From assembly GCF_902459465.1 (NCBI RefSeq), contig NC_047080.1, positions 3,844,001 to 3,908,000 of the forward strand: DNA of 64,000 bases, written 5' to 3'. Shown here piece by piece: positions 1-64,000 of this stretch. Position numbers and translations under genes: made by a program. The notes below the pieces were generated by a model. That model was not told where the DNA came from. It ran no database searches and worked only from the letters and a program-made list of their open reading frames with translations. Numbering within the stretch: position 1 is the first letter of the stretch; every line of letters begins with the position of its first letter. Origin of the DNA: Asterias rubens (taxonomy: Eukaryota).

Positions 1-75
1 GTAGAGCAAGAGTAACCACAATTTTTGTGCCGTCGCCGTGAAGTTTTCTTCCGTGGAGCCTAGCCAGCCGTGAAC

Positions 76-3000
76 ATGAACCACGATCACATGGTTTGTA
101 TGAATTTACATTGTTACTCGGTGACAATAGTTTAGATACGTATGACCGTATTGGATTTGGAATGATAGAATTAGAATTATTGACTGCTAGGCACGGTCCT
201 ACTACCTAGACTTGCCGTCAACTCGCCGACTTGCCGTCAACTCGCCGTCAACTCATTTTCGTGCCGTCAACTCATTCAATTTACATGAACAATTTATAAA
301 TGGGACACGGAAGTGTTTAAGTCTGGGCTAAACTACATATTTCTCATGGTTTTCGGTAAAAATTCATTCACAAAAACGACTTTGTGTTGATAGAAAAAAA
401 GTACCAATCATTGACATCTTGGGCCAAGACTAATCAATGTGAAAAAGCAAGATGGCGGCCGACGGTTTTGCTGTTTCGAGATAATTTTTTTACGAGAAAA
501 AAACTCAATTTTTATTCCGAAATATGACCTAAAACTTTCGCGAATTCTCTTTGAGCTGATACTTTACAGTTCTATGCTTCTTTTGTGGATTTTAAATGTA
601 TATTGGAGGAGTTGACGGCGAGTTGACGGCGCAAGTGAGTTGACGGCGAGTTGACGGCAAGTAGTAGGACCCGCTAGGCATACTCCTGCGGTTTCGTTCC
701 GCTATCGTCTCTCGCCATGGAGGTAGAATTCCATGCTCTCGCAAACTGGAGACTAGGCCTACCTTAGCCCTTGTAGTAGGACGTCAGTCAGTGCGGATAA
801 CTTTCCGTATGGCGCCACCACTTTTTCACTCATTTTTACAAAAAGGGATATCTCATTGAGGTAAATATTAAAATAAGATACTATATTATTATTTCATATC
901 GAATGAAAAAGTGGTGGCGCCATATGGAAACTTTTCCTATAGTATAAAATCATGGTTTAAAAAAAAAACGCTCATTCTTGAAATCCTCTTTTTCCATTAT
1001 AAGCCTACCTTGTTGATAGTTGCGATAACGTAACCCTCCTCCGGACGGCCGCCAGGAGGAGGGTTACGTTATCGCAACCTTGTTGATTGAACTTGTTGAA
1101 TGATTTTTGACAATATTTCCCTTTAAAATTTAAAATTTTGAAAAATCCTCTGGAGCTAGAATCCGAATCGGATAACTTTCTGTATGGCGCCACCACTCTT
1201 TCACTCATTTAAAAAAAAAAGGGACATCTCAATGAGGTAAATTGTAGATTATTTCATATCAAATAAAAAAGTGGTGGCGCTATTTGAAAACTTTTCCCTA
1301 GAATCATTATTATTGGGGTGAACTCCTTTTAACCAATTTTCATACCACTTTTTCACTCATTTTTACAAAAAGGGACATCTCAATGAGATAAATTGTAGAT
1401 TGTTTCATATCAAATAAAAAAGTGGTGGCGCTATTGGAAAACTTTTCCCTAGAATCATTATTATTGGGTGAGACTCCTTTTAACAAATTTTCATTATTAC
1501 TATGGACAAAAATTTCCTTCCACAACTTTTTCATTCGATATGAAATAAATTGGTGGCTAATTTTACTCAAATGATATTCCTTTTGGGAAAAATAAGTGAA
1601 AAAGTGGTGGCAGGATATGAAAGATTTTCATCCTGCCACCACTACGGTCATGCATTTTTACCAAGCTTAAGGAATAGGCCTATCTCGTTCGAGTAATTTT
1701 TTTATATACAAACTCATGGTAATGGGGCGGGGATGGGGTGTGGCTAATAGGTGTGGCTCGGCAGAGTCTGAAAACTAACTGCGGAAAAAAAGGGACTTTG
1801 TGAAATAGGAAAATAGAATTGACACAAGAAATAATTATGATAGAAATCAATCAATAGTCACTACTTTGACACTAGTCAACAAGTCGCGTGAGGCAGTACA
1901 ACGCAAAGCTAGTCTCAAAGCTTGGTGAAAGAGTATGTTCTTTTTTCCATTCCTATGTTTTTAGGACATGACTACCATGATGCCTGGTATGGGTCATAAC
2001 ATGTCAGAGGGCATGACCCATGACCCCAGTCACACGATGGAGGGCGGTATGGATCACGATGGAATGGATCATGGTGACGGGATGGACCATGGATCGATGG
2101 GACATTCGGTATGTATCCACATGACCCATAGAAACCATCAGAAATAATCTAGAATAATTTGTCAGCAGTGGACAACCATATATAAACCATCCGAAACCAA
2201 TCAGATTTTTATAGCTTTGCAGCCCACCTGCAGATATTTTTTATTTGATTCAAATTGATTATCATCTCTAAAAAAGTATACAGCATTAATTAAGTTTTTT
2301 ATGATGAACGTCATTTAAAGGCAGTGGACACTATTGATAATTACTCAAAATAATTATCATAATAAAACCTCATTTGGTAACCAGTAATGGGGAGAGGTTG
2401 ATAGTATAAAACATTGTGAGAAACGGCTTCCTCTGAAGTGATGTAGTTTTCGAGAAAGAAGTAATTTTCCACGAATTTGATTTTGAGACCTCAGATTTAG
2501 AACTTGAGGTCATGAAAACAACCATCTAAACGCATACAACTTCGTGTGACAAGGGTGTTTTTTCTTTCGTTATTATCTCGCAAGTTCGAAGATCGATTTA
2601 GCTCAAATTTTCACAGGTTTGTTATTTTATGCATATGTTGAGATACACCAAGTGATAAGACTAGTCTTTGACAATTACCAATAGTGTCCATTGTCTTATT
2701 GAAACAAACAAATTACAAGGTGTATGGTACAATTGTTAAGCTTTGTGTGTGGGTAGGCATACGCCCAGCTGTGGAGACTGTTGCACAATGGAACAAAGGT
2801 CCCATAGTGTTTTTCTTTGTTGAACTGGGTCTCAAAGTGAATAGAAGGGAAAACAATTGTGCATGCAAAAGAATGTGCTTACATAAAAGGTTAACTGTAG
2901 GCCTGAGAACACAAGGATACAGCAGTATCACTTAACAGTGGTCCGCTGGCCAAATGGCATTTAAAACACCAAAGAACCAGTTATGAATTCTGTCAAACTA

Positions 3001-6000
3001 TTCCAGCTGGCTAGTTGATTGCATGCCACTAACCTGGTAAACCACTGATTTTTCATATTGATTCAATTCAAATCACATTCTACAGTGCCCTTATGTTGAA
3101 TGGAAACCCCAAAATACAGACCTGTGAAATGACAAGCTAACTGGTCCTGCTTGCTAGTCACTGAAAGACTTACTTATAAATACAGAAATAACTGTTTTGA
3201 CTGTTTTACACCTTGTTATTGGAACATCTTGAGTTTGGACTTCTTTGTTGCATCTTCTGTAGGTGCTTTGTAACCTTGGGAAAAAGGTGTCTCATATAAA
3301 TGCTGGTATTTTCATGTATGTATGTAAAAAGTCAAGGGCAAACCCCAATGAAATTAATTAGGGATTTGAAACACTATGTGGACTTGCACAGCACACAATC
3401 ACACTTAATTATTTACCAAGATGAAAAAAAGGATTTTCCTAAGAAGAAAGTGTACAGAACGAAGAAATAACCACCCAGCGACTGCAAACAGAGAGCTGTG
3501 CCTCTAAACATGCTTTTACCTTACATGTTTTTTTAATTTTAAATAATGGAACAACGCTATCCCCACAAGCTTGTCTTGTTATAGACCTTTATCAAGCTGC
3601 CTCCATTTTGGTCATGTTCCTCGTATCAAATAACCAAAATGAATACTAATAATCATTTTGAAAAAAAGGAACCAGACTATTTTGTTCCTCTAGCCTCGGT
3701 TTGGTTACACTGGTATCAATGGGAGAAATTCAAGATGGCTGCACCATGATAAAGTTCTATAGTGGTACCCCACAGACAATTGTCTGTGTGGCGGAAGTAC
3801 ATACTGTAGCGTTTATGTCACTACAAAATACAATATGCCTGCCATATGTTTGACAGAGTTGGATGTGAAATATACGCCTTGCCATGAACCTGGTGAGCAG
3901 TAATTCAACCCTCAAATATATTACGATCGCATATTGGAACATGCCACGCTTCACCTGACTTGTGAAATGCACAAGTTTTCAATAAAAATAAAAGTGGGGA
4001 TGGGTTGAAAATTTTACTTTTTGTAGGTAGGTTTTATTTCATACACTAAAAAACCTTTTAGCCGCGATATTTACAAGATAATGAAAAACAAAAGAATCAA
4101 GGCCATGACTGGAAAAGAAAATAGCGATGTTAATTTTTTCATAGGACTCTGGAAAGTACTGAGTATGCAGTGCTAACACACATCGATGTATGGGTAAAAA
4201 CCAAAAATTAATATTCTTTATACCTGATCCAAATTTAACATCATGTTACTGTGTTAGTCTAGCAGTACCCATAATGTTAAATGCCATGAATAGGCCTATA
4301 TTACTATCTATTTTTACAAAGAAAAATGCTAATAAGACTTCCAGTAATAGTTACTGCAGTGGGGCTATTAAGTTTAAAGCTGATTTCTATCCCTGTATTT
4401 TTTGTCACAACTTGAATTTGTACTTGTTCGATAAAGGTAATTTTTAAAAATTCACATGGTACGGGGTACTTATGGCAATTCAAATCCATTCTGCACCAGT
4501 ACACAGCCCAAAAATTTGGCCCATAATATTATTTGTTGAAGACCACATCCGCATGGAATTGTTATTGTGGAGATTTCATGAAGTGATTGAAGGTCATTTT
4601 ATCTCTTTTCTCTAACCCATCTGTTACTGCCAGAGATATTTTCTTTGTTTTTAAGCACACTGTAATCTAGCTAGAACAAACACAACAGGACGATTTTAAT
4701 TTTATATCTTTAGTCAATCTACCTACTACGGACTCCTACATGTAGTCAATTAAAAACCAGCATTTAATTAATGTTTAACTAGTGAACTTAATAAGTATTG
4801 ATTCTGATTGACAATATGCATACTTCGATGTGTGGGGAGGGGGCTTGAAGAAGAAAAACAATCACCGATGATTTGAAAAAAAAAAAACTGGCATATAAAT
4901 ATAAGTCAGCTGGAAAGTGCGCTTAGTGTTAGCATGTGCAGACTCTTTGCTGCTTGTCATTAAACCCACACCAAATAACGTCATGGTATGCCAAAACCTG
5001 TATTTGGGTAATAACTTCCAAAATGGAAAACTGAAAACTGCCCAGGGTGCAGCAGAGCGTTTGATTTGTCTGGGCTTATTTGTCTTTTCTAGTAACAGTG
5101 TCAGAGCAAGCAACGTGTACGCTTCTCAGAATACTCTAAATTTCTATTGTGCTTATAAATGTTCGCGAATCAAATAAACCCACACAAGATGTACAGCACA
5201 TTATATGGAGACCATAGAGTTGAAGACAAATGGCCTTCAAAATGATTGTATTTTTATTTTCATTGATTATCGTCAGGTGTTGATAACTGTTTCAACCACC
5301 AGCGATAATTTAATTTATTTTGACTAATTTAGTGTCATCGCTAAAAGCCACTGTACACATTTGGTAATTGTCAAAGACCAGTGTTCTCACTGGGTGTATC
5401 CCATCATAATCATAAAATAACAAGCCTGTGAAAATTTGGGCTCAATTGGTCATCAAAGTTGCGAGAAAATGATGAAAGAAAAACACCCTTGTTGGACGAA
5501 TTTGTGTGCTTTCAGTTAGGAATAAAAGACTTCTAGCTAGAAGTATTTTATTATTTTAGTGAGAAATTACCTCTTTCTCAAAAAGTACGTTACTTCAGAG
5601 GGAGTCGTTTCCCACAATGTTTAATACTATCAACAGCTCTCCAATGCTCGTTACCAAGTCAGTTATTAAGTAAATATTTGTTTTGAGTAATTACCAAACG
5701 TGTACTTCCCTTTAAGAGAGAGTGTACCTTTATAAGGCCTTATTCATAAATACTCCCTAAATTAATTGAAATGTGAGCCTTGATTTTGTTTTCCCTGCAC
5801 TTTTAAGGTTCAATACTTATTTTGTTTTTCTCTTTTTTTGTTGCCTTTAGATGACATTCTACTTTAGCACCACAGTGATGATTCTTTTTGAAGGATGGAA
5901 TGTGACAACAGTTGGAGGTAGAGTTTTAATTTGTGACATTTATTAATATGAGACACCGATGTTAGGACATAAAAAAACTCACTTGACTGATTTTGGACTC

Positions 6001-9000
6001 ATTAAATTTGATAATAAACAGTGACAAATTTCATCCACTACTTTGGTATAGCAAAGTATTTTGACTGAACAGACTTTTGTGCACTCTGAATGGTAATATT
6101 GGTTACAACTGATACATTTTGCATAGTAGGCCTTTAAAACAAAATCTGTACAAGAGAAATTGTTCACTTGATAGATGAACCCAAAATGGTGTTTTTTGGT
6201 TGGAGAACCAGTTTTGACTCGCTGTCTTGTCAAATAATTTGCCTGTCAAGCTTGGGAGCAGTGTGTCCTTTCACACGAATGTGGTCGTGCTGTCCAAGTA
6301 TCAAATGTTTATGAGAACATGTAATATGCCTACAGGAACATCCCATGGGAAACTAGACTGATGGAAATTTTATAAAAAATTCCAACATTAAAAATGTACT
6401 TTCCCTTTGAAGAATGTGAAAGCATTATTTCCAAGAGTAATCTGCTACAAAACAAATATCACAGTCTTTTGAATTGATTTTCTGGAAACCTTCCAAGTTG
6501 ACCTTTAAAATATTTCCATGACCCTATACGACCCCTGAGATGTTTAGTTCCTCATTCTAGAATTCCCCTGTGGCTTTAGGCAAGTTCCATGCACTTGTAG
6601 GTACTTGGGTAAACTTGGCGCCCTGACGGTTGTAAGAAGCCAGTTCTTTCAGGGGTCACTCAAAGTTGTCGACACGTTATTTAATTTTTATTTTATTTTA
6701 TTTTATTCAGCATTCAAACAGTGCAAGCGCCAATATAACAGAATTTAACATTTTTCATATAATGTTAAATACAGTAAAATGTATTAACTAATAACATGTA
6801 TAGGAAATAAACAAAACATAAAAACATTCACAAGGCAAGAGGTAAACCCTAAAATAAAAACAGACTGAAAACATGCAAGACCCACATAAAGGACAATGGA
6901 CTAAGGTAGGCCCTTTACATTAGTACAGAGAAACACTTTTTTAAAGACCTTTTCCCCAGGGCAGGATTATAAATTGACGCCCCCCTACCCCCCTCCCCCC
7001 CACCCACCACCCCATAGCACTTTTCAAAACGATTGCTTCGTCATCAACTCATACAATTGTGGTGAACAACAAGATATCAGGACAAGTGCTTTTTAGAACT
7101 AGCACTATCCTGAGTTGCCCTAGTCTACTCCATGACAGTGGACAAATGGTCACACCATTTTTATTTACTTGGAACAAATCTGCACACCAAGGTAGATTGT
7201 ATCAGCATCACATGATGTTGCCACGAACCAATACACGATGTAATTGTCATCATCGTTGCTATTTGAGAACAATTTGATTTTCAAATTTGTTTTCTCCCTC
7301 ATAAAAATAAGAAAAATTGTGATTAAACAGCTTGAAAAGTCCAAAGTAGGTCATCCCTTGTGCTCAATAACATTGTTGTACCCTACTCAAGAGCCAAATA
7401 TCATACCTGATGGTGTTACTGCACACCAAAATGTACATGATGATGATGTAATTGTCAGCATTGTTGTGATTGTGGAACAGTTTCCTTGTCCAGAGTTTAG
7501 CAATCAGGAAATGAAAGTAAAAGAACACTTCACTTTGTTTGAGGTGTGAAGAGAGGAGCATAGTGTACATGGGTGTTGATTTCTTTGTATTCAAACAGAC
7601 TCATTCGAATAACAATTGAGAATGAAAGTAATGAATGAGACGTTTCGTAAGACTACTGAGAATAGTTCCTGGATCCGGCTTTTCCTTGTCATTGTGCCGA
7701 AGGTTCTGTTGTCATACCCACTCTTGGATTACTACGTTTGCCTTTATATTGACCCAACAAAGGTTCTGTTGTAATACCTGCAAGTCTCGGCTCTACCTCT
7801 TTCCTTGTCATTGACCCAAAGGTTTCTGTTGTAATATCCACTACTATCGAATCCAACTTTTCCTTTTCATTGGTCCAGAGGCTCTATAGTGGTTTCACGG
7901 TATTACATCCCTCCCCCCCCCCCAAAAAAAAGCTTATAATTCAGAAACCTTGGTTTACAAATGTGGCATGATTTTGACAATTCCAATGAGCTTGTGCAAA
8001 GTGGTTTAGACAATGGAAATATTAAAATATGTTGGCATGTGCTGACAACATGCCCCTGTACTTCCTCCATGCTCTATTCGTGAATGGTAAGCATGAGTCA
8101 CATAGTTTGTCTAAATCATTAATCTGTTGATCTCATTATTGTAAGCTGTTACGGATTAAACCTTTTGTTTGTAATTTGAGATACTGTCCTGAGCATGTAG
8201 ACATTAACTATTGAAATGTTGTAGTGTTATCAAAGATGGGTTATTGAAGTATGGTCTATGAATTGTACTAGGCAATATAGTGTTGCCAAATTGCTCCAGA
8301 ATAATCCCTGTTTTGCATTCGAATTGGATAGACAAAATACCATTTGATTCGAAGTAGGAAGTCCAATGGAGAATTTGACAACCCCCCCTCCCTCCCCGCT
8401 CCAGCCCCAACACCCCTGCCCCAACCCCCGCACTTGCTTACACCCTTTTAAATCCTCAAAGTTAAAAAGGTTGAAACTTTTGTTTATTTCAGGACTGGTC
8501 GGATCCTGCATTGCGATCTTTTTCCTGGCCATGCTCTACGAGGGGCTGAAAGTCTTCCGCGAAACCCTTCTGCGTCGTTCAGCGGTAAACATTCGCTTCC
8601 ACAGCATGCAGATAGCCAAAGGGTCTGAGGCCATGTTGACTGAGACGCACCGTGCTGGAGAGTGAGTTAATAATAACCAGTAAATAATAACTAGTTAATA
8701 ATAACTAGTTAATAATAACTAGTTAATAATAACTAGTTAATAATAACTAGTTAATAATAACTAGTTAATAATAACTAGTTAATAATAACTTGTTAATAAT
8801 AACTAGTTAATAATAACTAGTTAATAATAACTAGTTAATAATAACTAGTTAATAATAACTAGTTAATAATAACTAGTTAATAATAACTAGTTAATAATAA
8901 CTAGTTAATAATAACTAGTTAATAATAACTAGTTAATAATAACTAGTTAATAATAACTAGTTCTTATACAGTGCATTTCAAAATAAAGTCTGAATGTGCT

Positions 9001-9983
9001 TTATATTAGTGCTCTGGTCATTGGGCCTATGACATTCCTGTAATCTATTTCAGCTCCCTGGAGGGTATACAGCCCTGAGCTGCTGTATGGCGCTAGTGGC
9101 TTTTTCAAACACAGCATCAATTTCTACCCTTACAGGTACCAATTTATGGGTGCGTTCGTTTAGCTTCCCTGGGTCGACCCCGGTCTGCCCGGTACGTTCG
9201 AATAGCTTTGACGGGGCTCACCTGGGTCAGCCCCCAGTGCCCTGCTTGTCAAGTGGGTCACTTGGGGGTGACCTGAGGTGCATGCCGTGAGTGTGATCGT
9301 TCGATTAGCTCTTGTCAGGGGCTCACCCGGTGAGCAGCGCAGGGTAGACCCAGGGAAGCTAAATGAACGCACCCTATATATATACCCTTAGGTGAAAAGA
9401 AGCAATTATAGTAAAGCATCTTGCTCAAGGACACTAGTGCCACGACCGGGATTCGAATCCACACCCCGATGACCTAATCACAAGATTTTGCATTCGATGC
9501 TCTTAACCACTCTGATATAAATTTATAAAAATGGGATAAAAATGGGATAAAAAATTGGGGTCTCTAACCTCCTGCAAAAATGAGCAGGACACCAGTCACA
9601 GATGGTAGATGTGTAATGGTATTTGGCTGATTAGCTTAGTCTGGTAAGCTAAAATCTATATTGGGCTAAGTTACCTTTAACAGCTCCTGTTAAATTGGGG
9701 TGGGGTTAGTTTCTGTTACTCATCTGTCAGGATGTCTTGTATGATGACACCCTTGTACCATTTCGGTTTCTCTCTCTACAGATCTCGTATTATAAGCTTC
9801 AGTCATGTCATCCAGACGCTTCTCCACATGGTTCAAGTCACTGTAAGCTACTTCCTTATGCTCGTCTTCATGACCTTCAATGGCTGGCTCTGCATCTCGG
9901 TCATCCTCGGCGCTGGCTTCGGATATTTTCTCTTCGGTTGGAAACGGGCTATCGTGGTAGATGTCAACGAACACTGTCACTAG
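76..9983 (+). CDS. SLC31A1: High-affinity copper transporter CTR1, 5 coding exons, 199 aa
   Basis: Exons 76-93, 1965-2108, 5851-5917, 8493-8661, 9782-9983. All introns are GT-AG and phases are consistent (600 nt). Met/His-rich N-terminus (MNHDHMDMTTMM...GMDH repeats), MTFYF, TM2 MLVFM (MxxxM), TM3 GAGFG (GxxxG), C-terminal HCH. Confidence 0.96.
194..672. mobile_element. Non-autonomous DNA transposon (hAT-like MITE) in CTR1 intron 1
   Basis: Terminal inverted repeats cggtcctactac...gtagtaggaccc with subterminal (ttgccgtcaactcgccg)-type repeats. 8-bp TSD gctaggca at 186-193 and 673-680. Internal sequence recurs near 53060-53250. Confidence 0.8.
795..1641. mobile_element. Cluster of four ~130-145 bp palindromic MITE copies (GG...CC termini, Merlin/hAT-like)
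   Basis: Copies 795-937, 1170-1297, ~1344-1448 (partial) and ~1508-1641 (degenerate), with TIR ggataactttccgtatggcgccaccactttt. Same family as 28484-28616 and 38776-38913, which retain 8-bp TSDs. Confidence 0.8.
1019..1078. repeat. Short perfect hairpin element (24-bp arms)
   Basis: gttgcgataacgtaaccctcctcc / ggaggagggttacgttatcgcaac. Half copies near 37265-37297 and 47551-47582. Confidence 0.75.
2319..2696. mobile_element. Kolobok-like TTAA MITE, family A
   Basis: ttaa|aggcagtggacactatt...aatagtgtccattgtct. Highly similar copies at 15445, 19817 and 31134. Confidence 0.8.
5345..5711. mobile_element. Kolobok-like TTAA MITE, family A variant
   Basis: Shares the family A body in reverse orientation and ends ...gtgtacttccct|ttaa. 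Similar to 29542-29868. Confidence 0.75.
8667..8960. repeat. 14-bp minisatellite (ttaataataactag) x21
   Basis: 294 bp of near-perfect tandem units starting at +6 of the CTR1 intron 4 donor. Confidence 0.97.
9148..9374. mobile_element. PIF/Harbinger-like MITE
   Basis: TIR gggtgcgttcgtttagcttccctg ... cagggaagctaaatgaacgcaccc with 3-bp TSD tat. Family members at 22867-23122 and 38562-38705 (TSD att). Confidence 0.8.
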
Positions 9984-12900
9984 CAACTTGGTTTTGATAA
10001 AAAAAGGTATTTTTTTCTTTAGTATCCGGAAAATAAATAATGTCTGTCAGGGGAGTGTCATTTTGTTTATTTCTTTCTTTAATATTTACCTCCCCATGCT
10101 TTTGGCAATGAACGACAAACGACCGTACTAGACGAATCCTTGGGCTTCGTCTTCAAAACTTGGGTTGATCTTTTTTGTCCAACAGTGCCTCAACTTTAGA
10201 ACTTTAGAATTCTCAGTACTCCATCAATGTATGATCAACTAAGATCTAGAGTTCTTAACTCTTTTGAACACGTTTTAGTGGCTCTTTGATTCTTAAAGTG
10301 TAAATTGTGTCCCTCAATGTTTCTGTCAATTTTGTTTCTTGTGAGCTTATTTCTTTTCTTCTTTTAAATTTTAAATTACTTTTTTTTTGGGGGGGGGGTG
10401 GGGTCAGGCAAAGAATATGCAAATGTTTACCACCCACTGTAGAACTTTTGTTTTGTAGCTTCATGTTGTAAAGTTTTATCCACTCAAACCAGAGGCGTAA
10501 CCAAACATTTCCATTTAGTTCACGTCTTTGTTTGAGGGGGAGGGGGGGAACAGGGTGATTACATTAATGCGGGGAAGGGTGGGGGAGAGGTGTGCCCCTC
10601 CTCCACCTACCCCTGGTTACGCCGTTGCAAAAACAGATTTAGTTTAAGTTCAACAAACAGAAAATGTACACTGTATGTGTTTTATTATCTAATCAGAAGA
10701 ATTGTTTAGACAGCTTAATACTGCAAACTTGTTAATCTTATGCTGCCAGGGTGTATGTCTTTAATAAAGTTTGTGAGCGATCATTTTATAAATGATTAGT
10801 TTTAAAATGCAGGATTAGTTAGCAGGTATTACACAAGGCGGGAAAAAAACAACTTCAAGCTGATCTTAAAATTCATTCCATTCCCAATCCCCCAGACAAA
10901 TCGTTCTGATCAACTTTGAGGAAATAGCATGTGACTATCTCACAAATCACGGTTGCTTATTTGATCGCTGCAACCAAAATAAGGTTATTACGAACATTCA
11001 CAAACTCTCTTTAAAAACATCAGTTTCCACTAAAACATAACCACCTAATTTGATGCAATTTTCACAAGTAAGCTTTATTTGAAAGATGTGTTTAAAGAAA
11101 ACTAGTATCTATGGGAATTTATTGACTCTTCCAACAAAACAATTCTGTACTCCATGTTTACCTGCTGTTTTTTAAAGATGATTACGCAGTCGATTATATT
11201 TATACAGAAATGCCTTTATTAAAATGCTGCTTTTAATCGAGCAATTAAATTCAAATGTAGAGGTTGGGGTGGTGGTTTTATAATTCAATACAGGACTTGC
11301 CCTCTGTCAGAGGCTACAAAGAGGGCGCTGTCAAAAGACGCTTCATGTCATAAAGCAACTGGCCCCCCCGCATTATTTTTTGTTCATGTGATACATCTAA
11401 CACAGTTTATAGTGATCATGTTTAATATGAAATGTATTGTGTTGAAATATGTGCTAGGAAAAGTGAAGCGGGGATCGTGATAGTTGAGTAATAGTGAATA
11501 AGAACGTCTTGCACCAAGACTAATGCAAAGAGTCCAGTGAAGCCTCCATCTTGTATTCAGTTGACTCAAAAGCATTTCAACATCTTGAATGTCGATCTTT
11601 TGTAAAGAACTGCAACTAAGTAAGTTACGCGTACATGTTTCTTTGATCATACTAACAATAAACAATCACAAAGAATCTTGGAAGGAATGTGAACCCTTGA
11701 CCTTCAGCTTTCTAGAGCAAATATTTAAACCTATAAAATGCCAATTAGTCACGTTAGTATAGGCGATGTGACCTATGTTTACATTCAAACCGCCCTCTGT
11801 TGACAAAAACACTATATACGTCATGTTTCGCCGGGCACTGAGTTGCGTAGTCATAGTAAGATTGCTTACACTTTCTAGCTGGCTGCCAAAACACAAAGGT
11901 TTTGCCCGGCGGTATGCGCGCGAATCATGTTATGATTTTCGTGTGACGTCAGAGGTCACCGTCTATATTGCGACCTTAATGTCCTTCCAGGTCAAATCGG
12001 TGGTCAGGTTAAGGCATGGTCTAGAATTAAAAGGTCTTGGGTGCAAATCCCACCTGGGGTGCTTGTTTTCATTGTTCCTGCTCAGTACTCGGAGAGCCGT
12101 GAGTAAATTATAACATACATTTTTCAATCTTTGTCATGCACACAATTATTACTGATTATTATTATTTTTATTTTTTATTTTTTATTTTTTAATTATTTAA
12201 TTATTAAATTGTTGACTGTTGTGTTGTGTTGGGTTCCAAGGTTCACTTAACCAAATTACCAAGATTAAATCTTGTATTCTAGTTTTAAAATTCTAGCATC
12301 AGAGTTACTATTAGATATATTTTATCAACAAAAATATGTGTAAGTTACATTATGAAGGCTACAATTAAAATGGTTTTTAATAAATCATATGGTGTTCCTG
12401 TTCTATTTTTCTGTCTGACGACCCACCCCCACAATATGATAGTTTTTGTTTGTTATTATTGTTTTGCTAGTTTCATAATAACATGGAACATTTAGAACGC
12501 CAGGTGACAGCAGACATACTGGGAAAATTCATTGTTCACGGTATTTATGTGTATTCTAGAAACTATGCTCTGTAACAATGGAAATATACCTGGTAATTAG
12601 TTGTCGGCTAACCACCTGTTGATTTCTTTGCAATGTAAGCTACAAACCATCTACCTGTTGTTTGTCTGTTAGATTTAATCATAGTTAAAATGTTTGTTGA
12701 GCAATTAACTCTTACCAGCACCAAACTATGAATAGTGTGGAAGTGGAAGTTACGTAATTTCATTATGGAAAGGCACATCTTTGTGGACCAATGAGCAACC
12801 TCCATTTGACGTATAGCGCCCTACTCAAATGACGGCAATGTGCATGATGTCTGTTCACTTCACATTGACGAAGAGCCACGTCTCTACAAGGAACAAAAAA

Positions 12901-13073
12901 CGCCCGATAAGACAGCATGGAGGAAGGGTAAGAAGTTGAAAACAGAGTTTGATGGACGAGTCAGTTTTACGATATCTTCAGCTAAAGATTATTATCACCA
13001 GACATTTTTTCCCCAAATAATTGTTAACAATTTGATAACATATTTTCCCTCCAAAACTGTCGTCCTCTGTAGA

Positions 13074-16000
13074 ATGTTATTAAAGGGGGCAACCTTGACG
13101 CTTTTGAGTCTTGTAGTATTTGCCGTAATCTCCAAGGCCACCGGCTCACCATGGAACGAAGAGCAGCGATGGGTCTCGGAGAAGCTCGACCCCGCCCGGT
13201 ACGACGTGGCAACGCGCCCGGTCAAGAATATCACAGATGTCGTCGAAGTCACCGTGGAAATGACCGTGTTTGGCATCAGTCTCGTAAGTTTCTTCGGGAA
13301 GTCATTCAAAAGACTTATTTTAAAGGCATTGTGCACTATTGGTAAATGCACAAAGCAATTGTTAGCATTAATAACTTTTAACAGAGAGCTGTTGAAAGTG
13401 TGTGAGGAGCGGCTCCCTCTGAAGTAACGTAGTTTTTGAGAAAGGGGTAGTTTCTCACTCAGCAAAATAAGAAAATACTTTAGATAATAAGCCTTTTATT
13501 ATGCATCTAACATATTCTTGGGTAGATTTCTCAAAGAGGAAAGACTGCTCATCTCGAGTTAGGACGAGTTACTCGTCCAAAACTTAGGACTAGCTTTATG
13601 TTTTTTAGGATCATCTTTCTGATATCGACCACAGTTTTAAAAGGCAACTTTATGAAATCGGGCCCAGAGTGCGCATTGCGATGTTCAATTTACATTAAAC
13701 GGAAACGATCTATCCCTGCCCATGTGATTGTATATTATTGTCTGTGTCTCTTCATTTATTGCAGGATTCGAGGAATCAAGAATTAAGTGCAAAGTCGGTG
13801 TCTAACATGGTAAGCCTCATTATACAAAAACAATCATCCTCTTAAAGACACTGGACACGTTTGGTAATTTTCAAAGACCGCTATTCTTAAAGACACTGGA
13901 CACGTTTAGTAATTTTCAAAGACCACTATTCTCACTTGGTGTATCCCCAAAGCAGCAAATCTGTGAAAGTTTTGACTCATTTGGAACTCCCATGTTTCAC
14001 ACATTTTTGTGTGTTCAGATGCCTTATAAAGGGCTTCCGGCCCGAAGTGTTTTAACAATTGGACGAAAAGTTAACTCTCTAAAAAAAAATACGTTTAAAA
14101 CTTTAGAGGGAGTCGTATCTCCCTGTACTACAAACAGCTCTCCATTGCTCGTTACCAGGTAAGTTGTATGCTAATAATTATTGCTTTTAGAAATTACCAA
14201 TAGTATACATTGCTTAGCCTTTGTAGGCAAATTAGTCACTATGACTACAAAGAAGGCTTCGTGTCTCAAGTTGTGTACGTAGTGCATTAAATTCAGTGGC
14301 GTAAATAAATATTGAAAAGTAGGGGACATTTCCTGTGTGCCGTTAAAAGCACTGGACACTATTTGTTCTTCATCAAAATAATTGTTAGCATAAAAGCTTA
14401 CTTGGTTACGAGTAATGGAGCTATTGAAAACACTGTAAGAAACGGTTCCCTCTGAAGTAACAGGGTTTTTGGAGAAAGAAGTAATTTCTCACTGAAATGT
14501 TTGAATTGGAATTCGAGGCATCTATCTGGAAGCACACAATTGTGCGACAAGGGTGTTCGTCCTTCCATTATTCTCTCACAGCTTCGACGACCAATTGAGT
14601 CCAACTTTTCACGATAAAAATGTTGAGATAGACCAAGTGCGAATAATGGGCTTTGACAATTACAAAAGAGTGCCTTTAATCGAGTGCCTTTAATCGAGTG
14701 CCTTTAATGTTTAACTTCATAACAGCACGCAGCGTGATGCTTCTTTCCTCCTTCAGTTCGGAAATGACCAGTGTAAAGTGGGAACGCTCGCCGAACACTC
14801 CTTGCTCAATAGTCTCCCGACGGGAGTTTTTCACGCAGAGCTGTCAAAGAAACAAACACAAAGTAAAAAGGCAAAGGTGTCCAGCGCCTTTAAAGCCATT
14901 TGACCCTTTCAGTAAATAGCATTGTCCAAAGGCCCACACTTCGTGTATCACAACTTACATATAACATAACAAACCTGTGAAAATTCAGGCTCAATCGGTC
15001 ATTAGAGTCGGGAGAAAATAACGGGAAAACCCACCCTTGTATCCGCACGTTTCGCCGTGTCATGACATGTTAAAAATAAATCCGTATCGAGAAATGATAT
15101 TGTTTTCTCAAAAAGTAAAGCATTTCATGGAATAATATTTCAAGAGAAGTCTTTCACCACTACCTCCTGTAAACCCTGTAAGTTATTAGTAAATCTGTGA
15201 ACTTTTTTTTCTGTACCGAAAGGGTCCAATGGCTTCAAGTATCTTTCTCAACAATTTACATGGTTTCTCGAGGTTCGTTGAAATTGTTTTCAAGTTCTAT
15301 ATATTTTATTTAGGGTTGGGAAGATAAACGGCTGAGCTGGAACACAAGCGAGTACGGTGGGATGGAGTCCATTGTCGTAAAAGCCAATAGGGTGTGGTAT
15401 CCAAACATCTTAATCCTGAACGCGTAAGTTTGGTTTTCTTTTAAAGACAGTGGACACTATTGGTAATTGTCAAAGACCAGTCATCTTACTTGGTGTATCT
15501 CAACATATGCATAAAATAACAAACCTGTGAAAGTTTGAGCTCAATTGGTCATCGAAGGTGCGAGATATGAATGAAATAAAAAACACCCTTGTCACACGAA
15601 GTTGTGTGCTTTCAGATGCTTGATTTCGAGGCCTAAAATTCTAAACTTGAGGTCTCGAAATCAAATTCGTCGAAAATTACTTCTTTCTCGAAAACTATGT
15701 CACTTGAGAGGGAGCCATTTCTCACAATGTTTTACACTATCAACGTCTCCCCATTACTCGGTACCAAGTGAGGTTTTATGCTGATAATTATTTTGAGTAG
15801 TTACCAGTAGTGTCCACTGCCTTTAAATTATTGGGGACTTTATTGATGAAGATGAGACTAACACCTTTTCAACAACAAAACTACTTTCTTAACTGGGACA
15901 ACAACTTACTAGCAATACTGCCACAATATATTGCCCACAAATGCCCACGGCTGTTCTCCTCGCTTGTTTTGCTTAGCAATTACATTTTCTGCTAAATACT

Positions 16001-17361
16001 GTCATGAAGTTGGGCTGATGATATGCCAAACGCGAAATTAGTGTTATTTATTTCTCATCAAATATGACATTTCAGACAGAAATATTTCGAGGGGATATTG
16101 TTTGTGCTCATCATTAGACCGTGTAAGTTTTAACGTAAATCTGTGACCTAGGATGAGTTTTGTTTCTATTACAAATTATTCTGTAATGTTCCCTTAGTAT
16201 CATATCAGAAGACTATATTGTGTGTAACTTTTTATTGCAGAATTAGTGGTAGCACATTAATCCCAAGTGATACGGAACTCCTGATTACGAATGAAGGTGC
16301 AATCTTTGTAAGTGTATCTCGTTACCTCAGCACGCAATGCTATCTCAATCAGGAATTATTCCCCTATGATACCCAAGTTTGTTGGATTTATCTCGGTATA
16401 AGAGGCACCCCAAGTGACGTCGTGTCTCTGACTGCATTGCAACACGGTCAGAACGAAGCGTTGATCGCAGAAACAACAAATTGGGAGCTAAAGAACGTCT
16501 CTCTCGTAGACACGTCCGCCCCCGCATGTATCGAGCACAGTGCCTCGGTGTCGTGCCGGCATGTCGCACTGGTATCAACATACATCTGCATTAAGCGCTT
16601 GGGAGGGTACTACGTGTACACGGCTATAATCCCCGTCAGTATTCTGACAGTGATGGCTTCGTTTGTCTTCTTGCTGCCCTCTGGATGTGGAGAGAAGCTC
16701 TCCTTCAGCGTTTCGGTCTTCTTTGGATTCGTCATCTTCCAGTTGGTTCTGCTTGATGGTCTGGCAGAGACGGGAGACGGCAAGCCATCTATTCTGGTAC
16801 GATACGTCATGTTTACCTTTGTATTGACTGGTATTGCTGTAATAGAGTCAGCAATCACCCTCATCCTACGCAATCAAAACGACAATCCCGAGGCGAGACT
16901 TCCAGTCAACAAAGTAGAGCCCTTGAAGAATGACAATGAGCCACAAGATGACAGCGAGGTAACTTTGCACGGGCTTCAAATAGCGGTAAGATTGCAATAC
17001 CCGTCTTTGACCACCATCTTTGATGTAAAACAATGGAAAAGTGCACGAGTGTACACTCTGCGCACAACTCTCAGCCAATGATAGCCTCACACGCCTCACA
17101 TCAAAGATGGCAGTCAATAACGTCATGTGCAGCTTATAATAGCTGACAATCCCCACAGCTTATTCTGCAAATTGACTAATATTGTTTTGAAGTTAATATG
17201 TTTTGTTGTCTTTACAGAAAAGTGTACCTCGTAATTGGGAGAAGATAGCTGTTTATGTCGACCGAATCTCATTTGTCCTCTTCTGGATTGTCTACATTAC
17301 TGTCTTGATCACACTTGTTGCTGAGTTACTTGATGATCCTGGGTGTCCCGAATACTTGTAG
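13074..17361 (+). CDS. Divergent nicotinic-acetylcholine-receptor-like Cys-loop ligand-gated cation channel subunit, paralog 1 (408 aa)
   Basis: Exons 13074-13283, 13765-13809, 15314-15423, 16241-16958, 17218-17361 (1227 nt, in frame). Signal peptide, RPV, WxDxRLxW, WxP, Cys-loop CYLNQELFPYDTQVC (C-x13-C), M1-M3, GEK before M2, M4 with VDR. The 45-nt and 110-nt exons are typical of nAChR genes. Confidence 0.92.
13845..14703. mobile_element. Two adjacent Kolobok-like family A MITEs with terminal micro-duplications
   Basis: The ~13845-14218 copy has a duplicated ~45-bp terminus. The ~14347-14703 copy ends in three copies of gagtgcctttaa. Confidence 0.7.
14894..15234. mobile_element. Kolobok-like TTAA MITE, family B
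   Basis: ttaa|agccatttgaccc...gggtccaatggct. Copies at 20662-21034, 25628-25993 and a partial copy at ~34830-34965. Confidence 0.78.
15445..15822. mobile_element. Kolobok-like TTAA MITE, family A
   Basis: TTAA on both sides (15441-15444, 15823-15826). TIR agacagtggacacta/tagtgtccactgcct. Inserted 21 nt downstream of the exon 3 donor of receptor paralog 1. Confidence 0.85.
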
Positions 17362-18289
17362 ACGTAACGCCCGCTTCAGGCAGGCGCGAATCCAGAGTCG
17401 CGCCGAACCAAATTCTGATTTCCCAGTACATGAAAAGTTCGACGTCTGAAACAGTTAGGGTGATCGACTGTTGCAGTTGTTCGGAACGACTCTGGGGCAC
17501 CTTGGTTTCAAACGTTGATCTTGTCATGAGCCGAGCCAATTTAAATGTGATGATAAGTTCGCCTGTCTGAAACCAAAATTGATAACAGCGCGAGTAAAAG
17601 CAGCCAATAAAATTATGTTTCAACATCCTATATACGATACTGTTGTAGATCTGCTGTAGATGTCTAGTAGTCACAATAAGCTACCGTTGTTACAGATATT
17701 GTTTGTTACTATAATATGCGTAATATATTAATTTTGTATTGTGTAATTATTTATTTTGTATCTTGGTAGGGTCTGAAACAATCATGATGACAGTTTGTTA
17801 ATTTTTGTCTTGACCCGTACACCTTTAAATGTATGTACTATAAGGAAGCTTCGCCACTCGCGTGCGTGGTCTCCTCTTCCAGTCGCTTGCGGATCGCGGC
17901 TCTCTCCAAGCCACGCAGGCCTTGGCAAACGGCTAGATGCGCCATAGCTCACCACCATCTTCATCATGTTCGGAGATTTAAAATAAAATAAAATTTAATT
18001 ATTACTGATGCATTGCGCTATTGCGCAGCCTATTTAAAGACAGTGGGCACTATTGGTAATTGACCAAGGCCAGTCTTCTCACTTGGTGTATCTCATCATG
18101 TGCATAAAATATCAAACCTGTGAAAATTTGAACTCAATTGGTCGTTGACGTTGTGAGATAATAATGAAAGAAAAAAACACCCTTGTCACACGAAATCGTG
18201 TGCATTTAGATGGTTGATTTCAAGACCTCAAATTCTAAACTTGAGGTCTCGAAATCAAATTCGTGGAAAATTACTTCTTTCTCACTGTC

Positions 18290-18511
18290 TTGCTTTATTC
18301 TACTGCCGTGGAGTAGATAATCGGAGGTTCGGGAGACTTCTCAGTTCTGAAAAGAACTGTCCTGCTTTTTAACTATTACCAGGGCGGATGGTATAGAAAT
18401 TAGACTGGACAACTACTTTAGCTTATAGGATCGTAATTAACTGTACTGCCGCGGAGTCAGTTCTGAAATTGGTCTCAACGTTTCGACTAGCTTGCTCTAG
18501 TCATCGTCAGG
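18290..18511 (-). mobile_element. Penelope-like retroelement fragment starting with a hammerhead-like core
   Basis: Minus strand begins ctgacga-t-gactag-agcaag-ctagtc-gaaacgtt, the typical PLE terminal motif. It abuts a truncated family A MITE (~18036-18290). Confidence 0.5.
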
Positions 18512-19244
18512 TAACATCATGTTCTTCTTATTATCGAATTAGAATGTGAGAACAATATCACACATGAAGACTAGTAAACTTTGTTTAAAGGCACATACAC
18601 GTTTGGTATAGTTGTAAAAGACTTAAGCATCAAATAACAAATCTGTGAAAATTTCTGCTCAACTGGTCATCGAATTTGCAAGAGAATAACGCAAGAAAAA
18701 ACACCCTTGTTGCATTAATTTATGTGCTTTCAGATGCATAATAAAAGGTTGGAAAAACTGTTGTTTAATTGAGACGAATTTTAATTAAAATCTCCAAGCT
18801 GGAATAAAAACAAAAATTCAAATCTTCAGGAGACAATTTTTTGGGGTGAGGTTTCTATCACCAAACATCGAACTTGTTTGTTTGTGAATTATAACAGAGG
18901 GCGCACCTGTATAAAAAATAATGCATTTCTACCACAGGCAGTTGGTTTTTGATTTTAATAACAATCCTTGCGAGAGAGTTGCTCAGTGTAAACACCATTA
19001 AATTGTTAATGTATGCGCCCCGAAGCAGGTCACCGAGCATGTACTGTGATGCATTGGATACTTCACCACAGTCGCCAGCAAACATCTTACCTAATAACAG
19101 CTTCAATACTAATTGTCTTCAGAGTGAGAAGGGGAATTATAATTCTACCTTGAGTCGGGCGACATAGAGGAGGCGATCAAAGGAGTATAGAGTGAGTGCA
19201 AGTTGTTTGATTTCTCTCTAAAAAAAATGTGTAACAGATGTTAA

Positions 19245-19616
19245 AGGAACACGTTGCCTTGGATCGGACGAGTTGGTCTATAACAAATGTTTTGTAACCA
19301 TTAATTGTTATAAAATGCATATGGTTGGAAAGATGTTTTAAAAGTAGAACACAATATTATTTGCCTCGAAATTGCGTGGTTTTCCTTTAACTTTGCGAAC
19401 AAACACGGTCGGCCATTTGTGGGAGTCAAAAATTTGACTCCCACGAATGGCCGACCGTGTTTGTCGACGAGGTAAGAGGAAAACCACGCAATTTCGAGTG
19501 ATACTTGTGTGGATCATTATATTATACTTTTAAAATATCTTTCTAATCATATTATAACAAACGGTTACAAATGCTTTTCAAAGACCAACTCGACCGATCC
19601 AAGGCAACGTGTTCCT
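19245..19616. mobile_element. Fold-back TTAA MITE (almost entirely palindromic)
   Basis: ttaa|aggaacacgttgccttggatcgg ... ccgatccaaggcaacgtgttcct|ttaa. Arms extend to a central ggccatttgtgggagtcaaa/tttgactcccacgaatggcc hairpin. Confidence 0.88.
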
Positions 19617-19816
19617 TTAAATTTCCATAGCGATAAAGAATATTGATTTCACTGATGTGTACTCCGTTCTTTCCCGAGTTCCTTAAAAACAAATCACATG
19701 CATTTTATTACTCGGGCGGGATTCGAACCCACGACCTTTGCAACCCTAGAGCAGTGTCATAGGCCCTACCAACTGACAAGACAATTAGTGTACTTGTCAA
19801 AACAAAATTCATTTAA

Positions 19817-20176
19817 AGACACTGGACACTATTGGTAATTGTCAAAGACCAGTCTTCTCACTTGGTGTATCTCATTATAATATGCATAAAATAACAAACC
19901 TGAGAAAATTATGAGCTCGATCGTCGGAGTTGCGAGATAACTATGAACGAAAAAAAGCACCCTTGTCACACGAAGTTGTGTGTTTTCAAGTGCTTGATTT
20001 GGAGGCCTCAAATTCTAAATTCGTGGAAAATTACTTCTTTCTCGAAAACTATGTCACTTCAGTGGGAGCCGTTTCTCACAATGTTTTATACTATCAACCT
20101 CTCCCCAATACTCATTACCAAGTAAGGTTTTATGCTGATAGATATTTTGAGTAATTACCAATAGTGTCCACTGCCT
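19817..20176. mobile_element. Kolobok-like TTAA MITE, family A
   Basis: Same TIRs and body as 15445-15822. Confidence 0.82.
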
Positions 20177-20661
20177 AAACGCTTCACGAACAATAATTGT
20201 TTAGACAAAGCTGTAAAATAAACGTGAATCTGTTGAGGTCTCTTGAAGTTCGACTGACTACCAGCAAAAACAAATAATAAACGTTGTTCATTATGTATGC
20301 ATGACTACACCTGTTTCATAGTTACACACTGAAGTTTATGGGGAGTGATATTATGTCAAAGTAAAACAAATTTCACAGTTTCATATTTGACTGCGTATCC
20401 GTATAGCTGGTTATTGCGTTTTTGCTAGCATCTTATTCTGTTGTATAGATGTTGGTGAAGAGGTAATGTCTCACAAGAATACTTGGAAAGGACTGTAAGC
20501 CTGAGCCATGTTTCAGGCTTCTGAAAGCACTAAAATTTGTAGTGTATTTGCCGTGTTTTCAGGTTATTGCACAACATGATAATCAAATGTAGCACTTTCA
20601 AGACTAACTAGTAAAACGTATATATATGTATAATACTAATGTATTATTAGTCAGTCATTAA

Positions 20662-21034
20662 AGCTATAGTGGTCACTTTCGGTAAACGGCATTGTCCATG
20701 GCCCACACTTCGCGTGTCACAACTATTATATAAAATAACAAACCTGTGAAAATTTAGGCTCAATCGGTCATCGGAGTCGGGAGAAAATAACGGAAAAACC
20801 CACCCTTGTTTCTGCACGTTTCGCCGTGTCATGACATGTGTTTAAAATAAATCCGTAATTCGCTATATCGAGAATTGATATTGTTGTAATATAATGTTTT
20901 CTCAAAAAGTAAAGCATTTCATGAAATAATATTTCAACAGAAGTCTTTCACCATTACCTTCTGTGAACCCTGTAAGTTATTTGTAAATCTGTGAACTTTT
21001 AATGTGTTTTCTGTTTCGAAAGTGTCTAATGGCT
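20662..21034. mobile_element. Kolobok-like TTAA MITE, family B
   Basis: TTAA flanks; body matches 14894-15234 and 25628-25993. Confidence 0.8.
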
Positions 21035-21641
21035 TTAAAGTACTATATTATTTTAATGCCCTCTTTGCAATCATTCGTATCCACAAGTATGGACTGGCTT
21101 TAGACTTCTTAGAATATAAAGAGAGTGAAACGTTTCGCCCATGAGATTTTGAGAAAGAACAAATGAAAGCTATTAAATTATTAATGGAAGCGTGCTGTTT
21201 TCGACTCCCGTTTATACAAATGCCTCAAGATCAGAGTTGACATAATACGTGATATATCATTGTACGCGTTTATTAAATCAATTAGTATTTTGGGGTCAAG
21301 GACGAATTAACTCCTTCCATTACTCGTATCCGGGCTGCTTTTTGGTCAAGCAGAGAGTTCATGTTGATGTGAATTGATGGGGCCTTTTAGAGCTGCTGCT
21401 GTTCGTTCATTGATTGAAAAGCAAAGGTAGATTAGAGTCGCCATTAATAACATAAAGTCACATGATGAAAGATCACTCAGCCTTGACAGTGAGAGCAGTG
21501 ATGAGTCTATTACATGGTGTTACCGCAAACTCTTCTATAGCCTTGACACAGTGAGAGTAGAGAATAGTATTTAACGAAACAGTTTCAGAACTCTATATAA
21601 TAATTTCAACAGCTAAAAATTCACTCTCAAATTGTTTCAGA

Positions 21642-24600
21642 ATGATAATGAGAGCAATCTTGACGCTTTTGAGTCTTGGAGTATTTGCCGTAATCTCCAA
21701 GGCCACCGGCTCACCATGGAACGAAGAGCAGCGATGGGTCTCGGAGAAGCTCGACCCCGCCCGGTACGATGTGGCAACGCGCCCGGTCAAGAATATCGCA
21801 GATGCCGTCAATGTGACAGTGGAAATGGTTCTGGTTAAAATCGTCGGACTCGTAAGTTTCTTACACGACTCGGAAAGGGCGGGAGACCTTTTCAGTTCTG
21901 ATCCTATAGTCTTTGGTGATTCTGTCTTCGCTAAGTTGATGAACACCACGATTGTGTGGGAACTTTTTCTTTCTTCCATTAATTGGTGCACCGTGTGTCT
22001 ATTGCAAACTGTGTAAGATTTGAATTAACAATATTATGTAGTTTCATGTTAGACACCGCAACCCCGTACATGTAAATTAATTGATGTCATTGTCTCTGTA
22101 TCTTTTGCAGGATTCAAAGACTCAACTATTAACAGCCGTAACTTCATCTAACATGGTATGCCACTTTATTTATCCTCGTATAAAATATGTTAAAACTATA
22201 CTTTCAGCATCAAGTTTGATATGTTTGATTATTTTTTTAAAGGGTTGGGAAGATAAACGTCTTAGCTGGAACACAAGCGAGTACAGTGGGATGGAGTCCA
22301 TTGTCGTTCAAGCCAATATGGTGTGGTATCCAAACGTCTTAATACTGAATGCGTAAGTTATTTTTCATTTATTTTTTTAAGCAAGGGCCCAATTCGCCTG
22401 AACATGTGACGGCACTTGAGCAAGTTCGAGTGTGCACAATGGTTAAATACAGGTTGACCATTTTGACTCGAACACAGGCTCACCTGGTAGACCATTTGGA
22501 ACCAGCCTCGAGCCCATGGTTTCTTCACTGGTCCCAACATCATGTTCCATTCTAACATGTGTTAAGCGCAGAGGGGAACCAGTGACACTTTGGCGAAAAG
22601 GTTGAAGGTTGACTAGACTAGCAAACGAGTCGTTCGGGTGAGTACGTCACTGCGCATGTGGTCTGTGGTCGACCACTGGTGGACTAAATGTGCGCACTCG
22701 AACTTGCTCTTTATGCCTCGTGAATTACGCCAGAGAGTGTCCTCTAGCCTAGGTCAATACCCGCCCATCTTCACCTCCACCTACATTCATGTGCAGACGA
22801 CCGAGAGTGCAGGTGCCAAATGTCACCTCGGACCAAACTACCTCCATAGACCAATCAAGACACTATGGGTGCGTTCGTTTAGCTTCCCTGTGTCTACCCC
22901 GCGGTGCTCACTCGGGTGAGCCCCTGACAAGAGCTAAACAAACGACCACTCACAGCTCTCGCAGAGTGACGTCGTTTTACCTGGGACCAGCCCCCAAGTG
23001 ACCCACTCCACAAACAGGGCACTTGGGGCTGACCTGGGTGAGCCCCTGGGATGACGTCAAAAGCTATTCGAACGCACCGGGGCAGACCGGGGATGACCCA
23101 GGGAAGCTAAACGAACGCACCCAAAATGGAAACCTTATTACGTCACTGCATGGTTATCCAATGAAATCACTGTATCTAGTAAAATCACTGGTTCTGAAAG
23201 CAAGTACCTGTCTTTACCCCTGCGGATGAATACAGTGGACCAGTTTATGGCCCAATAGGGGACTTTGAAACGCCAGGAGGCAACAGACTTACCAAGTAAT
23301 CTGAGCAAGCGCACAGGAACAATAGGTTACCCTGATAAGACTGCTGCCACCTAGCGTCCAAAAAGTCCCCCATTTCATGAAACTGTTACTACTACCAAGG
23401 ATAAAATCGCTTATGACGGGAAACAAAATAAAGGTGGGCTTTGCATCCGTCACTGATGTTTATATATAAACGATTTTATAAAGATGCATGTGTTTGTCTA
23501 TAACTCTTTCAGAATCGATGAGAACACATTAATCCCAAGCGATACGGAGGTTCTGGTAACGAGTGAAGGTGAACTGTTTGTAAGGGCCCAACGTACCCAT
23601 GACACGCAATGCTTTCTCAAGCAGGAGCTATTCCCGTTTGATACCCAAGATTGTTTGCTTGTCCTCGGTACGAGAGGCGCCCCCAGTGACGTCATCGCTC
23701 TAACTGCGTCACAATATGTTCAGAGCCCAAAGAACATCGGCTCGAACGCGAACTGGGAGCTGGAGAGTGTCTTACCCGTGGAAGGGTACTCTGTCGAGTG
23801 CATCAAACACCGCAGTGCATTAGATGGTGAGGTTCAGTGTCAACGGAGCTCCCAGATTGTGTTAGCTCTTTGCTTGCACCGGGTGCCGAAGTACTACATG
23901 TACACGATCATGGCACCCACCGCAATCCTGACAATGTTGGCATCAATTGTCTTCTGGCTGCCCCCGGAATGTGGCGAGAAGCTCTCGTTCGGCGTCTCGG
24001 TCTTCTTCGGATTCGTCATCTTCCAGTTGGTCCTGGAGAATGATTTGGCCGATGCGGGAAACGGCAAACCATCTATTCTGGTACGATACGAGTTGTGTAA
24101 CTTTACGCTGACGGGTGTTGCTTTATTGGTGTCGGCATTCACCCTCATCCTGCGTAATAAAACCGACGATCACGATGCGGCGAAAGACCGACACGTCACA
24201 TCAGAGGAGACTTTACAAAGGAATGGCGACGTGCCCAGGTCGCAGGATGACGAGGTAACTCGTTATACGTTACAGTCAGCGGTGAGTCATATTTCCACTC
24301 ATTATATAACAATTCTCATGTTTGATAATTAGAGTTAATACTAGTATTACGAGTTACTCGTCCTAACTATGGATCAGCCTTAAAGATGTTAATATCTCCC
24401 AGGACTAGTCATAACTCTTTGTAAAATCGACCGGCCCCAGGTTGTGTTCCTTTTCACTCCCTATACAGCTTTATTCTGCAATATTGTAAAAAAAAATTCT
24501 ACAGCTTATTCTGCATATTATGGTTCACTTGTTAAGGATATGTTTCTTTGTCTTTACAGAAAAGGGTACATCGTAATTGGAAGCAGACAGCTGTTTATGT

Positions 24601-24697
24601 CGACCGAATCTCATTTGTCCTGTTTTGGATTGCATACGCCTTTTTCTTGATCCCACTGATTGTTGAGGTAGCTTATTACTCCAGGAAGTGTGAATAG
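21642..24697 (+). CDS. Divergent nicotinic-acetylcholine-receptor-like Cys-loop ligand-gated cation channel subunit, paralog 2 (414 aa)
   Basis: Exons 21642-21851, 22111-22155, 22243-22352, 23513-24254, 24560-24697 (1245 nt, in frame). Same exon structure as paralog 1. Cys-loop CFLKQELFPFDTQDC, CGEKLSFGVSVFFGF M2, M4 WKQTAVYVDRISF. Confidence 0.92.
22867..23122. mobile_element. PIF/Harbinger-like MITE
   Basis: Same TIRs as 9148-9374. Confidence 0.78.
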
Positions 24698-25627
24698 TTC
24701 ACTTAGCAGTGGTTGACGGTCTCCACACCTTGGTCTTGGTCTTTATCACCGAGCCCCTTTCACACGAGAGCAATGTTAGCAGAGAGTTCCTTGCTAAATT
24801 GTTCTTAGCCCCTTTCACATGAGAGCAATTTAGCAAGGGTCCCTTGCTAAATAACTTGTAAAGCATGGTTGTAAATAGACTCTCCAAGTTCGTTTGCCAA
24901 ATCTTGTCAAACATTATTCCGAGTATAGGGCCTACGGTTTTATGCGTATTTTTGAGTAATTGCCAACCGTGTTCAGTGCCTTTAATCATTAGCATTCATG
25001 CTCAAACCAATTGGAAGATACAGAACAACGATGATCACTTCATTTAATTGTGATGAATCCAGATAATTTAAAATTGACATGAATCCTTTCCATTGAATCC
25101 AGATAATTTAAAATTGACATGAATCCTTTCCATTGAAATCTGCACCATATAATAGAATTGGTCTGTCACTAATTACAAATGCTTATTCGACTGGGTAGCA
25201 AGCCTATCCATTAATGGCGCACTGATCTAACTGGGTAATTAAGGGACCCGGAGACCGCACATTATAGTATTCAATCTAAATGACAGGGCCGGGAAGTGCT
25301 TAGTCGAGGGTGGGGGGGGGGGGAATGAACAAACACAATCCCTTCTGCCTGTGAGTAAAAAGCAATTTATACATCAACCTCATATAAACCTCACTTCAAT
25401 TTTTCAATTGTCTATAAATATGTTGCCCTTTTTGCCAAACATACAATTTCAATCATGTTAAATGCTATATGTACATAAGTCGATATAACTATAAGTAGAC
25501 GGAAATATCTGTAATTTGTGCTGAAACATTACTTTGGTTATCATAACTTGTTCATGAAATTCAAGAATCATCTTTTGTTTATTATATTTTTTTGTATCTG
25601 GTTTAAAACCATCACACCTTTAGTTAA

Positions 25628-25993
25628 AACCATTGGACCCTTTCGGTATACAGTATTGTCCAAGGCCCACACTTTGTGTATCACAACTTCTATATAAAAT
25701 AACAACCCTGTGAACATTTGGGCTTAATCGGTCATCGGAGTCGGGAGAAAATAACGGGAAAGCCCACTCTTGTATCCGCGCGTTTCGCCGTGTCATAACA
25801 TGTGTTTAAAATAAATCCGTAATTTTCGTTAACGAGAATTTATATTGTTTTGCTGTTTTCTCAAAAAGTAAAGCATTTCATGGAATAATATTTCAAGAGA
25901 AGTCTTTCACCATTGCCTTCTGTAAACCCTGTAAGTTATTTGTAAATCTGCGAACTTTTTTTTTTTTTTCTGAACCGAAAGGGTCCAATGGCT
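25628..25993. mobile_element. Kolobok-like TTAA MITE, family B
   Basis: ttaa|aaccattggacccttt...gggtccaatggct|ttaa. Confidence 0.82.
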
Positions 25994-26569
25994 TTAAGCA
26001 AAAATTATACTGAACGTTTTTATGATGTGTTTTTTGTAAGGAGGGCCTTCAATGATTTTTAGGCAGTTTGTTTGGATATTTTTAAAAGTTTAAACCAATT
26101 GGGCCTCCTGTTGAATATAACGGTTACCCCCTGTAATATATACACAGTAAATTGTATCATTATATATTTTTACGTTGAGCTTCATTTACCACGAGTGCGT
26201 GTATCGTCAAGAGACTATACTAGAGCCTTCTGTTGGTAGCCATGGTAATTAATCATAAACTTTAATTGAGTTCTTAAATAAATTACGGTAGATGATTGGG
26301 AAGGGGACCTTCGCTTTAATTGAACTCAAAAATAGCCGCTCATTATGAGTATCAGATTGAGTTGCTCAGTGTTTAGAGTTTTGTTTAAAAAATAAATTAT
26401 ATTTAAATATTGCACAACAATTTGATTTAATGCCTATATGCTTATTGTTAAAAAGAATTCGAATAAAAGTGGTCAAGCAAAACAGACAAATCAACAACAA
26501 AACCAAAAGCAAATAATTATAATTGCATTTTTTTTAATAGAGGGGTCAAATGTGTGTCCCTGTGACAAC

Positions 26570-27490
26570 CCTCAATGCTCCTATACTTGGGGCAGTCAGG
26601 ATGCCTCAGTACCTTTCACCTCTATGGACCCCAGTTCGATTCCTGGACCGGAGCTATATATGTGGATTGGGTTTCGCCGTCACTGCCTGACTGCGTGGGT
26701 TTTCCATATGAAGTTCCCTACCATCAAACTGAAATGACTTCTCTATAAAAACAAAAGTTGGTGTGATGTTTCCATTTGGGATGCTTCGATGAATATATAA
26801 TTCAGATTCAGAACTAGCCCTATATATGACTCTTACTCTGTACACATAATACGAAAGTGTAAGGCCGTCAGTGCTAATTCAGAACGGGTTATTTTCTTCT
26901 TGTACAGAGGTAACCCACTAAAGTCATCTGAAGAATTCCGGAGATTCCACGCACACAATGAATACAGTGTAGTGTGTGGTGGGGTTGGGAGAGGGGGGGG
27001 GGTACCGGGTACCACCATGCCTCATGTCGAGCGCCAGTGGTATAATGCTATACACAGACGAACATGTATCAGTCAAAGGCCCGTCACACCACCAAGGAGG
27101 GGTACTGCTGTTGCATGCTGGTGATATATTTCCGAACGTAGCGCTTCGTTTTGTGAGCGAGCTGATGTAGGAAATCCAAGAATGAAAGGTAAGCCATGTT
27201 GTCTTCATTGCAGGTTTCGTTTTTAAAGTACTATCATACCATTCATTGCCCATGAAGGGGCCAGGTTGGTTTAACCATAGAGTGTCCTTACTCTATGGTT
27301 TAACTTAGTGTCTTGCCACGCCTTCCACCTCCGGGACCCCGGTTCAAATCCCATCGAAGGCATTAGGTTTGGTTCTCGGTCACTACTTTTGACTGCGTGG
27401 GGTTTCCCTGAATATCTTATAGGGTTTTCCTTCGACATCTTAAACTGAAACATTCTTCATAGTCTTCTCTCTTCTAGTTGGCTCTAATTG
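26570..27490 (+). mobile_element. Two degenerate tRNA-derived SINE-like fragments (~26590-26740 and ~27310-27490)
   Basis: B-box-like gttcgattcc / ggttcaaatcc followed by a shared tgactgcgtggg(g)tttcc...aaactgaaa body. Confidence 0.55.
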
Positions 27491-28483
27491 GATCGTTGGG
27501 AATATTTCCAGACCCAGGTCGGTCGGTATCACCTTGTCCAGGTGCTGAAGGCTGTGACTAGAATTATCATAGATTTACATGTATCTTCACTCATAGCCCT
27601 AAATCACAGACTCCTTTCGTTCGTACACAAGTAGTCTATTTGAGAAGTTGATAAATAGCGTAAAACCGTTCAGAGGTTTAGAAGAATAAACATCATTATA
27701 TGTAGTAGGTAGTAGGATTTCTTGTAAAATTTGCTCAAAATACGGGGAGAAATGGACGGCTCCGTTAGGGGCTATCTTTACTCCAGCTTTCGTTTGTACA
27801 AGTTTTAAATCGAGCAGTTGGTACACTGCTCTAGATGCAAATGTCGCGGGTTCGAATACCACCCGAATAATATGCCTGTGATTGTTTTTCCACAGAATTC
27901 GGGAAAGTACTGAGTTTATATTGGTGCAAATTTAACATCTTCTATCATAACCATTCCCAAAGTTGTGACATTGTACTTCATCAAATTAGAGTCTAAACAA
28001 ACTAATAGATGGTAGAAAGGTTCGTGGATGACGTTTAGCTTGTATAATTGTCACTTCGCTTGTGATGAATGAAGGTAAACTGTTATTCACAGATTCGTCT
28101 ATATAAAAGCATGGACCTTGTACTCTACAGTCAACACATTATATGCTTCGTAGGAACGTAATGAATACCCCCACCCCGAGTGTCATACAAATAACTGGTT
28201 ATTATAAACCTGCTTTGTTTAAAATTGATGCCACACAAATTATTTAAACCATTCCCCCAAGGCCCCAAATACAGGTCAAATCTGCCTGATTAAAATACCA
28301 TTATTTGAGGCATTGATACTAGGGTAGCTGCACTGTGACATGATGTATGGCACACTGAAATGACAGGGCTCAATTTCACACATCTGAGCAACAAAATTGT
28401 GTTCACCAGAATAAAGTTATCAGCCGAAATTATAATGGAACATGTAGCATCTGTTCTGTGACTCGTATCTGAGCATTAATTTT

Positions 28484-28616
28484 GGAAAATTTTCCGTATG
28501 GCGCCACCACTTTTTCATTCAATATGAAATAATATAGTATCTAATTTACCTCAATGAGATATCCCTTTTTGAAAAAAAATTTTGAAAAAGTGGTGGCGAG
28601 GTGCGGAAAGTTATCC
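28484..28616. mobile_element. Palindromic MITE with 8-bp TSD (Merlin/hAT-like)
   Basis: TSD ttaatttt on both sides and GG...CC termini. Confidence 0.82.
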
Positions 28617-28974
28617 TTAATTTTTTCTTCGTCAATTGTTCAGCAATATTTGCTCAAATAATTGTTAGCATAAAAATTTACTTGGTATCGAGCAAAGGAG
28701 AGCTGTTGATAGTATATAAAACATTGTGAAAAACGGCTCCCTCTGAATTTCTGTAGTTTTGAGAAAGAGGTGTTTTCTCACTCAAAATACTTTTAGAGGA
28801 CGAAAGCAAACAGAATTTTGTGCAACAAGGGTGTTTTTTCTTTAATTATTTTATTGCAACTTTGATTACCAATTGATTCCAACAATTTAGACTACTGGTC
28901 TTTGACAATAACCAAAGGTGTCCAGTGCCTTTAAACAAATTCTTTCTGTGAAAAATATGTCCATGCAACTTTAA

Positions 28975-29331
28975 AGGGTATATGTAACTTTTGTAGGCCA
29001 AAAAACACAATGTCCACAGATTTACACTAAACTTACACAGATTGAAGATAATGATTGTAGAAAGCTTCCCTGAAAATATTACGTGCTGAGGTGCTGTAGT
29101 TTTTGGGAAATGAGTAAAACAATGTCATGAAAATAATTTCCGTCTCATGAGACGAACATTATTTTAATCACTTACAAACGGATTTTCATGACATTGTCTT
29201 ATTTATTTCTCAAAAACTACAGCACCTCAGTAAGTAAGATTTGAAGGGAAGCTTTCCACTATCATTATCTTCAAACCCTGTAAGTTTAATAATGTAAATC
29301 TATGGACATTTTGAAAAAGTACCCAAATCCT
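28975..29331. mobile_element. Kolobok-like TTAA MITE, family C
   Basis: ttaa|agggtat...gtacccaaatcct|ttaa with internal inverted segments. Confidence 0.7.
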
Positions 29332-29541
29332 TTAATGGAGTGTCAACACATACAATTCGGTCTATGAGCACAGTCAGTTAGCACACCAACCCTCTCCCAT
29401 AAAAACTTCATCTCACACACCTAACTAAACATAAAGGCTTATGTTTAAGTGTCAATAAAATTAAAATAAATTCTTTATTGTCTATATTGCCATTTTTGCA
29501 TAGCCATAGAGCTTTGGGGAGTCGTACACAAAGCTAATTAA

Positions 29542-29868
29542 AGGGAAGGTACACGTTTGGTAATTACTCAAAACAAATATTAACTTAAAAACTGACTTGG
29601 TAACGAGCATTGGAGAGCTGTTGATAGTATAAAACATGTTGAGAAACAGCTCCCTCGAAAGTAGCATAGATTTTGAGAAAGAGGTAATTTCTCACTAAAA
29701 ACATAACAGACTTCTAGCTAGAAGTATTTTATTCCTATCTGAAAGCACACAAATTCGTCCAACAAGGGCGTTTTTACTTTCATCATTTTCTCCCAACTCC
29801 GATGACCAGTTGAGATACACCAAGTGAGAACACTGGTATTTGACAGTAACCAATAGTGTACATTCCCT
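29542..29868. mobile_element. Kolobok-like TTAA MITE, family A variant
   Basis: ttaa|agggaaggtacac...gtgtacattccct|ttaa. Confidence 0.8.
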
Positions 29869-30935
29869 TTAAGTAAAAAAAAAATAATGATGAAATTTTG
29901 TTGTTTTCTTCAGCATTTCTTTAATATTTTATTCATGATATTTCATACAATCATCTGTTTAAAACGATAGTTATAGCTGGTTTAAAACCATAGTAGTAAT
30001 ACTTAACATGTAGCACGTTTTAGTAACTAATCTGTGTTTTACTCTGGGAGTAATAAACGGAGCGTCTTTCAGCCTCTTTGTTTTGTACAAGCATCACAGC
30101 CTACAAGCTTTTGCCTTTAATGGGTCATGCCTCCATACAATTTCAGTTTTGTAAAATCAAGTTGTTGATATGTTTGTATGAAAATAAATGTTGATTGATT
30201 AATTGATTATCTTTTTTTGAAATGAAAAGTGAGTGACAAGACAAAAAGAGAAAATAAGAATTTTCAAGTCTCAAGTTGTCACACCAAGAAGTTGCCAAAT
30301 GCATTTCGATGTGGTGGATTTCAAACTTTGTGTCTGGAAATCATTTTGCCTGGCAAGTTAGAGACACTAGGTGGCAGCAGAAGAGCCAGGATCATTATTG
30401 TTTACAAAGTTCTGTGCATGCATACATTTCTGAGATTTATCTGGTTAGTCCACTAGTCTGTAGATTTTACCTCTAGTCTGTAGCTGGTCGACAGTGTCTT
30501 TGTACTGTCTTGTTTACCTTTTTTCTTCAGAGCCATGTATTCTTTGGCAATTTGGCGCTTTATATATACAGTTATTATTATCAGTCCACTGCTAACAAGG
30601 CAAAAAACAGGAACATTTATCAGTCTCTTATTAGAGGAATTGAGCTTTTTAAGCAAATAATTAAAACTTCTTTAATAACCATAGAAATCAGATGCAGCAT
30701 ACAGCATACAGCATTTGATTACATGTTAATCTGCTAAGCGAAATTAATGTGTGGCAAGCACCTTTACGTGTAAAGGAAACGTCTTTCTTAAAATCTCTGC
30801 ACCAAATTTACTCTTCTTACTTGAAATTACAGACCAATCACATCTTAGCTTACAAACCGATCCTTCTGACTTGCTGAGATGGACAGAAGCAGCTCCCTGA
30901 TTGGTTGTAAGTCTGTGTGTCATCTTGTGATTGGT

Positions 30936-33900
30936 TCATTCTTGCTTAATGAGAAAATATGAAACTCCAGCTGCCAGAAGAGCACCCGCTGCCCCAATTG
31001 CTGCACCTGAAACAACAAAAGCAACCATTGTTTTACAATCCACTGGTAACATAACTTAGCATATAATTTTGTTCCTATTTTTTTTTTTTTACATATCGTG
31101 TGGTAAGAGGTTACTGGAAAAAAAAGAGCTTAAAGACAGTGGACACTATTGGTAATTACTCAAAATAATTATCATCATAAAACCTTTCTTGATTACAAGT
31201 AATGGGGAGAGGTTGATAGTATCAAACATTGTGAGAAACAGCTCCCTCTGAAGTGACGCAGTTTTCGAGAAAGAAGTAATTTTCCACTAATTTGATTTCG
31301 AGACCTCAAGTTTAGAATTTGAGAAAGCACACAACTTCGTGTGACAAGGGTGTTTTTTCTTTCATTATTATCTCGCAACTTCGATGACCGATTGAGCTCA
31401 AATATTCACAGGTTTGTTATTTTATGCATATGTTGAGATACACCAACTGTGAAGACTAGTCCTTGACAATTACCAATAGTGTCCACAGCCTTTAATGGCA
31501 ATAATTTTGACCCCAGCAGAGTCCTTAAGAATCTTACTAGGTTCTTATCTAGTGCTTTATCAAAATGCATAGTATTTTTTCCTACAAGGTATCTGGAGCA
31601 AGGTTTTGATGAATGAGACCTATTCTTTTACAGAACCATATACATGTAATGGTTTACAAGGAGCTGTGGCACGATGTTGCCAATTAAACCCGGTACAACG
31701 GGACGAACCCCTTCTATTTTTCAGTAAGTGCACTAGGTTCTTTAACATGCTTTACACAACATACAGGACCAACGGCTTTACGTCCCATCCGAATGACAAA
31801 GCATCAGGGTTAAGTGTCTTGCTTAAGGACACATGTGCTATGATTGGGACTCGAACCCACACTCTGCTAATCAGAAACACCAGAGTTTGAATACGGGGCT
31901 CTTAACCACTAGGCCATGACACACCAAACGACATTGTTACTTCAACCACTTCATCTAGGTACTTTCACTTACCTAGGTATTGAACAGGTCTTCGTTTGAC
32001 CTCTTGACCTTCCTCGCTCTCGGCTCCTGATGGCGAGAAAGAGCTTTTCTCCGAAGCTTCCATGTCACCATCATCTTCAGCAAATATATACAAATTTGTA
32101 TTGTTGAAATTAACACAAAACTCTGGTATTTGTAAACAGGCTGGTAGAGACGTGCACTTTATAAGACTTTGATATATTATTATTATTATAACGTTCCTTT
32201 TACTTATCAGTTAACTTTTTCAGTGGCCACTTTGTTATGCCTTTTGAACCAAAAATGCTCAGTTTTTGAAGTATTGGCAATTCTGCACAATATTTTTTTT
32301 TTTTTAAAGTCTTTCTTACAAAACAAAAAAAATTCTTGCTGATTTGTGTCGACTTGATACATCCCAACGTCAAAATGTACCTTCATGTCTTATCATTAAT
32401 ATAATTATGCATTGCGCACTATGTGTTCAACAAAAAATGGACATATTATGAAATTCTGGCCTACCCCTCAAAATAAGAATCTTGTAATTCTTGTTACCTG
32501 GGACTTTCTCAGCGTCGAGTTCCAGTTCTTCCTCAGTGATCTGAAGATTGAGTAGTTCGTTTATCCGATCTAGCGAGTCTTGAGCAACCTCATCCCGGAA
32601 GGCGTAGTCGCACACGCTGATGTGAGTAGTGGGCAACTTGGCGAAGACTCGCTTGGGTGTGGCTATGGTAGCTGGTGGATCTGTGTTAAAACACGATTGA
32701 CAGGAATAGTAAGGTTGACTTTGGAAAATGATTTGCAGAGAGTAATGATAGCAAGTGGCAAGTTGACCAGTTCAATTTAGACGTCAACATTTGTTCTATT
32801 TTTTTTTTAAATGGGAGATCGCCTAAAAACACAAGGCTGAACCACACCCCTAATCACAACAACATCGTAACTCTTTTGCAACGGAAAAACAACGGGCTTT
32901 CCTTATAAACTGGAATTCAAGTTTCTGTGCATGTTGGTGGTTGTCACGTCAACAGGCCACATGTAGGGAAATACGGTAGCCAAATGTATGTTTACAGGCA
33001 ACAGTTTCACAGCATCCTTGGCGTTTTATGTTTTAACTCCGAGATGCAATTTTAATACGCTATTGTTTTCCTGAAAACATCACAAATACACAATCTGGGT
33101 AACTGAAAAAAGCCTTTTGTTGAAAGAATTTTGCCAAGGATTCCCAGAAATTTTCCCAAAGGAAACGATTAGAAGAGACAATGAAAATAATACACACTTC
33201 CTTCTTACCAGTTTCTACTTCTTTAACTTCTTCTTCCGAACTGCTTTGTCTCAGCTCATCCGATAGCAGCTCTAATCTTGCTTGTAAGCTACGGATGACG
33301 TCTTCTTTCACAGCCTAAAGTTTTTAAAGAAAATTAGAGTTAGTTGCTGCAAACTGACTACAAACCAAATAATGACCTCTGGAATAAATGCAAACAATAA
33401 ATTAATGGCTTCCTTGCACAGTTTCTCTCCCAGGATCTATTTCGCCTGATTCAGTCAGCATACTTGTGTGGTGTTTGTGAACATAAACACGTTGAGAACG
33501 GAGCATATACAGAAACATGAACTTTTATTAATCTTTAACCTCCATGAAAAACATGCGCCCGCCTGAGCGCATAACAAGCGGTCCGTAAAAGCGCCCTCAT
33601 TGTTGCATTGAGAAAGTAAACACTACATGACAATGGGTTTATAAACACAACAACATGGGCTATGCTTTTTATATTGTAAAATATTGAATATTGACCTCAT
33701 AAGCAGTCAATATTTCAAAACAACTGCCCCCTTGGCAGTCCATACCAACTTATTTAATGTACCTGTATTGCGTCAGCCACTGTTGCCTTGTTATGTACAT
33801 AAGATCTGCTCTCCATCACCCCATGAACTTGTATACACGCAGTACATGAGCTGTTTTTAACCTTGTTGGTACACGGTCTAACCTGAAGAAATGAAAAGAT

Positions 33901-36900
33901 TCCCAGAAAAACTTGTCTCAAAATTTAATCCTGATGTGTGCAATTCAACCTGAAAACATAAATTAAATTTCCCAATAACCTCTGAAAGCCACTTACTCTA
34001 ATAATTTTACTCACATTTTGTGCGAGGAGCTCAATGGAATATTTGATGCCATCCGAACCAACTGCACTTGCCGTCTTCTTTCCAGATTTGCGCTGTGGGG
34101 ACAAAAGTAGTCAAAGTTTCTTCTCACTAAACAAACATTTATTTCCCTCATAAATGTACGCAATGTTGAGTGGTTTAACAAAACAAAATCTTTAGCACCC
34201 TCTCAGGCCTGGAAATACACCAAGGGCACAGAGGCCCTTATCTTGGCCTTTGTGCCCCATCAACAAATTTCCGTAGACCTTGAGATTTCCCACTGAAAGC
34301 ACCCTTCGCAAAATGACAATTGGCTCTGCCCTCTCAAAGATTAAGCTCTCAGCGTGCCCTCTTTGCAGGCTTTGAAGACTAACCCCTTGCACTGACCTTG
34401 CTTTGAGTTGTCTCTATTCCAACTTGGGGATCTCTCAGTTGTCCGTTGACCACAGCTAAAGAGCTCTCAATGGTTTCCACAAATGGCATCAAACCCTCCT
34501 GTGAATTATGAACAAGTTCAGACAAAATTGTTTATTTACTCATAACAGACCAAAAACTCTTTCAGTCGAACAAAGAAAAAACGTCTAGAGCAGAACTTGA
34601 GCCTGTGCCTTCCATAGGCTGGCATTAGGCAACAGCCACAGCTGCAGATGCCAGTTGTGACTCGACTATTGTTATAAATGTTTATTCACATGATGAAAGA
34701 CATTCAAATGATTTGGGGTTGAACAAAGGAAAGTTGACTAGAGCGGAACCTTAACTTGCGACCTCCGGATCACTGGGTCGGCACTCTACCAACTGAGCCA
34801 TCTAGCTGTAACGTTGGCGGTGGGTTTTCCCAATATAATTCTCCGGACTCCGATGACCGATTGAGCCTAAATTTTTTACAGGTTTGTTATTTTATATATA
34901 AGGTGTGATACATGAGGTGTGGGCCTTGGACAATACTGTTTACCGAAAGTGTCCAATGGCTTTAAACCTCTAACTGCTGTTTAGCCAGGGATCAATATGC
35001 AAACTGAGGTAACAGGTTTCATGCTGGCATGATAACAAAAATAATTGAATTGAATATAAATTCTTTAGTAGTTGAAGTTTTGTGACTTACTGAGATTTGC
35101 TTGCTGTACTGTCCACAATCCACAGCTTGGTGTTGAACTGGTACAGTGATGTCGACGTGCAATCTACAATGAAGATACGGCCATCGAGAAAGAAAACTCT
35201 GGAACTTCCAATCAGCTGGTCTGGCCGTGCTCTGCCCAACAAGAGTAAAGAAATAGAACTAATTGAGTACAGATTTTACAGTTATCTCAAAGAGTAGGGT
35301 GCTCCGTCTAGAGGTCAAAAGAGGTTTGTTCATTGGTCAATCCCGTGCGCAGAGTCTACAAGTTTTAACATTCCATTGCTCCATCAGTCTTAAATGGCGA
35401 TTTGATAATGCTAATTGCAGAAGGTCCATTGTAGCTTGAACAAATGCTCAAATTCATTCATTTTTATTCAAATTTGGATTCAGCATGGGGTGCATTACTT
35501 GGTTTAGTCTATATTGTTTAGTCCATCACCTTGACTACTAGTAATTATTCGTTGTACGAATGGAAATAAAAACAAACAAACAAACAAACAAACTTACCCT
35601 GGGATCAGAGATGTCAAATACACGGCAAGTTAATCTGAAGTCAACTGTTAAGGATGGGAAATAGTTTCTGATGAGGAAATATACTCACGGGATGATTGAG
35701 TTATCAGATGGCATAACAAGTGAGGTGATCAACATTTGAAATTCTTTGAATGACCAATCTTCTTAGGTTCACATAGTGTGTCCCTCAGAGTCAGTTTTTG
35801 GTCTAAAACAGCTAAAGCATCCAAACACATATGGGGTCAGCCTGCAGGGTTTCCCCATAACTAATCACAAACCAGCTGGACCAGCCCATTTAAAACTATT
35901 GAAAAAAAAATAGAAAACAGGAAAACATGAGGCTAGATAGCTCAATTGGTGAAGCACCAGCACATACACTCTGAAGTCGTAGTTCAAATCCCATACCAGC
36001 CAACTTTTCTATGTTCACCAAAATAACATTTTACAAATGTCAACTTTTCAAAGTTCCTTTTAAAATTTGTATTAGTGTACGGCAAATTTAATTCACTGTC
36101 ATTTACAAGCATCTGTGTGGGCAGTGCGAACAAGTGTTTAGCTTTTGGGAGACATGTACCACTCCCACAGAGTTTGGTCTAGTCCCCAGGAGTCTTGACT
36201 GTCGTCTTGTTGATTGAACCACTGTTAGAAAGGAAGATGACTGCATAAGCCTGGTACCCCTCAGTACAATGTTTGACGGATAGATACAAAATTACTTTAA
36301 AGGATACTTTCTAGTAGTGGTGCACATTTGTAGAATCGTCCAGTCCCTTGCTTCTTCAACTTCCTCGTCTCTCACATTCAGAAGTAGCTGCCGTTTCCTC
36401 AGCAGTTTGTTAACGGCAAAGAGAACCTGCCTAAGTTTGGGCTGGGCATCATTCATGGCATTGGGCGGGGCCATAGCAAACACGCCCATCACGCCCAAAC
36501 CCCCGGGTAGCATTCTTGTTACCTACAGAGTGGGAGAAGGATCAGCATATATATTGAACAGATTAATTTCTTGTCTTTGGACAACAGCGGTCAAGTGCAT
36601 GGGGGGGGGGTGTCCTACCCTCTTGGTCGGTGTGCCCCCCCCCAATTGAATGACAATGTAAATCACGCCCCACCATTATTGAAAGTATACAAAACATTCC
36701 TAGAGCTACAACTACAGCTACAAGGCTCTTTCACTTACCTGTCTAGCATGCTCGGCAATCCAATATTCACTGACGTCTTCTAAAGTTGATGGTTTTTCAG
36801 TTGCTTCATCTTCACTTTCTTCCTTGGGGCTTGGGACAAGGCATACAGCAAAGTCTTTCTGATTTGTACACTGTAATTATGCAGAAATCAACATGATGTT

Positions 36901-37843
36901 TAAACAACAGTAAAACACTAAGTGACATTCTGGTTTAATACTTTTGGTTATATTTATAGGAACTTGAAGGTCAACGGTTTTTCCACTTTTCTCAGGAAAT
37001 CAGATAACTTGGTATATAATTGAAAACCTCACAATCAGCAAAAATACAGAAGCGGCAAAATAGTCTGTACTTGATAATGTAAACAAATGGACAATATTTG
37101 TGGAAATTCAACTACAACAATTACACACGAGTTCATATTTCACCTTACTCCGTGTGTTAGTGTGAGTTGTTGCACCAGTTTTTGGGGGCTTCTTGGTTAA
37201 AAAATGGCGTCGGCGGCGGGGTGTACTGTTGAAGTGCTGATCGCCGATAACCCTGCTCCCGTCAGGAGGAGGAGGGTTACGATACGGCGCAACTAGGGTT
37301 CAGCCTAAACTTTTAAGTCAAGTGTGTTGGTTCATCATAAATAAGCAGGAAAGATTGTGTTGATCCCCGGCCCGGAGATTCGGTCATCCCACCCGTGACC
37401 ATGCATTTCATGTCCATATATTATTATATATATGCATGGCAACCTGTGTACAAATTTCAGAAAAATTTCCGTATCTTGCAACCACTTTGTCAATCATCAT
37501 TATATGATTATGATTATGTAGTAAAATAGTATCTATTTTGCTCAAAATGCTTTATTTTTTGTGTGAAAATGAGTGAACTGGTATGATATGGAAAGTTTTC
37601 CCCAACATCTTCTGTAAAGTGATAGCGCCCTCTTTTGAATCATCATGCTTCACCCCCATGTTAATTTCCCATCCAACCATCCTGTCCAAGTGGGACAGTC
37701 CCCTTTTTTTAAAGTCAATAAAAAACAAGGGCTAACTGATAACTCACTTGTCCAACAATAAGACCAATCAGCCACGGATGTTCTCCATAAAGTAAGCTGA
37801 TGTACTCCTGTAGGCCATCTTCCGCAAAAATAGTTTTGCCCAT
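30936..37843 (-). CDS. ODR4: Protein odr-4 homolog (ER membrane GPCR maturation factor), 12 coding exons, 460 aa
   Basis: Minus-strand exons 37843-37748, 36870-36739, 36522-36308, 35634-35598, 35231-35091, 34498-34397, 34092-34015, 33882-33763, 33314-33209, 32680-32498, 32074-31973, 31006-30936 (1383 nt, in frame). Motifs MGKT...GLIVGQ, EHARQVTRMLPGG, ARPADWKFQ, VCDYAF and a C-terminal TM tail anchor match vertebrate ODR4/C1orf27. Confidence 0.94.
31134..31491. mobile_element. Kolobok-like TTAA MITE, family A
   Basis: TTAA flanks and family A TIRs; lies in the last ODR4 intron. Confidence 0.85.
31650..31922 (-). mobile_element. tRNA-derived SINE
   Basis: Minus-strand B box (reverse complement of gggactcgaacccac). 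Body matches ~54100-54310. Confidence 0.7.
35635..36307 (-). other. ODR4: U12-type (minor spliceosome) GT-AG intron 3 of ODR4
   Basis: 5' splice site GTATCCTTT and branch site TCCTTAAC (35654-35647), ending 12 nt before the 3' end of the intron. No polypyrimidine tract. Confidence 0.88.
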
Positions 37844-38561
37844 GTCGTCTAACTTTATGCAAGATACTGATCGAATGACAGATGTTGTCCCATCCGATCA
37901 TATACACACGTACCATCCACAACCTCACGTACGTGTACACAATGAATGGTGGGGCTCTTCTCACTGGTACCCGTTAATTCTGTGTTTAGCTAGGAGGATT
38001 CCTTTGGATACCAGCCAACAATCGATCAAAGTAAGAGGGTACCTAGACTAAGATGAATTACTTTGTAGGTTGCCCATTGAATGGTGCCAGACTTTTAAAA
38101 AAACTTATGTTGGTCTGGTTCCTGTCTCTTAACAGAGCTTTCAAATTCTCGCGATTTAGTCTGGGTTCGGTAATTCCATGTCATCGAGCTATGAGACGTA
38201 CGGAATCTTGATTCCCCCTTGAAGGAAGTTTTTACTGCACTGGTGGCAAAAGAAGGGGCGAGTTGAATATTTGAGGCTAGATTTTGTTCATGTACGGTGG
38301 TGAGTTACAGTTAAGCATGTGGCATAAGTGCCTTTGCAAACGATTAAGTGTTTTAACATTATTAAACTCGGCATAAACCAATTTTAATTTCCTAAAAAAG
38401 TTGTTGTTTTGACTTTTGTAAGTACCGTTTTATTTTGTTAACAACAGAGGGCGCCGTTCTTGTTCCTCATCAAAATAACAAAACAAGAATAGTTTGAGTT
38501 TTATTTGACTTCACACTGACTTAACACTGGCATAAAAATATAAATATACAATAAGACTATT

Positions 38562-38705
38562 GGGTGCATTCGATTAGCTTCCCTGGGTCTACCCGCGGCA
38601 GACAAGAGCTAAATAAAACAAACAACCACGTCAAAGCTATTCGAACACACAAGGGGCAGACCGGGGTCGACCCAGCATGCCCAGGGAAGCTAAATGAACA
38701 CACCC
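38562..38705. mobile_element. PIF/Harbinger-like MITE (internally deleted)
   Basis: Family TIRs with 3-bp TSD att. Confidence 0.75.
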
Positions 38706-38775
38706 ATTACAACTTTTCCTGCCACCACCATTTCATTCAATTCAATATGAATTGAAATAATTAATACTATCTAAT

Positions 38776-38913
38776 GGAAAAGTTTCCGTATGGCGCCACC
38801 ACTTTTTCACTCATTTTTACAAAAAGGGATATATCAATCAGATTCAGGTAAATTAGATACTATATTATTTTATTTCGAATGAAAAAGTGGTGGCGCCATA
38901 CGGAAAGTTATCC
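38776..38913. mobile_element. Palindromic MITE with 8-bp TSD (Merlin/hAT-like)
   Basis: TSD tatctaat on both sides. Confidence 0.82.
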
Positions 38914-40031
38914 TATCTAATTTACTCAAATAATAATTTTATAGATATCTTTGTATTGTATTACAATTTGTAAGTTTATAAGTAGAATGGAATATTGACT
39001 CTGAAGCTGCTGAGGGCCGAGTGAAAAAGTGGTGGCACTGCACTGGCAGGCAGGATTGATGAACATTTTTCCAATGCGAGTGTGACTGGGACTACGCCAC
39101 ATCCTAAAAAACTAGCCTAGCCCAATAAATAGGGCCAATCCACTTAGTTTCCCGTATCATGCTCTACAAAAATAAGTACTCCTTCTTTCCTCATGCAGTC
39201 GCCTGGTGGAACACCCTTCCTGGAAGCACCTTATCCTCACCAACATACGAGGTGTTTAAAAGGAAGTTGTAGTGGCTGTCACATGTAATCCATAATTTTG
39301 TGGACCCCCTTTTTAATCCATAATTTTATGGACCCCCTTTTTACTTGCACCTTGTAAATTCATTTAAGTGGCACTGTATGGAGAGGCGCCCACGCTGCGC
39401 ATGCACATTTAGTTTCTTTCTTGAATTATATCCTGACTTACGGACGTTGCTGAGTATCACGTAGAAGTAGAAGTAGAAGTAGAAGTGTATCTTTGGCCCA
39501 AGCAAGCACCATTGCAATTGTATTCAGTGTCAAACTCGTAGGATAATATGTTCTCCGGTCCGGGGATTTGTCCCCCATATTGAAAATCAACATATGGGCT
39601 GAACTGAAGAAGGATGATATTGATTTGAAAAGATTCATCACCAGACAGAACAAATTTGTACACAGTTCCCTATAAATGGGGGGACAGAATTACCGATCGA
39701 ATGGGACTACAAGATAGCCCTACTGCTTGAGTACAGAAACATGTTTTTTTGGGGAAAATCAATGATTTTTGAGTTGCGAGTGTGCAATTATGTTCACATT
39801 GTAGGAACTTGCTCTTAAACTATACTTTGTCGGGTTCCCTAAACAAAAATGGATCAGTTTTTCATTTTATTTTGTTTCTATTTTTATAATGTTCGACGCT
39901 GTACTGGGTCATCTAATCTCCAAATCAACGAATGTACTTTTATGATACTTTCTTTTCTAGAATATGCGAACGCTATAGTAGACATTGGATGAATGTCCTT
40001 GTATATCCAGTTGCGTCGATACCTTAGAACC

Positions 40032-42886
40032 ATGGCCAAGAAGCTGTTTTGGAAGGTGACGACTGGAATGTTTGTGCGGACCTTCCACATAATCCTCACA
40101 GTAGGGGTACTTTGTGTTATCGTCTTCAAAGATACAGGTAAGCAGACTGCCTCCCTCCGATGAAGTTGAAAAAAAAAAAAAACCAAAACAGTCAAATGGT
40201 TCGCTTCATCAGATTTATATTCATCACATGAATTTTTGATCAAAAGTTTTATGTTTGGTTTCTAATTTAGCAAAAACACATTTTTGTGTAACTTTGAGAG
40301 CATCTTAAAATTTCATTAACGTCCAAGAATTTGTGGGTTTTTTTCTTCTTTATTTGTAGCCTTGAGAGAAGCCATTCTCCAGAGAAATATACCTTACCTT
40401 CTAGCCTTTGCAACCCTCCTTACAATATCTGGTGGCCTGTACTTCCAAGCAAGCCTTATGGACCCAGGCTATGTGCCTGTAGATCAAGCAAAGGTAAGAT
40501 ACAGTGTTGATCCGAGTCTAAATATTGCTTGTATATTCCAGACCTGCCTTTTATTTCAAGAGTGATTACCAAACGTATACCTTCCCTTTAAATGTTTCTC
40601 GGACAAGCTCTAACAATCATAGGTAACCAAAGCTTTTTATTTTATTTGAGTAGACACAAGAATGGAATAAAGACGACAGTACCGATGATGAAGACGAGAA
40701 CAGTAGTCATGATCAAGAGGAAGAGGAAGATCTCAAAAATGAAGAGACAGTTCAGATGTTGTCATCGCCACGAAGACGAAAGGCTGTTAAACTTCGAAAA
40801 TGTGACTTTTGTGAAGTGAAGGTAATGTTTAGATGAACGCTATTCGACCCTCTTCCTGAAAGTTTCATAGGGTATCATTTTGGTTTTTGTGTTTATTTTA
40901 CAAAAGCTAAAGAATACCTCGGGTGAAAGCAAATGCAAATATTTTTTGAGGCAAACAACTAGTACGTTCTGTCTGCCAATTGTGGCACACAAAAATCTGC
41001 TTTGCTTTCGCAATACTCATGGAGTATGAACCAGGTTTAACCACTTAGACGATATTATTAATTTTCAAAAGCTCTTTGTTCGTAAGTTACGGTCGATAAT
41101 CTGTCCTGATATTGACAGATAGAGACTCGGCATAAGGCTAGATACCTCGGTTAGTGTAGACTAATCCGGAGGTCGCAAGCTCAAGTCTCACTCTAGTTAA
41201 TTTTTCTTTGTCCAACCCAAAGTTTTACTTCAAAGCATAACCATATTTTACTGTGAAAGAATGTGCCAATAGACCGATCCATTAGGCTCCACCCCACGAC
41301 ACAGGTGAGCAAGAACACGAGGGCCTCTTCAATGCCTTTCTGCACATCTCTGCCGCGCGCGCCAAGCATATGCACACGGACGTCAGACTTTATTTGTCGA
41401 GCTTAATGGATAGGTCTATTAGTTTTAAGATAAAGTGTCTTACAAGAGAAACAATTAAAGGATTTAAGTGAATAGTAGATTGCATATACATGGGATGACG
41501 GGATCTCTCTTAAATTCACTATATTTATGCTACAATAGTCTTTCTACTGTGGTATTGTTTGTTACCAAAAACACAAGGCACTTACTTAAGATGTTGGCTT
41601 CTTTCTTTGTTTATTTTAGCAACCCATACGGTCCAAACATTGTGAAGATTGCAGCCGCTGTGTCAGGAAGTTTGACCACCACTGCCCTTGGCTTGAGAAC
41701 TGCGTAGGTGAGAGCAACCATCGGTTCTTCTGGCTGTTTCTGCTCACTGAGACCACGCTGGTGTTGTGGACATTTCAGATTACGTGGTACGTGTTTTTCA
41801 TTTCAATTTTTCTTCTTGAACCCATTTTTTAGTGAGTTGATCAATAAGCTTAGGCGATATCGATTAATTTTATTCACGATATATCGCCGACAATATATCC
41901 AGATTTGATACAATCGCGATGAATTAAGTTTGACATCAGTCTTCAAACTCCCAGTGAAAGTTGTAGAAGAGTCAGTCATAGCATAAGAGAGGTGTTATAA
42001 TGACCTATTCTTCTGGTTTTACTCCAAACCTATTGGGTACAAGATGTCTCAGCTAGGAAATACATCATGATATTGCGATATTTAATCGATGTCGTGATAT
42101 ATCGCGATATATTGATATTTCGATTTAAACCAAATTGATCCGATATCGAAATCGTTTCCAAATTGGTATCTCGATATTCGATAATATTGCAAAATCGCCC
42201 AAGCTTATTGATCAACAATTTTAAGCTGCTCAACTGATGGGTTGCGGTTTGTGGATTGTGGCATAAGTGTATACAGAAATAACCATCACATTATAAGTTA
42301 CAACAAATTTATCTTCAAGCAAACTTCAAGCAACGCAATGTGGCAATCAGCCTTTGACGCAGACACGCAGACAAAGAATTTACTATGCTGTATATTTTGC
42401 TTAAAGCTTATAAAAGCATAATAAGCATAGTTAGGCTTCACAACCAGAATAAATGAAACCATATGTAATGGATGTATTCTAGTCAAAGATGAACTTAAAC
42501 TGAATTAGCATAATCAGATGGATGTAACTAGCCCGACTGTTGATTTATCCCCCAGGGGCGCCTTCCGATGGAAAATCACTCTTTATGATTGGCTCCAGGC
42601 TAACGCACTTTTCTTTGTTTGCATCGTCATCATCGCCCTGGCTGGGTCGGCGCTGTTTGGTCTACTCTGTTGCCACAGTTACATGATGATAACCAATCAG
42701 ACCACGTGGGAGTTCATGTCACATAATCGCATCACGTACCTGCGAGATCTGGACGAGTCTGAGAATCCATTCGACGAGGGATACCTCAAAAATTGCGTCA
42801 AGTTTTTCTTTTACTGTCCGTACAGAAGGTGGGAACAGTTGGTCCAGAAGAAATGTGAATGCGTGCACCCATCAAACTCTGTGTAG
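40032..42886 (+). CDS. ZDHHC12: Palmitoyltransferase ZDHHC12, 5 coding exons, 301 aa
   Basis: Exons 40032-40137, 40360-40493, 40654-40821, 41620-41786, 42556-42886 (906 nt, in frame). DPG, CxxC...RSKHC...[13 protein letters not shown], TTxE (TTWEF) and NPFDEG. The N-terminal VRTFH..LT and LMDPGYV segments resemble ZDHHC12. Confidence 0.9.
41845..42207. mobile_element. hAT-like MITE
   Basis: TIR taagctt(a/g)ggcgat...atcgcccaagctta with 8-bp TSD ttgatcaa. Confidence 0.87.
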
Positions 42887-44988
42887 GCTTGACGGAGAGA
42901 TTAACTCATGAAGTCGTCATGCAATTTTCTAGTCATTAATTGCTTTGTGTTTGTTCTCTGGTTTTATTTCACAAGTGGATTGAAAGACCTGCTTGAACGA
43001 AAATGTCAAGTCGCGAACTTTGGTGAATTTCACTTCAAATGTTTTCAATGAATAAGGAAATCGAGTCATATGATTATAAATAGATTTCAATTGTGTAAAA
43101 AAAGCAATCATTTCGAATGCCCTTATCCAGCGCTTTTCTGAGAGATTTGCGAAAACCCCTTGTTTTGTAATCACTCTCAAAATGTCATAGTTGGGAGCTC
43201 TGATTTGTAAAGCCGCTTTGTTGCAGCGTGGAGGTATAACAAAGCAAACTGCCAGACATGACGTAAGTGGCATTGTCCTTTGACGCGCGCCTTCAACGGC
43301 AGAAGTGTTTTTAGTTTTTCAAAACCTTAAGCTTGGGGCCTGAGTTTTTAGTCAATAATTGCGAAATATTCTGAAGTGTACACATATCAAAATTACATTA
43401 AAATGGTGAACAAGTGCATTATAAACAAGTTATAATACAATTTTCATGGAAAACATTACGTTATTGGTACAGTGTACACTGTGCAGATTGCTTCAATATT
43501 AAATGAAGCCGAGCCTTGGCTTGGGAAAAGCCCATGGGTTGAAGGTAAACATTTTCAGTAAATGGACCAATATTGTTTGTGTTTACCTTGAGTTTTAAAG
43601 TTGCCAACATGTTTATCTCGCAGCTTTTACGTACAGAGTTTTTGCAAAATCTAAATAAGCCGTTTTTGCACTGATACACAAAAATTTAAGTCACAATGTA
43701 TTAAAAGTTCTACATAATATTTATAAAAAACAGTACTTCAAGCAATGATAATGTTTTCTGCTGTCCAGTATATACAGACTGGGTATATATATTTGGTAGG
43801 AATTCTGTTCAACAATAAGTCATTTAAAAAAGGGTCTGAAACATCTAGCTGTATATTTAAGAATTTTTTTTGGGGGAATTGTCCAACCTTACGTATAGTG
43901 AAAAGGCATAATGAATTAGTCCGAGCTCTGTATTTAACTACATTCTTTGAACACAAAATTTGTATTTCCTGTGGTGTATTAATATTGTAATAAGTTTTGT
44001 GTTTCTTATCCTGAAGGACAGTTGAGGGGGCATACTTTCAATTTCAAAAGTACTCGCACAAAAATATGTATCATCGTTCAATCATATTTTTTTCCATCAA
44101 GTCCATACTTTCCAAACAGCCTGAAAGTTATTGAGTCTGGTCTTCATTAATACACTGGAAACTTAAGGTCAAACAGTAGAAACTTTGATGTGTCATACAC
44201 AATTTGCTGCTAATGACAGGCTCGTAGCCTGAACATCCGACAACGTCACACTTCAAACTAACTTTGAACCAAGTTCGGCCCTACCTGAAATCCTTGCCTC
44301 TGCAACCCTACTCCCATATTATACACACGTGTTAAATTGATGATTAATAAGTGCATATTAATGTAAATATATTTATATAAAGCTTCACAAAAAAATTGAT
44401 CGTTTTACATTGAAATTATCGTCATAACTACCCCAAGTTAATCTGATGATTATATGTCAATATTGTGAATATATCATCAACATTAAAAATCACAGTATCT
44501 AAAAACTTGTTGTTGGTGTTGTTGTTTTGGTTTGGGATTTTTCTTTTTCTGTTCGTTTTTGTCGGAGCATGTAGGTAGAAATAGCATAGGCCTACTGTGT
44601 GGGTCTGTTATTTTTAATTTTATTTTTACCTTTCTACATAAAATACCTTAATATGCCTCAAAACCTTACGATAGCACCCTCATTTGATAAACTGATTCAG
44701 CAAAGATTACACTTCAGTTTCACATCACTGGAGATTCTTCTTTTTCAATTTATTTACAGTTTAGAAAGAGTCGTCAGAACCACAAGAAATTACTGGAAAA
44801 AACTTTTGAATATCGGGTTTTGACATAAAAGCTGAAAACTAATCGTTTAACCCTTGCCTCAAACACTGGGTAGCACATTTAAAAAGGAAACTTCGGAGGG
44901 ATGCGCTGATTTACAAAACAGGAATGCAAGCTATGAATGTTGTTGCTATGGTGGGCGGAGCTTATGGATCAGTACTCTGGAGGGGTGT

Positions 44989-47067
44989 CTAGTCCATCCA
45001 ATCAGGTATGACAGTATTTTCGGTATTATTGCTGCCCAGTGTTTCTCCATCGACAGCCACGTGCCACTTGGCATGATTTTTCAGAGCTTTTTTTCTGCTA
45101 AACGCTAAACCGCACTCTTTGCAAGAATACGGCTTTTCCCCGGTGTGAATTCGTTCGTGGAGTTTTAGGTCATACTTCCGGAGGAATGTCTTCCCACATG
45201 TTTGACAGATGCTTCTTTTCTTGCCTGATTTATCAAGCTGCTCTCCGTCTTCTAGTCCGGGTTCCTTAAGAATATTGGGCTTTTCTAGTGAGGCACCATT
45301 AGTTTTTGAAGCGAATTCATTCCTCTTTTTTAGTTCATTCTTTTCTTCATGAGCTTCATGAATTAACATGGTACTCTTATACTTAAAAGGTTTTCCACAA
45401 AAACGACACATGAATTCACCGTCACTGAAGCATATTTTACTGACCAAATGGTGTTTCAGGTTGGCAGCTCTTACGAAAGGTTTCCCACATTTATAACAAG
45501 TGTGAAGACTTTTTTCAGGCTTGTTCTTTTCCAGTGGATTTGCTTCACAATCTTTGTTTCTTGGCTCATTGTTCGTGGGGACAGTCTGTCCCACTTCCTT
45601 CATGTGAGCCAAACTGAAAACTTCATGTTCACAAATTGCACTTTGTTCAGAGGTGTTTAAATCGTGCGAAACAGCCTGGTTTCGGCAGTGTTTACGGTGC
45701 CCTTCAAGTTCTTCTACGGAATGAAATTCTTGCTCGCAGGAACGACAAATATAGACAGACTGTCTTAATAACATGCCATTAAGTTGGCCGTTGTTATGTT
45801 CAAGGTTATCTTCTTTTCTCTCATCAAAACTTGTGGAAGTTACAGACTCAGGTTCTCTTTTGACAATAGTCACAGTGGGCTCAATTGTAGCTTTCTTTTC
45901 TTGATTCGCAATGTCCTCTGGACTATTAACAATGTGAGACTGTAGGCACTTCTCAAGAATTGAAAATGTTGGTAAAATGTTTCCACTTCCATGAAGTTGT
46001 TGATGACTGTCAGTAACACCGTGGGCGAGATAATTTTCATCACAATTTTGGTTAAAGTTGTTTTCAAAGATGGGTTCCGCTTCTCTTTTGGCATGAAGAG
46101 GCTCACTAAAGAGTTGCTCACCCCGATTGACGGAATCCACAGAACTATCAACGCTGGGAGAGTCTTGGTAATCACCACAATTTGACGATGAAGGAATACC
46201 GTTTTCACGCCTGAAACCCTGACTTTCATGACTGTTGGGAACTATGAACCCATTCTCTTCGTCGTCGTTCTCACCAAAGTCGTTGAAAACATCAAATTCA
46301 GGTTCTGTTTTAACACTAACCAAGTCAACTGTAGTTACATCCTCACGATTGTTAATGCCAAGGGGATCTTGGTCTCCATTCAAAGTAGATTCTGGAAAGG
46401 TGTTTTTACTTGAACAGAGTTCTTGTTCCTCATGACGATGACAGCCCTGACTCTTGTGATGTCCTAGAGCCGAGACTTTGTTGAATTCTTCTCCACATGA
46501 TTCGCAAATAAACGGTGGTTTTCTGATGGTAGCGCCTTCAATATGGTTACTCGGTTGGTCCATCGAAGTATCTAGAGCTTTAGAGTTTGACTTCCCTTTG
46601 TCGACAATGAATGTATTGCCGGGGTTGAAACTTTTGCTTTGAAGATAACCGCAGTGTCCACATTGGTTGGAGCAACCGGGCGACACATACTTGGGTAACA
46701 ATCCAATTTGGATGAAATCGTTTCCACAACTGGTGCATTTGAACTGCTTTTCCTTAATATGTGTTAAGTAATGGCTGAGACACCTGTCCTTTTGCTGGAA
46801 GCTTTGCCTGCACAGATCGCACATATAGATGTGCTTCTCTGTGTATGCCCACTTTGAACTGACTGAATCGTCGCAGTTTTTATGCAACAACTCGTAATGT
46901 TTCTTCAAGTGTTTTTTCTTGGAAAACGCTGTACCACACTCAAGACAAGTAAAAGGACATTTTCCTTTGAATGGGCAAGTGTGATGATCGAGGTTGTCAA
47001 GGCTGGAGAAGGCTGCAGTACATAATCCACAGCCGAAACGCTTCTTAGCATCTTCCAGGCCATCCAT
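44989..47067 (-). CDS. C2H2/C2HC zinc-finger protein, 692 aa, CDS in a single exon
   Basis: Long ORF with first ATG at 47067 (MDGLEDAKKRF). About 9 fingers including a TGEKP-linked C-terminal pair. Probable 5' UTR intron 47331-48211 (CAG|GTGAG donor, ttgcag acceptor). Confidence 0.9.
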   Translation of the reverse strand: MDGLEDAKKRFGCGLCTAAFSSLDNLDHHTCPFKGKCPFTCLECGTAFSKKKHLKKHYELLHKNCDDSVSSKWAYTEKHIYMCDLCRQSFQQKDRCLSHYLTHIKEKQFKCTSCGNDFIQIGLLPKYVSPGCSNQCGHCGYLQSKSFNPGNTFIVDKGKSNSKALDTSMDQPSNHIEGATIRKPPFICESCGEEFNKVSALGHHKSQGCHRHEEQELCSSKNTFPESTLNGDQDPLGINNREDVTTVDLVSVKTEPEFDVFNDFGENDDEENGFIVPNSHESQGFRRENGIPSSSNCGDYQDSPSVDSSVDSVNRGEQLFSEPLHAKREAEPIFENNFNQNCDENYLAHGVTDSHQQLHGSGNILPTFSILEKCLQSHIVNSPEDIANQEKKATIEPTVTIVKREPESVTSTSFDERKEDNLEHNNGQLNGMLLRQSVYICRSCEQEFHSVEELEGHRKHCRNQAVSHDLNTSEQSAICEHEVFSLAHMKEVGQTVPTNNEPRNKDCEANPLEKNKPEKSLHTCYKCGKPFVRAANLKHHLVSKICFSDGEFMCRFCGKPFKYKSTMLIHEAHEEKNELKKRNEFASKTNGASLEKPNILKEPGLEDGEQLDKSGKKRSICQTCGKTFLRKYDLKLHERIHTGEKPYSCKECGLAFSRKKALKNHAKWHVAVDGETLGSNNTENTVIPDWMD

Positions 47068-48370
47068 GATTTGATACAATATTACTCACAGGGTTGTTAT
47101 GTTTTTTCATTTATTTTTTAGTTTTGTGGACATACCACATACCCTGCGATTGCCACTTTAAATAGTTAACAGATACAGCGATCATTAACCATGATAAGTA
47201 TGGTATTTCCTCAGAGCACAAGTATGGCTGGTTGCTAAAACGGTTGCTGTCACATCATTGATGAAGAACATTTGACGTCCACTCAAGGTTTTTGACACCA
47301 GGCAGGTGTTGAAGATCTTTGGCTAGTTTTCTGCAAGAAAGAAATTGAAACAGTAAGTAGTGTTATTATTAAAATTGACACATTTTACAAACCTTAGCTT
47401 TGAAGATATGTGGTGTGGACAATCATGGCATTGCAGTGCATGCTCTTGTGAATTCCTTCAACTATGAAAGTTTGAAATTAAACAGTCCAAAGTTTCACTA
47501 TAGACAATGTACCTGGCTGGGGGCTTACAAAACAAATTATTAGCCTGGCCGTCGGGAGGAGGGTTACGTTATCGCAACTAGGTACCGCGTAATTAACGCT
47601 TGCTTGTTGAACATGTTGCCATGTTCGTTCGTGGACGTTGCACAATTTTGACTCTAGTTTTGGTCTTAATTTTAAAATAAACATGATATTGATAAAGACA
47701 CCTTTTAAATTCTCAATCAAAGATTCTTTTTCAAGTTTTTGGGAAAAGGTTGATGTGGAATTAATAATAATAATAATAACCTTACTTTTAGCGCTTTTTA
47801 CAAAAGCGATACAATTTAAATTTGCAGGGATGATTTTTGATTCGTGATTCGGCATTTAATCTAATTAAATGGGAATGCCATGCAGCAATTTGAGCTTTGT
47901 ATCCTCCTCTTATAAACTTATAATTAAAGCCGGTAAAAAATTTTTTTGACAGCATCAAATTTGCGCAAGGCCTAGAATTTGCGTGGGAATAAGTGGTGCG
48001 CAGGCTTAAAACTGCGCACACAAAATTGTATCGGGCCGTGAAGTTTGCGCACTGAGCTGAGGCTAAAGTTTGCGCGAGGATTGAAGTTTGCGCCCAACAA
48101 AACTAAAAACAACAACAAGGGTTTGTGTCTTTATTGACGGTGGAAAGGCAACAGCACAATACGGAAATGTTACCCTGGGTATACCCCTACTTATTGATCT
48201 GAAGATCTCACCTGCAGTGGAATGCATTCTGTCTCAAAAGTGTGATGGTTTACCGCAAGAATCACTCCGGCTCCGGTCTATTTGTGATGAGTTACTTTTG
48301 CAGGCATACAGTACAGCGCCCTCTTGAGTTTTATTTTTTTATGAATGGCAGCTTGGCTGAGGGTAGGGCT

Positions 48371-48658
48371 AGTCTTGGTTACAAGACCATTGGTGTTGCG
48401 CGGTCACACACAACCAACGTTCCGATTATGCACGGCAAAAACTGTACACGCTTGTAATGAACGAACGCTAGAGCGGGCGCTCTTTTTCTCTGATTTCCGG
48501 ATCTCACCATGACTGTGCTCACCATGGATGGTGAGATCTAAATCAGAGAAACAGAGCGCCCGCTAGCGTTCGTTCATTACAAGCGTGTACAGTTTTTGTG
48601 CATAATCGGAATTGGTTGTGTGTGACCGCGCAACTCCAATGGTCTTGGAACCAAGACT
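48371..48658. mobile_element. Fold-back (Mutator-like) element
   Basis: Inverted arms of ~130-140 bp (48371-48510 / 48528-48658) flanked by the 11-bp direct repeat agggtagggct. Confidence 0.82.
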
Positions 48659-50582
48659 AGGGTAGGGCTGGGGCGGGGCGTCGTTTAAAAGTTCCTGAAT
48701 GATTGACCACCAGTTTGAGCTAACTTCTACTATGCAATAATTTTATTACAAATTGTGTTTATTCAAACCCAATAAACTTCATCTTGCAATTGTATCACTA
48801 CAATAAGGGACAAAGCACATGAGGCCCTACTCCATTATTATAATATTTTTGAAAGGGGGGGGGGGGTAATGTCACACTCTTGTACATTTTGAAGGTACAT
48901 GTATACTATTTTAAGAATGCTTGCACCAGAGTCAAACAAATTAAGGTTCCCTTGTAGAGCTGCAATAGAAAGCCAACAATAAAAGAAGCATTTCTGTGGT
49001 GAATATCAAAATCAAACTTTATTCTTCAAATGTTCTGTTCCTTTTGATTTATTTTGTAACTAACAGCACATTGTTGTTAAACAAACAACTGCCAAACACA
49101 AACACATAATTATTCGGACACTGAATGTTATGAAAACTTGTTTACAGCTTCTTCTATAAAATTATCTACATTCCACAACTTTTATTTCTATTTAACAAGT
49201 ACGTGTCCATTCCTGGGAATTCAGAGATAAATTGGTTCAAATTATTTATCTTGGCTCAACTAGTGACATATGCATGGATACCCACAACAATTGCCCTGGG
49301 GCCGATTTCACAAAGGTCTCAAATTGATCGTAACTTCAAATCAATCGTAGTTGCTAAGTAAAGTGTGATGTCACAATACAAATCTCTATGGTGATACTGA
49401 AAATTTGTCTTGGGATGAATTTTATTGCTTTGTGAAATCGGCCCCAGGTGCCCTGTGCTTTTGCTGTGGTGCCCTCTGCAAAGTCCCAATACAAATTTAC
49501 ATTTTTGTCATGGCAAGTGTCCTCACAGGAGGAAAATTGCTGTGCCCTTCAAGAGCAAAGTCGAAGCCTGCATATTGTTCCAACTGCAAGTAAACCAGTT
49601 TTTAGCCTCGTATAAGTCCGACACTTTGTTCTTGTAAGTGAAAGGCAGTTTTCCTAATACCACTTCCAATTAATGAGCAAGGGAAGTTTTATTTTCTACC
49701 GACACATTTCAAGGGGCTCCAATGCATACAATGCCTCCATGGCATCACTGATCAGGGCTCGATTTCACAAAGCAATAAAATCCATCGTAAGACAAATTTT
49801 CAGTACCACCATAGTTGTGATCAATTTTAGCTCTTTGTGAAATCGGCCCCAGGCCTGTCCATATCAGGGCTGTATGCTTCGTTTTTGTAAGGGCAAGGGC
49901 ACCAAGGCATTTACTCTTTGGCAAAGGGCACCCTATGAGGAAATTGAACATTTCTACTGGAGCATTTCAAGGGCACCAAGGCAATGGCAAGGGGAAACGG
50001 AGGCAATCGCCTCCGTTGCCTCCGTGAAGTATCAGGCCTGCCATATTAAATGGCAAAACAAGTATCACATTAATTTTGGAAGAATGTTGAGTCACTGGCA
50101 TTCCACCTTTTGGTAATATCACAAGAAGCTTGGAAGTTTCCACAACTTCAAATATGATGGTGGAGTCTAAGAAGAGCTTAGAGGAGTCTTCAAGACGTCT
50201 ATCAAGAATGTCAACTTTGAATTATGCCCATTTTGAAGAGGGTTTCTGCAGCAGTTGTGTGATGAAGCGACGACCTATCTTTGATGGGGCAGAAATTTTC
50301 ATCAACTAAGATTGAGGATATTCCTTCTGGTAGTACTGCAATAATAGTGGAGATGGTGGGGGAGGGTGGGGGGGGGGAGGCATGTGGTATTTTCATTTGT
50401 TTTTGTTGACATGTCCAGACTGAAATGGATGGCCAGAACGCATCTTTGTGTCCAGTCTTTGCAGTCAGTCCATAGCAGATCTCCCACCGCAGTTTTTCGA
50501 CTTTCATAAAAGTGTTCCGACTCGTCTTCGTCAAATGACTCAAATGTTAAAGGTGCAGCGTGCCTGCTGCTGCCCACGTGGT

Positions 50583-50897
50583 TCATTCCCCTCCACGGAG
50601 TTCCCCGATGCGACTTGAGGTCGAAGGTGCAGGTCGGGGGTCAAAACCAATCCGCTGTTGAATCCTCTGTTGTCTGGCTTTGGCATCGAGGTCCTTTGTG
50701 GTTCCGAGTAGACTAGCCTGGGTTTCCCACTGTGTAGTAGTGGACGTGACGTCACTTTGAATTTCCACCCCTTGCATGTCTCCTCCCGAACCCTGTTGTT
50801 TTTCTCTCCTTTGCTGTTCGAGTTCTTTCTTGAAATTGTCGAACTCCGAGATGTCATCGATTTTGAGAGCGATTCGTGTTGGACCCCTCCTGATCAT
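50583..50897 (-). CDS. CDC26: Anaphase-promoting complex subunit CDC26, 104 aa, single coding exon
   Basis: MIRRGPTRIALKIDDISEFD matches the CDC26 N-terminal APC6-binding segment (human [20 protein letters not shown]). RQQRIQQRIGFDPRP matches human REQMINDRIGYKPQP. Head-to-head with PRPF4 as in human. Confidence 0.9.
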   Translation of the reverse strand: MIRRGPTRIALKIDDISEFDNFKKELEQQRREKQQGSGGDMQGVEIQSDVTSTTTQWETQASLLGTTKDLDAKARQQRIQQRIGFDPRPAPSTSSRIGELRGGE

Positions 50898-51200
50898 TTT
50901 GAAAAGATTAATGTGTCCTTGATTTCCAACTCCGAATTGAATTTAGGACCAATGTTCTCCAAAGACATATAATCTTTAACAGTTGTTTAGCTGGTGGTAG
51001 TGTCTTTTCCTCCTTCCTAATTATATGTGGTTTGTGCATGGATGGATGATATTGTTCAGTACTCTCTCTCAAATGCAGTGTGTATTGACATGAAACAGCA
51101 GTAGTTGTTACACTGCGCGCGCTACAACGTCCCCACGTCGTTTGATTGACATCGTTCCTGAGCAGAAAATAACCGTGGAGGTCGATCATCGTGAGTACGA
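50898..51200. promoter_or_regulatory. Compact bidirectional promoter CDC26/PRPF4 and probable non-coding PRPF4 exon 1
   Basis: CpG-enriched stretch ~51110-51190 ends in a plus-strand donor ATC|GTGAGT (51191). An acceptor ttcctag lies just upstream of the PRPF4 ATG (52117-52118). Confidence 0.5.
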
Positions 51201-52144
51201 AAACAAACCATTACCCGAAAACATTTTACTTTTGAAACCTCTAATAATAAATATTTTCAAACATTTGCAGCATATTATTAAAACAATAATTGTATTATAA
51301 ATTTTCCGTTTAATTTCATAGAAATTATTTACTTCTTTAATAAACATTTTTAAAACGAAATGAAAGGAGCACAGATTTTGAGTGAAACAGGATATAAGTA
51401 AAACATGGCGCTCTCCATGAATGCAAGTAACATGTTTTCGAAACGTTTCTGAGTTTTCAATCCTATTTCATTCAGTTTTTCTCTCAGGTGAAGGGACCAC
51501 TGTTCAAGTAAACGTGTGAGTATAACGCTATAATATATATGAATGTTTGTGTTATTCCTATTGACTATTGTCATATTTGTGTGGTCAATGTTTTGTTAAA
51601 ATAACTTTGTAATGTTTGTTTGGTCGGTCTGTGACAATATAATAATAATAATAATAATATGACACACGTCGTACAGACGACACAGCCAGCACGCTGCGGG
51701 CGCTGTTGATCTGAGCGGGTGTTCTGAAAACATCGAGGCTGAGTTCGTTCATAATAATTAATATTATTATGATTTAAGTATTAAAAATAAAAGACATATG
51801 TTGGGTAAGACCCAGTTACTGGGGCGCTGTACTCCATCCATGTTGTTCTTAATTTTTCATTATCGGTCATACTTGTAGTTTTCAAAATTGTCATTATCCT
51901 AGTGTACTAAGTGCGACTGGAGAAAAAGGAGTCTGTGCCCAGTAACTGGGTCTAAACTTTAATGAGAGGTCATAAATTAGCAGTCCAATCAAATAAAGAC
52001 ATGCAAATGAAACCACTAAGGCAAGCCCCGCCAACTTACACATCCTTATTTATACTTATTTAAGATTTATCCTTAAAAGTTGCAAGTTACTAACAGATTT
52101 CATTTCTGTTTTTCCTAGGGTAAGTTATAACTAAAGCTCTCAGA

Positions 52145-55100
52145 ATGTCTGACGACGAGGCTACCCCCGTCTTTAAGAGGCAGAAAATTCATTATGGCAC
52201 ACTGGAGGACAGGCTAAGAGAGGAAACTTCAAAGGGATCCTTCCAGGCCGGAACCGAAGCTGGCAACATTAGCGTCTCGTCTGGTAAGTCTTAAATGAGA
52301 AGACAAAAAACAGGGCTCGAAATTTATGTTTACTGGACCAGAATTTAAGAAAGAGCTTTCTACAGAGTTTATCATGTGATTTTGTTTTGATTTGAGCAAG
52401 CCAAGCACCAAGAGAAGATTATCTCATTTGTGTTATTTGATAGTATATTTTGATACCCAATGGCCAGACTTGAAGTCAACATTTGAACGCTCTTCAAAGA
52501 AAGCAGTAATAGCTCTAGCCCAGGTTGGACTCCTCCGTTGCATGCAACGCGACGGAGTCCAGGGTATAAAGGTCCCGTACCATTGCGAACATTTTTCAAA
52601 AATACCTAAGTTGGGAGTCTGAACTTTTACTCACATGTTCCTTGTAGTTGGAACTCCAAGCCCGCTTTATTTAAAATTGTTGAATTGTCTCCTTTGGTGT
52701 TAATATTTTGTGAAAAGAAAATTGAAATTTACGTTTTCCATTCCCACGTCGTGCACTAACTTCCGTGTAAACACTTTCTTGCACTGATCACTGGCGGCGC
52801 CATCAACTTGCGTCAACCACTCACTAAGCAGATGGATAATAGTCAGCGAGCAATTTACACAAAGCGCAGTACATAGTATACCGAGCATAGACGTCTTGTG
52901 CCAAGACTCCATGTGCTGGAAGCGTATCTTTTTCCCAGGACAGATGAGGCCGTTAAATTGGCGCATGCTAAGTGGCCTCATCTGTCCTAGGAAAAAAATA
53001 TACGCGCGCAGGAAAGCGCCCTCTGTTGTCCGTCTATATGACAAGAAGAAGCCATGTGAAAAAGCAAGATGGCGGCAGACGGCTTTGCTGCTTATAAATA
53101 TTTTTTAAGAAAAAAACTCACTTTGTAACCGAAATTCAACCTGAACCTTTTAAAAATTCTATTTGAGGTGTAGTGTTTTCCAGTTTTATGCCTCCTGGAT
53201 TTTAAATGTGTATTGGAGGAGTTGAAGGTGATTTGATGGCACCTACCCAGTTGACGGCGAATAGCGGTAAGACAACGCGCTGCACTTGGCGCCATGCGCA
53301 CTTGGGCTCACACTATCCAGTGGTATACGATGATCAACATCGCCAGTGCAGAACTTCGACATATTTTCGGAAATAATTTCTTCCATGGATATATTTGTTA
53401 GCTGTAAACTCGTTGAAAATATAGTGAGGGACACTATGAATATATGAACGGAATTTCAACTTCTCAAATCAAGTAAAAAATTCAGAAAATTGTAGTCAAA
53501 TTTGTGTTCGCATTGTAAAGAACCTTTATACCCAGGACGTCAGTGCAGTAGCACTGACTGACGTCCTACCAGGGCTATAGTAGCTCCTTCTCTTCACTCA
53601 ACTATTATATACTTTTTCTTCAGGTGACACCTTTGACCTTGAGGAGCACGTCAGCGAACAGCGACTGGAGCTTCTTGCTGAATTTGAAAGAAGAAAAAAG
53701 GTAAGTTTGACGACTCTTTGAAAAATTCCTGAGACAAAAGATGGATAATTAAAACTATAAAATAAAATAAAAACTTTCCAAACCTTGGTTCAGGGCTAGA
53801 GTTTGCTCATGAAGCACTGTGCAAAATGCACACTGCTTCAAAGTTGATGGTGTTGCCCTCAAGATTCACATAGTGAGGACTGCATAAACCAGGGAATAAA
53901 CATAATATTAATAATAATAATAACAAAGTCTTATATAGCGCACGTATCTACCAAACAAGGTACTCAAGGCACTGAGTATGTACAAACTCTCAGAAGGAAA
54001 GTTTATTGCAGTGATGAATTCTGAAACCCAATTATTTAGCCCCTTAAAGGGGTTTACAAGGTGCTACGGCTCATCCAGCAGCCACAGCCAGGAACACCGG
54101 GGCGAACCCCTTCTCTTTCTGATAAGTGCACAGGGTTCTTATACATGCGTTACACAACACATGGGACCAACGGCTTTACGTCCCATCCGAAGGACGAAGC
54201 AATGGTTAAGCGTCTTGCTTAAGGACACTAGAGTCTTGGTTGGGGATTCGAACCCACACTCTGCTGATCAGAAACACCAGAGTTTGAGTTCGGTGCTCTT
54301 AACCTCTCGGCCACATTCCATTCTTCTATTGTGTATCCTTCTACTGTGTAGCTGCGCTAGGAGCGTCTTAAGATGGGACACCAGCGCATTATAAATGCCC
54401 ATTATCAATAATCTCATTATAATTATTATTTTATACAGCTTCGTCAGATCACTGTTTCTACCGATGATGCAGTGGTTAAAGCTCAGCTACGACAGAGAGG
54501 GGCACCAATATGTGAGTCTCTTAATGTTTTCTTTAGGAAATTTCAGTAGAGGCTATGCGGTACAAGATACATTTTTTCAGAGACGCCATTTAATAGATCA
54601 GGGGCTGATTTCACTAAGAGTTAGGACTAGTCCTAATTTAGGGCAAGTCCTAGGAGATACAAAAAATGTATGGCTAGTCCTATGTAAGAATGAGCAACTC
54701 ATCCTCACTCGAAATAAGACTAGTCCTAACTCTTTGTGAAATCCACCCCAGATGTTAGCTAGTACTTTCCCGAGTTCTGTGAAAAGATCCAGAGGCAAAT
54801 CACTCGTGTGAGATTCAAACCAACAACCTTCATTGCTAGGCAGTTTGAATCCTATGTGTTAGCAGCTGGTACTGCAACGATTTAATAAATGTTAGTTTTG
54901 CATCCGGTATAATTATAAAGAGAGTAATTGTTACCCACCCATACACTGATGTGTATTGAGCTTAGCATACTCTTTGCTTTCCGTAGTTCTGAGAAAAAGA
55001 CCACCTGGCAGGGTGTAAAACAAAATTCTTCTTTAATTGTTCAGGCTTGTTTGGAGAGGATAAGGCCGACAGAAGGGAGAGGTTGCGTCAATTGCTTGCT

Positions 55101-58100
55101 GTCGCTGGAGACGATGATTTCAGCCGACATCAAATTGAAGAAATTGCGAAAGAGAAAAAGAAAGAGGTAAAACATTTTGCTTTTGTTTGTTTTGTTGTGT
55201 GCTGTTTTGTTGTTGTGCTACTACAAGGTCCTTATTACAATTTGTTTGTATCTCCTAAATGTGGCTTAGCATAGTTAGAATACATAGGTTATTTGAGTTT
55301 ATTGGTGATTGATCCGCCCCTAAATATTTGTTTTGGCAAACAGTTATCTACGTTGCTGGAGTTTTTTATTAAATATAAATTTCTCCTTTACATCTTAAGA
55401 CTGTTTGATTATTGCAAAAATGAAATCATAAACATGGACCTCAAGGCACTAAAGCCAACTAATTCTTTATTGATTAATGAATTTACTTTTACCACAAATA
55501 GGAGGACCAAAAGACCTGGTACCACGAGGGACCGGATAGTCTGATGAAAGCTAGACTATGGATTGCAGAGTATTCATTACCAAGGTATGCTAAGATCCAC
55601 ATGTACTCATATGGTACAACAGTGTCTTGTGGAAACACATTATAAATGGATGGCACAGCATTGGTTATTGGAAGAGTTAGTTCATTTCATCAATTCCTAT
55701 GTTGGCGGCCTCCCTATTTTGTCGTATCTGAGGTTGTTGGTTCGAGTCCAACTCTAGTAAGTTTGTCATTGTTCAAATCAAAATCATTTAAAAATTTACC
55801 CAGTCAGTTTCCCTTGCGATTTATATTGATATCTGAAACAGAAAAGTGGCATCCCCTTACGGTGATCCCCTGGCTGCCGCTTAACAGGTTGTATCATAAT
55901 TTGGGTTTGATCCCTGGCTACATGGCTAAGCTTGGGCGATACCACGATGTTATCGAATATCGTGATATTAATTTGGAAACGATTTCGATATCGGATCGAT
56001 TTGGTTTTAATCGAAATATCGATATATCGCGATATATCGCGCTATCGATCAAGTATCGCAATATGGCGATGTATTTCCTAGCTGAGACATCTTGCACCCC
56101 ATAGGTTTGGAGTAAAACCAGAAGAATAGGTCATTAGAACACCTCTCTTATGCTATGACTGTCTCTTCTACAACTTTCACTGGGAGTTTGAAGACTGATG
56201 ATGTTAATCGCGATTATATCAAATATCGCGATATATTGTCGGCGATATATCGTAAATAAAATAAATCGATATCGCCCAAGCTTATACATGGCAGTGAATG
56301 GTTGTATGACTTCTTACTGGCACCCCTGAACAAAGATACTGACAAAATAGGGAGACCATCAACCTAGGGCTAGATAGCTCAGTTGGTAGAGCGCCGGCAC
56401 GTTAATCCAGAGGTCGTTGGTTCGAGTCCCACTCTGGTCAATTTTTGTTTGTTTAACTCAAAATGGTTCTATTTATATAAACCTTGTTTTATCACACCAG
56501 GGCAGAGAAGAGGATACAGGAATCCAGACTCGATAAGAATATTCCAGAATCCAAGAGGAATGCCAAGACTCAAGAGCTTCATCGTCATCTTAGGGTGAGT
56601 CAAACAAATATTTAACCCATCCAGGGTTGATACTGAAGCGTACAGACGACCTTGGTAATTGACAAGTAACTGCACTTTATGTAAACCAACATTTACATGA
56701 AATAATAAGCCCGTGAAAGTTTATGATCAATCGGTTATTGGAGTCAAAGGAAAACGGACAACTAACCTCTAGCACTATACTCAGTATTTTCCTTAGTTCT
56801 GTGAACAAAATCACAGGCGTATTACTCAAGCGGGATTGGAACCCACAACCTTAGCATTTCTTGAGCAGTGTCTTACCAACTAGACCACCGAGAGTGCCAA
56901 AAATAACAGGCATAATACTCAGGTGGGATTCGAACTCACAACCTTAGCATTTCTTGAGCAGTGTCTTACCAACTAGACCACCGAGAGTGCCCAGTATCTA
57001 GGGGCAGTTTGAATTCTATATTTTAGCAGCGGGTACCACAACGATTTAATAGACCATCTTTATACCATGTAAGTTTTGCAAATCTGTCAGCATTTTGATT
57101 TTCAGTCTCAGTAATGTTGAGCCTATCCGTTAATGGGGAAGTATTTCTTTGGTTTTGGAAAATACAAAGTCTACTTCTCGCCCTCTTGTTAACCAGAAAA
57201 ATATATACAACCTGTGAAAATTTCATCTACAGTGGTAAGGTTTACCTGTAAACAACTTGGCTGTCCCGCAACTTTCTAACAATGTTCAGTAAACAGTATA
57301 CCAAATAGGTATTTATTACACTTTGGTTGGGGTTTTTTTCAGTCCCTGACAGCTATAGGGAGTCAAATCGGCGACACACGACCCATCTCGTACTGCCAGT
57401 TCAGTCCAAATTCTCAGATCTTAGCAACTGCATCGTGGTAAGTCTACATCCATGCTTGTTTAAATTTAGGGGTATGGGGAAGATGTCTATCCATCCACTC
57501 CAGGGTGGGTTGTGGTGGGGAGGGGATAGAAAAGCCTACACAGAATCATCCTCCAAGAATTCTGTGGCAGCAGTGAGAGCAATGTTCATGTGAAATCTTG
57601 GTAGCATTACTATTTTGAGTACCACACAATTCTCAAGAATTTCCTTTAAAGGTAGGGTCATAGATTGGTAATAATAAAACAATCTTACAATAAAAACTTT
57701 ACTTGGTGAGAACCACTGCAGCTATTGATAGTATTAAGCCATACAGCGGTTATCACACATCAGTGTAGCGAAAAATTGTATTTAAATATTTGTCTTGTTT
57801 CAGGAGTGGATTAATCAAGTTATGGTCAGTTCCAGACCTGAAAGGAATCCGAACACTCCGAGGTCATAATCATAACATCGGGGCCGTTGTATTCCACCCT
57901 AAAGCTACGGTATCCCTGGATGATCAAGCATGCTGTATGGCATCCTGTGCAGCTGATGGTAGCGTTAAACTTTGGAATCTAGTCAGGTAACAACAGTAAT
58001 ACCCAGCGATAGCCATCTTGAATTTTGTTAAACTTCTTCCATTCAAATCATGGATTACCCAGTACTTTCCCGAGTGCTGTGAACAACTCCACAGGCATTT

Positions 58101-60921
58101 CTCTTGGTAGAATTCAAACCGACAACCTTTGCATTGCTGGAGCAGATGTCTTCCCACTATAATGTAGCAGTGGTGTACTGAGTGGGGACCAGGGAGGGGG
58201 TGTGGTTGGTTGAAGTCTAACCTTACCCCCCCCCCCCCCCCCCCCCCCCTCATTCAACGATCTAAAGCATTTAGCTTCACCATTCCATAATTTTTATTGG
58301 TGTTCTTTGTTGTGATCGTGATGAGCCAGTTGCTATTAAGGAGGGCCATGCTGCGAGGTAGCTCGTCTCACTTACATTCCCACCGTGACCATTTCCCAGT
58401 GTTCTTATTTATGTTCTTATTGATGTTTTGATAGTGATGAGCCAGTTGCCAACATAGAGGGCCATGCTGCGAGGTAGCTCGTCTCACTTACATTCCCACC
58501 GTGACCATTTCCCAGTGTTCTTATTTATGTTCTTATTGATGTTTTGATAGTGATGAGCCAGTTGCCAACATAGAGGGCCATGCTGCGAGGTAGCTCGTCT
58601 CACTTACATTCCTACCGTGACCATTTCCCAGTGTTCTTATTTATGTTCTTATTGATGTTTTGATAGTGATGAGCCAGTTGCCAACATAGAGGGCCATGCT
58701 GCGAGGTAGCTCGTCTCACTTACATTCCTACCGTGACCATTTCCCAGTGTTCTTATTTATGTTCTTATTGATGTTTTGATAGTGATGAGCCAGTTGCCAA
58801 CATAGAGGGCCATGCTGCGAGGTAGCTCGTCTCACTTACATTCCTACCGTGACCATTTCCCAGTGTTCTTATTTATGTTCTTATTGATGTTTTGATAGTG
58901 ATGAGCCAGTTGCCAACATAGAGGGCCATGCTGCGAGGCAGCTCGTCTCACTTACATTCCTACCGTGACCATTTCCCAGTGTTCTTATTTATGTTCTTAT
59001 TGATGTTTTGATAGTGATGAGCCAGTTGCCAACATAGAGGGCCATGCAGCTAGAGTAGCTCGTCTCGCCTACCATCCATCCGGGAGATTTCTAGGAACAA
59101 CATGGTAAGACTAGGTGGCTGTATCCACAAACAATTTCCTGTCAGTCTGTAGATTATCAATTGCAGAGGTGGGATTGCAGAAGCGCGATCTTTAAATGCT
59201 ATCTTTCTGATTTTGACTGGAGACACTATAAAATTCAAGAAAATAGTATTTGAAGGGTTTGCTATTCAGACAGAAAACGTTTTTTTTCTGGAAGATTGGT
59301 GCTGGTATGAACTTTATAATAAGTGAGATGTCAGATTGAAACTACATTATTTATTGTTGTAATTATTTTTTACTTTAAAGGGAATTTAGATAACGAGAAA
59401 CATTGTCCTACGATGACACCATCCTTATAACATGTGCATCAATTTATGTCTTGTTGGTTTCTTCCCATCGATAGTTTTGACATGTCATGGCGCTTGTGGG
59501 ACCTCGAAGCACAAGATGAAATTCTTCACCAAGAAGGCCATAGCAGATCAGTATATTCCATTGGATTCCAGTGTGATGGTTCACTGTGTGCTACCGGGTA
59601 TGTCAATTTATGTCTACGTCAAAGGTTCTTTTGTTCCTTGCTGAGTTTCTAGTCAATGTACCAACTATAACAAGAAGTTTTTGTTTAAACAAAGGTTCTT
59701 TTGGTCTTTGCTGAGTGCTCATTTATGCACCAACTAGAACTGTTCTCTGCTGTTTGTTCAAAAAATTTCCAGCTAGAAGCAAGTGTTAATTTGTTGTTGT
59801 TTCACCCGTGCACAGTGGAATGGATTCATTTGGTCGCATTTGGGATCTTAGAACAGGACGATGCATAATGTTCATGGAAGGCCATCTCAAGTCTGTCCTG
59901 GATGTCAGCTTCTCCCCAAATGGGTAAGTCTCTCAAAATTGTTAGTGTCTTTAAAAATGTCTGTTTTGTTTCATCCAAATAATAAAAAGTCACATAAGCA
60001 ATGACTCCCAAAGCCCCCCCCCCCCCCCCCCCAGTTCCATTATCTTTCAATAATTCTAATGTGATTACTTACTTTTAGGTATCAATTGGCAACAGCGAGT
60101 GAGGATCATTCGGTCAAGTTGTGGGATCTGAGACAACGGAAATGTCTTTACACCATTCCAGCTCATAATAACATCGTGTCAGGGGTCAAGTTTCAAGGTA
60201 AGGGTGACAAAAATTGAGTGGGGCACCAGTCACAAACACTGAAACAGAATAAGTTAAACATAATGTAATTTTGACTGGTATGCTGTTTCTGTTAAGCAAT
60301 ATTTTTCCGTGCTTAGCAAGTTTGTGTACTTACATACGTTATGATACTGGGCCCTAGTTAAGCATGTTTTTATAGTGAAAACCAATTATTACCCCTATTG
60401 TAACTTGTAACTTTAAAACAAAATATTGTTCATATTTTTCTGTATAGGGGACTACTTAATCAGCTGTTCCTATGACAACACAGCAAAGGTGAGTATTTTT
60501 GTTTCTATTATGTTTTGCCCAAACTTAGTGGCTACCCAGTCTGGTTGGTCTCATGTGTATACATAGTTGGTCAACCAATTGGTGCCTAGTTAATACCAAG
60601 TGGTGATTTGTGTGGAGACACTTGGTAGATTTTAAGCTGATGCTCACTTTGTACACACACAGAGCCAAAAGATAGGCTACTTTGGTGGGAATTGAACCAT
60701 CGACCCCCGCATAAACATGTAGTCCCCACCCTTTGTAATGGTGCCTTAATAACCTGGATTCTTCCATTATCGTATAGGTATGGGCACATCCCGGCTGGTC
60801 ACCTCTTATGACCCTTGCTGGTCACGACAGCAAGATCATGTCAGTAGATATATCAACCAATGAACAGTACATAGCAACTGCGTCATTCGACCGAACCTTC
60901 AAGCTCTGGGCGTCAGAATAA
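52145..60921 (+). CDS. PRPF4: U4/U6 snRNP protein Prp4 (WD40), 14 coding exons, ~496 aa
   Basis: Exons 52145-52283, 53624-53700, 54439-54511, 55045-55166, 55502-55584, 56501-56594, 57343-57437, 57804-57986, 59015-59104, 59475-59597, 59816-59923, 60079-60197, 60448-60488, 60778-60921 (1491 nt, in frame). SFM domain (LFGE..ADRRERL), TWYHEGP, seven WD repeats, and the ending [10 protein letters not shown]. Confidence 0.96.
53905..54315 (-). mobile_element. Near full-length tRNA-derived SINE with (TTA)n tail
   Basis: B box (reverse complement of ggggattcgaacccac at ~54243-54258), body shared with 31650-31922, and an (aat)n tract at ~53905-53925. Confidence 0.7.
55927..56284. mobile_element. hAT-like MITE (same family as 41845-42207, opposite orientation)
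   Basis: Same TIRs with 8-bp TSD tacatggc. Confidence 0.87.
56368..56450 (+). mobile_element. tRNA-like SINE head / pseudo-tRNA
   Basis: A and B boxes, acceptor stem and D stem fold, but the anticodon arm is defective. Related decayed copies at ~35933, ~41147 and ~55725. Confidence 0.7.
58319..59014 (+). repeat. Six 116-bp tandem copies of the PRPF4 intron 8 acceptor plus the 5' half of exon 9
   Basis: Exon-like parts start at 58319, 58435, 58551, 58667, 58783 and 58899; the true exon starts at 59015. The period is exactly 116 bp. Confidence 0.95.
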
Positions 60922-62274
60922 AGAACCAACAACTGGAGGTCGCACTATCTCCAATGAACTTCCAGCTTCAAGTGCAACACAACGACCCTTGACCTTTGAC
61001 TGGATCAAGATATGCCAGGTTTGAAATCTTCCACTTGAAACCATAAAAAATTACCAGTTACACTGATACAAAAAGTACTGTTTCAAAGAAAGGCACAAAC
61101 TCATGCCAACATAGGTTAAGTTCATGCGAGGGACTAAAGTCGACCATTGCCTGGCGATTTTGCCTGGTAATCATGATGTATTGTATGTGTAGGTATCCAT
61201 GGAATATTGACAAAAGGTTGAAAAATGGCCGCCGCCCAAACTAAGTTAAATGCAATTTGTGATACTTCAAGCCACCCATACACAATGGCATTCACATGTC
61301 TATTGAGCCAATTCACCCAACTTTTATCGCTGTAATAAACCTTGGTTGTGCCATTTTTGGAGTCAGTTTACCTGTTTTACAATTTAACTTCCAAAATGGC
61401 GGACTATAGGCAGACGGTTTCTGTGTGTAGTGTCAATGCAAGTGGTCATAACAGTGCCTTTTTTACAACCATGACTTCAGATTTAGGCTTGGGCCCCGTT
61501 AGTTATTTTTACGACCCCGAACAATATATTGACAAAAACGAGAGAGACTGCCAAAGATATATTTGTAACTCAGTTGGTTGAGCATCGACCGGCAAATCTG
61601 GCGTTTTTTTTTCCAATCTTTTTCACTATCATGTCAGCCATTACAAGGTTCTGCCTGTGCACTGTGAGCTGCGAGTGAGATTGTTTTTAGTTTACCCTTT
61701 CGGGGGGAACTGGCCTATTAATTTTATCTTTTTGTACATTGTTAAACAATTTAAAAAATACACAAAAAGGTCCATTCAAATTCAACAAAGACAAATTTCT
61801 ACAGTTAGTAGTACTTTTATTATCTTTTTCTGTAAAATACATTGAAACATCTGTATGTCAATAAAATAATTTTTAAAAAGTGTGTGGTGTTAGACTATTG
61901 AGTAGTTCGAATGCAGTTGTTCTCATTGCCTTGCAATTTGCCAAGAAATTAATATAGTTGGATTGAACTCCATTCTGATGAGTCATCAAAGTTTGGGTTC
62001 GAATCCTGGTTGCGACACCTGTGAATTATATACCCGATTGTTTTACTACAAAAATATACTGCCACTAAAGATGAAATTTTTATTCCTTAGTTAAGGTTAG
62101 AAAAGAAATTCTAACTAGACATGATTGCATTTGTGCACAAATGCAGAGCTGTTTCGTTAATAACATTTTCAAAGAGTCAATACATAAATCAATCCCATAA
62201 TTTATAAAAACTTCAAAACCCGTCCTAAGCGGTGTCTTTTTTTTTAAGAGGTGCCTTGAGCACCGTATTGTTTT

Positions 62275-62405
62275 CTCCAGAAGACGATCAGAGTATACTG
62301 ATTGAAACGTCAAGTTGAAACCAAACGGTTCTTTTCAGAACCACCCTGACTCTTTTAGAGATTATCATAAACATGGTGTTACCGCAAACCTTTCCATATC
62401 GAATT
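62275..62405 (+). mobile_element. Penelope-like fragment with a degenerate minimal hammerhead motif
   Basis: ctc-cagaaga-c-gatcag-agtata-ctgatt-gaaacgtc. The downstream acatggtgttaccgcaaac also occurs at ~21512. Confidence 0.45.
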
Positions 62406-62973
62406 TCCACCATGCAAAGTTTCAAATCCTACCCACCTCATTGTTGGATACATGTACTATAAAAGACTACACTATTTCAGATGCGACTAGTCACTATTGC
62501 ATCAGACATGACGAAATTTGATTTTTGTCTACTCTTACACAATACCTATTACTCAATACCTATTATTAAAGGATAACACACAAAAATCCAGGCGTGGGTC
62601 TCGGTGCACCTTATAAAGTTTCCAATAGACATTAAGATTTTCCAATGGAAGCACAGGCCTACATGTTTCATTTGCTCCTTGGTAAAGGGCACCCTATGAG
62701 GAAATTGTAAATTTCTACTGGAGCATTTCAAGGGCACCAAGGAAATGACCAGGGGGCATGGAGGCAATCACCTTCGTTGCCGCAGTGAAGTATCAGAGCT
62801 GGAAGCACCCACTGCAAAATGGAAATTGCCCTTGCATTCTCAAAGATGAGACTCTAGGCCTGAAAATCCACAGGCTGTCTGGGGCTCTTAGACTGAACAC
62901 CTGTGTGTGATGATTTAATGACTCCCAAACTGCATCAGATTCATCCTTGTTGGATCCTTCGCTTGAAGCACTC

Positions 62974-64000
62974 TCACAGTGACATGACGTCCAACAACAT
63001 CTAAAAAGGACAGACAATTCAAACAGAGGGGACAGGTTCACAACTGGGCCCAATTTCATAGAGCTGCTTACAGCACAAAAAGTAGCAAACACACAAAATT
63101 AATTCTGCTAAACCAGAATTAGGTTACCAGCCAAACTACCCCTTGTCAGGTGTACAATTTGTGGTTGGTATCCTGCTCATTTCTGCTAAGCAGACACATT
63201 TGAGAAAAACAATAATATAGTCTAATTGAAGTGGTTGTTTGACTCCCACTTATAGAAAGTGTCCCCTAAAATGGGCGAGGTCTGGGATGATTCCACTACT
63301 AAAAAATAATATTTGCATTATATGTACATCTTATTTTCATTATGATTTAACAATTAGTACCACAAAGTGCACAATTTTTCCTTCTCATTCATACAATTTG
63401 AACTCACCTTTGTAATTATAAAGTCTTCTTCTACTAGCCTCTCTACAGGCTCAAAATGATCCATTTCTGGGAAGAGTTTATAGGTAGCGTTGACACCATT
63501 CTTGGCAAGCTCCTGGAGAAAGAGACCAAACAATGTTTTAAAAAAAAATCAGGTTCTTATCAGTTTTGTTTATATGATTAGATCTGGGCCAAATTTCATG
63601 GCTCTACTTACAGTAAGCAAAGAATCGGCGCTTATGGAAGCTAGGAATTCCACGCTTACATGAAGCTTATTTCACAGGTAAGCAGGGAATTTTTGCTTGT
63701 GTGCATGTGTGCTCTACAATACTACAATACTAAGCATACTAGGCATTATTGGCTTAAACAGTTAGTGTATAAATTGGCGCTTGCACAGTAAGCCCAGTAT
63801 GGTGATCGTAAGCGCAGAATTCGGCGGTAAGCAGAGCCATGAAATTGGCCACAGGCAACAAGGCGAACAGGTAACGAGTAAGACTTTTAGGAGCTTACTT
63901 TTGTATAGTCCCTGGTCCACAGCCCAAAAAACTTTGCGTCACACCCTCCACACACATTGACCACTCTGCAGTGGCTTGATAGTTGGATAGCCTTGGAGAG
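62974..64000 (-). CDS. AFMID: Kynurenine formamidase, last three coding exons (5' part beyond the window)
   Basis: Minus-strand exons >64000-63899, 63512-63408, 63000-62974 give ...HCRVVNVCGGCDAKFF...ELAKNGVNATYKLFPEMDHFEPVERLVEEDFIITKMLLDVMSL*. This aligns with the AFMID C-terminus (CRV.VVVG..D, DHF carrying the catalytic Asp and His). Confidence 0.82.

Follow-up and report, generated by a model that had tools for sequence, protein, structure and literature searches.

Two tandemly duplicated genes, A and B, lie in the window (the whole 64,000-nucleotide stretch of Asterias rubens DNA that was analyzed) and encode non-alpha subunits of the cationic (nicotinic/5-HT3-type) branch of pentameric ligand-gated channels. 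From the residues at the ligand site, both are read here as subunits that would not bind acetylcholine (ACh). It is tentatively preferred that they act as beta1-like accessory subunits, which is considered only slightly likelier than gating by a ligand other than ACh. As accessory subunits, A and B would fill a non-binding place in heteromeric cation channels, as muscle beta1 does in vertebrates, with the agonist sites supplied by other subunits. They may tune assembly, gating (through a Phe at 9' in the pore gate) and location (through a very short intracellular loop).

Gene Models and Transcription

Gene models were derived from the DNA sequence. Positions 13074 to 24697, from the ATG of gene A to the stop codon of gene B, contain two intact five-exon genes of 417 aa (A) and 423 aa (B), with GT..AG introns throughout and no internal stops. 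The product of gene B is identical to the NCBI A. rubens protein P0003, and the gene A model matches the annotated A. amurensis orthologue P0002 in every exon. The NAP and MFS genes that flank the Acanthaster homologue were not matched within the A. rubens window. The features are as follows:

13074..13283, + strand: gene A exon 1 (gene model), with ATG, signal peptide, N-terminal helix and beta1 strand
13765..13809, + strand: gene A exon 2 (45 bp), with beta2 strand/loop D, Val at the Trp position
15314..15423, + strand: gene A exon 3 (110 bp), with loop A WYPNILILN at 15395-15421
16241..16985, + strand: gene A exon 4, with Cys-loop (16338-16382), loop B LGIRGT (16392-16418), loop C Cys pair (16527-16556), M1 (16608-16682), M2 with GEK and 9' Phe (16689-16760), M3 (16791-16877) and most of the short intracellular loop
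17218..17361, + strand: gene A exon 5, with pre-M4, M4 and stop codon
17427..18062, + strand: probable 3' UTR of gene A, from RNA contigs (X1 records 3-4, X8 records 25-26), none joined to exon 5
18660..19191, + strand: non-coding 5' exon of gene B (X1 record 5; X8 and X13 contigs end at 19191)
19192-21640, + strand: 5' intron of gene B (GT..AG), splicing to 21641, one base upstream of the ATG
21641..21851, + strand: first coding exon of gene B, ATG at 21642 (gene model, RNA contigs)
22111..22155, + strand: 45-bp exon of gene B, with loop D, Ser at the Trp position
22243..22352, + strand: 110-bp exon of gene B, with loop A WYPNVLILN at 22324-22350
23513..24281, + strand: large exon of gene B, with Cys-loop (23610-23654), loop B LGTRGA (23664-23690), loop C Cys pair (23799-23840), M1 (23892-23966), M2 (23973-24044) and M3 (24075-24161)
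24560..24697, + strand: last exon of gene B (gene model), with pre-M4, M4 and stop codon

Both genes are spliced in RNA contigs of several studies, which demonstrate splicing and carry no tissue or level information. Exons 1-5 of gene A are joined in a single 1039-nt contig, and the borders of its exon 4 coincide with contig ends, beginning at 16241 and ending at 16984 (X1, X8, X13), with an X8 contig running 31 nt past the exon. Transcripts of A and B are present in the same RNA samples, which favors an accessory role.

Fold and Channel Parts

The large exons of A and B score above the gathering cut-off for the Pfam domains Neur_chan_LBD (PF02931) and Neur_chan_memb (PF02932), and the AlphaFold model of B, with a pLDDT of 90, shows a beta-sandwich followed by four helices. 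Each protein is predicted to fold like a nicotinic subunit. The Cys-loop is of the C-x13-C type with an FPxD motif (C..LFPYDTQVC in A, C..LFPFDTQDC in B), and both of its cysteines are invariant across 62 aligned sequences. M1-M4 are complete in both proteins, and the retained gating parts comprise the Cys-loop FPxD, the pre-M1 Arg and the Pro of the M2-M3 loop. The GEK motif (-1' Glu at the inner mouth of M2), which predicts cation selectivity, is shared by A, B and the respective orthologues, with GER in Acanthaster and no anion-type Pro-Ala-Arg.

The gene models, Pfam domains and model of B thus agree with the sequence-only reading, which had described an intact Cys-loop, GEK motif and four transmembrane helices in uninterrupted coding sequence. 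Its figure of ~36 aa for the M3-M4 loop was roughly right, since the stretch from LILRN to AVYVDR spans 47 aa in A and 51 aa in B, giving a short intracellular loop. Intact genes with both domains, spliced RNA and a confident nicotinic fold argue for the accessory role.

Ligand-Site Residues

Alignment of A and B with canonical subunits, human alpha3 among them, showed the loop A Tyr replaced by Leu in both (WYPNILILN in A, WYPNVLILN in B), along with the loop A Asp by Asn. The loop B Trp is Arg in both (LGIRGT in A, LGTRGA in B), and the loop D Trp is Val in A and Ser in B. YxCC is absent from loop C, so the alpha-type (principal-face) signature is missing, as is the mark of the complementary face, the loop D Trp on the beta2 strand. 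The alignment therefore upholds the loss of the aromatic box first noticed in both paralogs, and neither subunit is expected to contribute an aromatic-box residue to an ACh site from the principal or the complementary face.

Two features had been overlooked earlier. Loop C carries a spaced Cys pair, formed by C218 and C227 in A (C-x8-C) and by C218 and C231 in B (C-x12-C), which brackets an enlarged loop C and is conserved in every member seen (Asterias, Acanthaster, Patiria and the third paralogue). Position 9' of M2 is Phe, not Leu, in A and B and in most members of the starfish subclade described below. Glycine and GluCl receptors have a loop C disulfide to which the spaced pair is similar. 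The Cys-loop, the loop C Cys pair, the pre-M1 Arg and GEK are invariant. Where loop B would have its Trp, members of the subclade carry Arg, Val, Ala or Thr; in place of the loop D Trp, Acanthaster has Ala, the third paralogue Ser and the B orthologue of A. amurensis Leu. With its new Cys pair, the pocket appears rebuilt and not merely eroded, and the 9' Phe gate seems unusual.

It is a substantial possibility that A and/or B form homomeric or A/B channels gated by a ligand other than ACh. Their remodelled pocket, lacking an aromatic cage and having a long loop C stapled by a disulfide, might then accept protons, a metal, a peptide or a molecule of hydrophobic or steroid-like nature. The conserved Cys pair and the retained pore and gating parts favor such gating, and keeping the pair around an enlarged loop C would be unexpected if the principal face were idle, which counts against an accessory role. 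Nevertheless, the variability at the loop B Trp position means that no shared new ligand chemistry is visible.

Comparison with Known Subunits

Muscle beta1 was the best PDB sequence match (E 1e-38), with the next families at 1e-31. Nicotinic receptor chains lead the best 60 PDB sequence matches, in which 5-HT3A appears from E 1e-26, and account for 50/50 of the best Foldseek matches to the model of B, beta1 being first. No cephalopod chemotactile receptor (CR) chain was found among the best 60 sequence and best 50 structural matches; the structural negative is given no weight here.

Vertebrate muscle beta1 (CHRNB1) is a non-binding structural subunit of an ACh-gated receptor. Like A and B, it has Leu for the loop A Tyr, replaced Trp in loops B and D, no vicinal Cys and a GEK motif; unlike them, it keeps the loop A Asp, loop E PPA, 9' Leu and a long intracellular loop, and has no spaced loop C Cys pair. 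That beta1 shares all four losses had also been overlooked. The term "non-cholinergic" given to the pair is not established, since the identical losses occur in part of an ACh-gated receptor and the nearest echinoderm relatives of A and B keep the loop D Trp. As the best match in both sequence and structure, and with matching changes in all four loops (A to D), beta1 supports the accessory role.

The top matches and the shared residue pattern, together with the NCBI label "beta-like" on the proteins, could also indicate that A and B are true orthologues of vertebrate muscle beta1 (or of a BGDE-type subunit). This is very improbable, as shark and turtle beta1 fell in the canonical heteromeric clade (18 rows, support 100) of a quick tree, far from the ambulacrarian sequences. 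Grouping with a conserved beta-type subunit had been named among the outcomes that would tell against the sequence-only reading; for beta1, forcing it together with the starfish subclade costs 75 lnL units and is rejected by the AU test (p 0.0003).

Alpo4 from Alvinella pompejana (PDB 8bx5), among the top PDB matches at E 1e-31, is an orphan nicotinic-like receptor in which ACh and serotonin give no response (PMC10338036). It is, like A and B, an invertebrate nicotinic-like subunit without a vicinal Cys pair, but its aromatic cage is kept (F103, W159, Y199, Y205 and W65; PMC10338036), whereas A and B have none. The existence of such orphan receptors favors a non-ACh ligand.

Phylogeny and Family Size

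In the IQ-TREE analysis, A and B were placed in a starfish-only subclade (Asterias, Acanthaster and Patiria; support 100/100) of an echinoderm clade (99/99), within an ambulacrarian clade (99/96) that contains only echinoderms and hemichordates. The A/B lineage is uncharacterised and has no sampled member outside these two groups. Accession numbers of the Acanthaster and Asterias homologues were in no paper found; echinoderms are not treated in a paper on the lophotrochozoan nAChR expansion (PMC6896357) and are mentioned only for Cys-less channels in an alpha9/alpha10 review (PMC8634148). The tree took in no cephalopod CR sequences, and the lineage is regarded as independent of the cephalopod receptors because its sampled relatives are all from echinoderms or hemichordates. 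Of the independent, uncharacterised echinoderm family proposed earlier, the starfish subclade and its independence from cephalopods stand, while the wider clade extends to hemichordates.

Sister echinoderm members of the ambulacrarian clade (e.g., Acanthaster P0038, Lytechinus P0046, Apostichopus P0033, Amphiura P0071 and A. rubens C6:9.534-9.538 Mb) resemble A and B in having no loop A Tyr, loop B Trp or YxCC. They differ from A and B in their retained loop D Trp, in a loop C devoid of the Cys pair and in their greater length (438-475 aa). Since they retain the loop D Trp without the loop A Tyr, the loop B Trp and the CC, they resemble complementary non-alpha subunits, which suggests that A and B may have descended from ordinary non-alpha partners of alpha subunits. 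From such relatives, an accessory role would need only the loss of the loop D Trp in starfish. This residue pattern favors the accessory role and argues against a new ligand. Among other A. rubens nicotinic-type exons, most keep SW in loop B (GSW in 7) and YxCC is retained in about two thirds, so the genome offers potential alpha partners. A canonical alpha gene lies at C11:18.235 Mb.

The family is small, with 3-4 genes per genome and 4 echinoderm-clade genes in A. rubens; for the starfish subclade, Asterias has 2+1 genes, and searches yielded 2 in Patiria and 1 in Acanthaster. A small and stable copy number, with alpha-type candidates present in the same species, fits accessory subunits, and 1-3 genes per species is few for receptors of a new ligand. 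On the other hand, tandem duplication took place independently in the Asterias and Patiria lineages, which is a point against the accessory role.

Rate of Evolution

Omega was 0.42 for A and 0.56 for B, versus 0.08 for one canonical starfish alpha subunit, and their dN was 12-16 times that of this alpha subunit with the same two species compared. Identity across starfish orders is only 41-43%. Such weak constraint and high dN speak against a core receptor part. Between A and B, dN reaches 0.375 in the extracellular half with loops B, C, E and F, compared with 0.13 in exons 2-3; that the ligand-binding half is the most divergent is again unfavorable to the accessory role and favorable to a non-ACh ligand, as are fast evolution and lineage-specific tandem duplicates taken together.

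Omega values around 0.5, the high dN, the variable pocket positions and the low k-mer depth of the RNA contigs (6-32, a poor measure of level) would also fit relaxed-constraint remnants of a non-alpha lineage with little specific role, either drifting or acting as weak dominant-negative or modulatory partners. This is thought unlikely. Omega is significantly below 1 for A and B jointly (p 0.0006), so purifying selection is detectable, as it would be for accessory subunits. Despite long divergence, A and B have stayed intact in two Asterias species, as have the homologues in Acanthaster and Patiria, and the parts that are invariant (Cys-loop, pre-M1 Arg, GEK and the Cys pair of loop C) tell against drift. 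So do correct splicing and exon 1, which is 88% identical in DNA between the two genes and apparently homogenised between the copies.

Environmental Cues and Cephalopod Receptors

Cephalopod CRs are nicotinic-like subunits without ACh signature residues that arose by lineage-specific tandem duplication (PMC10338036). A and B have both the signature loss and the tandem duplication in common with them, and losses on both faces of the kind reported for CRs favor a non-ACh ligand; however, CRs belong to another lineage and form a large array, while the A/B family is tiny. A special case of gating by a non-ACh ligand would be a receptor through which tube feet or epidermis sense the environment (prey, conspecifics or saponin-like cues), which is judged quite improbable. 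Fast evolution and tandem duplication are compatible with an environment-facing receptor, but are no proof of it. In crown-of-thorns sensory tentacles, none of the 11 differentially expressed receptors listed is of the nicotinic type (PMC6267866), a weak negative that also counts against a non-ACh ligand. The suggested contact-chemosensory function is left unsupported by this tentacle study and by a family whose gene numbers are far from the cephalopod arrays.

Significance of the A/B Lineage

Nicotinic-type subunits without an ACh site are common in invertebrate genomes, and few have a known job. A and B represent a small and tractable starfish-only lineage of 1-3 genes per species, intact, expressed and with clear orthologues in four species. 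They are thus a manageable case for deciding between silent partners like beta1 and new-ligand receptors like those of cephalopods. If accessory subunits, they would show the beta1 route taken twice within deuterostomes. If gated by a new ligand, they would give echinoderms their first described non-cholinergic receptor of the nicotinic type, and, should that ligand be an environmental cue, deuterostomes would have an independent counterpart of the cephalopod chemotactile receptors.

Gene Structure and Transcription

Within the window (Asterias rubens C20:3,844,001-3,908,000), genes A and B share a five-coding-exon layout on the + strand at 13074-24697, with GT..AG at every junction. In both genes, the second exon is 45 bp and the third 110 bp, sizes typical of nicotinic receptor genes.

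Features of genes A and B (window coordinates)
13074-13283, 13765-13809, 15314-15423, 16241-16985, 17218-17361; + strand; exons of gene A (417 aa)
21642-21851, 22111-22155, 22243-22352, 23513-24281, 24560-24697; + strand; coding exons of gene B (423 aa)
18660-19191; + strand; non-coding 5' exon of gene B, from a contig of run X1
19192-21640; + strand; 5' intron of gene B, GT..AG, from an X1 contig, ending one base before the ATG

The predicted gene B protein has the same sequence as NCBI entry P0003, "acetylcholine receptor subunit beta-like [Asterias rubens]", and the annotated A. amurensis orthologue P0002 agreed exon for exon with the gene A model. For gene A, protein searches recovered no complete A. 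rubens product, but only P0001, an ORF fragment on an ENA contig from another individual that differs at two amino acids of exon 4; the public annotation may lack this gene or model it incorrectly. Pfam domains Neur_chan_LBD and Neur_chan_memb were detected in the large exon of both genes, and the AlphaFold model of gene B (pLDDT 90, pTM 0.79) adopted the nicotinic fold.

Contigs from four public runs, belonging to four studies, were mapped onto window 16200-22199. Contig ends coincided with the limits of exon 4 of gene A: starts fell exactly at 16241 in runs X1, X8 and X13, and ends at 16984 in X1 and X8. A 1039-nt X8 contig spanned this exon and continued for 31 nt downstream and 264 nt upstream; within the upstream part, the final 88 nt matched the near-identical exon 1 of gene B with 7 mismatches. 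We read this contig as a probable spliced transcript of gene A covering exons 1-5. In X1, a contig connected 18660-19191 to 21641-21769, so the transcript of gene B starts with a non-coding exon, followed by the 19192-21640 intron. Since contigs were exon-bordered and spliced, both genes are transcribed and correctly spliced. One X13 contig, at 16697-17036, extended 51 nt beyond the exon 4 donor of gene A into the intron, which points to DNA or to RNA not yet spliced in this run.

The gene B 5' exon lies 2.4 kb upstream, about 1.3 kb past the gene A stop codon and beyond its probable 3' UTR, so the two genes could be regulated together or be subject to read-through. Very high-copy repeats occupy 18000-18800, 19200-20200, 20600-21000 and 21400-21600 between the genes, where contig depth summed to between 10^4 and 10^6 in each of the mapped runs, and intron 2 of gene A contains a related copy (82% identity) at 14890-15238. 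All are probably transposable elements.

Acetylcholine-Site Residues

The sequence-only reading had reported the loss of residues in loops A, B, D and C with an intact Cys-loop, GEK motif and four transmembrane helices, and this was borne out by the AlphaFold model and by an alignment that included human alpha3, alpha-type subunits of starfish and urchin, and beta1 of shark and turtle. In both A and B, loop A carries Leu for Tyr and Asn for Asp, and loop B Arg for Trp; the loop D Trp is replaced by Val in A and Ser in B, and YxCC was absent from the two aligned sequences. The Cys-loop, pre-M1 Arg, GEK and M1-M4 are all kept. The stretch from LILRN to AVYVDR measures 47-51 aa.

The best solved-structure match was vertebrate muscle beta1, both by sequence (E 1e-38 versus 1e-31 for the next families) and by fold. 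Beta1 is a muscle receptor subunit that forms no agonist site; in it, Leu or Met replaces the Tyr of loop A, Tyr the Trp of loop B, and Phe or Tyr the Trp of loop D, and CC is absent. Since beta1 likewise has no aromatic box, loss of the box alone does not imply a non-cholinergic receptor.

Phylogeny and Gene Complement

HMMER, run exhaustively against 1.84 billion representatives, yielded 7037 relatives, the only close ones being one Acanthaster protein (41% identity) and a third Asterias paralogue; all others were at or below 32%. A careful IQ-TREE reconstruction (81 rows, 456 columns, LG+C20) placed the pair in a starfish subclade (support 100/100) nested in a 16-row echinoderm clade (99/99), itself within an 18-row clade of echinoderm and hemichordate sequences only (99/96). 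The proposed independent, uncharacterised echinoderm lineage was thus recovered, with the amendment that hemichordates also belong to the clade; a literature search found no paper on this echinoderm lineage. Shark and turtle beta1 fell elsewhere, among canonical heteromeric subunits. The pair did not group with that structural subunit: forcing the starfish subclade onto beta1 cost 75 log-likelihood units (AU p 0.0003), and tree and test together reject true beta1 orthology.

Two Patiria miniata members were added by profile search. In the 16-row tree they were sisters of each other, beside Acanthaster, and the A/B split predated the A. rubens/A. amurensis divergence; therefore, the duplications were independent in the two lineages. 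The tandem pair is also present in A. amurensis, and the Acanthaster locus holds a single gene within 10 kb each side.

The genome survey placed four A. rubens genes in the echinoderm clade, namely A, B and the following two:

G000:C20:10393971-10399163 (locus L004); third paralogue, at 10.39 Mb
G000:C6:9534603-9538004 (loci L011, L033); C6 gene at 9.53 Mb, without the loop B Trp

The third paralogue is annotated as 325 aa in A. rubens (P0022) versus 430 aa in A. amurensis (P0153), and its two cysteines enclose a far longer loop C. The loop B Trp was kept by nearly all other A. rubens nicotinic-type exons surveyed, and YxCC by about two thirds of them. Tandem nicotinic-type clusters at C5:21.22-21.29 Mb, C1:4.54-4.61 Mb and C11:18.45-18.50 Mb keep the loop B Trp, and many of their genes have YxCC and the M2 motif NLL..LFQQLI; they are a separate expansion.

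Clade members from sea cucumber, urchin, brittle star and Acanthaster (sister-lineage protein P0038) are without the loop A Tyr, loop B Trp and CC and keep the loop D Trp, which, judged by residue pattern, marks them as complementary-face non-alpha subunits. Such non-alpha ancestry and the small, stable copy number favor a beta1-like position as accessory subunit of heteromeric cation channels, tentatively the most probable role; the pair would then work like the beta1 group without being a member.

Loop C Cysteines and the 9' Pore Position

Two features had been overlooked in the sequence-only reading. A spaced cysteine pair flanks a lengthened loop C in every lineage member seen (A C-x8-C, B C-x12-C, Acanthaster C-x11-C, Patiria C-x9-C or C-x10-C, third paralogue C-x29-C). 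Both cysteines were invariant in a four-sequence lineage alignment and were placed on the two strands of the hairpin in the model of B, where they may form a disulfide. In addition, Phe takes the place of the pore-gate leucine at M2 9' in A, B, Acanthaster and Patiria. It is rare there: of 312 M2 segments from retrieved nicotinic-type proteins, 253 had Leu and 10 Phe at 9', six of these 10 from the starfish lineage. The third paralogue has 9' Leu. Phe also occupies 8' in M2 of A (16689-16760) and B (23973-24044).

Rate of Evolution

Rates were obtained by comparing A. rubens with A. amurensis orthologues.

Substitution rates between Asterias orthologues
Gene A: dN 0.033, dS 0.077, omega 0.42
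Gene B: dN 0.042, dS 0.076, omega 0.56
Canonical alpha-type subunit, control exon: dN 0.0026, dS 0.0315, omega 0.08

Identity of the control exon was 99% between the Asterias species, 78% with urchin orthologues and 51% with human alpha3. From these omega values, and with omega below 1 for A and B jointly (p 0.0006), the pair is constrained, yet 5-7 times less than the canonical subunit, with dN 12-16 times higher. Drift with little function is unlikely, given that omega and genes intact across four species.

Between A and B, the extracellular part with loops E, B, F and C was the most diverged (dN 0.375 versus 0.13 in exons 2-3). This divergence of the binding half, the fast rate, the independent tandem duplications and the new, conserved cysteine pair of loop C make it quite possible that A and/or B form a receptor for another ligand.

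Exon 1 showed a dS of only 0.14 versus 0.5-0.8 in the rest, with 88% DNA identity (13081-13294 versus 21646-21862), and its low divergence was also seen in A. amurensis. We therefore read this as apparent gene conversion of the 5' exon between A and B.

Functional Implications

Genes A and B are real, expressed genes encoding a nicotinic fold and a cation-type pore motif, with an aromatic-box residue on neither face. Each subunit could probably enter a pentamer but would be unable to form a classical acetylcholine site with any neighbor. In the simplest history, a non-alpha partner of alpha subunits would also have lost its complementary-face Trp in the starfish lineage, and would then have acquired the cysteine pair of loop C and 9' Phe and shortened its intracellular loop.

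A contact-chemosensory role, as a special case of a receptor for another ligand, appears quite improbable. Cephalopod chemotactile receptors resemble the pair only in lost acetylcholine residues and tandem duplicates; lineage and family size differ. The nicotinic-like orphan Alpo4 of Alvinella resists deorphanisation even with an intact aromatic cage (PMC10338036). The starfish pair is a small, clean target for deorphanisation, of moderate interest.
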